A stretch of DNA of 64,000 bases from Schizochytrium sp. TIO01 (GCA_004764695.1 SMSO01000032.1:5240483-5304482), one strand, 5' to 3'. Counted from the stretch's first letter, positions 1 to 64,000 are shown. A program made the numbers and translations. Notes: generated from the sequence alone by a model not told the origin.

Positions 1-1
1 G

Positions 2-604
2 CAGCGCTACATTAATTACGGTCGAAGTATCGCTTCTGCTCAAGCAGGAACAGTAGCGTAAGTCAAACTCTAGTTCGGCCTATAAGGTATAACCAAACAG
101 AAAAGCTGACTCAAATTGTTTTACAAACTCATGTCTATATACAGCTACATTACGGAGCAAGACCGATTCATTACAGATTTTGCAGCGGAGGAGAAGCGGC
201 GTCGTGAAGAGCAAACGCGTCTCCGAGACATGCAATTGACCACAAGGCGATCCAAAAATGTGGCTGCTGAAGAACAGCGCTGGAAGAAGATAGAAGGTGA
301 ATGGTCCGAACGGGAGGCACGTGAAGCAACGCGCAAGAGCCGTGCAGTTCCTCGTAATGGAAACAGTGTGCCTTATAATCCTCTTACTCTCCAGTACGAG
401 CCGACCCAAGCCGGTGATATGCTTCGCTTTACAGATGACCAAATCAGATTCCGTGCTGCTTTGCGTGCAGAACGCCTTCGTTACCATGAGGCAAAAGAAG
501 GTTTTAATCCGATCACTGGTGAGGCAATGCGGCCAGTTCAAATGCCAAAGGAACCTCAGCCACCAGTTGGGATAGAACAGCCGTCATCGGGCCGTCCGTT
601 CTAG
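2..604 (+). CDS. 3' part of a spliced gene of unknown function (coiled-coil plus YNPLT/FNPITG motifs); predicted intron 58..144; 5' end outside the window
   Basis: GTAAGT donor at 58, GCTGAC branch-like site at 105-110 and TACAG acceptor ending at 144. Splicing joins the open frame QRYINYGRSIASAQAGTVA in phase to YITEQDRF...SGRPF* (ORF 116..604, whose own start is TTG). Confidence 0.65.
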
Positions 605-1108
605 GCGAACTTACCTTTAAAGTGGTACATTTATTCAGACACCTCTGACCAATCTTGATATCTCTACAACTGTATCTTTGTCTTTGCTTTGACTTTTTTG
701 TACAAATTATTACCTTGTTGGAGGCTGAGGCTGTTGATTATGACATTGAACCATGAAGTACAGAACTGCACGAGTTTTCAAGAGTTTTGTTCGTCTGATC
801 CTTGTCACATTACCTCATTATCTGTTTTATGATATAATGCCAACCATACATGTATCCAAATTAATTTCATTAAAAAGAGAAAAGAAAAAAATCTTTATTT
901 GTCTCAGGACATAATTATCGATGGTTTCTCGTTGTTTGGGTTTGCAGAAGTATGTTGACTCTGAAGTCAGTCTGAAATTAGTAGAAGGGTTTGTCAGTTT
1001 TTCGTTATGAGTAGAATAGAGAAACGGTTGAGTTTCTTTCAACAGGTTGTAGGGTTCAATATTCCTACTGAAGGTTATAGCTTGTAAATACCAAGATCAC
1101 TCTCATAT

Positions 1109-2131
1109 CTACGCAGATACTGTGTGGTATTGCTGCATGCAAAAAGATAAAAATGCGCGCAGCTGAAGGTCTTCGTTTGCTCCATCCTCAATTGCTTTGT
1201 CCACTTCACCAAGTCTCACCATAATGTTCGCCTTCTTGTCATCTGTAAAGCTCTCATCAGTCGTGTCTAGCAAGCGCTCTTGGAAACGACGAATCAACGC
1301 ACTAAGAGCAAAACCCTCTGCCTGGAGTTCATCCGCGCAGGTGACAACATCAGCAAAACGCTTAGACTGAATGGCAGACCAAATTTTGTCCATGAACTCC
1401 TCCGGTGGAACGCCGGCAGTTTCTACAATGCTCTCTACGGTAATGCGGCCTTGGTTGTACTCTGATGAACTCTGCAAAAGAGTAATTCCCGAACGCATAT
1501 CACCCTTTGAAACATCGACGAGGGCTTCCATGGCTTCATCCTCAACAGTGAGCTGCTCCGCTGCAGCCACCTCACGAATCTTTGCCGTAAATGACTCCTT
1601 AGAGAGTGGCTGGAATCGGAACTTTGCGCAACGAGAGGCCAGTGGCTCGATAATGCGACTCACGTAGTTACAAATAAGACAAAAACGCGTCACGCGGGTA
1701 TACAATTCCATGGTCCGACGCAGTGCGCTCTGAGCATCTTCTGACATTGAGTCAGCTTCATCAAGAATGATAAGCTTGAAGGGAGGTAGCTTCTTTCCGT
1801 TCAGGGTCGCAGTTCCCACAGAAGTCGAAGCAAAACCTTTCACCTTCTCGCGAACTACCGAAATACCACGCTCATCAGAAGCGTTAAGCTCAAGCACGCG
1901 TTTTTTGTACTCAACAGGACCAAAGATTTGCTTGGCCACTGCCAGAATTGTAGATGTCTTACCAGTTCCAGGGGGTCCATAGAAGAGCAAATGAGGAAGT
2001 CTTCCGGTTTCGATTGAAGACCTTAGAGCAGCGATCACCTCGTCTTGGTGAGAAACCTCATCTACAGTGCGCGGGCGGTACTTCTCTACCCATGGAATCA
2101 GCCGCTCGGGTGTCGCATCGGCATCCGCCAT
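1109..2131 (-). CDS. RFC4: Replication factor C small subunit (human RFC4 / yeast Rfc2 type), AAA+ clamp loader
   Basis: PWVEKYRP, Walker A GPPGTGKTS, ELNASDERGI, PPFKLIILDEADSM, and the SRC motif. First ATG (MADADA) at 2131 in aagATGG context. Confidence 0.93.
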   Translation of the reverse strand: MADADATPERLIPWVEKYRPRTVDEVSHQDEVIAALRSSIETGRLPHLLFYGPPGTGKTSTILAVAKQIFGPVEYKKRVLELNASDERGISVVREKVKGFASTSVGTATLNGKKLPPFKLIILDEADSMSEDAQSALRRTMELYTRVTRFCLICNYVSRIIEPLASRCAKFRFQPLSKESFTAKIREVAAAEQLTVEDEAMEALVDVSKGDMRSGITLLQSSSEYNQGRITVESIVETAGVPPEEFMDKIWSAIQSKRFADVVTCADELQAEGFALSALIRRFQERLLDTTDESFTDDKKANIMVRLGEVDKAIEDGANEDLQLRAFLSFCMQQYHTVSA

Positions 2132-2387
2132 CTTACTCCTTCTCAAATATCAAACCAAAAGCAAAGCTGCTAAGCGAGGCTTACGCACGTTAATCTAATG
2201 GCAGCGGTCAGGGCGTTGCTATCGCGCCCCTGGTACTGGGCGTTTTGATTAGTGCTGCTGAAGCAGATGGTGGATTGCTTTGGATGGCCTTGTTAATCTA
2301 TGATGAAGTTGTGACGCTGGTGTTTTGACCTAACGGCCGGGAAGAGGAACGGTTGAATAGAACGGAACACCTCACCTGATGTGTTCT

Positions 2388-2397
2388 TTTCGCGCGT
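2388..2397. promoter_or_regulatory. E2F/MCB-like cell-cycle element upstream of RFC
   Basis: TTTCGCGC (E2F consensus TTTSSCGC) overlapping ACGCG on the minus strand, about 260 bp upstream of the RFC ATG. RFC genes are classic G1/S targets. Confidence 0.4.
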
Positions 2398-2719
2398 TCA
2401 ATTTATAGCGAGTCAAAAGAACAACTGCCATGAAGTTAAACTCGAGTTTAAAGATAATAGTGCAAGCAGCTGGACTTCATGCGAAGGATGCGGAGAGCGT
2501 AATCAACTCAGGGAATCTCAAAAGACCTGAGGAGTAACTTCGGTTCATCAGTATTTATTAAAGCCGAGGGTTAAGTCACTTTTTCATCATTATTTATTAA
2601 ATAGCGCTTTAGCAAGAGACATGAACTAGCTTGCCTGCTTCGCGAGTGCTTTGACGACAGTGCGCAGTCATCCCCTTCTAAATTTCTTCAGCAGATTGCC
2701 CTCTCGTACGAAGGTGGCA

Positions 2720-3530
2720 CCAGCGTCAAAAGCTCCATATTTGAGGATAGGTTGCCAAATTCTTGTCCATTCCATGTATGTTCCTTACCCCTGTCCGTAT
2801 ATCCGATCCCATGGCAACAACCTTCACTACACTTTGCAAGATGCAAGATATGTGTTTCCCCGTCGCTCCTGGACCCTTCAGCGGATCTCCAGCCTCAAGG
2901 TAACGAGTCAACCTTATCCTAGTTCGCATTTTGATGTGCAGTCTTCGCAGGGGCCACCGCCAACTTGAAGAGCGTTTTCCAAGCCGAGCGAGCTTGCTCA
3001 GGAATCTATCCTTGCGTTCAACTCAATGATCACAGCGTTCTCGATCCCGGTTCGGTCGATCCAACTATCTAATGCACGAGACCTTATCTTGAGGCGGTTC
3101 AGCTTCACTCGGGCATACCCTGAAGTTCTTTCTGTCCATGTCACGCCACCGAAGCAACGGCTGCCGACCTTCCAAGTCAAAATCGCTACCGTCCTCTGCC
3201 GCATCATCTTCGGCAGAGACCTTGAAAGCCGCCGAAGCCACGGTCCGGATCCCTCGCCGGGCTCTGCCTCCGCACGATGCAGGAATGAGCTCGAGGTTAG
3301 CTGTCGCCTTCGTGCCACGGGAGGCGGCGGCTGGGAAAGTTGGAGTTCCTTCTTTGGATCCTGCCACGATTCCACGACTCCACGATTCCACGATTCCACG
3401 ATTGAATGATGTTTGGTTGGATACAATCGATGAGAGCTCTGGTTGGCTGAGACTATGGGAGTTCTGGCGCTCTCGGTGCGATCTTTGGCGTACGTCTTGG
3501 AAGTTCGGGTTGGCACTACTGACATTCATT
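2720..3530 (-). pseudogene. GC-rich degenerate coding relic of unknown family
   Basis: Protein-like segments spread over three frames (EDDAAEDGSDFDLEG / SWIDRTGIENAVIIELNAR / PEQARSAWKTLFKLAVAP / RLTRYLEAGDPLKG) with stops and frameshifts. No recognisable domain. Confidence 0.3.
3364..3403 (+). repeat. 8-bp minisatellite (CCACGATT)x5
   Basis: ccacgatt ccacgact ccacgatt ccacgatt ccacgatt read directly from the sequence. Confidence 0.9.
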
Positions 3531-3923
3531 CGCTCCTTCGGATTGAAGAACGTCGTCGAGTTCGAACTTCGAGTTTGAAGCTGCTGCTTTTTGTGAGTGG
3601 GCTAAAAGGAGCACAAGGTTGAGGTGGGTGGGATCTTGGATTGACAAGGGGTATGTATGTCCACCATGGGCTAAAGGTAGGTTTGCAAGGATGGGCTGAG
3701 GATGGAATGATGGGGTTGGTAGGTACTACCTCCTACCTAGCAGTAGCTAGTAGCTTTTGTTAGGGGTTTAGAAAGGTATCTTTTCTGGTCTAGTTTGTGG
3801 CCGCTGCAGCGACTTGGAGGCCTGCAAACCCGGAATTCGAAGAATCAAAGACTTGAAGAAGAGCAGGGCCTGCTTAGATTGTGCGGAGGGAGTGCCTGGA
3901 GGGTATCGAGGCTGACTAAGAGG

Positions 3924-5060
3924 ATGTCGTCCTCGATTTTTGATCGATTGAGCGAGCTGCCAACATGGGTAGCGCTGGCACCTGTGGTTGTTGGCACACT
4001 CGTGACGCTGGCAGTGAACGCAGAGTGTTATAATAGCGAGGGCAAGCGCAGACCTAAGGAAATGCTGGCAATTCAGACGACAGCCAAAGGCAAAGTGGAG
4101 CTGTGCAAGGTCCCTGTGCCTGTACCAAAGCGTGGGGAAATGCTGGTCAAGGTCAAGTATGCACCAATCAATCCCAGCGATGTGTATTGCGCTATGGACG
4201 TCTTTAACAAGGACCCTCCGTACCCACATGGTATTGGCTTTGAGGGAAGCGGAGTTGTGGTGGGTTCTGGCGGCGGCTTCATGCCGTACTGGGCAACAAA
4301 GCGTCAATGGCGCATCGCAGGGCGATCCTTATTCGGCGAGGGCAAGTTTTGGGCCGAGTATGCTGTAGTGCGTCCAGAGGATATGACGCCACTGCCTGAT
4401 AATGTCGCCCTTCGGGAAGGCTGCTTGTCCAATATCAACCCTCTTACTGCTCTTGGAATGCTTGTAGTCGCTCAGGAAGGCGGCCATAAGGCTATTGTTC
4501 ACACTGCGGCGAGTTCTACCCTTGGTTTGCAACTGATTCGCGCCGCACCGAAATTCAATGTCAAGGTGGTGGCAGTGGTGCGTGGTGATAAAAATGTGAA
4601 GGTTCTCCGCGATCAGGTTAACCACCCAGAAGATCTAATCGTGCGAACTGACGTAGATACTTTCGCCAGTGACCTGAAAAAGGCAGTGCAAAAGGTCGGT
4701 GCAACACTTGCTTTTGATGCGATCAGTGGAGATGTTGCGCGCGTGGTGTATCATGCTTTGCCAAACCGCGCTCGAATGCATACTTATGGCGAGCTTAGTG
4801 GCGAGCCCATGCCCGAAGAGTTGGTCAAGAAGGAGGACCCTAACAAGCCGTACTCGTATTATCTTGTCGGCCCTTGGCTCAATGCCGGAGGCTACTGGCG
4901 TAAGTCGAAGGTTGGTAAGTACCAATATAACTTGCTTGCTGGCGAGCTATCTTCCACTGTTGACAAAGAGTTCGCTATGAACGACCCTGCTCTCATTGAT
5001 GCCATATATGCTTACTCCAAGCATCAAAAGTCTGGCAAAATGGTGATGAAGATGCCTTAA
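3924..5060 (+). CDS. Zinc-free medium-chain dehydrogenase/reductase (2-enoyl thioester reductase-like / quinone oxidoreductase), N-terminal membrane anchor; paralog A
   Basis: YAPINPSD, GFEGSGVVV, WAEYAV, INPLTALGM, VHTAASSTLG, AFDAISG. Hydrophobic WVALAPVVVGTLVTLAV at the N-terminus. First ATG at 3924 (the ORF-track start is not ATG). Confidence 0.88.
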   Translation: MSSSIFDRLSELPTWVALAPVVVGTLVTLAVNAECYNSEGKRRPKEMLAIQTTAKGKVELCKVPVPVPKRGEMLVKVKYAPINPSDVYCAMDVFNKDPPYPHGIGFEGSGVVVGSGGGFMPYWATKRQWRIAGRSLFGEGKFWAEYAVVRPEDMTPLPDNVALREGCLSNINPLTALGMLVVAQEGGHKAIVHTAASSTLGLQLIRAAPKFNVKVVAVVRGDKNVKVLRDQVNHPEDLIVRTDVDTFASDLKKAVQKVGATLAFDAISGDVARVVYHALPNRARMHTYGELSGEPMPEELVKKEDPNKPYSYYLVGPWLNAGGYWRKSKVGKYQYNLLAGELSSTVDKEFAMNDPALIDAIYAYSKHQKSGKMVMKMP

Positions 5061-6399
5061 GACTTCAAGTCTTTAGCCTCCGTGCAGCTTATCTTTGATC
5101 TTTCTAAGATCGATGGAAACGAAAATTTGTAAGAATTTAATTCTAATCATTTTACTTTTGCACCCTCGCTCTTGACTCACGTTCGGAGGCAGAACCTTTC
5201 GAAATCACTTGAAGCTCCAATGACTTGCATATTTAATTTGCATACCAGGTTGTCCTATGCCTTACGAACCTACGCTTGTGAGAATGCTTCGGGGTATAAT
5301 TTTGTTGGACAGGTGCTCATCGATGAAGACTGACTGAAAGCTCCGTCCTTGTGAAATTGCTAGAACTTATAACCTCCGAATGGCAGGTAGTGTCTATTCC
5401 ATAGCAATATAAATGATACATTTAAATTATTTAGATCTTTGATGAGGAGTGGTGTTTGGGTGAGAAACTGGAATGCCCAAGGCTTCCAACACTACGAGTG
5501 AATCAAACCTTCAATTCAAACTATCAAAGCACTTCAACCAGGAAGATTGTCGTCTCAGCAAGTGCCCTTCGGACGCTTTTCTGTAGGCAATAGCATCTAC
5601 GGCTGAGGTTTTAGCTGCCTCACCACCGTCTACGCCGGAGTGTGCTCCGGCAAGCAAAAGAGAATCTCAAATGCCAGATAGGTTACCTACTTCCAGCGTG
5701 CCTATCCAGACGTGTGAAAACGATCGTGTTATCCTTCTGCCTCTCTCAGATGGTCAACAAGTTAACAAGACGAATCAAAATCAAGACGGTTGGAAGGATC
5801 TTTCGTCGCGGCCGTTCTAGCTTCCGCCACGCGCTCATTCACAAAGCCGAGTTTCCCCATTGGTGTAAACTAGAGAGTTGCACTTCAAAGAGACAACCTC
5901 GTAACACATCAAAGCTTTCAAGTACCCCCAAAATGCAAACGTGTAGCCGATCGTGATCCCCACGCCGCCTCCAGAGTCATGTCTTTGCGCTGCCTGTCCA
6001 CGGGCATGATTCTAAAATGTCGTTGGCTCGCGGTCTAGTTTTTAATCCAAGATTGGGCCTCAGCCGCACGTCACCGTGGGAAATGCAGTTTTGCAACTTT
6101 ATTAGTTGAGTACTAAGTGGTATCTTCCCTTTTTAAAACGTTCAATTTTATAATCTTAATTGAATTATAAAAAATTAAAAAAATTGAAAAAAGATCAAAA
6201 AATTAAAACAATGGTCTCTGCGGGGAAATTGAAGATGTTCTCACCCTGCCTCCTCTTCTTTTCACTTCGTGGTCCCACTTCTTTCTGCAGAATTGCAGCA
6301 AAGGTAGTGATCCCAAACGAGATCTGAAGTTTCCTGGCACCAGCTAATCCACATCTTCTATCTTCTTCCCAGTCAGCAAGAAGCCCACTCGAGGAGTTC

Positions 6400-7303
6400 G
6401 TTTCTTCCGGCCAATCCCCTAACTTCCGGGTGTGTACCTGCAAGAGTACCCGCAAATCGAGCGAATCCAAGCCATCAATAAGCCTTCGCCTCGGCGATAG
6501 GTTAATGATTGCGCGAAGACGACGCTGGGCGTAAAGCTCCTCGCCTCCGAGTTCTGCTCTGCGCTCACGCCAGACGTTCCGATTCCCGAGTGCAAGAGAG
6601 TCTGCCTCGACGACCACAACGATGGTTTCCAAACGCAAGCGACGGCCAAGGTTTACGAAGACCCTCTCAAAGGAAGCGCCTAAGCGCCGCTCCTCCACGC
6701 AACAGCTCGCCCTGTGGCCCACGTTTCTGCAAAAGGCTTCACCTGCCGTCGCGCCTGACGTCCAAGACCGCCGGGCGCCGGAGGTTTTCGCCGACCGAGG
6801 CAAGCAAGCTCTTCGAGAACTTGTCCGCAAATTCCAACTTGTCTACGCAAACTGAGCTTCTGGGAGACAGCCACCGAAAGCATCAGCTATGCGTCGAGAG
6901 TGCATTGGGCTCCGGAGACCGCAGGGATGGACGTACGTCCTGAGCAATGCACGGCTCCCAGGACCGCGCCAGCCAAGCGCCAGCCAAGCGCGTTGCACGT
7001 TTGAATGTATCCAAAACTTGGTTCAAATTCATCTTGAACGAGCACGCCAGTTCCTGACGTCCATCACCAGGCAAAACGAGCCCCGCGCAACCTGACATCT
7101 GGCACGACGATTTCTCCGCACCATCCCCGCCTTGAGGACGCGCTTCTCGGCGGGAGTCCACGCCCTGCTGGCCACGGAGAAGCTAGCTCTCGAGCCCGCC
7201 TCCATTGCGGTCTACGTGCGCCATCGCTCATCTCTGACGCATCCGCGCATTCAGAATGTTCCAAATGCGAAGCGTTCTCTTCCGAGAGCTTCTTCTGAAA
7301 GCT
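6400..7303 (+). pseudogene. GC-rich degenerate coding relic between the two MDR paralogs
   Basis: Frame 6622 runs about 225 codons with two internal TGA (6853, 7093). An adjacent frame gives LPGVYLQEYPQIERIQ...LLASEFCSALTPDVPIPECKRVC. Coding-like composition, family not recognised. Confidence 0.35.
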
Positions 7304-7749
7304 AGGAACTCTGGGAGAACAGAACGGTGAAGAACGGAACAGCGTTGCTACCCATTGGCTACTGCCGTCAGTAGGAGTGCGGAGGTTATAAACACTACGG
7401 TTGTAAACACTGTTAGGAATCTGTGGATGACGACGATGATAGGAATTCTTAGGAGCCAAATCTGCCCTTAGCACGGAATGATGTAGGTGAGGATGCAGAT
7501 CCCTAACTTGCGACTCACTTTAGGTCGGCAGTGATAGATTGGATAGTACGTAGGACTGGGAAGAGCTGCACCGGAGAGGAGGGCTTGCAGGACGCCTGTG
7601 GACTTTATTTAGGGAGAGAGGGGTTATTTTGGATAGTTGACTGACGATTATGATGTGATGACTTGTTTTTTGCTTGCTGGACCTGGTCGTTGACTATTGT
7701 GGTGAAATATCTATAGAACGGACTGTACTAGGTACAGAATTGTATCAAG

Positions 7750-8883
7750 ATGGCGCTTGGCGTAGGATATCTTTTGGCCCTGCTGACGGTGCTTGGTGCC
7801 GCTGGCTTGGCAATTCTGGGGAATGAAATGTACTACAACCCGGATGCTGGCAAGGTGCCCACTGAAATGTGGGCCCTGCAGAGCTCTGAAGCCGGCAAGA
7901 TTAGCCTTGACCGTGTCCCGGTGCCCAAGCCTGGCAAGGGTGAGATCCTTGTCAAGGTCCACTACTCCCCGGTGAACCCGAGTGACATCTACAACGCTAT
8001 GGGCACTTCGGACTACGCTCCTAGCCGAGGCCAGTTCCCGCATTTGAACGGCCTTGAGGGCAGTGGTGTAGTTGTTGCCTCTGGCGGTGGTCCTCTCGGC
8101 TACATTTACTCCAAGCTTCAGCTTCGTGTGGCTGCTGTTTCGAACAACCTCAATGGGCAGTTCTGGTCTGAATACGCTGTGACCACCCCTGCATACGCTC
8201 TTCCTCTTCCTGGTGAGGTGGATTTGAAGCAAGGTGCATCCACCTTTGTGAACCCGCTCACTGTCCTGGGTATGCTTGAAATTGCCAACGAGGGTGGGCA
8301 CAAGGGTCTACTTCATACAGCGGCCAGTTCCTCGCTTGGTCTCCAGCTTCTTCGTGCTGCTCCGCGCTATGGTACGACTATTCTTTGTGTGGTCCGTGGC
8401 GAGAAAAATGTCAAGGCGCTGAAGGAGGTTGGTCATCCCGATGATCTCATCATTCGCTCTGACGTCGACACCTTTGAGGATGATCTTAAAAAGGCCATCG
8501 CAAAGTACGAGGTCACGCTTGCTTTTGATGCTATTGGAGGCTCCTTTAGCCGCAAGATTTACGACCTGATGCCTTCAAAGAGTATTGTTTACCAGTACGG
8601 AAAGCTTTCTGGTGAGAAATTGGACGCTGAGTTCATTGAATCCAAGAAGAACGATAAGGACAAGCCATTCAGCTTCTGGCTCGTTGGGCCTTGGATTATG
8701 GAGGGCGGTGGTTTCCGCATGGCTAAGATTGCCTTTAATTTGTACCGTATGCTTCCTAACGAGCTTGCCACCACCTTTGATCGTGAGCTCAAGATGAGTG
8801 ATGAGAATATCATTGATATCCTTTACAAGTATGCTGAGCACCAAAAGGGAGGAAAGATGGTAATCAACACCATTATGGACTAG
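7750..8883 (+). CDS. Zinc-free MDR / enoyl-reductase-like oxidoreductase with N-terminal signal anchor; paralog B
   Basis: YSPVNPSD, GLEGSGVVV, FVNPLTVLGM, LHTAASSSLG, AFDAIGG. Colinear with paralog A. caagATGG start and hydrophobic GYLLALLTVLGAAGLAIL. Confidence 0.92.
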   Translation: MALGVGYLLALLTVLGAAGLAILGNEMYYNPDAGKVPTEMWALQSSEAGKISLDRVPVPKPGKGEILVKVHYSPVNPSDIYNAMGTSDYAPSRGQFPHLNGLEGSGVVVASGGGPLGYIYSKLQLRVAAVSNNLNGQFWSEYAVTTPAYALPLPGEVDLKQGASTFVNPLTVLGMLEIANEGGHKGLLHTAASSSLGLQLLRAAPRYGTTILCVVRGEKNVKALKEVGHPDDLIIRSDVDTFEDDLKKAIAKYEVTLAFDAIGGSFSRKIYDLMPSKSIVYQYGKLSGEKLDAEFIESKKNDKDKPFSFWLVGPWIMEGGGFRMAKIAFNLYRMLPNELATTFDRELKMSDENIIDILYKYAEHQKGGKMVINTIMD

Positions 8884-10698
8884 TCAAAATAGCACATTTA
8901 TCTTTTGTAAATGAATCAATTTCCCCCCTTAAACTGCCTTTCCATGAAAATAATTAAGTTACTGCCAGTCCTCACTTTGAATGGAGTTACTTGTTGCTTT
9001 TGCTTCTTTTGCTCCAAATCCATTCATCTCTTAGAGCTTCGCAAATCATTGCTTGGTATTTGTACCAAGCACTTCCCAAGTTGAGAGAGGGACGCATCTC
9101 AATCCCACTTGAAATTCGCCGGCCAGCTTCAAGGTTCCAAAAATTTATTTGGTATGGAATTCGCGAATACCTATTCTTAGAGCCAATTCCCATGTTCCGT
9201 ATATTCACTTTGTGAAGCTTTGATGTTCTGTTTTTCAATTTTTCTACGCCGTGATTGTCTCTTCCCTTTTCCGACGCCGTGATTGTCAAGATCAAATTAC
9301 TTGACTTTCATCAGAATGGCTGGTGAAGGAAAATAAGAAAGTTCGAAGATGAAGTTGGAACTGGAAAGTCGAAGACCTATTGAGGTTTTTCGAGTAAGTG
9401 CAACACATTTTGGGACCCTGGACAGATATTTCCTTCATGAAATAATTCAATCATAACAAATGATGGCTTACCACATGCACACCTCTAAGGACAACGAAAA
9501 CTCATTTTTGCAGTTTTGTTAAATTTCAAAATGAATATGAGAAGATGCGTCAGCCTACGATCCGCGAATCGATCCCTCGCTTGAATTTATAATTGTAAGA
9601 AGCATTTTGGAAAAATTGTGTAGGGTGACTCTGAAGTTTAAATTATTTTAGGGTGGGATCCTTTCAAAATCTTCTTGGCGAAAACTGTTTCAGTTATTTT
9701 TAAATGTTTTAAAAAGAAAAAAGTCAAAGCTGGAAACTTTTAAAACGGTAGGGTGAACTAACAGCTAAGCTAAATTGAAGTTCTATGTTACGGCCTTCAG
9801 AAAAGAGTCCCTATGAATGTCTTAAGCTTTAGGGAAAGGAAAATGTAACATTTTTGTGTTTTCCTTATAGTTTGTAAGTAATCTCGCGACTTTAAGCTTC
9901 GTAAATATTGCAGAACAGGAAAGAAATCTGGTTTTTGCAAAGGGTGAAGTTCTGTGGGCGTTTTTCTAAAATTTCCCCAAGATTTTCACGCTACGAGATT
10001 AATGACGTTAAGAGATTGGGAGGAGAGAATTAGAAAAGGAAACATTATCTACTGGTTTGGGTGTCGAATGAAATTTTGAGTGCAAAGCAAACATTAATGC
10101 ACTCCCTAAGACGAAAGATGCTGGATGGAGGCGTCTTCTTGGCTCAAGCCAAGCATATTTGCATCAAAGGTACATTAGAAACATTACGTAAGCAAAGGCG
10201 ATGGAAAGACAAAAAGGAGAATGAGGAAATTTGCAAACTCAACATCAACGATAAGTGTCTGTCTGTCACAGATGGCTCGAAGATAATACAACTTAGAGCC
10301 AGCAAATGGAAAGAGAAGAATAAAAGTCTTGAAATGCAAATAAATGCATGAGAATTAAGAGGGATCGAAAAGCAAAATATACTAGCAGGAGTATTTCTGC
10401 GCAGTCAATTCGTGCAAGGGCAGGCTCTGCCCATAGAAGCAAAAGACCCAGGAGCTGTTTGTTATTTCTCCCCACTGACCACTCCAAGTGCTTACCGCCC
10501 ATGAAGAACTAGTAGGCTGATGATGGTAAGCAGATTTTGCAGCAGAGGAGATGGATGCTCCTTATTTTCGGGCGTTTATCTATATGGAATGCAACACCGA
10601 GCGAACAACGATTAGGGTGGTATAGTTGCTTGCAGGGTGGGAGTGTAAACGCAAGGGATAGCGCTCGCTATGTGTGGAAGTTAGCCTTGCGCGGCTAC

Positions 10699-11910
10699 TT
10701 AGAGGGCTCCGAGAACCTTGGCAATGAGTGCCATGCGCACGTACATACCGTTCTCCATCTGGCGAAAGTAAGCAGCGCTGGGGTAAGAGTCAACATCCTC
10801 TGCGATTTCTCCAACTCTGGGCAATGGGTGCATGATGGTGCAGGTGTTCTTGGCGCCCTGGAGAGACGCATGGTTGACAATAAAAGATCCCTGGACCTTC
10901 TCGTACTCCTCAATCGAGTCAAAGCGCTCCTTCTGGACACGAGTTACATAGAGAACGTCTGTTTCAGCAATAACCTCAGCAAGATCGGTGTACTCGTTCT
11001 GTGAAATCACAACTCCCAGCGAGGATACCATTTCCTTGACCTTCTCAGGCATCTTGAGGCCAGGCGGTGTCACATAGTTAAGCTTGACGTTGTACATAGC
11101 CAAGAGCATAGCGAGAGAGTGTGTGGTGCGTCCGTACTTAAGGTCTCCGAGCATGGTGATAGTGAGGCCCTCAACAGCTCCGCCCTGCTCGCGCATGATA
11201 GTGTACAGGTCGAGGAGCGCCTGTGTCGGGTGTTCTCCGGCGCCATCTCCAGCGTTGAGCAGGGGTTTGCGCATGTAGGAGCTGACATCCTGAACGCTTC
11301 CCTTCTCAGGGTGGCGAAGAACAAGGATATCAGAGTAGCACTCGATGCAGCGCATGGTGTCCTGGAGGGTCTCACCCTTCTTGATGGAGGAGTTCTCGCT
11401 AACGTTGATGTAGGTGCCACCAAGTCTGAGCATGGCAGTAGCGAAGGAGCAGTTTGTGCGAGTGCTAGGCTCGTAAAACACAAGGCCAAGAACCTTGTGC
11501 TTGCAGCAGTCGAGCACGCTCATGTCAGCGCCCTCGTCTCCGTTGACGGCGGCCTTGCACTTGTCGGCTGCCACGAAGAGCTCATTGATACCCTCCTTGG
11601 TAAAGTCGTGCACAGACAGCACGTGATGTCCCTTCCACGTCATGATGTCTCCAAGGTCGATTGAGCTCACCGAAGACCCCCTTCGCCTTTTCCCGCTCTT
11701 GCTCTGGAGGTTCAAGTTACTCTTTTGGATACGATTGCCGTCCTCTGCTACGGACAGCCTTCGTTTTCTCGAGTGGCTCTCCTCAGCCGCTGCTGCAACT
11801 GCTGTGGCTACCGAGGCGTCGCTTTCGCTGTAAATTCGAGCTGCGGTCGCGCGAGGAGGCAGGCTCTCTGAGTCCTGCACCTCGGCGCCGCTCCAGTCCT
11901 CCGTGCCTAT
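10699..11910 (-). CDS. pyrB: Stand-alone aspartate carbamoyltransferase; catalytic part from ATG 11643 (314 aa), with an open 89-codon N-terminal extension back to ATA 11910
   Basis: FYEPSTRT carbamoyl-phosphate loop, KGETLQDT, VLRHP, NAGDGAGEHPTQALLD, GDLKYGRT, YVTRVQKER, MHPLPR, YFRQMENGMYVRMAL. The true start is uncertain (see findings). Confidence 0.93.
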   Translation of the reverse strand: MGTEDWSGAEVQDSESLPPRATAARIYSESDASVATAVAAAAEESHSRKRRLSVAEDGNRIQKSNLNLQSKSGKRRRGSSVSSIDLGDIMTWKGHHVLSVHDFTKEGINELFVAADKCKAAVNGDEGADMSVLDCCKHKVLGLVFYEPSTRTNCSFATAMLRLGGTYINVSENSSIKKGETLQDTMRCIECYSDILVLRHPEKGSVQDVSSYMRKPLLNAGDGAGEHPTQALLDLYTIMREQGGAVEGLTITMLGDLKYGRTTHSLAMLLAMYNVKLNYVTPPGLKMPEKVKEMVSSLGVVISQNEYTDLAEVIAETDVLYVTRVQKERFDSIEEYEKVQGSFIVNHASLQGAKNTCTIMHPLPRVGEIAEDVDSYPSAAYFRQMENGMYVRMALIAKVLGAL

Positions 11911-12555
11911 GTTGCTTTTGAAAAGTCGCTAATGAGGTCTGCTGCTCTTTCGGCAGCGACCTCACAGCGAACGATGACCTCCTCCTCTTCTCCTTCTTCC
12001 TGTCCTCTCTTTCCTTCTCTCTCTATCCTATTACACTAAGCAGTAGTTAGATAGCTAGATAGCTAAATAGAGAGCACCTAATATATATATATATTCACGA
12101 ACTAAGTATCTCTTTCTTTTCAAAAGAAAGAAATACCACTACGCCCGGACTAGGAGGTGTTACTGACCCCCTTATAACTGGTTGATTAAAAGTTGCTCGG
12201 TAGCGGGTCCTAGGAAGTCGATAGCAGCTCACTCACTTATAGAGAAAAGCACAGAACAATGCACGAGGATTCTTTGCTTTTCTTTGCTTTTCTTTGCCTT
12301 TCTTTCTTTCTTTCTTTCTTCCTTTTCTTTAATGCTTACTCGCTCGCTAGCAGCCGCCTATCTGTTGAGGTAGGGTGGGCTAGCAGAGGAGGAGAAAGAA
12401 AGAGAAAGAGAAAGAGAAAGGACCTGAAATGGACAGCACGCAGCAGAGGTCCCTCGAGGTTTGACGAGATGAGTGGAATGAACAGCAGGAACTCAGTGAT
12501 CTAGAAAATAGGTAACAAATGAATGCCCCTGCTGCTGCCCAAGCTGCTGAAGTGG

Positions 12556-12645
12556 CTTGAATCGACCTGTCTCGACCCAACTCGACTCGACTCGACTCGA
12601 CCCGGCTTGGCTTGGCGTGGCTCGAGTCAGCTCAGCTCAGCTCGA
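12556..12645 (+). repeat. Degenerate in-phase pentamer array (mostly CYYRR: CTCGA/CTTGG/CTCAG), 18 units
   Basis: cttga atcga cctgt ctcga cccaa (ctcga)x4 cccgg cttgg cttgg cgtgg ctcga gtcag ctcag ctcag ctcga. Confidence 0.75.
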
Positions 12646-15600
12646 TCTCGACTATGGATGGCTGAGGTATGCGAGGATATCCTAGGATAAGGTGAACAGG
12701 TCTTAGAGCTTGACTTGAGAGACTCAGCTAGCGAGAGTAAGAGAGAGGATGGGAGAATGGAGATTGAAGTCCAGACGTACGCCTGTGAGGACGAGGAAGA
12801 ACGACGAGTGGTAACAACAGCAGGAGTGCGACGCGGTTTCCTGCAATTAATTTAGATGCTTTCTCCGACTCCGTCTCCGTCCCTGTTTCCACTTTCTTCT
12901 TCTCCAGTGGTCCTGTCCTGTGACTACTTTGTTCACTTTTTCCCCCAATGCCTTCTTTCGAGGACAATTTCTTGCCGAATCTCCTCGCAAAGCGGGGGGT
13001 TTCAATGTTGAGATGCGTAGAGCTCAACTTGTTCCGCGTGGTCTGCGATCCTTCGAGAGGTCCAAATGTCCAAATGAGAAATGGGTAAACAGACTGAAAA
13101 CCTGGAAACCTGAGGCGATAATGGGACAGAACTTCACGAGAATTCTCAAAATGAACCCAAAAGTGAGTTACCGAGTGCACGCAGGCCTCGCGAATGCCGA
13201 GAATACGCTGTTAAGTTGGAAAACGGGACTTTGTGTGGCAGAATTGTGATTCTTTTTCTTCTGATAGTCAAGTGTTTCTTCGGTATATAAACAGTAATCT
13301 GGATAGAATTTCACTTGAAACCAGTCCGTGCTCACTGATCGCTGATCTCCTCTTAGGGATTCACTGCAAGAGGCTATGCCAATACTGAGCTCCAATCGTC
13401 TTGAAAAAGACCAATCAGGAAGATGAGGGTGACCACAAGCACAGTTGAAAGGTCCCGAGTTTGAGTTGCAATTTGGACTACTAACTGAAGAAAATGTGGC
13501 CAAATATGAAAAAAAAAAACTCGCTTTGCCTGATGTTAGAGGATCTCCGAAAGATTGCTTTACTTTTGCCTCGATTTTTGGACGGCCCGAAGCAGTGATA
13601 TGAAGATTCTCAGCGGAAATAAGAAAAGACGGAGTGCTCTTGTTTAAAATAAGAGTACCGCTCTGTACCTCAGCAACGTATCCCCAAAATCAGTATCCAC
13701 CAAGACAAAGACTAAGCTGGCCTTTTATTAAAAATGCCCCAGAGGCGTTCACTTTTATTAAGGTTTTAGTGGCGTTGGATGATCTTTTCTTGTTTTAGCT
13801 TCTCACACAGAAGATCATAAAACACGTAAGGTCGATTTGTAAAAAATGGCTTTGAATATTTTGTTTCGAAAAAGAGAATTTGAAACAATTTTCTGGATCA
13901 ACACTGTGCAAGGGTCCCTGTACTTCTTTTGAGGACTTCGGGAATCTTTTATTTTCGATGTCTCAGGAGCGAAAAAGATCTGTGTAACACTGGGCACGAA
14001 CTTGCATAGACAAGCTCAGCTTTTGCGGCTTGGCGAGAAACCCAAAGCACCACGCCCTGTAGGTCGCAGCGCCCCCTTCGAAACGCAGCGCAGGCTCAAT
14101 ACCACAAGGCTCGAGAGCGGTCTATACACAGCACCACTTGCCTGGGTCCGTCAAACAAACTTGAATGAAGAACTTTGAAATCTGCCAGACGTAGCTCAAG
14201 AAGCGTAAGCTAGAGCAGACCAACGAACAGGATGCCTTCAAAACAGTAGGCGTGGGCCAAGAGCTTGCCTTACTCGAGGTTCCTCTAGGTCGTCCCTGTC
14301 AACAACACCAGTCTAGTACACCAGCGCAAAGTCCCGCGATGGCAGCGTCGCTGTTTGCCTCTTTCCACGGTTTGGGTTTTGCTTTTCTTTGTACATTTGC
14401 TTTCTAAGACAAAGAGAAAGAAATGTAAAGAGAAACACTTTGTCTGCCTTTTTCTTATCTTTTAATTTAAAAATAAAGAAAAGAAATAACAAAGTGTTAT
14501 TTTCTGTTGTCTGATGCTTTACTTTGAGATGATGATTTTTTGAAAAGAAAAAACTCTTTAAATAATTCTTTGATGAAAGAAACTAGCAAAATCAGATATG
14601 CGGAAACACATACGATTGTTGCTGATAAACTGATATATATACATCACAATAATTAAATAATAGCGTTTAAAGTAAAACCTCACGAAGGCGCACGACCTTA
14701 CCATCATCTGTATAGTTTCTACCTTTCGGGATCAGTAAATAGTAATCTAATATTTACCATTCGATTTTCTCTCCGAGTGTGCAAGACCAAAGTGAGCTAA
14801 TTGTTTCCAAACCATTACCAACAAGGCTGGTCTCTCTTGGGGAACGAACACCATTACCTTCTAGGCTTCGCAAGCAAGAACGTTTCAAGCGACACAACTC
14901 TTATATTGAAACATGAACTATTCTAAATATTGTGCCTGCAAATAGCTTTTTGGTACGCTCTTCCAATCAATCTGAGCTATTTATGACATCCTGCGAAGTC
15001 TGAAGATGACTAAAGGTAAAAATCCGACGTTTTACTGAGAACAATGCAAACTAGAAAGAAGCAAACCTTTGTTGGACTATAGTTGGCTCGCTATGCGAAG
15101 TAAGACAAGAACTTTCATAATTAAGTTGTGCCAGATATCGTGTCATGATAAAAATAAAAATATATTATGCTAGCATCAACTACATGTCAAATCAAAACTT
15201 CAGTAGGGAGCTAGATCACAAGAACTTGTTTTATGCTAAGCCATCACTACATCACCAACTCGAATGAATCTGCGTCTTTATAGGATAATTTAGCACAGTT
15301 TTGCTACAAAATACATTCGCAACCTGTTTCCAGTAGAAACTCAGTGGTGGTGCCAAAACGACTGGTTTGTCATGAAGAAGCTGAATTATATCATATTTAT
15401 GCTTACTTCATTATACTGAGTCGGAGGGAACTATGCTGAAAGACTTTAGAAATTTGTGTCTACGCTATGGTGGGATGTCATGTTTCAAATGTCTTGAAAG
15501 TTGGCGTTTTTTATTCTACAGAGTTTCGGTAATAGTGTGTTCGAGTCTTTTGCGAACAATTTTTAAATGTTTCTTGTAGTGTAATTTCAGTATAGAGATT

Positions 15601-18600
15601 GAAAACACAGAAGAGCGTCAAGGAGAACACTGATGTATGTTATAACTTCAAGCAAACCATGTGGTCATATATTCGTAACGTAAACCAAGTTTAGTCAGCT
15701 GGACTTTTTTTAGAGTTATCTCACGAAGTAAAGTCGCATGAGTCATGACAAGAGTCCTGCGAGAACATTCTTGTACTTCCTTTGCTCACATCACTCCATG
15801 AACGCACAGTCGAGGCACATTTGTTTTTGGTAAAGCTCGAACACTCAGAATCCCTCTTTCTTCGTTTAAACATATCATTTGGTGGCTTATTATTCGCGTT
15901 ATTTCAAGACCTTGTAGAAAAAGAAATTCGGTAAATCCGAACACAACATCAACGTTGTTAAAAATAAATTTTATTGGCATTTTGATGAGAGCCATTCATG
16001 TTTGTTATTTAAATACGGAACCGGTAGAGTTTTGCAGGATGATTTCGTTCGACCTTTTCATGAGTGCAGGCATACTTTAACTACTGATAGATTTTTTTAA
16101 GACTGGTAGCGATATGGGCATTGCGCTATGGAGACAATTTCAACTTGGCAAATGGATCGTAGTCCTAAATACAACATAGGGAGCGAACGATCAATCAAAT
16201 GCGCTGCATTAATTGACTTTTTGTTGATGGAGTATTTAATGCGTACTGAAAATATATCACTTATACTCATTTTCCCTCTTTAATTTTATTTTCTATAAAG
16301 TTCAAATATTTTATGAAGATATGCAGCCTGCATTTAAACCTCAACTTGAGAATTAGTCGATATTCACCCTATGATTTCATGCACATCGAAAAAGGAGCAT
16401 TTGTCGAAATAAGTAGAAGGTTTAACTATAGTATATATTATTTAAGTAAAAAATTATGATATATTTTAATTAAAGCAACTTTGACTTTTTTATAACTATC
16501 TTTTAAAGCTAAATAGAAGTAAGGGGGGAGACTAAATATTCCTGTTCAAGAATGAAACTTTGAGACATATGCATTTCACACAAACTTTTTTTTAAATTTA
16601 AACTTCTGAAACGTTGTTAATTTTTTTTTCTAAGCACCAAACACTAGACCGTGGCTAAGTAGGGCTACATGTGCAAATATACATAGGAATGAGAAGCTAG
16701 TAAAATCAAGAGGCTGTTCAAATAATTAGGGGTTGGGGTTATCAATTTTTATATTTGTTTTTATAGTGGTGCTTACATAATTTATGTAATAACTTCCAGG
16801 AAGTCATCAAGACTAGTCAAAACTTCCAGGTACTAGATTCGATGGGAACGCGACAGGAGATGTCACTCGTTTCCCGCTAATAGCAAAATGAATGTATCAA
16901 AAGGGGTTACTGTTACAATACTACGTGTATCAGTGAATCGTAGATCTGTGTTCTCCTTCCAAACAGCGTGCCAGGCTGCTAATACTTTAAGGTATAAATA
17001 TAGCAGTAGGCACAAAGTTACCCAATTAGATCGTAGTAATAACAAAAGAGTAAAGAAAAGAATTAAGAACTAAAAGTGACTCCATTTATTTCTAAAGATC
17101 AAATCCGAAAGAATAGAAGCTTTTAGGATAGCTCCGTGTTGACGAGAATGAAGGGTAATCGAACAAGGAATCGTCACTGACTATTTGAATTCAAGGAAAA
17201 TCGTGCGCGTCAACTACTCTGCAATGCTTTTTCACAATTTTGCAGCGGCTTCTTAATGAGGTCTCCATAAAACTTATGTACTTATTTATGATTCTAAGTA
17301 CGTTACAATCTCGAGTGCTGTTATTCTTGGAGTCCTTCGTTTGAATCAAGACCCGATCCAAGTGCAGAAACTTATTTGAATAGCATGGGACCAGCGACAG
17401 TCCCATTTTCGCTTGGAATGCTCGCCTCATTTCATACCTACGGCTTGGTGTCCACAAAATGATGCAATGTTTTAATCACCAGCTCAATATGATGTCACCC
17501 AGCATGGAGAAAAGATATATGCTTCCTCGACATAAATTAAACCTTGAAGTGTATTCATCAAAACATTCTCATCGATGGAGTGTTTGCCGAAAAAATACTC
17601 ATATTAAGAGATAATGGTTCGCCTTAATCGTTGGTAAGCTTTTGTGGATATAATTTAATTATAATAATAATAAAATAATAAATATACATATGATAAAAGC
17701 ATGCTATTTTAAAAGCTACTATCCAGAGATTATTTCACCTTCCACTTGACTAAAACTCTAAGGCCAAATCAAATCAGCGATTGAAAAATTGCGCAAAAAC
17801 GCTTACGAGGGTATAATATCTTCCTTTATATTAAAAATTGGTTTTTGATATATAGCAGAAATTAGGAATAACACATCTACTGACGTAGATTTAAAAAATC
17901 AAATTGAGTTAAAGCGTCACTAATCATGGAGCACAGTTAATTAATAAATTGAAGAAATTAAATCTATAGTAAGCGTTTTAAATCTATATTGTGATCCTAG
18001 CTAGCGTTAGTTGGCAATCTAAATGTAGAACGAGCAGATTGACTCTAAATTGCTCATATTTGAGTTATCTCAACAATTCACATGCCTGATAAATATCAAT
18101 GCATTCAGCCTTATCTTACCACAGAATATTCACAAGTTGGCAAACCAAATTCTGAAGCTGGCGTATGGGCTAAACACACCTCCACATAGTTTTCAGAAGT
18201 ATTAGCCAATGGAAACTACGATGGTATACAGATGAAAGAAATAATATGAACCTGAAAACAAAATAAGCAATGTCACTTTGCTTTGAGGGTACGCAAAACA
18301 TATTTTGGTACTGTTGCTTTTAAGATCTCTGCTATGTGTTTTTGGACACTGCTGGCTAGTCGTGAAAAGTAAAGCGTATGTTGATCAAATACTTTGCACA
18401 GCCAGCAGTATTACAATACTGACTTGTGAATGTGAATTGGTCATGATGTTTAGTTATTCTTGCGCCAGGTACCTATCTGCCGAAAAAGTTTTATCCCTTC
18501 GAGATATGTGACGAGTCCATGAGTGTTGCATGTGGTTAGTAGTATGGGACCTGCCATGTCTAAAAAGGAATATTTTAAGAGACAGGTAATCAATCACAGA

Positions 18601-21063
18601 AGAACGAGCTAGACTTCAAGAATTCTCGGATGTAACTTTCGAGATAAGAAAGTGTTCTTAACTGTTTTATTTTTATAACTAGTGTTTTTATTTGCTTTTT
18701 TTCTTATTGAATATTTTGGTGAGCTAAGTTGAGTGTCCACAGAGGCAAAAAATAACCCACTCCACTACGCAGTGCTGCATAACGCCAATCCTTTAGTTCC
18801 GAGCGCTCATACAATAGAGTGTGATAAATTATTGAGACAGTAGATTGTAGTAACAGGGAAAGAGAGTAAATCTCTAGCTTGAAAGTTGAGATCGTTTTAC
18901 GCCGCTTCTTCCTTCGCAAAAGGGTTTTTAAACTTTTAACATGGCAACAGGAATATACAGGGTTTGTAGTTTTTTTTACTTTTTATTTTTTTAAAAAAAT
19001 ATATATAGTTTATTTTTTAAAATCTAAAGAATACTTCTTTAAAATAAAATAAAAATAAATATAAATATAAATATAAAATAAATATAAATATTTATTAATT
19101 TATATATAAATTAAAATACAAGTAACAAGTTGGGAATCAAGTGGTGCTGGCGAAGTTTTTCAAAATAAAAACTCATAAATTATATATAGGTGAGATCGGA
19201 GCAGAATAAATATTCATAGAATGTAGTAGTTTAATAATGATAAGCAAAGCAAAAAAGCGGAAACTGGAAACTTGTTTATTTGGAAACACCGTGGCGTGAC
19301 TTGCGAGTATAACTATTGTTTTGGGCTTTGTGCAAAATCAACAACAACTAGGTGATGCAAACACGATGCTTCTTTCCTTTGTTTTGTAATTCCTTTCGAT
19401 AATACTCTGTAGAATGCAGAATTGTTCAAGCTTGAATTGTCCTTTGAGGACTTGTTTCCAAGCCAAAATTTGACGCAATTTGCTGCGAGTAAAAGACTAG
19501 AGTTTTCTGGCCCAGACCTAAGTAAAATCTTGACAATGTGGAAACCTGGACATAAAAACCAAGAGAGATATTGTAGCTACTCATGTCAATACCATGCCCT
19601 TACAGATCGACTGGCCTGCATCGTCTGACAAAAGTAAATCAGTCCGGATTGTTTTAACATTTGCTGATTGCAAATGCTGGCACAGTGATACTGTGCGCTT
19701 ACCTTCAAAGATAATAGTACTTATGTATTCTTTGTAACACTAAGTCAGTGGCAGCAACTTGCAGAATGATAACTTGAACATCTATGTTGTTTATTTTAGA
19801 AATGGGAGCCAATGCACTGCATGTAGAATTCTTATTTCTCGTGTATACATTTCGTCGAGAAAGTTAAACTTTAGCAGCCAGGGATCATCAATTTGAGAGC
19901 ATAGAGTGCCTCGCAAGCAAGCCATACGTTTTGCATGTACGCGAAGGGTTGTGATGACTTTATGGAAGATCAGCAACTCCAATAGATCTACCCTTATCTA
20001 TCTATCTATCTATCTCTAATAAAGATTGTTTCCAACCTAACTTGTCATTCTGAGTAACCAAAGTCACTTCAAGCACCCGAGGAATTAATTTTCTTTTTCT
20101 TTAGAAATCTTTCATACACATAACAATAAATATATTTTGTTCGTTATGCGTTATGGGATAGAATTTCTTAACGAGAGTTGTGTTTTCCTTCTAGGTTTCG
20201 GCAAATCGAGATCTCTATAGCCTGAGGTCTTGATGAACTTCTGTGTGACGTTTAAAAAAAAGTAACTAAAATAGTGAATGACACTAAGTGAGCAAAAGCC
20301 CAGTTTACAGGTGAACGTCTAAGCTAGGAGAGGTCTTCTGACAGCGGAGCGCCAATCAAACAAACAAGGTGAAAATTGAAACATGAGAATTATTGAACCT
20401 TCTCTTTTTCTTTTTCTTTTTTTAATAATTCGATATATATTTTACACATCGATATTTAAAATTTTAAGAATGGAATAAACATATTAAAATTGATCAGATT
20501 TGTGAATAGACTTACTACATCACTCGGTAAAATTTCTCTCGAATCGTGGAAGTATTCTATTCGTAAGTGTATTGTCAAGGGTGATTTTGTTTCCTAGGGT
20601 GAGTGTTTTATTTTAGTTTATGGTTCGCCGGGATCTTTTCCTCTCCGCCTAATCTTTGACCTCTCAAGGTATATATAAGCATTTCAAAATACACAAAGGT
20701 GTGAAAAATTTTCCACCTCATTTTCCCTCTCTTTTAATTAAAAATATATATATATATAGTTCTTTTAGATAATTATTTTTGTTTTATTTCTTATTTAAAA
20801 TGTTTCATTAGGTATCAAAGATTTACAACTCATTCCAACAGTTTTTCATCGGTGCAAATTCATTCTCCGAGGTTTTGTAGAATATTGCATAGCTATAAAT
20901 CTACTATTGGCTACATCTTAAAGGGAGCTTTCGCAACCTCATGCCATGCTTATATTCTAACTTCTGAAACACCTAGAGCTCAGGATGGGAGATGTAATTT
21001 ACAAAAGAACGCAGCTTCTTAGAGACGCGTGTTGAAACTATTCTGTAGTTCTTTTCTCGGAGT

Positions 21064-21520
21064 CTATATTGATAAGTTTTCAGGCTGCTTTTTAAACTCA
21101 AAGGAGGCTTGAAGATGACTGTAAGGCAATATTGTTCTGATATCAAATGAACTCGAGGCGCTGATACAGAACTTTCTGTAGGGGAAATTTAGCAATACGG
21201 TGCTTTTACAATTTAGAATAAACAAGCTAAGTATAACTCTGATTTCACTGTACTTTCCCACGGTAGGTATGCCCATCTCCGCAGGCGAAGATGGAAACAA
21301 TGAAACTGAAATAGCTCCCTACGATATAACATGCATGGTTGGACCTGTTACATCAACTTTCTCCTGTTCATCATGACCAAGTAGTACGTAAGCTCCTGGC
21401 GAGAATAGTTGTTCCAAGCTGACCTGAAGTATATACCCTGCACGATTCTTTAGCTCAGACAAGGGATAAGTCTCCGAAGGCACGCACGCACAAGCTTTTT
21501 GAGTCTGAATCGCCGCTTGC
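21064..21520 (-). pseudogene. Decayed coding fragment in the gene desert
   Basis: About 150 codons in one frame with a single internal TAG (PSETYPLSELKNRAGYILQVSLEQLF...MHVIS*GAISVSLFPSSPAEMG...) inside AT-rich DNA. No family assigned. Confidence 0.25.
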
Positions 21521-23832
21521 CCTCACATAGCACTTTCCAATTTAAGAGATACTATGTTCCTTTGCATCTTCTAAATGGAAGCCAAATAGTGTTGCTTCGT
21601 ATTCCCACTTTTCTATTTCTAAAAATTGTTTTCAAATGTAACAGTTTTTATGCTTATTTTGTTCTTCAAGTTCTGCTTCTTTTAATTAATATAAAATCAT
21701 TCTAGTTCGTATGATAGTAAGTACTACCTTAGAATATTGAATTCTTAAATTGCTCAATGCGTATTCGTCAAAATCTCAGAAGGGCGTCATAGGTAACGAA
21801 GAGCTTGCATGAATTGATAACGCGAAGACCTCTGACTCGATCAGGTAACAGAAAGAATGAATGACTCGTCAGCCACCTCAACTAGCATCCTGCTTTTGTT
21901 ATATTATAAAAGTGGAACACTAAAAAAGGAAGACGTTTGTCTGGGCCAGTTCACGTGTGATGCGGCTTTTCTTGATGCAAACATTGTTCAAGCAACGCAT
22001 AAGGACTTTGAAAGTTAGTCAAATAAGTAGCATGGACATGATTTGCAAAATTATGACGCAGTACAAATAAGCTTTCCATCGAGCCAGACCAGATATGGAT
22101 GACTGTTTTTACTGGATTTTACACCCAAGTCAAAGGATTAAAAGGAATAGCCTCTGATTAGTGAGACAAGATTTTTGGAGGCAATATGTCTTGTTTAAGC
22201 ACCACGAAGTGTGCGAAACAACAACATATATAGCTATATCAACAATTCATATTTTTAACTATTTAAAAAGCCGACAGAGCTTGTTGCTTCTTTGGCAGTT
22301 GTCTATCAGCACCCATCAAACTCAACAACATACATAAATAAGTTAAAATAGTGGTGGGTTGGGTCGGGTCTTGTCGACATCTGATCTAGGTTGCAGCTGC
22401 CTGCAAGCTAGTATTCGGGCATTTTCAATTCCAATCGGATTGCACAGAACTTGCGAAGCCTGGTTTGTAGGGTGGCTAAACTGGTTGTCCTCCGACTTCT
22501 GGTTGGCTTACTTCAAAGGCCTTCTGATTTGGTTTGCTATGTTATTTGCGTATAAATGCGGAGTTTGTTCTTTTCTGAGACCGCCGTGAACTACGGTGGT
22601 CAGCAGTTTACGCATCGAGACTCAGACAATTTTAAACCCAATTTAAAACAAACGTTGACGAAATAGCTGCTTCAAGAAGAATGTTGGGGCCCTCTTTGTT
22701 TGCTTGACTCAAAGAGTCTCTTAGAGATATACCCCTTACTTTTACATTTCATTATTTGCAAAATCCTAAAAGATTGAAACGTTTGTGCTTAAAAGGATTA
22801 ACACTGGATAACTTGAGCCTCAATAAGTTGTAGGCATCAACTTCTATATATCTATATATATGTATAAACAAGTGCTGCCTGCACCTGGAAATAACATACA
22901 GCGAGTATGGACAGAAAATTGGTGCCTAAATTTTATAAAATGAGGATTTTATTCAAACTTTCTCATTTTTTTAAACAGAATAATACCGGCGCTACGCTCG
23001 GACTGAGTAGAACAATCATAATCGTAAACGCGTTGAATCTTCTTAATTTAAATTGTAAGAGGATTTAACACATCTGTGAAGACATATTTGTCGCCCGTCT
23101 AGCTTTAGATCTACTGTATGAGAAGGGAATAGCGGGGTACTTCAATTCAGTTCTTGTTTGTAGTCTATTAATCAAAAAGAGAAGCGAAGAGAAAACCCTC
23201 ACTATACGTGTCTCTGATAGACTACTTTATTGATACATCACTCAAGAACCTCGTGCATCGACCTACAGGAACAGTAAAACTAGAAAGAGGACCAAGCTTC
23301 TTCTAATAGCATGAGCTATTAATGTTTCAAAATACATTTTCTGTCAAGGAGTAGCGCCCGTGATTTCTTAACTCTCATCGTACACAAGAAATCCTTACAC
23401 ACTCAAGGCATCTCATGCTTGAACAGAATAAAAACAGAAATAAGATTAAAGCATGCGTTGATGCATGAGGTGTTCTCGTTGCTTGTTATTTGAATTGGTT
23501 CTTGTAACATGTCTTGGAGTGGTGATGCTACAGCTGAAGTTATTATCAATAGCTTTCTGATTTGTGAGAGTCACCCCACTTGCGCTCAACTGTAAAAAAT
23601 CTGATTAGATTGTGGAAAGAGTGAATAGCGAGTAAAATGTATTTGCGTATGAACCACAAAGCCATTCATATTTGTGGAATAAAAATGAAAAGTCAATTAA
23701 ACATTTTTTGAGTGTTTCGGAGATAAGCGACGTATTATAACGTGTATTCATTTGCTTGAGCAGCTTTAGGCAGGATCAATATAAACTGAGCTCACAGTCG
23801 CGGCTATTCTAAAAATTTCCAGCAAATACCGA

Positions 23833-23916
23833 ATTCATTCATTCATTCATTCATTCATTCATTCATTCATTCATTCATTCATTCATTCATTCATTCATTC
23901 ATTCATTCATTCATTC
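23833..23916 (+). repeat. (ATTC)21 microsatellite
   Basis: Perfect tetranucleotide run. Confidence 0.97.
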
Positions 23917-25781
23917 CTGCATGATCTACCTATATCCAAAAATGAACAAATAAATAGCAACATAAACTTCGCGCCTACTAAATTTGAAATGCCAACTAGG
24001 GTTACTTATTAGCTTGTCGGTTGCTATCTAAGCCTTGGAGCTCTCGCTCCTTGTTTTGCTGGGTGTTATAAGTTTATCGTAATCAAACTTCTTTGACTAG
24101 TGTTATAGAGAGGCTCAAAAGAGTTGTCCCTGCTGAGCCTTTTCACTCGTCGCAGTTGTTAATAATTTTTCAGATCTCTCTTTCTCTTTCGTTGCTAATC
24201 ACAACAACAGGAAAAGTAGCATAGTATCGTCAAAAATTCTTGTCTTGATGTCGTTTATAAGTGTGTGGTCTTCATGAACTATTGTAAGGCTTATCCCTGT
24301 GCTACTATCCAGATGCTTCAGGTTTCAGATCTTCAGGTGTACTCGTTTGATAAATTGAAATATGTTTCAGAGTCGTCTACCATAATCAACAGAATTTCAC
24401 GCTTGCTGCTTTGGCACGCATCAAAAATTAAATACTGTCCAATTTCACGAAAATAGATCAAGCTTCACACCAAGTTCAATCTTTACAGCAGATAAACGGA
24501 GTCGTAATTCTCATAATAGTAGAATTGTTTACGAGAAATGACCTGTCCACACAAATGGTCTGTATTGTAACTAAACCAAACATGTACTGAAATTGTGCAT
24601 CTTGTTTTAGTGTGGTGCATATTGATCAAAAGTAGCGTTTCGGAAATCAATATTTTCCATACTTTGTGACAGTTACGTGCGTCAACAAATGCTTTCATGT
24701 TAGCATAGGTCTTCTAGCTTCACTGAAAAGGAACAACCTATACTCACCCAGCTTATCTCATAAGTTTGTACTCACCCTTCACTATGTGAGTGTTCAACTA
24801 TTTAATTACAACTATCTACAACACCATAGTTGCGAGTTTTGTAATTTGAAAACTGTTCTAGTTATGTTGGAGGTGAGGATTCAACCTGCACAATATATAT
24901 ATATAAATACATCATAAGCACATATCGTGACGTTCGTGATGCATTCAGAGTGTTGTCTGCATAATCCAAAACTTTGTTTGAGATTATTTAACAAGGGCCA
25001 AGCTGCGCACAAGCTGTCCCATGCCCTTCCCCTGTGCAGCTTTACAACAATCTATGTAGGTTGAACTACCATGATTATAGCACCTCTTCTAGGTTTTGTC
25101 TGAATTTAATTTGTCAACGACAAGTTCCAATGATGTTCTTCCTCGAGCCAAGTGTTGCATATTATCTGTCACACGTCTAGATCCGTTTAAGCCAAACTTT
25201 TCAAAATTCTTCGGTGATCACTTTTGTCAGTCACCAGATCAACATCGACTGAAGAATCTTTCACTCTTTCATGAATCAGGTACAATAGAGAAGGCCGTGC
25301 AACTGCGTCATGCTTACTTGGTCCATGTTTCATGGGTTCATTTGTTTAAAACCAAAACACTAACATTACATAGAGGCTCCAAGGTCTCTTTTTTCTGACT
25401 CGATCCTCTCATTCATTTCCGGGAGCGCGTTCCCACGTTCCCTTCGTTCCCGCATCATGTCCACGCGTCATCATAACGACCCATAAGAGAATGATGGAAG
25501 CAAGGTATACATTCTAGAAGAACCTCATCCCTTCTTCTTATAACATAATCACTGCAACACCTAAGTTACAGAAGCCCATTAGGTAAGGTATTCTTGGTAA
25601 TATATGACCGCGTGTATGTATCCGCACGACTCTGTTCTCGTGTGGTGAACAGTGCAGTACGCGTTGTCTTGTACCGGCAAGACACCGAAAACACCATTAA
25701 AAGAAGCAATTTAATCGAGTTAAAGTTTCCTACAAGACCGACGCTCGCAGAGAGCGTTGGAGAACGGCAAGAGAACGTTTG

Positions 25782-27392
25782 TTCGCGAAGGTCTCAGTCA
25801 CTCGCGTAAGTCATAGCGTTAGTTCTCCAAGCAAATAAATAGGACTGAGCGAATTCTTTCTTTCCTTTTCTTTCTTTCTTTCTTTCTTTTCTTTCTCCTG
25901 AAGTTCAAGGAGTCCACTCAAAGCGCACTCTCTTCGCGCCCAGGCCTGAAGTGAGAGAGGACGGAGCGGCCGCTGAGCTCTTCGATAACAGTCGAAAAAC
26001 GCGCATCCATCACAGACTGACTGAGCAAGTCATTTGGACCCCTGGGAAAGTCATTCCTCCTACTTTGGGCGATACTATCATGCAAAACAAAATTTTAATG
26101 ACGCACTCCTACCGCTCTCAGTAGGTACTCTTACCCCAACACTCTCTTTTAATTTTAAAAAGCATTAAAACTAGATTAAACTATGCTATGTCTCTTCTAA
26201 AATTAGTTTATTTAGTTAGCGTACTGGTACATGAATGGCTAGCCAACAAACTAAACAAAAAGAAAAAAACTGTTTCAACTTCTTCTTCTTCTTCTTCTTT
26301 ATGGAGCTATAGCCCTATTTATGTATTAGAAGGCGAAGAAAAAGGAACAGAGACTCTGGAAAGAAGCGCAAAAGAGAGGCGGTTTTTCCTTCAAGTTTTG
26401 AGGCCCACAAAGTGTTCCATTGGCGTTCTGATTAGCTCCACCCAGGTGTTCCTACTCTTAGGCCTACGTAAGTAGTATTATAGTAATTGATAGCTATCAC
26501 AGGTCTTCAGTTTGTTTGTCTGTTTGTCTGTTTGTCTGTCTGTTTGTTTGTTGGTTGGTGCCTCTGTTGCGTTGGAGCGAAGAGCAGTCTGCTCAGGGTA
26601 AGGGATAAGCGTCGCGAAGCTTCGCGGGAAGGCCACAATTGAGGAGCTAAGCGAAGCAGCGCCGGCTTTGTCTCCTTTCTTGAATTCCACGAGCGCTTCC
26701 GAAGGGAGCCATGACACAATCGTCGTTTTCGCGAACGGATGACCGGGAGAACGGGCAGTTATACGCCTAGACATTCGCCTATGAGCACGCCCGTAGGAGT
26801 GCTCAAGGGCAAACTACGGCCAACTTACTTAGAAAATCAATTGATGCCTCAACAGTAGCAGTTACGTAGTGTACTATAGTAGCTCTAATGGGTAGTTAAC
26901 CGTCTCGGGGTCCGGTTTTCTGGAGCTGATTCTGTACTTTCCGTGCGCAGAATAGTTCACTTGCAGGAAAGGCTGTAAGTGGGATATAGATGAATGCGCT
27001 ACTGTAGAGTGGCATTCTCTACAGTACGCTGGCCACCTGTGAGACCCTCGAGAACCACCAAGAGCACGGTAGGAGTAGCTACATGGGCGGGTAGGAGTGC
27101 GGCAAGGTAAAAAGCTCTGTCTTTGTACTTGTTACGTAGCAGGTGGTCAGAGAGAATTTGCGCTGCGAGAGTTGATACGGGAATAATAAGGGATCGCGCG
27201 CGCCGTTGGCCAGTAAAAGGCGAGCCCCTTCCTGCTCAAGAAACGGGGCAATCAATAATTTGCAGAGCGACTGATGCGGAGGCAGAAGATAAGCGCCCTG
27301 CAAAGCAGAGAGGTTGAGCCTTCGCGACGGTTCGCATCGACAGAGAGAGAGTCTTCGCGATCAATCGCCTTCCTCAGGCGATGCCGCGCGAA
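25782..27392. promoter_or_regulatory. Cluster of TTCGCG/CGCGAA heat-shock-element-like motifs upstream of DnaJ
   Basis: TTCGCGAA at 25782 and 26728, palindrome CGCGAAGCTTCGCG at 26613, TTCgcGACggTTC at 27321, and further copies at 25933, 27354 and 27387. These fit alternating nGAAn/nTTCn units. Confidence 0.45.
26511..26556 (+). repeat. Compound (TTTG/TCTG)n microsatellite
   Basis: tttgtttgtctgtttgtctgtttgtctgtctgtttgtttgttggtt. Confidence 0.8.
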
Positions 27393-27457
27393 AATCCGAA
27401 GAAACTTGAAGAGAATCAAAAATTGGAAAATTAAATATTTGTAAATGAATAATTGAA

Positions 27458-27491
<34 letters not shown>

Positions 27492-27770
27492 TATGGAAAC
27501 GAAGAAGAAGAAGAAGAAGCGAAGAAAGCCTCCCAACGTCGAACCCCCCGCGCTCTGCATGGCCTCTTTCTGTCTCTGCGGCGCGCTGACCATCAGCAGA
27601 TCTCGCATACGGTTATGATGAGACGGACTTTGCAAGCAGACAGACAGAGAGACAGGCGGGCGAGCGAGCATCTAATTAAGTAATGAAAAACTGTTGATTT
27701 GTTCTTCATCGTCCAGTCTGGTGGTTGATAAGGAGTGAATGAGGTTTTAAAAGTAAAAAGGTAATGATAA

Positions 27771-27901
27771 AATGAATGAATGAATGAGTGAATGAATAAA
27801 TGAATAAATGAATGAATGAATGAATGAATGAATGAATGAATGAATGAATGAATGAATGAATGAATGAATGAATGAATGACTTTGTAAATGAGTGAATGAA
27901 T
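27771..27901 (+). repeat. (GAAT)n microsatellite, partly degenerate
   Basis: Long GAAT run, perfect over about 27807-27879. It generates the spurious FIHS-repeat ORFs on the minus strand. Confidence 0.97.
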
Positions 27902-28068
27902 AGTGAGTAATTTGAGTGATCGAACAAACACCCAAAGCAAAAAGGAAAAGCTCGATCGAGCTTCGCAAGTGCATAGAGCAAGCGAGCAGCGGCGCGGTTG
28001 CTTTTTGGTCTGCGTGATTGCAGACTTGGTTTAGAGAAGAAGAGGAGGAGAAGAAAAGCTACGCAAAG

Positions 28069-29328
28069 ATGTTCTTCGGCGGCGGCGGCTTCCCTGGCGG
28101 CGGCTTTCCCGGCGGTCCCGGAATGGGCGGCATGGGCGGCGGCGAGGTCGAGAACAGCGAGTACTACGAACTCCTTGGAGTAGAAAAGACCTCAGATGAC
28201 GGCACCATCCGCAAGGCGTACCGCAAGCTCGCCATGAAGCACCACCCCGACAAGGGCGGTGACGAGGCTACCTTTAAGCAGATCTCCGAGGCCTACGATG
28301 TCCTCTCCGACAAGGAGAAGCGTGAAACCTATGACCGCTACGGTAAGGAGGGTCTTGAGAACGGCGGCGGCGCTCGCAACGCTGACGACATCTTCTCCAT
28401 GTTCTTCGGCGGCGGCGGCGGTGGAAGGGCTCCCCGTGGACCCCAGAAGGGCGAGGACGTTGTATACCCGCTTAAGGTGACCCTCGAAAACCTCTGCCTC
28501 GGCAAGACCGTCAAGCTGGCCATCAACAGGCAGCGTGTCAAGTACCCGGAGGGCCTCGACGCTGAGTCAGCTGTGACTGAGTGTGGCACCTGTAATGGAC
28601 GTGGTGTGGTCTTGAAGACCGCCCAGATTGGACCGGGCATGATCCAGCGCATGCAAGTTCGCTGCTCGAGCTGTCAAGGTGCGGGTAAGAGCTACAAGAA
28701 GGGCGTCAAGGTTGTCAAGGAGAAGAAGATGCTCGAGGTGTACGTCGAGAAGGGTATGCGCCACAACCAGAAGATTGTCTTTAAGGGTGAGGCCGATGAG
28801 GCTCCCGGTCAGCTTCCCGGAGATGTCGTGTTTGTGATCGACCAGCAGGAACACGCTGTGTTCAGGCGCAAGGGTGCCGACCTGCTCATGGAGAAGCAGA
28901 TCTCCCTGCAGGAGGCTCTCTGCGGTCTCAAGTTCACCCAGGAGCATCCTGATGGTCGCACTCTGATTATCAAGACAGAGCCCGGTGAAATCATCAAGCC
29001 CGACATGATCAAGTCCATCGTGGACGGAGGTATGTCTGTGCACAAACGCCCATTCACCAAGGGCCGGCTCTTTGTTGTTTTCCGTGTTAACTTCCCGGAC
29101 TCGCTCAGCGCACCCCAGATCACCGCACTCAAGTCCGCTCTCCCTTCCTCCGGCAGCGAGAACGAGACCATGCCTGAAGGTGAGATGGTTGAGGAGGTCT
29201 CCATGATGACCGCCTCTGCTGATCAGATCGGACAGGTCTCTGCATCCGCCTCCCACGGCAACGCCTACGACTCCGAGGATGAGGACGATGGCCACGGTGG
29301 CCAGCGCGTGCAGTGCCAGCAGTCGTAA
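28069..29328 (+). CDS. DNAJA: Type I Hsp40/DnaJ (DNAJA/Ydj1-like), cytosolic, CaaX-prenylated
   Basis: J-domain with HPD (KHHPDKGGD), G/F region, two CxxCxGxG repeats, C-terminal substrate-binding domains and terminal CQQS. ATG at 28069 (caaagATG). Strongly biased codons. Confidence 0.95.
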
Positions 29329-29910
29329 ATTAATCATATGCAGCCAGCCAGCTAGCCAGCAAGCCCGTTTCCCTCGCTGCTGATGCTGATGCTCAAGCTC
29401 AAACTGCTTCTGTTATGGCGTCCATTAAACACCGCCTTGGAGCCGTACTAATACAAGTAGTATATTAGGAGTGGTAGAGACAGCAGCAGCAGCCGCCGCC
29501 GCAGTGGAAATCGTAGTAGTAGCAGTAATAGTAGTATTAGTAGCAAGAGCAGCATCAGCACTGCTGGTCTCTCCCCTGGCATCATATTTTCATTTTATTG
29601 ATGATCTCTGTATGAATTATCAAAAATGAATGCTATGGTTGGTGAAGAGATCTCTCTGTATGCACTTGTCTTCTTGCTCACTTTTCTACATTTAGGCATG
29701 CACCCACTTTGCCTGGCATTGTTTGTCCAAATAGCGCTCAGTCGAACCCGGCGCGCATCTATGTTGTCTCCCCTACACACTCCCCTTACTTACACGCTTT
29801 GCGTGCAAACTCAATCACCTACATACTTACACACACTCTTCCACAAACTCTATTCTTTCTCTATGATTCTCTTATTCAACCTTTCCCCCTTCCTCCTTAA
29901 AGCATATCAT

Positions 29911-30310
29911 CTATTCGCCTCGGATGGCCGGGAGTGCAGTTGCTGCGTGCCAACATCTCTGCCTTTTTGCTGAGGTAATGTTATCATCCCCTCTTTCGAC
30001 TATTACTTCTCTTCTTTCCTCATCAAGCTCGAATCGCTGGTTTATCCAACTTTATCTTTGCATCACAGGAGTTGGAGCTGTGCATGAGGTAGAGGCGCCG
30101 ATTTGGAACGGGTATTCTTTTCTACTCGCAAATAGAGCAATGGGACCTTGCTCTTTATGCAGTTGGGTATTCGCTGACCGTGTGCTGCCCTTATTTCTCT
30201 GTTTCCCCTTTGAAAGCTTACCTGTGAGCCTGCGTATTTTATTCACTTCCTCTTCTACCACTGTCCTATGTTCGTGCGGAAGCATTTCAGATTTCTGCCT
30301 GTATTTTGCA
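29911..30310 (-). pseudogene. Possible decayed coding fragment
   Basis: EMLPHEHRTVVEEEVNKIRRL...VMQR*SWINQRFELDEERREVIVERGDD...GE*: one frame with a single internal TAA at 30052-30054. Confidence 0.25.
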
Positions 30311-31148
30311 ATACAAAATGTCCACCTAAGGCAATAAAAGATGAACGTAGTACAATTAAACCTATCACAGTGTAAGCAAGTATTCATACATCATCACTTT
30401 CTGCTGATTCTGTATCTTAAGATATCCAAAACCAAACAATGAAGATCGACTTTTTAGCGTTTCAAGGTTAACTAGAATCGTGCAAATTATTTCAGAAGCT
30501 TTATTCTCTTTTTAATCTTGCTTCCCCGTATTTCCTTCCAATATATCTCAATCAAATCTCAACCTTTTTGAAACCTGTGATGCTTGTTTCTTATCACCGA
30601 CTGAATCATCTTCTGTCTTCTTGTTTAACTAGTCATGAGTACTTTGTTCGGTCGTGATATTGCATTTCTGGTTTGACACTGGAAAAATAACATGTGTTAA
30701 TGATAACTATATATACTAGATAGCCTAGTGCATTAAAAAAATTAATGATAAAGAAAAATGATGATTATTATCATGATTGGATTTTTAATTTTTAAACAAA
30801 ACAAAACAAAAGCAAAACGTTAATTTTAATTTTGAAAAAATGCAGATAACAAAAACCAAAAAAACATGGTTAATATTCCATCTACTCTGCTAATGTATTC
30901 TCGAATCATCATACAATCATCGTGCCACGACACGAATATCCACACGAGCTTCACGTGTGCGTGGGATGATTTTCTACTCCTCAAATGCACAACAACGTAA
31001 TTATGACAAGTGTCAGAGTGCCTCCATCTAACATTTGTTTTATTCAGTGAGAGGCGCCGTGCAAATTAGACCACTAGCATGCGTACATGTATAATATTCG
31101 TAGCAATTGACCACGACCTATCCTCTCTACCTTCAGGATCCATGGAGT

Positions 31149-32915
31149 TTAGGTAACAAGACGGCTTGCACGCTCCTGTACTGCCCTAGATGAGTGAAGA
31201 ATCTCAGCTGCCTCAGCAGACTTTTCAACTTTCTCTCGCACGCGGTCCGTCATCTCAGTTTCAAAGACGCGGATGGCTTGCTCGAGTGGTTTGACACTTG
31301 CCAAAAGACTAGCCAAAGACATGGCATCCATCAGTGCTTGGTTCGCACCTTGACCCTTGAATGGGCTCATAGGATGCACGGCATCGCCCAAAAGAGTCAC
31401 ACGGCGGTTTGGGTCAAGACACGGAATAAATGCTGTATCCGCATCCACCTCAGGGGGCGCTCTATCGTAAGCTGGGTAACCGGTTACATCACAGGCTTGG
31501 GTGTTCAGTAGCAGATCGGGTACGGGGTCGTGCCACGAAGAGCAACGACGTTGTGCCTCTTGCAAAAGCGCCACGGGGCCTGCAGCGCTGAGTGCTTTTG
31601 CTTCTTCAAGTGGCATGGGAAAGCTGAGTTGCCACATTGTGACGCCCTTTGTGAAAGGCATGGTGTAGATCCGCGTCTCGCCACCGAGCGTTTGAAACAT
31701 CTTGTCGTCTGTGAGAAGGTGCGAACATGGGGCGCGACCCAAAATTACAATCAAACCCAAGTACCGTGGCTCCTCGGTACCCATCTTCTGCTGGCGGACC
31801 TTGGACCAAATGCCGTCGCAGCCCACTACAAGGTCGGCGTCTACAGTGAACTCTTTGCCGCCTTGTGAAACATTCTCAAAGGTCACCTTGAGTGGTGCAG
31901 AAGCACTTTCTGCGCATTTGGCGTCAGCCATGACCACATTCTGTTCGTTTTGGTCCTTATCCATGTCTGTTTCACAGCTAGCAGGCCCAGAAGTATTAAT
32001 GGCAGCCTTGCCTGTGGCCTCATAAGAGCGAAAACACGAGCCCCACTTCACCGTACCGGGCTCAAGCGCATCATAAAGCATCTGACGCACAGTTTCACGA
32101 GGAAGTTGAATATTGAACCGCTGTTTGTCAGGCGGCTTTCCATTTGAAAGTGTAGAACAAGTCGTCGAGTGACACTTACGGCCGTATTCGTTAACAATGG
32201 TGCCATTCGGCAAAAGTGAAGCGTGCGAGACAGGCATGGCTCCAAGGTTGACAAGATCTCTAAATCCAAGCCTCCTGAGCGTGTTTGACGCCTGTTGCAT
32301 CGTGAGTGCATACCCTTGCGCTCGCGATCCAAATGATGGATCCCTCTCGTACACTGTGCACGGAATCTCTCTCTGCTGCAGCGCCAAGGCCAGAGCGCAT
32401 CCTCCGATGCCTCCGCCCACGATCACGACCCTTGGGGCATTTACAGGAGCATACTCCGGCACAGATTCTGGAAGAGGCTTGTTCCGTATGCCCACGGTGA
32501 CGCCAAGTCCATTGCACTGCTTGCACACAGACAACGACTGTGCAAGCCATTGTCTCACCTCCTCCCGATTCTCAGGTTGGCGCTTCGTAAGACTCGAGGT
32601 TACCGAACCACCATTATCACACCTGGGAGCGTTTTGGGATGACTGGAGGTTGGAGTTGTTGGCGGTTTTAACATCGTTGTTCACGTTCTTAGGTGTATTG
32701 TCACCGCAAGATTGGGCCTCGAGCTCTTCACGCTGGCGACGCTTGAGGTGCTCAATGGCACCGGCATTGCCAGCCTCGGCAGCCCTGCGAAGAGCATCAT
32801 CGCGAGCCTCCTTGAGCTTGCGCTTCTTGGCACGAGACGGGTTGAAGGCGGAGATGCGAAAACCGCGAGAAAGGCAGGCGCCGCACGCCCGAACAGCAGA
32901 AGGAGGTGTCGCCAT
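31149..32915 (-). CDS. FAD-dependent (class A flavoprotein) monooxygenase with N-terminal split CxxC...CxxCxGxG motif
   Basis: VVIVGGGIGG (GxGxxG), VYERD, DLVVGCDG (DG motif), LLGDAVHPMSPFKGQGAN (GD motif). CGAC and CKQCNGLG lie in the N-terminal extension. Confidence 0.9.
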   Translation of the reverse strand: MATPPSAVRACGACLSRGFRISAFNPSRAKKRKLKEARDDALRRAAEAGNAGAIEHLKRRQREELEAQSCGDNTPKNVNNDVKTANNSNLQSSQNAPRCDNGGSVTSSLTKRQPENREEVRQWLAQSLSVCKQCNGLGVTVGIRNKPLPESVPEYAPVNAPRVVIVGGGIGGCALALALQQREIPCTVYERDPSFGSRAQGYALTMQQASNTLRRLGFRDLVNLGAMPVSHASLLPNGTIVNEYGRKCHSTTCSTLSNGKPPDKQRFNIQLPRETVRQMLYDALEPGTVKWGSCFRSYEATGKAAINTSGPASCETDMDKDQNEQNVVMADAKCAESASAPLKVTFENVSQGGKEFTVDADLVVGCDGIWSKVRQQKMGTEEPRYLGLIVILGRAPCSHLLTDDKMFQTLGGETRIYTMPFTKGVTMWQLSFPMPLEEAKALSAAGPVALLQEAQRRCSSWHDPVPDLLLNTQACDVTGYPAYDRAPPEVDADTAFIPCLDPNRRVTLLGDAVHPMSPFKGQGANQALMDAMSLASLLASVKPLEQAIRVFETEMTDRVREKVEKSAEAAEILHSSRAVQERASRLVT

Positions 32916-33559
32916 GGAGTCCTACCTGCCTTGCAAGCGTCTTGGCTGGCTAAACGCTGGCTAGATGGCTTACCCACTGGCTGGTTTACTCGACACTCGG
33001 CAAGCAGCGTGCTCGCCTGGAGGCTGCGCGCACTGGAGACCCGCTCGAGGTGCGCGGTTTCAGAATTGGGCTGCGTGAGCTGGTTTGCGATGGATGCTCC
33101 GTCGCATTACATTCCACTTATTTTCCCTCATATGAGTATTACTGTTAAAGGAGAATTCGCTCTGCTACAAGAACTTCAATACTCGGCCGTCCAAAACAGC
33201 GTCTGAAGTGGACAAAGCTTGCTCGCGCTCAAGTTCGGTCATCAGAAAGACTTTCCTAGTTTGAAGAGTGCCATGAAACCTTCTCCGCATCAGGACTGCC
33301 TTCACGGTTTGAGTCTGCGGAAGAGTTGATCTCCATCCCGCCTCTATAAAAAGAAAGAAAAAGAAGTTGTTGAAGCAGAAACAGTAGGGGGACGAAAGGA
33401 AGGTGTCCGAAGGGACGATGTGGGTGGCTAGGGACGCAAGCACAAATTGAGAACTGAGCGATCTGGAGAACTGGAGATCTGTGCATATGGAGTTCTGCGG
33501 CAACCTGATCTGGCCTCGCAAAGGGGTTGGCTCTAGCCCATTGGGGATGGCTATAGCAC

Positions 33560-34210
33560 GATAAAGGCTAGTCAGCATGAGAACATTGACGGTTGCTGAA
33601 TGCCGAGTGAAATACATCACGAAAGGGTCACCAGAGACCAAATGATTAGAAAGGATGGACAAGATAGCTATTTTAATTACCATAGATAAAGAGTGATTTG
33701 CTGACAAAATGAACTGATCAAGGAGGTGCACGAGACTTATAAGATCGTAAAGTTTGACTTTGCAAGATGAAAACCGATCAATACTTCCACGATGCTATTT
33801 ATGTACATGCCACATGTGGAGGTCGATTTTAGCACCTATGCTTGATCAAGCGTCTCTTTTCTTGATCAAGCAAAGAGTTTCAGGAAAAATTGAAAGAGAT
33901 GGAAAAGGCGAAACTACCTTGCCTCAACAAATCAATTCGTTACATCTTGCACTGCTCCTGTTTCTGATCAACGCTGTTAGACGGATCGCATAAATGCATA
34001 TTGGCTGCCTCACAAATTATGATGGCAACAATCAAAATCGAGGCACCCTCAATATACAACGCAGAACAAAGTTCGTTTCCTCCATTTATCGGTGCTAGCT
34101 TTGAATGCAGCTCTGAAGAGGAGGTATTTGTTTCGAATTATTATCACGACCATAAACATTCCGTCCTATGCCAGAACAGCAGTAGCTATCAATTGATGCA
34201 AAAAGCTTGA
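33560..34210 (+). pseudogene. Decayed coding relic between the monooxygenase and the kinase
   Basis: Protein-like segments NELIKEVHETYKIVKFDF / KTDQYFHDAIYVHATCGGRF*...KEFQEKLKEMEKAKLP...ILAASQIMMATIKIEAP, interrupted by stops and frameshifts. Confidence 0.25.
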
Positions 34211-34728
34211 TAGCTTTGAAAAGGTTGGGGAAACCAACTTCAACTGAAGAATTTAGATCTCCAGGTCGACATAATAGTAACATCTTTACAATTATTATTC
34301 GTTATATTAGCAATAAAGATGAAATGAGATCAGAGCGTCGACTACAATGACCACCCTGCTCTGCACGCGCTGACATGGCTGCATTAAGCCACCACTGCTC
34401 GTCAGAACTCCATCATAGCGTAGTTGTGCGACTGCCTCGACCTCAGGAACGCTACGGGATGGACACGAAACCAAGGAAGTTCCTCCCCCCCGACGTCAGT
34501 GGATAATGTGAAGAATCTTCTTTTGAGCAATTGGAGGGACCTTTAAACTTGCCTGGAAACAGAACCCTTTTCAGCGCTGCGGCTGAGTTGCGGACGGCCG
34601 CGCTCGTGTGGAGGGCGCATCCCGAGATGGCAGGCGTTCTAGCTCTAGTTAGAGCTCTCGCAAGTCTCACATTTCACTGGGTTCGCATAGGCCTGTTGGA
34701 AGGCGGCTTCGTGAGATCATGGACTGCC

Positions 34729-35859
34729 ATGGCCATCCCAGCACCACTCTCAGTATCTTTCCTGCGAGCAGAATGCAAGGCTCGGCCGTGTAATAACCAA
34801 GCTGGACATGCACTTGCAGAGGTAGAATCTGCGGACGAAGAGAACCTTGACGGTTCCAGAGTCGGCGTCAAAGGCGTCAACGGAGAAACCTCGAGACTTC
34901 TCGTTGTGTCTGGCAGCGACCCTGACGAGACGTTGCATTACATTGTCAAAAGACCCCCTCCTCTAAATTCTGACACCCGACAAGTATCGAACTTGCAGCG
35001 TTGGGGCGAACGTGAATGCAGATTCTATACAGAACTTGCCCCGCTCACGCCGTGTCGGACGCCTCAGTGTGCGTTGGCGTCCATGCGCAATGGAGGCAAC
35101 TACGTGTTGGTTTTGGAGGAGCTAATGTCTACAGAGTGGTCAACTCATCACGAAAGCCAAGGACTCAATGTAGATCAGGCTGCTGCTGCTCTCGAATCTA
35201 TTGGCACTGTGCATAAGTATTTCCGCGGAAATCCCGAACTTGATCGCTCATGGTTACCTGTTCTTCCCGTCCAACTCCCACTTGTCCCAATACTTGTTGA
35301 CCACTTGAAAAAAGTATGGCCAATTGTCAAAGATCTACACCATGAAGACATTCCAGAGGAAATTGTAGATAAGGTTGATGATCTAGCTCAGCACTATGAG
35401 GAACTCTCTAACCGCATTGCCGCGGCACCGCGAACTCTCTTACATGGAGATTTCCGTGCTGAAAACATGCGTTTTCGATCCTCCAGCTCGGCATCTGGAA
35501 TTGGAACTGCCACTGGATCAGATATGCCTCAGGAGGTTGCAGTCTTTGATTGGGCAATGTGTTCAAAAGGAAACGGTGTCTACGATTTTGTGTATCTCCT
35601 CTCCCTCTCCCTTTCTGCCGAAAATAGACGTGCGTGGGAGCCCAAGCTAACCAAGATATATTGCGACGCTGCTGGTATTGCAAATGATCAACATTTCCAA
35701 GAGCAGAAAAGGGTTGCTGTTTTGCTCATCTTTACTTCTTACATATTTGGAGCGCCTGCTGGGGTGCAAGATCCGGCTATGAAGCAAACTCACACAGACG
35801 GCTTTCGCAGTCTCTGTGATGCTATCCACGATTGGTTTGCTCTTGAACTTTTGTCATAA
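34729..35859 (+). CDS. Small-molecule phosphotransferase, APH/choline/ecdysteroid-kinase-like; alternative ATG at 34627
   Basis: YIVK (ATP Lys), RECRFYTELAP, LVLEEL, Brenner motif LLHGDFRAEN, VFDWAM, GVYDFVYLL. gccATGG context at 34729. Confidence 0.85.
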   Translation: MAIPAPLSVSFLRAECKARPCNNQAGHALAEVESADEENLDGSRVGVKGVNGETSRLLVVSGSDPDETLHYIVKRPPPLNSDTRQVSNLQRWGERECRFYTELAPLTPCRTPQCALASMRNGGNYVLVLEELMSTEWSTHHESQGLNVDQAAAALESIGTVHKYFRGNPELDRSWLPVLPVQLPLVPILVDHLKKVWPIVKDLHHEDIPEEIVDKVDDLAQHYEELSNRIAAAPRTLLHGDFRAENMRFRSSSSASGIGTATGSDMPQEVAVFDWAMCSKGNGVYDFVYLLSLSLSAENRRAWEPKLTKIYCDAAGIANDQHFQEQKRVAVLLIFTSYIFGAPAGVQDPAMKQTHTDGFRSLCDAIHDWFALELLS

Positions 35860-36090
35860 TCATAACCATGCTTTACTTTTGGCAAGACTTGAGAAAATGG
35901 AAAGATGATATCGAAAAGTCTTTACGTTGTTTTATTTGCACGAGTCTTAAATTTTATATATTATATAAATATAATCTCTTTTAAAAATACAGTTGTTTCA
36001 GGTATATTTATTTTTTTTAATAAGGGGAAAAAAAGGAAAAAAGCTTTTGTTACTGTTATATATAAAAATTCAAAGCATCGAGAGGAAACC

Positions 36091-39000
36091 TTAAGCATCA
36101 GCTTGCCAATCAATACGGCATGCCGGCGGAATAAGCTCATCCTCATCTTCCTCATCGTTGAATTCTTCATCATCTTCATCGTCTTCGTCGTCCTCAGGCT
36201 CTTCAAAGTCGCCATCTACGTTCAACATGATAAAATGAGGTGGGTTGCGTCCAACAACAGTTTTGTAGAGCTCTGCAATAGGCGTATCTAGACGGTCCTC
36301 CTGTCCGAAAAGGTCGTTGTATAGGGTAACATCTCCATCAGTAGAGATCGTGTTAACTTCAAAGTTGTAGGCATCTAGAAAGTGATCAAGAATCTCCTGA
36401 ACTGACAGGTTGCCTTCTAAATTTTCCATCGTCCAAATAGAGATCTCATGCTTTCCGAATTTCCGCGTCTTGCATGGTGTTGGCTCGAACGAAGCGTACG
36501 AGTTTGTTGCCAAATTCAGGTTCATCGCCCGGAAACGCTCAATAGGAGGATTGTCTTCGTGAAAGAGCTTGAATAGTTCGAGTGCGATTGCACCAGTAGT
36601 GGCAGCAGTAGTGGTTGCAATAGCCGGAATAATCCGTCCAACAATGCGCTTTGCTTCAAGCTGATCTACAAGAGGAATCGAGTACGATCGAGCACGGATT
36701 GCACCAGCGGCATAGACCACGTCCATGTGGAGATCAAAGTCCTTTTCAAAGACTTGTGGGTGTATCTCTTTCGGGAGAGGTGCAGACGTGAGTTTTGCAA
36801 GTTCTTGCTCGTAGAGTTCACTAGTCGAAGCAGAAGCAGCCTTTGCCTTTTCTTCTTCTTCTTTCTGAAGCTTCTTTGCCTCTTCATCATTTTCTGGCAC
36901 AACAACAGAATCGTCCGCTTGGTACTCAGGCAAGGTGTCAAGCTGCTCTAGCAATTCGCGTACCTCATCGACAGGCACAGAAAGTGACTCTCCGCCATAA
37001 ACCTGGGCAAAAAGGTTTGCAGCAGCCACTACAAACTTGAGGTGAAGATCATCTTCAGCGTTGAAGGTCTCTACATGAGGTGCCCGACGCTTACCAGACC
37101 AAAAAAGTGTACCCTGATCATCAACAGTCTTATCAAGCGGATGTACATGCAAAAGTTGCTTGATCTTGTTCACAAAAAGCTCCTCAAAATGCATCCGGGC
37201 AAGTTGCACACAGATGCGACGCAATTTAGTTGTGTCTCCATTGCCCTGTGCAGCCTCCAAAGCTGGGCCGAGATCAACATTATATGGGAATAGCTTCTCC
37301 GGGTGATCTGCCGCGCATGGTCCACGCAGGACAGCACGAGCTGTACGTACACGAGCTAGTTTGGTGCTCGGCTGACGATCTACCTCTGCGGTGTATGCGT
37401 CAGGAGAACCGGCCTCCAGAAACTCACGACCCTCTGCTGGCTCCAAGTTAAAAAACTTCTCAAAGACAGCGTCACGAGCCCATGCGAGCGTATGTTCGAT
37501 CAAGTTGGGATATGCGTGCAATGTACAAGCGGGAATATCTTCACCACCTTCGTCCTGAACAGGATCAGACCCGTAAGATTCTGTGAGGCCAGGCACCACA
37601 GGCAATGTATTTGCTTTCGTACCTAATGTACCACTTTCTAGCAAGGGCTTTCCATGAAAGACGCATTTCGAGTCAACGTACAAACGAGCTGTCACATTAT
37701 CCAGCGCATTGACAACAACATCCATACCCGACCAAAAGGCATCATTAAAGGTAGACTCTGTATCTGGGGCCACTTTGAGCTCCATGGCCTTTACTTCAAA
37801 GTCTGGGTTCATGGCTTCTGCCTGGGCAGCAGCCACAACTGACTTCATCTTACCAATATGTTGCGAACGGAATAGAAACTGGCGATTCAAATTGGAGAGC
37901 TCAATGGCATCCATATCAGTCACAATAAACGATCCACCCTTGGACTTTCTTGATACACCCATAAGTGCCATGTTTTTCAGAGTTTCGCAGCCAAGGGCTC
38001 CTGCTCCGACCATGAAGGCCTTGAGAGAACCAATTCGTTCCTGGAAGTCCCAGCCAAAGACTGCAGCTTGGCCACAGTAACGAGCATCAGGAGATTCAAG
38101 AGTATTGCCACTGAGATCCTCTAGAGAAGGAAAGCGAGAGCCAATTTGGTCCTGCGGTGGGAGCGACTCTGGAGAGGCAAAGTGAAGCCATTGTTGCAAT
38201 GGCGTGAACTTGCCAGAGCACGCTTTCAGCGCTTCCTGAGCTGCAATCCCTCCTAAATAAGCTGCCATAGGATTGATCTGTCCTGCAGCACCACGGGCAA
38301 GTTTCTGAAAGAGTTCTAGGTCCTCAATAGAACCGCCGGGAAGATTTGCTAGCTCAGAAGCTTCTGATTCGTTGCCAGGCTGCGGCAAACGTCCTTTCCT
38401 TGTTTGAAACTCCCAGAGGCGCATGAGAAATGAATGAAGCTTTGCGGGTCGTTCAAAGTCTGTCCAGTCATTTTGAACGCAAGGTGGGTTGGCAAGTGTT
38501 TCGCTCAAGGAGGCAAATTCCAAAGTAACCGGTTTCTTAACTTGCTCAAAATGTCCACCGCCTGAGTAGGCTTGTGCCGACACAGAACTTTCAACATCAA
38601 CTGCAAAAGCTAGTCCGTCTACGTTTTTGCCATCGCTATTTGTCACTTGTACTGTCCTAACACGTCTGGGTTCCCCATCATTGAGCGCATCCAGTCCTCC
38701 AAGACCACGGAACTTCACAAAGTCTCCATTTGCAAGTCCATGGTGTTTGTCATCAGCAGTGGCTAAAATGAGCTCCTTGCCATCTTCCGAGGTTTGTACA
38801 TCGACAACAATGCCCTGCTTGTTTAACTCGCCATCTGGGTCAACCACTGTGAAGTGAGGACCAAAGTCGCTAAACACGTACCCGTACAGGCCATATGTCG
38901 CAGCGGCAATGAACGCCACAGACTTAGGCTGGCAGTTGTGGCAGAATTGTGACAGACTCTCAGCGCGAGACTTTGTCCCGTTAACAAGAATAACGACGTC

Positions 39001-39351
39001 GAATTTCCCAACGCCCTCCTCGTCCAATGTGAAGTCCTCATTAGAGATGCGATCCAGCGTAACTAAAGCGTTTAACTCAGCCAGCCTGGCCATTGCAGCG
39101 TCCACGCGGCTAGAGCCGGCCTTGACATCCTCTTCGGATACAAAGAAATTAGCACTGAGGTCTCCAGCCTGGCAGGAGGCCCCATCGTCAACGAGAGTTA
39201 GGGCGTTGACGCCAGCGAGCATGATGTTCTTGGCGATCTCCACGCCAAGGCCGTTCAGGTCACCAGCGAGGGCGACGCGGCATGACTGGAGACGCTCTTG
39301 GGCCTCTCTCCCTAGCACGAACAGCTGCCGTGAGTACAGCTGTTCGTTCAT
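36091..39351 (-). CDS. Ubiquitin-activating enzyme E1, UBA1/UBA6-like but divergent
   Basis: LYSRQLFVLG, GLGVEIAKNIMLAGV, KFTPLQQW, GAGALGCE, TDMDAIELSNLNRQFLFR, NALDNVTAR, ESGTLGTK, catalytic IPACTL (Cys codon 37525-37527), GRIIPAIATTTA and a C-terminal UFD. First ATG at 39351 (accaccATG). Confidence 0.93.
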   Translation of the reverse strand: MNEQLYSRQLFVLGREAQERLQSCRVALAGDLNGLGVEIAKNIMLAGVNALTLVDDGASCQAGDLSANFFVSEEDVKAGSSRVDAAMARLAELNALVTLDRISNEDFTLDEEGVGKFDVVILVNGTKSRAESLSQFCHNCQPKSVAFIAAATYGLYGYVFSDFGPHFTVVDPDGELNKQGIVVDVQTSEDGKELILATADDKHHGLANGDFVKFRGLGGLDALNDGEPRRVRTVQVTNSDGKNVDGLAFAVDVESSVSAQAYSGGGHFEQVKKPVTLEFASLSETLANPPCVQNDWTDFERPAKLHSFLMRLWEFQTRKGRLPQPGNESEASELANLPGGSIEDLELFQKLARGAAGQINPMAAYLGGIAAQEALKACSGKFTPLQQWLHFASPESLPPQDQIGSRFPSLEDLSGNTLESPDARYCGQAAVFGWDFQERIGSLKAFMVGAGALGCETLKNMALMGVSRKSKGGSFIVTDMDAIELSNLNRQFLFRSQHIGKMKSVVAAAQAEAMNPDFEVKAMELKVAPDTESTFNDAFWSGMDVVVNALDNVTARLYVDSKCVFHGKPLLESGTLGTKANTLPVVPGLTESYGSDPVQDEGGEDIPACTLHAYPNLIEHTLAWARDAVFEKFFNLEPAEGREFLEAGSPDAYTAEVDRQPSTKLARVRTARAVLRGPCAADHPEKLFPYNVDLGPALEAAQGNGDTTKLRRICVQLARMHFEELFVNKIKQLLHVHPLDKTVDDQGTLFWSGKRRAPHVETFNAEDDLHLKFVVAAANLFAQVYGGESLSVPVDEVRELLEQLDTLPEYQADDSVVVPENDEEAKKLQKEEEEKAKAASASTSELYEQELAKLTSAPLPKEIHPQVFEKDFDLHMDVVYAAGAIRARSYSIPLVDQLEAKRIVGRIIPAIATTTAATTGAIALELFKLFHEDNPPIERFRAMNLNLATNSYASFEPTPCKTRKFGKHEISIWTMENLEGNLSVQEILDHFLDAYNFEVNTISTDGDVTLYNDLFGQEDRLDTPIAELYKTVVGRNPPHFIMLNVDGDFEEPEDDEDDEDDEEFNDEEDEDELIPPACRIDWQADA

Positions 39352-40463
39352 GGTGGTGCTCACTTCGACTGCTCTCCACACTCGCCGATGCTCCGATCGT
39401 TTTCCAGATCAATCTTTGTTTGCTTCGTGAAGCCAAGATTTTTCGAAGATAGAATTTCGTTCTAAGTACAATAGGACACACATGGAATCACTTGCAAATT
39501 CTTCAATAAATGAATGTTCGCTCCTTCGCCACCTCCACCTCCAAGGCCACTGGCTTTCTAGAAGTACAGAACCTAGCTTCTGAGGTTTGCGAGTTGGCCG
39601 ATCGACTTGCGATTTTGTGCGGCGCTCGAGCTATTGCTGTCTTTGCCTTCTGATCGAAGAGCGATCATGAGATACAACTTCGTTCTGCGAAGCACAGCAC
39701 TCTGTGGTACGACCTCCCATGTAATTCACTATCACCCTATGAATTGAATATGTACTCCTATTTTGGATACAGAACCTAGTGCAAATTGGGCTGCATGCAG
39801 CAGCGGCGTTCAGGCTTGACGTCTTGAGGATGAAGATCCGATACTTACAAACGTGCAAAGCAATTTTAGCACAAGACATTCGTTCCAAGCGACGAAAAGC
39901 CACAGAGATTTTCATGATTCACAATTTACCTAACCTTACCAACTCGCGGGTTTACGCTGGATGATGCCCGAGAACCACAGAAGAACGATTGAGGAACCTC
40001 GAGAGATGTTGCGAACTTTAGGTCCCCGAAGTCATGCATGATGAATAAAGAAAGCCGCCAAAGTCTTTTTCTTTTTTCTTTTCTCGAAGTGAAATGAAAC
40101 CTTTTAAATAATTCAATTTTTATTCGTAAATTATTTTTAAAAAAAAAATAAGAAGAAATATTTATATAACAACTATACATGTAGTTAATTGAGTTTTTTT
40201 CCTTTTTTTGGTTAAAATTAATACTAAAAGCCTCTAGGCATGCCAGTCGAACTTTATTAAAATTTTCAAGAAATAAAAACTTATGTATCAATGTTTAATT
40301 TTAGAACAGAAAAGAAAGAAGTGTTATAAATAAATTGAAGAGCGAAAGGTCAAAAAGATGAAATATTTCTTACCTCGACATGCCTTGGTAAATTTGCTTC
40401 AAACAAAAGCGAGGGATAGAAAACCAGTTCGTGCTTCGAGGGACTCCGCGGTCGAAATAAGAT

Positions 40464-40650
40464 GTAAGTTATGCTGCCTCTTCAGGAACTTAGCCATCAG
40501 AATCGATCTTCATCATGGTAGCAGGGCTTTATCAATCTGTCAATCATCATTGATTTGATCGATCGATCGATCAATTAATTGATTGAATAATTGATTGATT
40601 GATACTAACTGATTGATTGACTGGTGTGTTTTCGTCTTCTACCTACGGAG
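40464..40650 (+). other. Orphan spliceosomal intron-like element
   Basis: GTAAGT at 40464, perfect TACTAAC branch at 40603-40609, pyrimidine tract, and first downstream AG at 40649-40650 (non-canonical GAG). Confidence 0.45.
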
Positions 40651-43600
40651 CCATCGAAACCAACAACTCCATAATAGCCACAAGAGGAAACGAAACCGCT
40701 CAGGGACCAGGGAGATGGATGAGAACTCCCTCATCAAGACCAGGTCGCCAAGGACACAGAGAGCTGCAGTGCTGAGTTGTCTGATCACAATGGTGCCTGA
40801 ATAAGTAAATGAGAACTAAACAGACGAATTCGTGAACAAAAAAGCAAATGGAGACGAAGGTAGAGAATGAAGACAAAAGAAAAGTGCAACAATTGGTTGG
40901 CTCTTCTGGTGGCTGGGAAGCAAGCGAATCTTGAACAAGCGCGTGGGCGATACGTACAAGTTATGCTAACCGTGGATATACACAGCATTCTTGCAAGTTT
41001 CTTTCACAAGTTGCCGAGGTACCTAGACTTGATTGAAAACTTTAAGCCGTGATCCGATGGCCATGACCAGTTCATCGTTCGCTACCAAAGCTGCAATGCA
41101 AATTGCAATGAAAAGTCGAAGTCGAAGTTGAAGTTGCAGTTGGAGATGTTAAGGCTCGACAAGGTCAACAAACATCGCACCATTGGCGAGTGGAGGTGAC
41201 ATTTCATGGCATGGCCATAATAATGGCGATTGTGACTGGTGCAGCTTGAAGCTGGTGCATAGGGTGTCTGGACATCGGGTTTGGATGGTGACTGGCTGGC
41301 TGGCGTCCTAAACAACCAGGGGACAGTGAGCATACAGGCCGCAATTAGTTGTTTGAAGGAGGTTGGGCGAACTGGTATGGTGAACTTGTCACACACTTGC
41401 GAGTCGCGACAAAGCTGTCACAGAAGCTTCTGTTAAAAATCTGACTGGTTGCCGACCAGATTGATGCGAGACGGAAGGAGCAGATCTTCTAATCCTTGAT
41501 CGATTGTTACTTGGTTTGGCTGTCCATGAAGTTATCATCACCGAAATCTCTTTGTGTTCTCCAAGTTGTTCTTATTCTCTCTTGCTTTTTATTCCTCTTT
41601 TCACTTTCCTTTGTTTTCCCTGCTTGTTGTTGAGTGCTTTCGTACAACCGAGGGCGCATTGATGATGAGGGCGACCATCATGATCATTGAGTAAACAACG
41701 GCGGTGTTGTTGAGTTCCTGGCTACTTACTTTTCATCCACAACAAAAGAACATAATCGCAGTTCGGGTCCCGGTGATCAGCAAACGTTCGTTGGAGCAAC
41801 AGAGTATATGAATTTGCAGGGCGCTTCTGCGAAATGAGTGGTAGGTAGTCTGGTAGTATGATACTTCAACGCTAGCAAAATAAGGAGTTTAATCGTGTAG
41901 GTACTATGAGATAAGGTAAATAGAAAAGCAGATCTCGGCGACAATTTAAAACCCGATGCGTACTACTAAAGGTGATTCATTCGACTTTGATATTTGTAGA
42001 AAAGAGGAAGTCTGGGATATTGAACGAAAATGGGGAGACTTTCTGATACATATTAACAGGGGCCATTTCTAAATGCCAGTCTCCAAGAAGCTGATTGTTG
42101 CGATAACAACTATGAGGTTTTTTCGGGGGTCGGTGCATTTCCAATATCGTGGTCTGATAATCAAGCCAAGGGTGCTTCCCTATATAGGAATGACAGTCCA
42201 CAAGGCTTAAAACTTTTATATAAAATAAACGTTTTCTCGGCAGGCTTCCAATGTTGACAACTTCACTTCCAAAGATCGCTTCATAGCCTGGTTGTACTCT
42301 TTTTTTTTGTTTAAAATTTAAGGGAGTTAGGGCTTCAAGTATTGGTCATTTACTAGCGGGCAGATCACATATTATGCAAAGGCGCTCAGCTTCGCAATGA
42401 CTAATTGCGTATTCTCGATATTAGCAATACTGTTTCGATCTTTTCATCAAGCCAATGGCATCACAAGTTGACGACTACTACCAACTTTCTTTCTCAAGCA
42501 AACTGGACGATATAACTCAACTTCCAGCCAAATAAGCTTGTGCTCCTCATACATATTTTTGCTAACAGGTTGAATATCTTTCCAGACTGCGAAAACTGCA
42601 CAATTCTGTAAACTTGCAGCCGAGTCTTTCGAGTTTGACTATCCTAAAAGTATCGTGCGATTTTAAATGTTACCTTACTCAAACAATTTATCAGACAAAT
42701 GTTCCTGAAATATTGAGAGGCTGCTCTAGCTAACCCCCTACACCTCGTCAATAGCAGTATAGCCATCGTTGCATGCTTTTCTCTCCCCTTTCTCCACAAG
42801 AGGAACAAATTACTTTGCCATACATCATCAGAATTTTGCAGCCCAAACTCTTCAAAATGACCAATACAACAGACACGGGACCGTGCCAGAGTACCTTACA
42901 TATCAATACTGTGCGAGCGTCAGATTCAAATAACCATATGATGGCTATCTTTTTCTTATCTCGTGCTTTGTGTTAGCCATGGTATTGGAATTGACTTGCG
43001 ATTGTTCTAAGCAGCACTGCAATATTTAGAAAGGTTTAATGATCTTGCTAATCTCTAGCTTACGATGGAATTGCTAATGCTGCGCTGTTCTTCTCTCTGA
43101 ACAATCCTGTGTTTTTCGAGAAAGCCACACTACAGACACAAGCCAAGTAGCTGTCCACCAATGTATGCTCTAAGATTCAAGTCTGAATATTTTGTATTAG
43201 AAGCCCCTTTTAACGAAGTACACGATCCTATGTACATGTTTTTGTAGTGAATATTCATGAGGACCTCTCATTCACAAACGCGCAAGCATTGCGGCTACCG
43301 CCTTGCGCAATTGTCAGCAACCCGGCTTTGGTTAATTGATCGCAAACCGCGCGCACTCTTTCAACTAAGGGCTGCTTGCCTTTCCAAACGCACCCATCAT
43401 GAACCAGATTGATTTGGGTGTTTGAGATTCCTTCGCGCAAATACAAATGAATATATATGCACGTGCGTGATCACGAAGAGATAAATTTACTATAGAGAGA
43501 CTCCACTGCAGTCTAGGTATTCATAGGTACCGATGTTATCGAGAAGAGTTTACAAAGCGATAGAAATTCGAGTCTCACTCGTCAGAGGTCAGGTTTAAAA

Positions 43601-44145
43601 GTACGTCTTTAAAACACAGATACACTAAGTCGAGGTGGAAATCGGTTTTTCGCTACAACAATAACGATTGGTGGTCTCTGAAGGGCACTTAAAGTTTCAG
43701 ACGCAAGGCCGTCACATCCGTGGCAGTGGTGAACTCTGTTATTCATGAAGACCCTTCGTCATGGTTGATCAACTGCAACATTTCTTCGCCTCTTCGATTC
43801 CCACTATTCTATCTTGGCAGAAATCATGTGGTGGGCGGGTAATCGCAGCCCGCTGCATGTTCTTCGCGATCGAAAGGAGTCCTTAAGGCCACCGCGCCAT
43901 AACAGCGAACACCCTTTGAAGCCTTCAACAAACCAGTTTCACTCACTATGCTGTCCCACTCCGAGTCATTTAGTTGGTTTTGAGAAGAAAATGTTGGTGT
44001 TTTGTTTTAATATACTAACGATTCAAGAAATAGTTTTATCATTTTTTATTGAAAGTGTCAAAGGAAGAGTATCAAATGTGTTAGTTAGTTAGTGGAAGAA
44101 GGGTGACGCTGTGGAAGAAGCATCATAGGAGGCCACGGACTGTAA

Positions 44146-44790
44146 ATGGTAATTCCTCTGAGGAAGAAGGCGCTTGATCGAATCTGGGACAAGAGCGTAT
44201 CATGGCCCCCTATGCCTTGCACCACAAAGTGTTTTACAAGCGCACTGGGGTGCACACGGGAAGAGTATGAAAGGCTTCCTTATCTCGAGGATTCACCACT
44301 GAGACTCTTTGAGAGGACATGGGCACCTGCAGGCCCCCTCACATCGCTCTCTGGCCAGTGCTGTCTAATTTACGAACTCACAAAACTTGATCGCATCTTT
44401 CCTCTTAGGGCTACTATGGCCACTGGACTTTTGTGTCGCAGAGATACAGTGAGAGATCTATTTCCATCTCCCATGAATATCGCAATTCGATGAACGAGAA
44501 GATTCGACCTCACAATATACCCCCCTGCACTATAAAAATCACACCGCCCTTCGACTCTGATCCAACCCCTCAATCCATCCTATCTTGCATGTTTATGTGA
44601 GATATGTATAGGGTAGTTTGGGAGTGTTTTATACGAGAATACTACTATTGGGGGGCAGGTATGGTGTTTGGTGGTTTAGATCTGTTCTTGATTCACAGAA
44701 GGTGAGGGGCCCGTGGTCACTTTAATATAGAGGCTTTTACCTCTTCGAATAGCTACCTTCCATTTGCTGTAAACTGTGTTCTGTAGATAA
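44146..44790 (+). mobile_element. Possible decayed PIF/Harbinger-ISL2EU (IS5-like DDE) transposase fragment
   Basis: With single-base frameshifts it reads FYKRTG|CTREEYERL...SLSGQCCLIYELTKLDRIFPLR...RRDTVRDLF...FRSVLD(x)TE...NIEAFTSSNSY. This order resembles HTH_Tnp_4 followed by the first catalytic xxDxTE of DDE_Tnp_4. Matched by eye only. Confidence 0.35.
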
Positions 44791-44859
44791 TTTTTGAAAT
44801 ATCTCGAGCTCTATAATGGGCACAACAAAGGTCTATGGAGTATATTCAGGTTTTAAAAG

Positions 44860-44861
<2 letters not shown>

Positions 44862-44902
<41 letters not shown>

Positions 44903-44903
44903 T
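44862..44903 (+). repeat. (TTA)n microsatellite
   Basis: About 14 consecutive TTA units. Confidence 0.9.
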
Positions 44904-47331
44904 AATATTCATATTTATGTATTTATTTATAAATAAATAAATAAATCGATGTGTTCTATGTGAAATTGATTTCTTTTGAACGAGACGGAGATCAGGCAAA
45001 AAAGCGACTTGAGAAACAATAGCTAAGAGCTACGGCGGATATGCGGATTGGCTGTTTCCTGGTCCGGCTATTGATCACCTCGGTACCTTTCGTAAGCCTT
45101 CTGAACAGTGGCACCCAAGCCGTTTTCATTCTTTCCCTTTCTGCTTTTTCATTTCCATTTTTCACATTTTATTTTATTTTTTAAATAAAAAATAATAATG
45201 GTGTTTGTATATTTCTCTGTTCTTATGTCATTCATATTTTAGTATGGAATAAAATAAAAAAAAATATACAAAGAAACAAAGAAACAAACTTGTAAGGTAC
45301 CGTACCTTGTAATGCCTATTTTTTTACAGTTGGCTCTGTTGCGATTGCTTTGTTCGAGTTTGTCTCTAAGTCGCAAATTCAATGGACCAAACGCCCAAAG
45401 GTTAGGAGCAGACAGGCAACAACCTCGTTTACTCATTGATTCATAGCGAGGTGATGCTTTTTTCGGTCGTTTCTCTCTCGTTCCATCATGTACGCGAGGT
45501 TTCTGCTGCTTATGTTTGAGTCGCTGCAAGCACAATCTCATGATCTTCTCCGGGTTGCATTACATTTCTTGCACACCTGTCAAAATTCCATAAACTGTCG
45601 AATTTCCACTTTGAGAGCTCTTTTCATCCACCGCCACAATATTTTGGAGCTCACACTGTTTTAGCGATGCATGGGTCATAACTATGCAAACACTGCATTC
45701 TTTTCTTCCCGGTCTCATTTTCTTGGTATAAATGGCTCATCTCGAAGGCATTTAGTCCATTTGACGTCTTGAGAGATCGAGGCGCTGCCTACTACGAAGC
45801 CAAAAAGAAGTTCACGAGCCTCGCTCCGAGACTGAATTTGCAAAACAATTCTACTCGAGATACTACGTTTGCTGTGAGTGACGGTGCCGATACCTTTGTA
45901 GAATTCTTCAAGCGCGAGATCGCGTTGAAGATAATTAGTTGTCCTCTGGGAGCTCGATTTGATGCTGCTGCTGATGATGATGATGATGATTTTCTCCTTG
46001 AATTCTGCAGTTCTCTAGCTAGAGCGACCGAAGGGCGGGAATGCAGTAATATGGAAGGCAGCGACGATCATTGTCTCTCCTTTCCTTTCCTTTCCTTTCC
46101 TTTTCTCGGACCCCGATCTTTCGATATTTGATGTATTGAAGTTTTTTGTTTTGTTTTTTCATTCTACGGTGCGATGAGAGTATTTCCATCTTCCATTTCA
46201 TTCCCAAAATACGATATATGTATTTAAAAATAAAAATAAAAATAAAAGTCAAGTTGATCATTAGATCTATAAATTGTTAATTAAAATAATACTATTGGTC
46301 TGTGTTAAAATTATACAGGGAAAATGTTATTTTTAAAATTTATTATTTTAATGTTAATTTGTTTTTTAAATAAACTAGGAGTGTTCGAAACTAATTTTAA
46401 ACTCTTGGAACAAAGTAGAAATGTACATAAACACGCATTACAGATCGTGAAACAATTACCTAACTTCAAGTATCAACAGGCTGCTTGAGAAAGAAAAAAG
46501 AAAAGAACTTGAAAGAGAGAGAATATAACTATTGCGACAATTGTTTATGGAGACTCTTTTTTGCCTTTTCTCATTCTCTCAATTCTCTTTCTCTTTCTCT
46601 TTCTCTGCGCCATTCGAGCAGCGGAGCGGGGAAGCAGACACGCAGACGCCCAGGTGCGTAGCCACGCAGCTACACAACCAGAACCACTGGGGCTTGAAGA
46701 CCAAGGGATTCCCAGAGCGCTGCTGAGAAACTGTGTATAAGCTAAAGCACGGCGCTGGATAGATTCAGCCTGGCATCGGCTTGTGGCGTCTTCATCGATA
46801 CAACTAGCATCAGCATATTTCGACTACTGACGAAGTTTTGCAGCTTTTACAAGGCCACAAAACCTGTTCTTGTGTACAAGAGCATCACATTGTTTGCAGG
46901 GGATCTTGGTAAGCTGCGAGTTCCACACCCGGGCCGAGCCGCCGTAGACCTTGTGGAGGGACGCAGTGGGACTTTTAGAGCAAAAACAACAGTGCTTCTC
47001 TTCTTTCATTACTTGGTGGTTACTGGCAGAATTCGTTTGCCAGAACAGAACTTCGCGTTGTTCGGCTGGCTAAGCTTGTGTTTACGACACTTGCAAACTT
47101 AGCCAGGAAAACCTTCGCCGAATTTGTGAAAGTAATCCGCGTCTTTATAGCCATAACAGTGGACCGAGTGTGCGTGAGTTAGAAAGCTTTCTCACACCAG
47201 TTTGCTGTTCACAGCACTCTACTTGACTCAGTACATTCTGCGCTGTATCGACGGCACGTCAACTTCAAAATTCTGTTTGAAGAGATCTTGTGAAAGACTT
47301 CACTCGCACAACCATACCAGCTCCACTAGCC

Positions 47332-48777
47332 ATGCACCCACAAGGCAGTACAGCTGTGAGCACGGCTACAGATCCTGCACATACGTTAAAAGCGCTTGAA
47401 CCTCTGTACGCAGAACTAAACAAGTCTGGAACCCCCGTCGTCACCAAGGATAGCGCAAAACAAGCATTCGCCCCGCCACCCACGACAACCCAAAACACTG
47501 TTAGTATTCCTACAACGCAAAAGGAGGCTAGCGAATTCGAAGAGGAAAAGTCTGCTAGCGGCGAAACCCCATCGTCTGCAGGAAGTGCAGCTGGAAACAA
47601 ACGCAAAGCGCCAGCCAAGAAGAAGCGAAAAGACTCTGGAGCACCAGATGGTGGTAATCCTGCTGGAAAGCGTAAGCGTTTTACCTGGTCCGACGATTTA
47701 CACAGGCAATTCATGGCTACAATTTTTGATATTGGACTCGCTAATGCCAAGCCTAAATCAATTCTTCAGAACATGCGCCACATCCCTACAAATCTCACCA
47801 CAGAACACATCAAGTCGCATCTACAAAAGTACCGCGCCAACTCAAAACGTACACAAGATCTTTTCCAACAGCAGTTCGAGATTGCCAAGCGGCAGGCTGA
47901 ACAGTATAGCGATGGCAAGGCACTAAACCCAGTCTTTCATGCCTACCCAATGCCCATTGGAAACTACCCTATTGGTGACGTAAGCTTTCTTGATGATGGT
48001 TCAAATGATGCTCCGAACTTACATACACAGTATGGCGGAGCTCCTTCAGGAGCTGGTCCTTACGGCAACCAGCACCAAGGTGTTCGCTCTGAGATGATGA
48101 ACCCTAGTGTCTACGCAAAGAATACCCCTCAAATGAACCCAATGATGACTCCTCATCAGCACCAGATGCAGCACCAACATCAAATGCAGCACCACCAGCA
48201 CCACCACCAGCAACAACGTTCACCACATGCACCTCTCGGAAGTGCGGCCATGTACAGTGGCCAAGGCATGTCTGGCTTTCATAGGCATGATTCCGATTCC
48301 ATGCAAAAGGGAGATGCGTCGAACGGAGTCGGATCAGCGAACGAGAACAACGATATGGTTTTTGAGCAAATGGAAGTGCAAATGCGCATTCATGCCCAAA
48401 TCCAGCAACAGCATGAAATTCAACAATCTGCTCGTATTTCCTCTTCTGCTAGAGCTGCAGATGGAAACCCCAATTATGGTCAACAACAACAACAACAGCA
48501 AAACCCCGCGGCGGCTTCCCCTCCTCAGCAACGTCACATGAATTCGGCAGCTATTCAGGGCGCAGGCCCAAGCGGAGGAAAGATGGCCCGCATGAACCAT
48601 GGTCTGCATGGTATGGATTCAGATCTCTTCACCAGCTTGGACCAAAACACGTTCCCGTCGCCGTTCCTTGGTGCTCTTCCACCTGAAAAGCCTCTCACAC
48701 CTCTGTCTTTGAACGATGCAGCCAAGATTGACGATGTCGACGGTTTAGAGGAAGATTTGTTTGATTTCCTACACTAA
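47332..48777 (+). CDS. GARP-type (SHAQKY-class) single-repeat Myb transcription factor
   Basis: KRKRFTWSDDLHRQFMATIFDIG...AKPKSIL...LTTEHIKSHLQKYR. Basic NLS KRKAPAKKKRK, Q/H-rich tracts, coiled segment QMEVQMRIHAQIQQQ and acidic-aromatic tail EEDLFDFLH. First ATG at 47332. Confidence 0.9.
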   Translation: MHPQGSTAVSTATDPAHTLKALEPLYAELNKSGTPVVTKDSAKQAFAPPPTTTQNTVSIPTTQKEASEFEEEKSASGETPSSAGSAAGNKRKAPAKKKRKDSGAPDGGNPAGKRKRFTWSDDLHRQFMATIFDIGLANAKPKSILQNMRHIPTNLTTEHIKSHLQKYRANSKRTQDLFQQQFEIAKRQAEQYSDGKALNPVFHAYPMPIGNYPIGDVSFLDDGSNDAPNLHTQYGGAPSGAGPYGNQHQGVRSEMMNPSVYAKNTPQMNPMMTPHQHQMQHQHQMQHHQHHHQQQRSPHAPLGSAAMYSGQGMSGFHRHDSDSMQKGDASNGVGSANENNDMVFEQMEVQMRIHAQIQQQHEIQQSARISSSARAADGNPNYGQQQQQQQNPAAASPPQQRHMNSAAIQGAGPSGGKMARMNHGLHGMDSDLFTSLDQNTFPSPFLGALPPEKPLTPLSLNDAAKIDDVDGLEEDLFDFLH

Positions 48778-49841
48778 ACGGAAAGAGCTTAGCTCACAAA
48801 ATATGGTTCTGGCATATGAAGGCACCCGCATCATCATTACCCCAACAACGTGAGCAACACACAAACCAGACCAATCTGAAATCCGAAAACACACAATAGG
48901 GAATCCAAGTGGGTGCGCCCTTTATCTTCTGTCAATGCTGCTACTTGTCCTAACGTACACTGTCCTGTGGAAATGTAACAATAAAACAATAGGCCTACAA
49001 CAAGCTTTTCTTGCAAGCAGCGTACCCTAGCATGTGGAGGTTGCGTAGTGAAAATCTGGAAAGGTTCTGTTCATGTGCATTATTGTTGCGTTTCCTGTTT
49101 GATATATAGAATATGTCCATCGTGGTAGTTTTTCTATCCACCTTTACTTTTCTTCCTTTGAAAAAAACACCATCCTATCTCCCCTTCGTAGTTTACTGTC
49201 TCTTACTTTTTTACTTTTTCTGAAATGAATTTTAACATCTTTGATAAATCCTTTCCAGTTATTCTTACGCGCTTGATTTTTTTCAAAGCGTTGAGTGCTA
49301 GAAACCTCGCTCCTCTGTCCCTACTCGATGGCTCGTTAGACAAAACTAATAAAAAATACTACCACGAGGCACACCGTATGGTTCTAAAATATGAACCGAA
49401 GATAACATGGTTCCTTTGGAAAACTATGATATATTTCAATTGATTTAAAATGTCTGCTTCAGTTTTCGGTGCGATGAAAACTCAACGGAGGACATACACT
49501 AATAAGGTGAATTGTTCCTTAATTCACGACTTTCTGCAGCTTATAGTAGGAAGCCGAATAGACAAATAACAACCGCAGCAGCTCGTCTTCGAAAGATCCA
49601 AGATGCCTACTTTCAGACTGCAGCATCACTAAAAAGCTATGAATCTTCGACAAATTACTTGCAATAGTATTTTCATTGGCTGTGTGCATTTGTTCTCTTT
49701 TATAAACTCTAGTAGTTTAGTTGCAAGATTGCTACGCAAATATACCTGTTCAAATAAGATCTTTCTAAAGACTGGTACCAAATGCGTAATGGCTGGTGCA
49801 GGAAATCTTTTCAAAGTTACCCATAAAAGTGCTTACATTAT

Positions 49842-51674
49842 TTAAGATAGTTCTACAACATGTTGATAGCCATCGCGGTTCCGACGCGGTGGTGCCTCCT
49901 CATCGCCAGACTCATCCGCTTGACGGAAGCTTGATCGACGATTTCCGAAACGGGCTTCGCCAGCCTCACCAGCCATGCCATCAGCATCAAGACGAACGTA
50001 TTCGCCCACAATGTTACGGACATCCTCGTGAAACTCAGCACGCATACGCGCATTCTCACGTTTACGGTAAAATGCAAAGCCACCAACAAGCAACCCAACA
50101 ACAAAAATAAGCGAGAACAAAAGAGTGCCCATAGAAACGCCGTTACTGCTTGAAGTTGTAGACGCCGAAGATGAAGTGGAGTCACCAGATTTGGCACTTT
50201 CAGGAGCATATTGTAAGCAGGTTTCCACAAGGGCCGCATCAACGTAAAGACCCACATCTGTACTTTCCACACATGGGCAGAACTCAGGAAGAGCACTATC
50301 CTTGAAACCGGCACAAAGGGCAACTAAAATATCTTTGAGGTTGGAGCCAAACTCAATCATCTTTCCATTAACAATGACCGTGGGCAATCGAATGATCTCC
50401 ATGTTGCTGCGCTTAGCAAGCTCTGCTTCCATAATGCTGTTTGCACCATCATTGTCCCCGTAGCCACCACTCTGAGTAATACAAGCAAGAGTTTTGCTCA
50501 TGTCAAGACCCATGTCTTGATGAACCTGCTTGGAGCAAGATTCTTTATACGGGTTTTCCTGATCTTCATCCTCACCAGTGCAGTTAGAAGCAAAACGCGA
50601 GATATACTCCCACCACTTTTGCTCACCTGCACTTTTACTAGACTCTGCCGCATCAGTTACAAGAATCTTCCAGAGACAAAGTTGGCGAAGGTTCTCACGA
50701 GAAATATCTGCACCACTGATTCGACCTATGCCAAGACCATCCGGGTCATAATGACAGTAGCGACCACCATTGTGGCATGCATCAAAACAATGTGACTCAC
50801 CATTTGAAGACAGACACCCGAGCGTAGATCCATCATAGACAAACATATGAGGGGTAAACGAGGTCTTGGGTTCCAAGAGTGGACTGACATTTTCGTACCA
50901 GAGCTGTTTGGTAAAGATATCAGCATTGAGAATAGAGCTCATCCAGATCTCGTATTCAACCTTACTTGCCTGTGGGAGATTCCATTTAAGGTCGATCAGG
51001 ACCTTCTGATCAGTGGGGTGCGAGTTGACAGCACAATTTACATCAGTAATAAAGCTTCCAGTAGTGAGTTTGGTTAGGGAACCGGGTGTAAGGCTTTTCT
51101 GTTGCTCGAGACACTCTAATAACCGTAAACCATCCCAACGGGAGATAATCATACTGGGGATATGTACATTGTGGTTTACACCACCCATGTAGCTGAGGGC
51201 GTCTATGCCAGCGCAGTTACCATTGTTGCAAAGAGTTTTGCAGTGCTTCACAAACGCAGAGGTGGTCGTGCTGGCTACCATGTTAGACTTGAGACACTTG
51301 TTCTCAACCACGATGAGACCCTTAGCTCCCACCAAATCCTGAGCGTACACTGCTTCTTGCACAAAACGGCACTGAGACCAACCCATTAGGAGCAACACCT
51401 CGTCACTAGCCGTATCAGAATCAGGAAGCTCGACAGGACAAGGAGATGTCGAGGTTGAATTGGATCCTTGAACTAAAGGTGTAATTTTTGCAATCTCTTG
51501 ATTATGCACACCGAAGTTAGCGCTGCCAAAAAGCGCACTCCGGTGCACGATATCGCCCTGGAGCGTCGATGGGTAGATGACCTTGAGTTCACTAGCACTG
51601 TTCTGAGCGTTCGCAGAGCAAAGCGAAACAAGTAGGATCGCTGTAGCAAGCGCAGAGCTCTTCATATTGACCAT
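49842..51674 (-). CDS. Plant-type vacuolar sorting receptor (VSR/BP-80) homolog
   Basis: Signal peptide, HRSALFG plus PA domain (CRFVQEAVYAQ...IPSMIISR), VSR central domain (VEYEIW, FTPH, CHNGGRYCHYDPD, SGADISRENLRQLCLW, WWEY, LPTVIVNG, ALCAGF), one TM helix and cytosolic IVGEYVRLD (YxxL). Confidence 0.88.
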   Translation of the reverse strand: MVNMKSSALATAILLVSLCSANAQNSASELKVIYPSTLQGDIVHRSALFGSANFGVHNQEIAKITPLVQGSNSTSTSPCPVELPDSDTASDEVLLLMGWSQCRFVQEAVYAQDLVGAKGLIVVENKCLKSNMVASTTTSAFVKHCKTLCNNGNCAGIDALSYMGGVNHNVHIPSMIISRWDGLRLLECLEQQKSLTPGSLTKLTTGSFITDVNCAVNSHPTDQKVLIDLKWNLPQASKVEYEIWMSSILNADIFTKQLWYENVSPLLEPKTSFTPHMFVYDGSTLGCLSSNGESHCFDACHNGGRYCHYDPDGLGIGRISGADISRENLRQLCLWKILVTDAAESSKSAGEQKWWEYISRFASNCTGEDEDQENPYKESCSKQVHQDMGLDMSKTLACITQSGGYGDNDGANSIMEAELAKRSNMEIIRLPTVIVNGKMIEFGSNLKDILVALCAGFKDSALPEFCPCVESTDVGLYVDAALVETCLQYAPESAKSGDSTSSSASTTSSSNGVSMGTLLFSLIFVVGLLVGGFAFYRKRENARMRAEFHEDVRNIVGEYVRLDADGMAGEAGEARFGNRRSSFRQADESGDEEAPPRRNRDGYQHVVELS

Positions 51675-53164
51675 GATGTTTTGATTACGAGCAAATTTAG
51701 AAACAGGTTTACTACGATTCTTTTCGAAACAAAATGCTAAATTGACGAATGAACCTATTTAGTCAACTGACAGGCAATTTCTTATTCTTCTTCCCCGTTT
51801 AGAGATGACGTTAAGATCGGGATGTACCTCCGCACCCAATTCTTTGTGCTTCTCGCCGCAGGCTGCTCCCGTTCAACGACTGGTCGAAGCCCTATCTAAG
51901 CTATGGGCTCTTTCTCTATCTTGTACTCGTCTATCTTGCTTTCCGAATCTTCGCTCCTTACGCAGACGTCAACTGAGTAGGATAAGCAGAGCAGAGCTCG
52001 TCAGCTGCCTACACGGGTCACCAACAAAGACCAGGACGCGGTTCTGCAACCGTACACCCCGCAACCACAGGTTGCTGCCTAAGCCTATCGGACTCGCGCG
52101 GACTGCGATCGCGGACTGCTTTGTTCTGAGCATTCGCTCACTCTTCTAAATGATTCTTCTCTTTCTCATTATCTCAAGTTCTATGCCAGATCCCTAAAGT
52201 ATCCGCTAACCAGTTCTAGTACTCTCATTCTTATTCACGAAAGCGCAAAGAGAAACTAAAGTTACTACCGAATAGGTAGGTACTCGTACCGCTAGTTTCT
52301 CGCTGTGGCATTCTGCAATTGCTGTCGTGGGCCCCAATGCAAGAAGCTGACTAGTGAGCGGTGTGGCTTCCGCTCCTTGTTCTGGTCTATGCGCTCCCTC
52401 TTAGGCTGCTGGATTGCCTCTGCATCGTGGTTCATGCATTGTTCCACAAGGTTGCAGGCCAAGTAGTTTATTTAGTATATTTTGGACGATGATACCCGTC
52501 ATCTTCTACTTCTATAGTAAACCGTATACTTTCGTGCCTAGTGATCTGTCGAGGACGATTTTAGTACGAATCAAAATACAAAATACAAAAGCCTGAGAGC
52601 CTAGTACGCACCTAATTGAATCAGTAGAACTTCTACCGTACTAAGGGAAAGGTTTAGCTGGACACTAGTATGAAAGCGTAGTATACGATAGGAATTCTAA
52701 ATAGGCAAAACTATTGGTTTAATTAAAAATGAAATAAAAGTGTTTTAAAAGTGTTTTAAATTAAAATTAACCAAAACATTTATCCCAACTATCTATAGAT
52801 TGTGCGAGTAAAACATCGCAGCAACAGTTGCGATCTGCACACCATTATATATAACGTACAAAGTAGGCAAAGCGTAACCTATCTCCATTAAACCAATGCA
52901 CTGCATTCAAGAGCCTCGGCTTAGTCGGACTTCAGCATCTGATCTCCAACGCGGCTTACCTTTAGAGAGGGAGTTCACAACAAAAACGAAGAAACAGATG
53001 CGCCCTTCTACCACAAACCCTAAGAGGTCTAGCTAGCTAATAAAAATACTTGTGCTAATGTAATTATCATAGAACAATAAACAATCGATGAATTGAATTG
53101 GTTAAGAGGATTGAGGTTCGACTAAAGTTTCTAATAGGTCTGATATATAGGCAGTAAATATTGT

Positions 53165-53560
53165 TCATTGATCTTTGATTTTTGACTCGAAGACGACTCC
53201 GCTCCGACCCAGCGCAGCTTCCTCCACATTGGCCAAAGCTAAAGCTGAAGGCCCTGGCCATTGCAAGCTCGACTGGCATCCGGTACGTGCAACCCTGGTT
53301 GTAAGCAGTGTGCGTAACGGGTTGCTTGCGCACGTGCTTCCTCTAGAGTTGGTACTCATCGGTTGTGGCGAAAGCCCAATTGGAGCGCAACTTGGACGAC
53401 GGGAACAGAGCGAAACTTGCAGGAAAGGCCAACTGCAAGCTCTGAATAAAACGGAAGAAGGCGCCTTTGTCGCGTGCTGCCACGTGTGATGAAAGGCCGA
53501 GGGCGACACTGATTGGTTTACTTCTGAGGCCCTTGTGTCTAACTTTCAGAAGGATCACAA
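53165..53560 (-). pseudogene. Decayed coding fragment
   Basis: ORFs 53343..53558 and 53067..53333 are in the same frame, separated by one TAG (WAFATTDEYQL*RKHVRKQPVTH). C-ending codon bias resembles the intact genes. Confidence 0.3.
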
Positions 53561-54070
53561 GAGGGAACGAGATCCAAATCTCGAAGAATATATATTAAAG
53601 AAAACACACAAAAACTAGAATTTAGTGAACCACGCAAAGCATAATCACGCCAAAGGTATTGGCTATCAATCATTACACTGGATAGTGTTAAGCTAAGGCA
53701 GACCTTTTCTTTGATTGGCATCCTGCTCCTTCTACTTTGAGCACATTTATAGTCATTGTAATTGATTAGTGTGAGGAGAACTTGAAGAGAAAGGACAGAG
53801 CACGGAGGATTTCCTGTAATTTCTTCAGTTCCAAGTTGCCATTGCCTAAGTTTAAAACAAAACAAAAAGGTTGGCCTGACTTACTGAATTTCTGCGTTCG
53901 CTTCATTTTTGTTTTTCTTCGCCGGTGTTTAAAAAAAAATTGGAGTTGGGAGAAATCCACATCAGCTTTGGGGTATTTATTATTCCCTGGGCAAAATTGG
54001 ATATCCTCATTTTTCTTTATTTTGACTATTAAAGATTTGCAAAGGTAAAATCTGCGACAAGCCAAAGAGC

Positions 54071-55672
54071 ATGCACGAAAACATAACTTGGAGTGGCAGT
54101 CGCCAGCATGCACGGAGGAAAATATGGCTTGAGCGAGAGCTTACGAGAAGATCTGTGCGCGATACAGCAGCTCTGGCAATTCTGGCACTGTTTGCACTTT
54201 CTATAGGACACCCTTTGGTGATGGGAACATCATCACCATGGTACGTAGTGACTGCGGAATTAGCAGGGCTCATAGCGGTTGCAGCTCTTCTTATGAAAGG
54301 CATGGGATACCTCGCTGAGCCATACATCTATCGGCACGAAGCTGCTGGCCCACCATCTCGCTCAAGAGTTCCACAGAGGCTTACAATTCTTGCCCTTGGA
54401 ACCCGTGGTGATGTTGAGCCTTGTCTTGTTCTTGCAGCTGGGATACAAGAGCGACCTGGCATGGAGAATTTGCAAGTTGTAGTCTGCGGTCCAGCAATGT
54501 ACCAATGTCTTGCAGAACAATATGAAGTGGAGTACCGATCCTGTGGTGTAGATAGACTTGAAGTAACCGCAGCCTGGGCGCAAGCAAAAAACTTGCAAGA
54601 CTTTATTGTTCACGCAGCAGAAGCATACAGTGAGAAGTTCCAGGATATTGCAGATGCATTTTGGACTGTATGCTGTGAAAACCAAACTGATATTGTTGTA
54701 GCAAGTACATTCGCTGTCCACTTCGGCATCCACATCGCGGAGGCACTCAGCTGTCCGTTTTGGGCGCTCAAGTATGCGCCAGAAACACCCTCGGCCCAGA
54801 GCCCTCCGTTTGGGTGCACAACTTGGAAGACATTCCCTTTTAACTTGGGCATTGTTAACAAGAGCCGGCACTGGGCTCGTCTAATCATGGCGGTTCTGGC
54901 ATCTCAGAAGGTCAACTTTAGCGATAAGCAAAATAAGTTCCGAGAAGACAAGCTTCAACTGCCGGATATGTCTCTTGATATTCTCGAGCGTCTGGGATCA
55001 AAGCTGCATGTACTTTATGCCTATAGCCCAGCCTTGGTGAAGAGACCGGACGATTGGCCCAAAACCCATTACGTGACCGGATTTCTTCTTGATCAGCCTC
55101 GTGAGCTTTCACCTGCAGAAAAGAAATCGCTCACTCAGATTCGAGCCTTTGTCCAGCAGTCTAAGCAGCCACCCATTTGCGTATGCTTTGGAAGCATGCA
55201 CACAGCAACAGATGTTCATATCCTACAGACATGTGTTGAAGCAAGCAAGCTGGTAGGTCGACAGTGTATCATCGTTTCCTCGGTTCGCCTTGCAGAATAT
55301 GAGGCGGATCCTAAAGTCTTATGCGTCAGTGAAGTTCCGCATGACCATCTTTTCAGTTTGTGTCAGTGTGTCATTCACCACGGAGGAGCCGGAACAACAG
55401 CTCGCGCCTTGGTGCATGGGCTCCCTACTTTGATAATTCCTGTGTTGCAGTTTTACGATCAAGTAGGTTGGGCGATAAGTGTAGAGAATCAAGGTGCGGG
55501 GATTCATGTGCCAGCAAATAAGGTTTTTTTAGAGATCATCCAAAATTCTTTAATCAAATTACTCGACCCCGCGCAGGGCTACAAATCTCGGGCGGAACAG
55601 CTAGGGCGGCAATTCCACAACGAAGACGGCGTTGCCTTAGCCATACAATGCTTGTTTGGCTACTCAAGCTAG
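54071..55672 (+). CDS. UDP-glycosyltransferase, GT1 sterol 3-beta-glucosyltransferase-like, with two N-terminal TM helices
   Basis: ILALGTRGDVEP, HIAEALSCP, YAYSPALVKRPDDW...VTGF, CVCFGSM, VPHDHLF, IHHGGAGTT, PTLIIP...DQVGW. Confidence 0.88.
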   Translation: MHENITWSGSRQHARRKIWLERELTRRSVRDTAALAILALFALSIGHPLVMGTSSPWYVVTAELAGLIAVAALLMKGMGYLAEPYIYRHEAAGPPSRSRVPQRLTILALGTRGDVEPCLVLAAGIQERPGMENLQVVVCGPAMYQCLAEQYEVEYRSCGVDRLEVTAAWAQAKNLQDFIVHAAEAYSEKFQDIADAFWTVCCENQTDIVVASTFAVHFGIHIAEALSCPFWALKYAPETPSAQSPPFGCTTWKTFPFNLGIVNKSRHWARLIMAVLASQKVNFSDKQNKFREDKLQLPDMSLDILERLGSKLHVLYAYSPALVKRPDDWPKTHYVTGFLLDQPRELSPAEKKSLTQIRAFVQQSKQPPICVCFGSMHTATDVHILQTCVEASKLVGRQCIIVSSVRLAEYEADPKVLCVSEVPHDHLFSLCQCVIHHGGAGTTARALVHGLPTLIIPVLQFYDQVGWAISVENQGAGIHVPANKVFLEIIQNSLIKLLDPAQGYKSRAEQLGRQFHNEDGVALAIQCLFGYSS

Positions 55673-56076
55673 GTTGGACGGGCATGGTGACAGAGCAAAA
55701 CTGCAATCAGTTCTTTTTAATAGAACCAATCTTCCGCAGCCAGTTTTGTGCAAGACAGTCTATTCACAGTGTAACGATATTCCTCATCGTTTCAATATCT
55801 TCATTACATTTGGAGGTGAAAGGGTGACATCTCTACTTTCAAATTTGTTTTCTTCTTTCATGCTAGCAGTAATTTTTCGGTAAAATATTTAACAGTGTCT
55901 CTCATGGAGTTTGGCCTCTTACATTGCTATGGTGTAACCCAAGCTTTAATTGACCTTGAAAAAAACAGCACTTTCACAAAGCACAAAAATGTAATACTTG
56001 TATTGCCACACAGCAACAGATTTAAAGAGCCTTCGCATTTTCAGACATTGTGTTATAAAAAATCAAAAGATGCGAG

Positions 56077-57150
56077 TCACATCGCTTGGCGGGGTACTCC
56101 AATAGAGGCCTCATATTGCGAGATGAACTCGTCAAGCTGCTCGGTGTGTCCTCCCGTGGCAAGTCCTTTAGGGAGAGACTCAGGTCTTACGAGGTCAAAA
56201 ATGAGGATAATGCGCTCTTCGTCTGAGCCGTTAAAAGCCTTGTGCATCTTACTGTCATCAAAGACAAGAACGTCTCTTTCCTTATGGGGTTGGATCTCGC
56301 CTTCGACCCACATGCCGCAGCTGTTAGAGAATTTTTCCGTATTCGGCAAGACCAGAGGAAGGTGGCAGCGCAGCACATAATTAGCTAGATCTGCCCAGCC
56401 CTGGTGCGAGGAGAGTCGAGTACGTGGCCCAAGCCTTGAGAATAGCACAGTGCGCAAGCCGGGGATTTTATTCAAAAGACTCATTGTTTTAGGGCACGCG
56501 AGGCAGTTGCCTTCAATGAGCTTGGTCCTCTTGGAATCCCACGCTGGAAATGTATGCATGAGCGGGATCACTTTCCAGTCACCATTTTGATCATTCGCAG
56601 AGTACAGCTTATACTCGGGCCACGGACACCACCTTCCGCTCGTAAGAGTCTTCATTTCTTCGACAATATCATCGTAGTTGTCAATAAGGCCTTGGATCTC
56701 AGGGAAATACTCGCGCCAATCGTAGTATCTAGGCGCTACTTCATCCTCCTCGTCTGAGGAGATATCGCTGTCACTGAGCTCGTCCTCTTGCACATTCACA
56801 TTTTGAAGATCTGGATATTCAGTGGCCTCGGAGCTCGAGATTGTCGATGCGATCTTACCAACAGACGAAGAAGCCGCTCCTGCAGTGCTCCCGTCAGGGC
56901 CCTGCTGTGAATGGTCGCTCTTGTTTTTTTTGTTAGGCGAGGTAGTCTCATTAGACTTTGGCAAGCCGGCACTCAGCTGCAATTGGGCAAGGTACTCGAT
57001 GTAGGCAGCATACTCTTCGTCGTCCTCGTCAAAGTCTTCATGGTCCTCGAGGTCGCTACCGCCGACCCACTCCTCGTTGATCTGGCCGTCCCTGTAGATC
57101 CATTCTCCCCCATCCTCAGCGCTGGCTCCAGCCTGACTATTAAACTCCAT
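56077..57150 (-). CDS. Aspartyl/asparaginyl beta-hydroxylase-domain (AspH/LpxO-like) Fe(II)/2-oxoglutarate dioxygenase with acidic N-terminus
   Basis: WKVIPL, CPKTMSLL..IP, FSRLGPRTRLSSHQG, LRCHLPL, VFDDSKMHKAFNGSDEERIILIFD. First ATG at 57150. Confidence 0.87.
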   Translation of the reverse strand: MEFNSQAGASAEDGGEWIYRDGQINEEWVGGSDLEDHEDFDEDDEEYAAYIEYLAQLQLSAGLPKSNETTSPNKKNKSDHSQQGPDGSTAGAASSSVGKIASTISSSEATEYPDLQNVNVQEDELSDSDISSDEEDEVAPRYYDWREYFPEIQGLIDNYDDIVEEMKTLTSGRWCPWPEYKLYSANDQNGDWKVIPLMHTFPAWDSKRTKLIEGNCLACPKTMSLLNKIPGLRTVLFSRLGPRTRLSSHQGWADLANYVLRCHLPLVLPNTEKFSNSCGMWVEGEIQPHKERDVLVFDDSKMHKAFNGSDEERIILIFDLVRPESLPKGLATGGHTEQLDEFISQYEASIGVPRQAM

Positions 57151-57980
57151 TCTATTGTAGCCTCCCTTGCGAGTCAGTGATCTTTGCAACGGGGACCTGC
57201 GCCCGGCGGCCCTGCTAGGCGTGTTCGAGAAGAGATGAACTTTGAGCTGGGAAACTGATTATGGATTGCCAAGTTGGTTTGTTAAACCTTACACATATAA
57301 AAGCGCTTTCCTTCTTCAACTTCTTCTCTTCTTCTTCTCCCTTATACTTCGTCCTTTTTCTTTTACATCACTCTCGCTATTTATTAGAAGCTACTCCTAC
57401 GAATCAATCCTTTCATGCGCCTTAAAGGAGTCCACTTAGACTCTGGCAACTTAGCACGGGAGAACTTCTTTCTCTTCGCGAGTATTAGGAATCTTCGCCG
57501 CTTCTTCAGCTTGTAGTATGGATGGCGCTTGAAGATGTCGGCTATCCTCGGAACAGATGTGTGAATTGCCGAGCGAAGGCATTTAGTGCCAGGTCGAGGG
57601 AGAGGATAATTATTTTCTTGAGACGTGCAGCGTGCGTGGCCAAGTCATTAAAACAGCTGAAGAAGTCTTGGAGTTGCATGGTTTTCTAAATTCGGCTTCT
57701 AAAACGATCTATTAGATTCTCCACGGCCATGGAAAGGAATTGAGGAGAGCGAGTTTAAAACGCAAGATTATTGAATTGATACAGCAAGTAAGAGAGGAAG
57801 GTAGTGTAACTTATTACGATAGGCTGGTGAAATGAATTCTTGTGTTTCACTCGCAGTTGAGGCATGTTTGCAGAACACCAAGGAATCAACTTTACATTCA
57901 AAGCTTTCAATAAGTGGAAACGGATGTTTTCAGGCAAACGAAACTGATGCTTTGCTTCATCTTTCAAACAGTACCTTTAA

Positions 57981-58013
57981 ATAATTAATTAATAATTAAT
58001 TAATAATTAATTA
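57981..58013. repeat. (ATAATTAATTA)x3 AT-only tandem repeat
   Basis: Three exact 11-bp copies. Confidence 0.85.
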
Positions 58014-59119
58014 AAAGTTAGTGACCTTGTGAGAATCGGAATAGAATGGAAACTTCTTCTCCAAAAGAACAGCGCAACAACAATGATCGTACTTCAAATG
58101 CTCTAGAACACTCATTTAAGGTAAGTAGAGCAGCCTGATAGAAAAAACCAGAAACAAAAAACTATTGAGCATCTTCAACATTGCTTTCTAGCGTATATGC
58201 ATATCTCTTGAAGGTACGTTGCACTGCAACTAATCTCTTTCATTTATATGTGCTTAGTTGCTGTGATATAAAATCCCATAAAATTATTCCCCTGATCGAT
58301 ATGTTTGGGATTATTATTCTTGTCGTTCATAAAAGGTGTGACACAACACGTCAGCTATAGACTAAAGAATGATAGTTTAATGCAACACGTATATGTTGCC
58401 CTACCATACTTGCAGAAGTAAACTACAGAATGGAGCAGGCATGCGTTATACATGGAAAAACAAACTTCGTGATTTAAAAAAGCGTACATGATAATGATTA
58501 AGCAAAAAACTACATTGACCACAACAGATCTCCTCTGCAGTAAGTGTGGTGTGTTACTAGATCCTAGAACAAAGTTGTGTAGTGGCAGGCACACAGAGAC
58601 CCTTGGACTTTAAAGATGCGATAGTCTTGCAACCGATCAAGTGATAGAACGGCGCCCCAACGAAACTATTCGTCAAGGAGAGCTTAAGCAAACAGACCGA
58701 CCGACTTTTATCCTTCAGGTTTGTCTCAGAAGCCCCACAAGATTGTTTGCAGAGACCGAGTTTCTGAAAACGCAATAAGGGGTTATAATATGACCAAGAA
58801 GAGTCGTGGGAAGCAAGGAATAGTGACCCTTATGGGGTTTTACTAGTAGGGACTTGTGGCCGACAGGAAGACATGCATGCATGCAGGCAGGCAGAGATGT
58901 TCATGGGACAAAGGACGACTTAAAACAAATAATATTGTACCAATCAACGAGGAAACGGGCGATAAACACATCCAAAAAACTCACCCCTTCCCTTCACTTG
59001 AGCTCCAGTCAGCGGGGTTTTCGTCTGATTAGCAAATTGCTCTAAAAGCGAACGACTGAGTTGGTATAAGTGCGTGGCTGAGTGACATAATTGACTGACT
59101 GAGTAGGTTGTGTGAAAAT

Positions 59120-60061
59120 CTACTTGATCTGCGCTGAGGATGTAGCAGGCGTAAGGAATTTCTCATACAGCGTCCAGGTAATAGCCATATTAAGCGGTCT
59201 TCTCAATAGGCGCGGCCCAAGACCTTGGCCAAAACCAGCCAAGCCTCGAGTTCGCCAAACCGACATTGCTCCCTCGTACAGCGAAAGGTCGTTGTTCAGT
59301 TGCAGCGTAGTCCTGAGCACGTCAAATGGTTGAGAGATAACCGTCGCTACCACTGCAGCCAGTCCCGCCGCTGCTAAGTTTACGAGCGTCTGCGAGACCT
59401 CCACGTCCGCGGCCGCCGCCAAACTTCTGAATCGCGGCTGGAAAACCGACTTATAAAACATCAAATACAGCCCCGTCGAAGGAATATCTCTCACAAGTGT
59501 CGGTACAAGCCCTCGAAACAACCCTGGCACGCCTTCTTCACGCGCAATACGAGCCAGCATATTGCCAACACCAGGCACATGCACGTCTCTTGTGTACTCA
59601 TACCGCGTCTTGACTACTCCCAGTGGGCAAAGCAAGGTTCCGGCTACAGACCGTGCCAGAGCACCCTCAAGGAACACTGTGAGCTTAGGGGCGGCGTAAT
59701 CGTCTCCACGACGACCTTGAACGACGTCAAGGATGGAGAAAAAGACACCAGGGCCGATTGCAGCGCGCATGAGCGTGGGTTTGAGGCCACGCCAGAGGCC
59801 AGCCACGCCGTGGTCAGCGATGATGCCACGAAAGGCCTCACGCGTGGAGACACGGCCAGTGGTGACTGGACCGACAAGGTCAGGACTTCCGGTGGTGACA
59901 ACACCTTGCTGGCGCGTTTTGAGAACATCGAGAGGCTGCAGAAGAATAGCAGCAGCCGACCCGCTCATGGCACCCTTGTAAAAGGCCTCCAAGACGCCGC
60001 CATGCTTAGCCTGTACGCTAGAGGCAGAGGGCGCAGCGGAGGCAGCGGCAGAGGAAGACAT
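59120..60061 (-). CDS. SLC25A38: Mitochondrial carrier, SLC25A38/Hem25 glycine-carrier type
   Basis: Three carrier repeats (QPLDVLKTR, CPLGVVKTRYE, QPFDVLRT) and subfamily-typical GLWRG..PTLMR, PTLVRDIP..GLY, PRLLRR...AITWTLYE. Confidence 0.82.
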   Translation of the reverse strand: MSSSAAASAAPSASSVQAKHGGVLEAFYKGAMSGSAAAILLQPLDVLKTRQQGVVTTGSPDLVGPVTTGRVSTREAFRGIIADHGVAGLWRGLKPTLMRAAIGPGVFFSILDVVQGRRGDDYAAPKLTVFLEGALARSVAGTLLCPLGVVKTRYEYTRDVHVPGVGNMLARIAREEGVPGLFRGLVPTLVRDIPSTGLYLMFYKSVFQPRFRSLAAAADVEVSQTLVNLAAAGLAAVVATVISQPFDVLRTTLQLNNDLSLYEGAMSVWRTRGLAGFGQGLGPRLLRRPLNMAITWTLYEKFLTPATSSAQIK

Positions 60062-61272
60062 GGCGGGAAAGCAGGGGGTTGTCTGGCTCAGCTACCTGGC
60101 TGCCGCACCTCGATCTGACTGGCTGCTGGCGAGGAGTACGGAACTGCTTGCCTGCCCGACAGGGAATCACGAGCCGAGGGAATGGCGAAAGAGAAAAGCC
60201 ACGCAAAACTTTTAAATTACAAATGGTGCAAATGTAATGGGGTTTGGAGTAAACATCTCACTATAGATGGTCCAGTACTATAGCGTATAACTAACCAAAT
60301 CTATGGCAGAGTCAGCATTTTTTCCGAAATAAATAAGTAATATCCGGCGTCGATGGACGAAGAACCTTGGAATCAAAACCTAGTACCACGGATGACAAAG
60401 CGGCACGAAGTAGGCCTGCAGGATGGCCTTCTCACAGTCAGTCCCTTAGCTCAATTGGCCACCCCAAGAAAGATGCGGGAGAACGTGCCTCACAGGCACG
60501 GAAGTTCTAGTGCTACCAAACATAAATATTTACCTTTAGTAAGATGATCGCAAAAGGTTGCGCGCTCCATCAGGCAAGGCGAGGAACTTGCTGTCAGTAT
60601 ACACGACACCAAATGATAATATAAACTGCTGCACCACCCCTTGCCTCTTTTCGAATGAAGGGTTGGGCTCACGGCAGACGTTTCGCTAGGCGCAAAGAAA
60701 GCAGGAAAGACAAGCGGCCCGCGGCTTCAGCGGCCAAAGAACTGGCTCACTAACCAAGCCGCCAACTGATGCTTCTACCTGGAGCTCCGCAACAGGCCGC
60801 AGGAAGCTGTCGGAGACCGACCCGATGCGAGGTCGGCCATTGGAAGACGCTCGCCCGATTCTATATACGCCCCCTACCTGCCAAGAACCACAGCGGTGAG
60901 CCACTGCAAGGATTTGATAGGAATCAGAGGAGCTGATTCATGATGATATTGTACAAACAATCAACAAAAAGAAGTCATCTGTGTCAAAAGTGACTTCGAG
61001 GACCCCGCAGTATGTATGGGTGTGTACCGTGTTTGTTTTTATTTAATATGACATATGGAAACTATGATAGCACTTAATGAGGCAAGAACCGAGATCCAAG
61101 CGACTTGTGAAGACAAATTGGGGAATAGATGAAAGCTAATTTATAGACCTTGGGCAACTAGACATGAGACCAGTTTATAGATATTTGCAAAATCAGGCGG
61201 ACCGCGATGGCTATGCGCTGGAGGCTGGAGAGCAGAGGTTACTCGTTCACTGTCTTGGGTAGTCTGACTGAT

Positions 61273-61476
61273 TTAGTGCTTGTTGACGGAGTCAGAAGGG
61301 CCGTGGGAGTTGGCGTTGTGGCCGCAAGTGCAGGTGTTGGTGGAGTTCTGCGTAAGGCACTTGTCGCAGTGGGCGTTACTTCCGTTGTGGCGCTCGCAAG
61401 TGGGACCACCCTGGGATCCAACAGTCTTAGAGGTGTCAGGGAAATAGTCCTTGCAGTCACACTTGGTGCACGTCAT
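61273..61476 (-). CDS. 67-aa Cys/His-rich microprotein, probably metal-binding
   Basis: ATG in caagcaagATG context. Strong C/G-ending codon bias (AAG, AAC, TGC, CAC) like the DnaJ gene. 8 Cys and 5 His: CxxCxC...CxxH-x6-CxxC...CxCGHxxxxH. Confidence 0.7.
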   Translation of the reverse strand: MTCTKCDCKDYFPDTSKTVGSQGGPTCERHNGSNAHCDKCLTQNSTNTCTCGHNANSHGPSDSVNKH

Positions 61477-62880
61477 CTTGCTTGAAGTTTTAGGCTTGCT
61501 TTTACTTTTCTAGGTTGGTTGTGCTTGGGATCTTCGAAGTTGCGGGTTTGCACTGACAGCGTGGCGCCCGGGCGGGGATCTCTGCGCCTTTGAGCCCAAC
61601 TTCGAGATCGCCAAGGTCAAATGTCGGAAATCCGGATGGAATGCGGCAGCGCTTCAGCATAGCTTCAACTCGAAGAATTCACGAGAGGCTCTCCAAACCG
61701 TTGGAGAGGCCCTGCGAAACCATGCGAGAACGCGCAACCCGTGGATAAGCATCGCTTGAAAAAGGTCTGCAGCTGTCCTGGTCCACTCATACGCGTCCAT
61801 ACAAGGTACCATTAAAAATAATGATAATGATCACTGCACCATGAAAACCCCCCGCTAAGTGGACCCGCTCAAGATGCGCAAAGACAGAGGCAGTGTGTCT
61901 TATACACTATCAACCGTGTTGGATACAGTAAGCAGATGCCCCATGAAGCATGATCTTTACACAAGTTATTTTGCATTTGTTTATTGAATATATCTATATT
62001 CTAATCTTCATCATCGCTACATGTCGATAGGCCGCCCAGCGTGAAAACAATAGAGGCAATGCAAGCAAGATAGTTGACGGCAAAGGCAGCGTCTGGAAGA
62101 GACTGTCCCTGCAAAAGTTGCGTTTTACAACTGCAAAGGCGCGTCCACCTTGAAGTTGATTCTTTCTCGGCATGACATGTGATGCACATGAGGCTCCCCG
62201 TGAAGTTGCCCGCCCTACATAAAACTAGAATATCGTAATAAAAGGTCTGGGTGTAGATAGATGGAATGTGCCAAAACAACCAAAGAAGAGCGATGCAAGG
62301 ACTCAAGAACCCTCAAGAACCATCTCAAAACTAGGTTGATGGCTCGCCAGCGCATACATGAGTCAGATGCGTGATATTGTTAAGAGACCTAGGAGATCAT
62401 CGAGACCTCGGTGGTATGTGAGCTATATTTCAAACCTTGGACCTTGAAGTATCTCTAGTGTCAAGGATACATTGAATCCGGTACAAACGATATCCCAGCA
62501 ATTTACGCAAAACATACAGGCTTGGCCACGAAATTAAAATTATGAACAGAGGCTGTATGCATTATAAGACGAACGCTTCCTTGTGCACAGGCCCTGAAGC
62601 TTCAAAACCTTGCGCAGAAAGACTGGGCAAATTTATTGAAGATCTCGATTATTACGAACGAGTTGTCAACGCTTGCGATTTTAAATGGCTACAAGTTGGT
62701 CTTCTCTGGAAATTTTCTTGTATCAGGTAAAATCAGCATCGTAATAATATTCGAAATGATTGCAAAGATGATGACACAAATTTGCTTCGTATATTGATTT
62801 GCCCGGGTCTCTTCTAGAAGTACAGCCACTTTGCACACGCCAAGAGGAGCGTAGTTTCGTACCAGAGCCTCTTCGCTGGT

Positions 62881-63999
62881 TCAGAGTGGGCCTTCCTTGA
62901 GAGCGCCGAGAATATCGTTCTCAGTAACGTCTTGAATTAGGTCCGACTGCAATTGTTGCCTCCGAAGACCGATGTCAGAAGCTGTGGCGCGAGAAGCTCT
63001 ATATCTCGCTCGAGCCACAGATCCACGGTGCATTGCCTGGAGCTTGACGGCAGCTTGCTCGGATTCGCGAATGCTTGCGCGTACGGATCTCCCACGATGA
63101 AGAGCCTGGATCTTTCGGGCAGCAGCAGCATCATTCTGAGTGGATGGGCTAGAAGCTCCAGTTTTGCGCCTTAAAGATGCTGCAGATGACGGCCTTGCAG
63201 ACTCTGGCGTTTTGGTTCGCTGTCTGCCCTGCAATGTCGAAGATACAGTCCCAGACACTGTGCTGCTACGCTTGCCAACGCCCTGGTATTTGTTGAGAAT
63301 GGAAGTCTTGCGTTGACGGTGACCTCGCATGGTCGCTTGAAGTTTAACTGCAGCATCAATTCGCTCGTGGCGTTTTTGGTCGTACACGGTCTGAGTAACA
63401 TGGCGGCGATATTGTGTCTGCACAAGTACCGACGCGTTTTCCATCTTTTGATGAATGGCACGCTGTTTTGCAATCTTGGAGCGAAGCATGTTTTGCAGCT
63501 TCGTTGCGGCTCCCAACTCTTCACTTGCTTCGCGAAGCAGGGTCCGGACTACCCCAACAAATTTTTGGTCCAGTCGACGCCGCACATAAGCTTGAATTTT
63601 GGTTGCTGCCATATTTCGCACAGTTTGCTCAGCAGCGTGGAGCTGCTTGCGATCATAATGCGCTCGAAATCTTGACTGTATGACCACCACTGCCTGTCGC
63701 TCCCGCTCCTCACGTAAATATGATGCTAAAACCCTCACTACCTTTCGAGCAAGATACCTACGTATAAAGCACTGAAGGCGGGTTACAATAGCGTTCAGCT
63801 TTGTACCAGAGAGTCGCGACGCTGCAGATACTTTTGTGCGTCGTGTTTGTAACCCTGCAGCACGATCTGTCAGTCTTTGTAGCTGCGCTATTTGCCTTCG
63901 CAAAAGTGCCTTGCGACGCAATAACTCAGCCGCTTGCAACCCTGCAAGTTCATCATGGAAATTATGAACTGGTACGTCTTTAAGCAAACTGTCTTCCTG
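62881..63999 (-). CDS. Multi-IQ-motif (calmodulin/centrin-binding) protein, C-terminal part; continues beyond the window
   Basis: About 8 IQ-like motifs (LQCFIRRYLARK, IQSRFRAHYDRK, IQAYVRRRLDQK, LQATMRGHRQRK, IQALHRGRSVR, LQAMHRGSVAR and others). Frame open to the window edge. Confidence 0.85.
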   Translation of the reverse strand, partial: QEDSLLKDVPVHNFHDELAGLQAAELLRRKALLRRQIAQLQRLTDRAAGLQTRRTKVSAASRLSGTKLNAIVTRLQCFIRRYLARKVVRVLASYLREERERQAVVVIQSRFRAHYDRKQLHAAEQTVRNMAATKIQAYVRRRLDQKFVGVVRTLLREASEELGAATKLQNMLRSKIAKQRAIHQKMENASVLVQTQYRRHVTQTVYDQKRHERIDAAVKLQATMRGHRQRKTSILNKYQGVGKRSSTVSGTVSSTLQGRQRTKTPESARPSSAASLRRKTGASSPSTQNDAAAARKIQALHRGRSVRASIRESEQAAVKLQAMHRGSVARARYRASRATASDIGLRRQQLQSDLIQDVTENDILGALKEGPL

Positions 64000-64000
64000 C

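Follow-up and report, generated by a model that had tools for sequence, protein, structure and literature searches.

Control through nucleotide-responsive leaders is well known for pyrimidine biosynthesis, with E. coli pyrBI regulated by attenuation and yeast URA2 by start-site selection. Upstream stretches that are poor in AUG also occur in another setting: in green algae, polycistronic mRNAs translated by leaky scanning reportedly carry an AUG-poor upstream stretch that is itself a protein-coding ORF. Typical 5' leaders have medians of ~200 nt (185–220 nt in human, Drosophila, and Arabidopsis). In the model of Lynch, Scofield and Hong (2005), the risk that premature AUGs arise sets a limit to UTR length (as cited in 10.1101/2024.02.17.580833). 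In mammals, "ATG deserts" have been described as a statistical under-representation of ATG within ~1 kb of the start site and associated with promoters of the TATA-less or CpG-island kind, where initiation is dispersed over 50–100 nt (Lee et al, 2005, as summarized in PMC5580651 and PMC2672154). Long leaders are found in the apicomplexan Toxoplasma, where 5' UTRs have a median of 713–800 nt, and 90% carry upstream AUGs (uAUGs), which number five per transcript at the median and are only weakly selected against (PMC12338608).

Here, we analyzed the region upstream of an aspartate carbamoyltransferase (ATCase) gene of the thraustochytrid protist Schizochytrium sp. TIO01 in a 64-kb window (64,000 nt, the whole stretch of DNA studied). 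The ATCase CDS occupies positions 10,699–11,643 on the minus strand as one exon with 314 codons and a stop, identified by homologue and Pfam matches (OTCace_N, E 3e-43; OTCace, E 1e-33). Its nearest homologue, the ATCase of Hondaea fermentalgiana, is 87% identical, likewise 314 aa long, and begins at the same Met. The start ATG (11,643–11,641, minus strand) has C at −4 and A at −3, in agreement with the consensus of 66 long ORFs from the same genome. No recognisable poly(A) signal was found that would fix the 3' end of the gene. An enoyl-reductase-like gene lies next to ATCase in convergent orientation (7,750–8,883).

On the plus strand near this start codon, CAT occurs at 11,583, 11,641, 13,816, 14,005, 14,394, and 14,609. 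As the CAT at 11,641 is followed by the next one only at 13,816, positions 11,644–13,815 (2,172 nt) contain no minus-strand ATG. The gap measures 2,175 nt; after it, the longest in the window are 633 nt (CAT) and 785 nt (ATG). This count agrees with the initial annotation, which had read the same void by eye and had described the opposite strand as rich in ATGs; we count 34 there over the interval. It had also noted that other genes on the minus strand soon meet an upstream ATG, and in this window they do so within 44–459 nt. Among the 64 trinucleotides counted on the minus strand of 11,644–13,815, ATG alone has a count of zero, the next lowest being 13. The window-wide ATG rate predicts ~35 occurrences in the interval, and a first-order Markov model built from the interval's own dinucleotides predicts 18, with a minimum of 6 in 2,000 simulations. 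In agreement with the initial annotation, base composition (GC 0.47) does not account for the void.

These numbers bear on whether the run has a non-selective cause, be it chance, composition, simple repeats, mutational bias, or an assembly artefact. Tandem or simple repeats do make up ~14% of the interval, and other A/T-rich trinucleotides also show kilobase-long gaps in the genome sample, which we assume to lie in GC-rich coding sequence. Such a cause is nevertheless very unlikely: in addition to the Markov simulations, the density of the reverse complement CAT is normal, the run stops exactly at the start codon, like other long runs, and the ATCase ORF with its upstream extension is present in independent assemblies. 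Apart from a 60-bp GAAAG repeat, the interval is single-copy in the 64-Mb genome.

The recurrence of such runs was assessed on both strands of a 264-kb sample of the genome, with frequency estimates based on 66 long ORFs. The sample contains nine ATG-free runs of at least 750 nt, all upstream of genes. Eight of them stop precisely where an ORF of 314–4,569 codons has its first ATG, and the ninth adjoins a 2,222-nt run, just upstream of it. All nine are strand-specific, with normal antisense ATG counts of 9–34. Runs that abut start codons in this way are what selection against upstream AUGs leaves behind in scanned leaders. Bona fide genes of unrelated function lie behind the long runs: Pfam domains are present in six of eight proteins scanned, and the runs precede, among others, an fn3 protein (2,222 nt), a BCAS3 homologue (1,561 nt), and an AP2-like gene (1,026 nt). 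Runs of ~1 kb or more are found at ~5 of the 66 genes, and runs of at least 1.5 kb at three. The ATG desert is thus a feature of a genome-wide minority class, comprising ~5–8% of genes at ~1 kb or more. Across all 66 ORFs, the upstream ATG-free distance has a median of 144 nt, compared with a median of 37 nt for random gaps, and at typical genes the depletion is limited to the first ~200 nt. The distal edges of the deserts are sharp, so that successive upstream ATG distances read, for example, 1561, 1573, 1601, and 1613 at one gene and 807, 825, 833, and 837 at another, a pattern more readily explained by a discrete boundary than by selection weakening with distance. In the two longest deserts, the distal part is graded, with 2–3 tolerated uATGs before the density returns to normal.

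This distribution also speaks to the proposal of the initial annotation that the desert is a new, possibly nucleotide-sensing mode of control particular to ATCase. ATCase catalyzes the committed step of pyrimidine synthesis, nucleotides control it in other organisms, and its desert falls within the top ~3–5% of sampled genes. However, since unrelated genes of the same genome carry deserts of equal or greater length, the desert is not a pyrimidine-specific switch, and such runs turned out to be common enough genome-wide, including the one before the fn3 protein, to remove the claim of ATCase-specificity. The runs at the other pyrimidine-pathway genes checked are ordinary (UMPS, 336 nt; DHODH, 209 nt), as is that of the OTCase paralogue (83 nt). 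With respect to pyrBI and URA2, the likeness is confined to the enzyme, ATCase, and the position upstream of the CDS, whereas nothing resembling a leader peptide, terminator, or U-tract logic can be detected here. A leader peptide is impossible in the run because it contains no AUG, and searches of the leader revealed no attenuator, nucleotide-sensing element, or conserved ORF. An Rfam search of the leader gave no family or riboswitch match, returning just sub-threshold miRNA-like matches on a CT/GA inverted repeat, whose hairpin is not more stable than shuffled sequence (z −1.7). We therefore regard a pyrimidine-sensing leader as improbable, and the outcome for this narrower claim is negative. 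The other part of the proposal, an unspliced leader purged of AUGs, has gained support from the nine strand-specific runs. A metagenome scan of 80 ATCase loci found none with a desert (upstream gaps of at most 295 nt), the best of them being 62% identical and thus too distant to speak for close relatives.

An upstream region without ATG could also be coding in disguise, either as a non-AUG N-terminal extension of ATCase, as upstream ATCase exons, or as a gene on either strand that excludes ATG or CAT. The ATCase frame indeed remains open, without ATG, for 95 codons adjoining the start (11,644–11,928, minus strand), an extension that ranks among the four longest of the 66 ORFs and has a GC of 0.58, a weakly raised GC3, and a sub-threshold Pfam match to LAP1_N (E 0.016). 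It is missing from all eight orthologues aligned, which start at the same Met or 6–15 residues earlier, and the sole amino-acid differences among near-identical database copies (S6N and N49I) lie within it, the 314-aa enzyme having none. Judged from these comparisons, the extension is probably a non-coding leader. In the remainder of the upstream sequence, a Pfam scan of leader ORFs gave nothing significant, codon periodicity was not detected in 11,644–13,815, and the longest leader ORF (150 aa) had no homologue among 5.8 billion proteins. Moreover, coding sequence would not remove out-of-frame ATGs, and hidden coding of any of these kinds has only a slim chance of being correct. For the same lack of a Pfam match, periodicity, or homologue in the AUG-poor stretch, a polycistronic arrangement with a leaky-scanned upstream ORF was rejected. 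The ATCase leader resembles the green algal mRNAs in having a long AUG-poor upstream stretch, which lets ribosomes reach a downstream ORF, but differs from them in containing no coding ORF. Strand asymmetry of k-mers inside ATG deserts revealed no effects other than those that follow from the missing ATGs.

The depletion extends further than the initial annotation had given: the ATG-poor stretch that it described is real, but continues up to 14,608. Over 11,644–14,608 (2,965 nt), three ATGs are found on the ATCase strand compared with ~47 expected, and normal density returns from 14,609. The distal ATG-poor zone (13,816–14,608, minus strand) opens with the ATG at 13,816–13,818 and then contains two more in 790 nt, where ~13 are expected (Poisson P ~3e-4). 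Each of the three begins a short ORF on the minus strand: uORF1 (13,795–13,818; 7 codons), the first upstream of the ATG-free run, uORF2 (13,963–14,007; 14 codons), and uORF3 (14,313–14,396; 27 codons). All three uATGs have a pyrimidine at −3 (T, T, and C, respectively), in contrast to the favoured C(−4)A(−3) of the main ATG. Reinitiation through multiple uORFs, as in GCN4 or ATF4, was considered and rejected, because the last short uORF ends 2.15 kb before the main AUG and nothing inhibitory lies near the CDS. At 14,400–14,610 (minus strand), where ATG density normalises, GC falls sharply from ~0.47 to ~0.36; inside the zone it is 0.39–0.58, compared with 0.28–0.41 across the 10 kb beyond 14.5 kb. 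An A/T-rich, TATA-like tract is present at ~14,455–14,475. The sharp fall in GC at the end of the ATG-poor zone suggests a discrete start site ~2.8–2.9 kb upstream of the ATCase ATG, and we consider 14,400–14,610 the putative 5' edge of the transcription unit and a candidate start-site zone.

We favour, by a narrow balance of probability, the interpretation that the ATCase mRNA has a very long 5' leader, unspliced and non-coding, of which the stretch forms the body. This leader would start distally, be scanned, and belong to the genome-wide minority class. Transcripts would most likely begin at a discrete site near 14,400–14,600, and 40S subunits would pass, or reinitiate after, the three tiny uORFs of weak context in the first ~800 nt. 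Scanning would then cover 2,175 nt without an AUG up to the ATCase start in its good context. Ongoing purifying selection would remove each new ATG on the sense strand; by our estimate, 2.2 kb contain ~300 one-step ATG neighbours, such that ~1% divergence would suffice for a first ATG to arise in a neutral stretch. That the region is transcribed, where its transcripts start, and that the long form is a major mRNA are predictions drawn from the DNA sequence. Counting against a long leader, efficiently scanned leaders of 2–3 kb are unusual among eukaryotes.

The features of the locus are in line with uAUG depletion under the scanning model, as the strand-specific lack of ATG ends at an authentic start in good context and the tolerated uATGs are distal, weak, and followed by very short ORFs. 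The difference is one of extent, with 2.2 kb absolutely free of ATG and ~3 kb nearly so. Leaders this long are expected hardly ever to persist under the neutral UTR model, implying that the start site is somehow held at its distal position. Mammalian ATG deserts share the upstream depletion of ATG, and there several start sites yield one protein, whereas the ATCase void is absolute, strand-specific, 2.2 kb long, sharp at its distal edge, and set in an AT-rich intergenic region of a protist. The depletion at ATCase is much stronger than in mammals, and the sharp distal edges of the deserts point to a discrete boundary. In Apicomplexa, near-kilobase leaders likewise occur in single-celled eukaryotes whose genes are otherwise compact, but Toxoplasma leaders mostly contain uAUGs, whereas those of the thraustochytrid would be fully purged, implying strict initiation at the first AUG. 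A literature search for leader lengths or uAUG content in thraustochytrids found no description.

It is quite possible, if somewhat short of probable, that the ~5% of genes concerned, which include metabolic and regulatory ones, form a discrete class with AUG-free leaders of 1 to >3.5 kb and focused distal starts. In this lineage, strictly linear scanning would then routinely extend over kilobases, some function, for example stage-specific control of translation or mRNA storage in zoospores, would preserve the long leaders, and ATCase would be one client among several. If the long leaders are real, the organism offers a natural test of the distance over which 43S complexes can scan and of why a start site is held kilobases away despite the mutational pressure expected under the neutral model. 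Strand-specific ATG-free runs provide a sequence-only guide to gene starts, to the initiator ATG, and probably to start sites in thraustochytrids. These organisms are used industrially for DHA, and their promoter and UTR parts are currently picked blind.

The main alternative to a single long leader concerns the use of start sites. The principal ATCase mRNA may have a short leader, with the 2–3 kb upstream serving minor, dispersed, or stage-specific starts (for example, in zoospores as opposed to vegetative cells). In a very large effective population, rare long isoforms would also have to stay translatable, and ATGs would be purged accordingly, following the ATG-desert logic of Lee et al (2005). 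An ATG desert is an established concept for dispersed promoters, and the graded distal parts of the two longest deserts, with their tolerated uATGs, are compatible with it. On the other hand, most deserts stop abruptly and do not fade with distance, the short depletion at typical genes argues against pervasive upstream initiation as a general property, and the mammalian deserts are statistical and lie within ~1 kb of the start site, unlike an absolute 2-kb void. We consider conditional upstream starts a tentative, rather doubtful explanation.

Assembled contigs bear on both the long leader and the upstream starts. Near-identical ATCase ORFs with a leader of at least 237 nt are present on six JGI/IMG contigs of 4,324 nt and on a Logan contig of 4,333 nt. 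The predicted ATCase transcript, consisting of a ~2.9-kb leader, a 0.95-kb CDS, and a 0.45-kb 3' UTR, matches this length of ~4.3 kb. The contigs are ambiguous, as they could instead join ATCase to the convergent enoyl-reductase-like gene through unstranded merging, the two ORFs together spanning at least 4,131 nt; if they are such merges, their end at ~11.9–12.0 kb would mark a proximal start. Exact look-ups of leader and neighbour ORFs, intended to tell what these contigs span, returned no matches. A protein look-up also indicated a transcriptome of the MMETSP0958 series. The enoyl-reductase-like neighbour is itself found on a transcript contig of 4,992 nt, so the assembly that contains it evidently includes long or merged contigs.

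The ATG void upstream of the ATCase gene is real and lies far beyond chance. On the + strand of the window, CAT, which reads as ATG on the ATCase strand, occurs at 11641 and next at 13816, so that the gene strand contains no ATG in any frame between 11644 and 13815. This 2,172-nt run corresponds to a gap of 2,175; the runner-up gaps in the 64-kb window measure 633 for CAT and 785 for ATG. Over the same interval, 34 ATGs are found on the + strand, and the strand-specific run that the initial annotation had read by eye is thus confirmed by direct count. All 63 trinucleotides other than ATG are present on the gene strand of the interval, the rarest of them 13 times. About 35 ATGs would be expected from the window-wide rate, and 18 under a first-order Markov model trained on the interval's own dinucleotides, which are themselves already ATG-depleted. 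The lowest count in 2,000 simulations under this model was 6, which makes a non-selective cause of the void very improbable. Simple repeats form about 14% of the interval, and its DNA is single-copy in the 64-Mb genome except for a 60-bp GAAAG repeat, which rules out a transposon or repeat. We estimate that roughly 300 triplets of the run could become ATG by a single mutation, so that a neutral stretch would acquire its first ATG at about 1% divergence; on this reckoning, the void must be under current or very recent selection.

Out-of-frame ATGs are not purged by coding sequence, and ATGs are not purged from a constitutively removed intron; neither would account for the void. Hidden coding sequence is also hard to reconcile with the absence of any Pfam domain in the sizeable ORFs of either strand, the lack of codon-position GC periodicity, and a 150-aa ORF with no relative among 5.8 billion proteins, and we consider it highly unlikely. 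The stretch matches no Rfam family and contains no exceptional hairpin. At 12270-12420 (-), inside the leader, CT-rich and GA-rich tracts pair to form an imperfect inverted repeat some 120 nt long; it draws sub-threshold miRNA-like Rfam hits, and its folding energy (-53 kcal/mol) is no significant gain over that of shuffled sequence (z -1.7). To our knowledge, the only process that strips ATG from one strand and stops at the start codon is selection on an unspliced scanned leader. Judged from sequence, the interpretation of the stretch as a leader that is at least sometimes unspliced, scanned, and selected against uAUGs holds up well.

The standalone ATCase ORF (10699-11643, minus strand; Pfam OTCace_N and OTCace) has its nearest named relative in the Hondaea fermentalgiana enzyme (87% identity, 314 aa), which begins at the same Met. 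Seven more orthologues, stramenopile and related, start 6-15 residues earlier, as measured against a conserved Trp just after the start. This agreement identifies the ATG at 11643 as the true start, and the codon fits the genome's C(-4)A(-3) preference. An open in-frame extension of 95 codons, rich in S, A, R, and K, continues upstream (11644-11928, minus strand). It is missing from the aligned orthologues, and the two amino-acid differences among near-identical database copies both fall within it, while the 314-aa enzyme is invariant. Both observations speak against coding, and the extension appears to behave as non-coding leader.

The same signature is present at other genes of this genome. 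Our sample, 264 kb out of 64 Mb, comprised the window and a further 200 kb located elsewhere on its contig. For 66 ORFs of at least 200 codons, the nearest ATG upstream of the first one, in whichever frame, is a median of 144 nt away, versus 37 for all ATG-to-ATG gaps. The tail is heavy: five ORFs reach 956 nt or more, and three reach 1.5 kb or more (2,222, 2,175 for ATCase, and 1,561). ATG-free runs of 750 nt or more number nine on both strands of the 264 kb. Eight of them end precisely where an ORF of 314-4,569 codons has its first ATG, and the ninth (1,112 nt) lies directly upstream of the 2,222-nt run, with only two uATGs between; antisense ATG counts are normal in all nine (9-34). The proteins behind the long runs, which include an fn3-domain protein, a BCAS3 homologue, an AP2-like protein, a C2/EF-hand giant, a GT28 glycosyltransferase, and glutamate synthase, are real and mutually unrelated. 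In a control over all 64 trinucleotides, comparable gaps were found only for A/T-rich triplets (AAA, ATA, TAG), whose gaps we assume to sit inside long GC-rich coding regions. Since a metagene plot shows typical genes to be ATG-depleted in the first ~200 nt only, the kilobase runs form a distinct minority class. A second desert, which shares the ATCase architecture, lies on the + strand of piece L007 of the same contig (L007:571-4162; G000:C31:1040571-1044162), where 2,222 nt without ATG precede a 764-codon fn3-domain gene and a further 1.4 kb contain only two ATGs, giving an ATG-poor total of 3.6 kb before normal density resumes. On another piece, L012, the 1,561-nt run precedes a BCAS3-family gene (L012:8440-9997; G000:C31:1098440-1099997; + strand) and has a very sharp distal edge: the 121 nt beyond it contain five ATGs.

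These findings bear on the proposed link to pyrimidine biosynthesis. The upstream runs of UMPS (336 nt), DHODH (209 nt), and the OTCase paralogue (83 nt) are short, and equal deserts precede unrelated genes; a pyrimidine-sensing leader is therefore most improbable, and the recurrence of such runs at unrelated genes of the sample, an outcome that the initial annotation had itself named as refuting, removes the claim specific to ATCase. The broader proposal of an at least conditionally unspliced leader purged of uAUGs survives as a general inference, as runs stop at start codons elsewhere too.

Upstream of ATCase, the ATG-free 2,175 nt are followed by about 800 nt with three ATGs (13818, 14007, and 14396), all with a pyrimidine at -3 and opening ORFs of 7, 14, and 27 codons. 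The gene strand thus holds only three ATGs over 2,965 nt (11644-14608), a longer ATG-poor zone than initially described. At 14609 the usual density abruptly sets in again, and the following 380 nt contain nine ATGs. GC drops from about 0.47 to about 0.36 near 14,500 and stays at 0.28-0.41 across the next 10 kb; the AT-rich region at 14600-25000 contains no ORF of 150 codons or more. Other deserts also end sharply, with successive upstream ATG distances of 1561, 1573, 1601, and 1613, or 807, 825, 833, and 837, a pattern more in keeping with a discrete distal boundary than with selection that weakens gradually upstream. We suggest that a focused start site near 14.4-14.6 kb would produce a leader of about 2.8-2.9 kb; ribosomes would skip its short distal uORFs or reinitiate after them. 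Such a discrete long leader is somewhat more probably than not a major mRNA form of ATCase. Alternative or dispersed upstream start sites could also yield an ATG-poor zone; the sharp edges favour a discrete boundary, and this explanation seems possible but less probable.

Transcript-length hints are compatible with the long leader but not decisive. The ATCase ORF with at least 237 nt of leader is found on six JGI/IMG contigs in the protein collection (longest 4,324 nt), and ORF and leader also on a Logan contig of 4,333 nt, the size expected for a 2.9-kb leader, 0.95-kb CDS, and ~0.45-kb 3' UTR. However, ATCase and the convergent enoyl-reductase/ADH-like gene (7750-8883, +) have a minimal joint span of 4,131 nt, and this neighbour is found on a 4,992-nt transcript contig, so the ~4.3-kb contigs may be unstranded two-gene merges. 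The MMETSP0958 transcriptome, presumably an Aurantiochytrium limacinum data set, contains an identical or near-identical counterpart of a neighbouring protein. In H. fermentalgiana, the 473,675-nt contig of the ATCase orthologue also carries three paralogues of the enoyl-reductase/ADH-like gene, a hint of conserved linkage; a 28.7-kb Logan contig carries the copy of this gene seen here together with a 49%-identical paralogue.

Avoidance of uAUGs, like the scanning model, is well established, and uAUG-purged leaders are a known kind; what would be new here is how long and how complete the voids are, and that they mark a class of genes in a protist. Mammalian dispersed promoters are known to have "ATG deserts" (Lee et al, 2005, as outlined in PMC5580651 and PMC2672154), which are a statistical depletion reaching no further than about 1 kb from the start site. 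Apicomplexan leaders approach a kilobase but are full of uAUGs, which in Toxoplasma occur on 90% of transcripts with a median of 5 (PMC12338608), in contrast to 2,172 nt without any ATG at ATCase. In the model of Lynch, Scofield and Hong (2005), as cited in 10.1101/2024.02.17.580833, UTR length is limited by the risk of premature AUGs; on this account, AUG-free leaders of 2-3 kb should not last unless a distal start site is held in place. The literature searched contained no paper on thraustochytrid leaders.

Elsewhere in the window, an (AATG)33 microsatellite at 27771-27901 (+) places 33 sense ATGs about 170-300 nt before a 419-codon ORF that starts at 28069 (+). Unless this gene has a leader that tolerates many uAUGs, its start site must fall in the ~170 nt next to the ORF. 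Another microsatellite, (ATTC)21, is located at 23833-23916.
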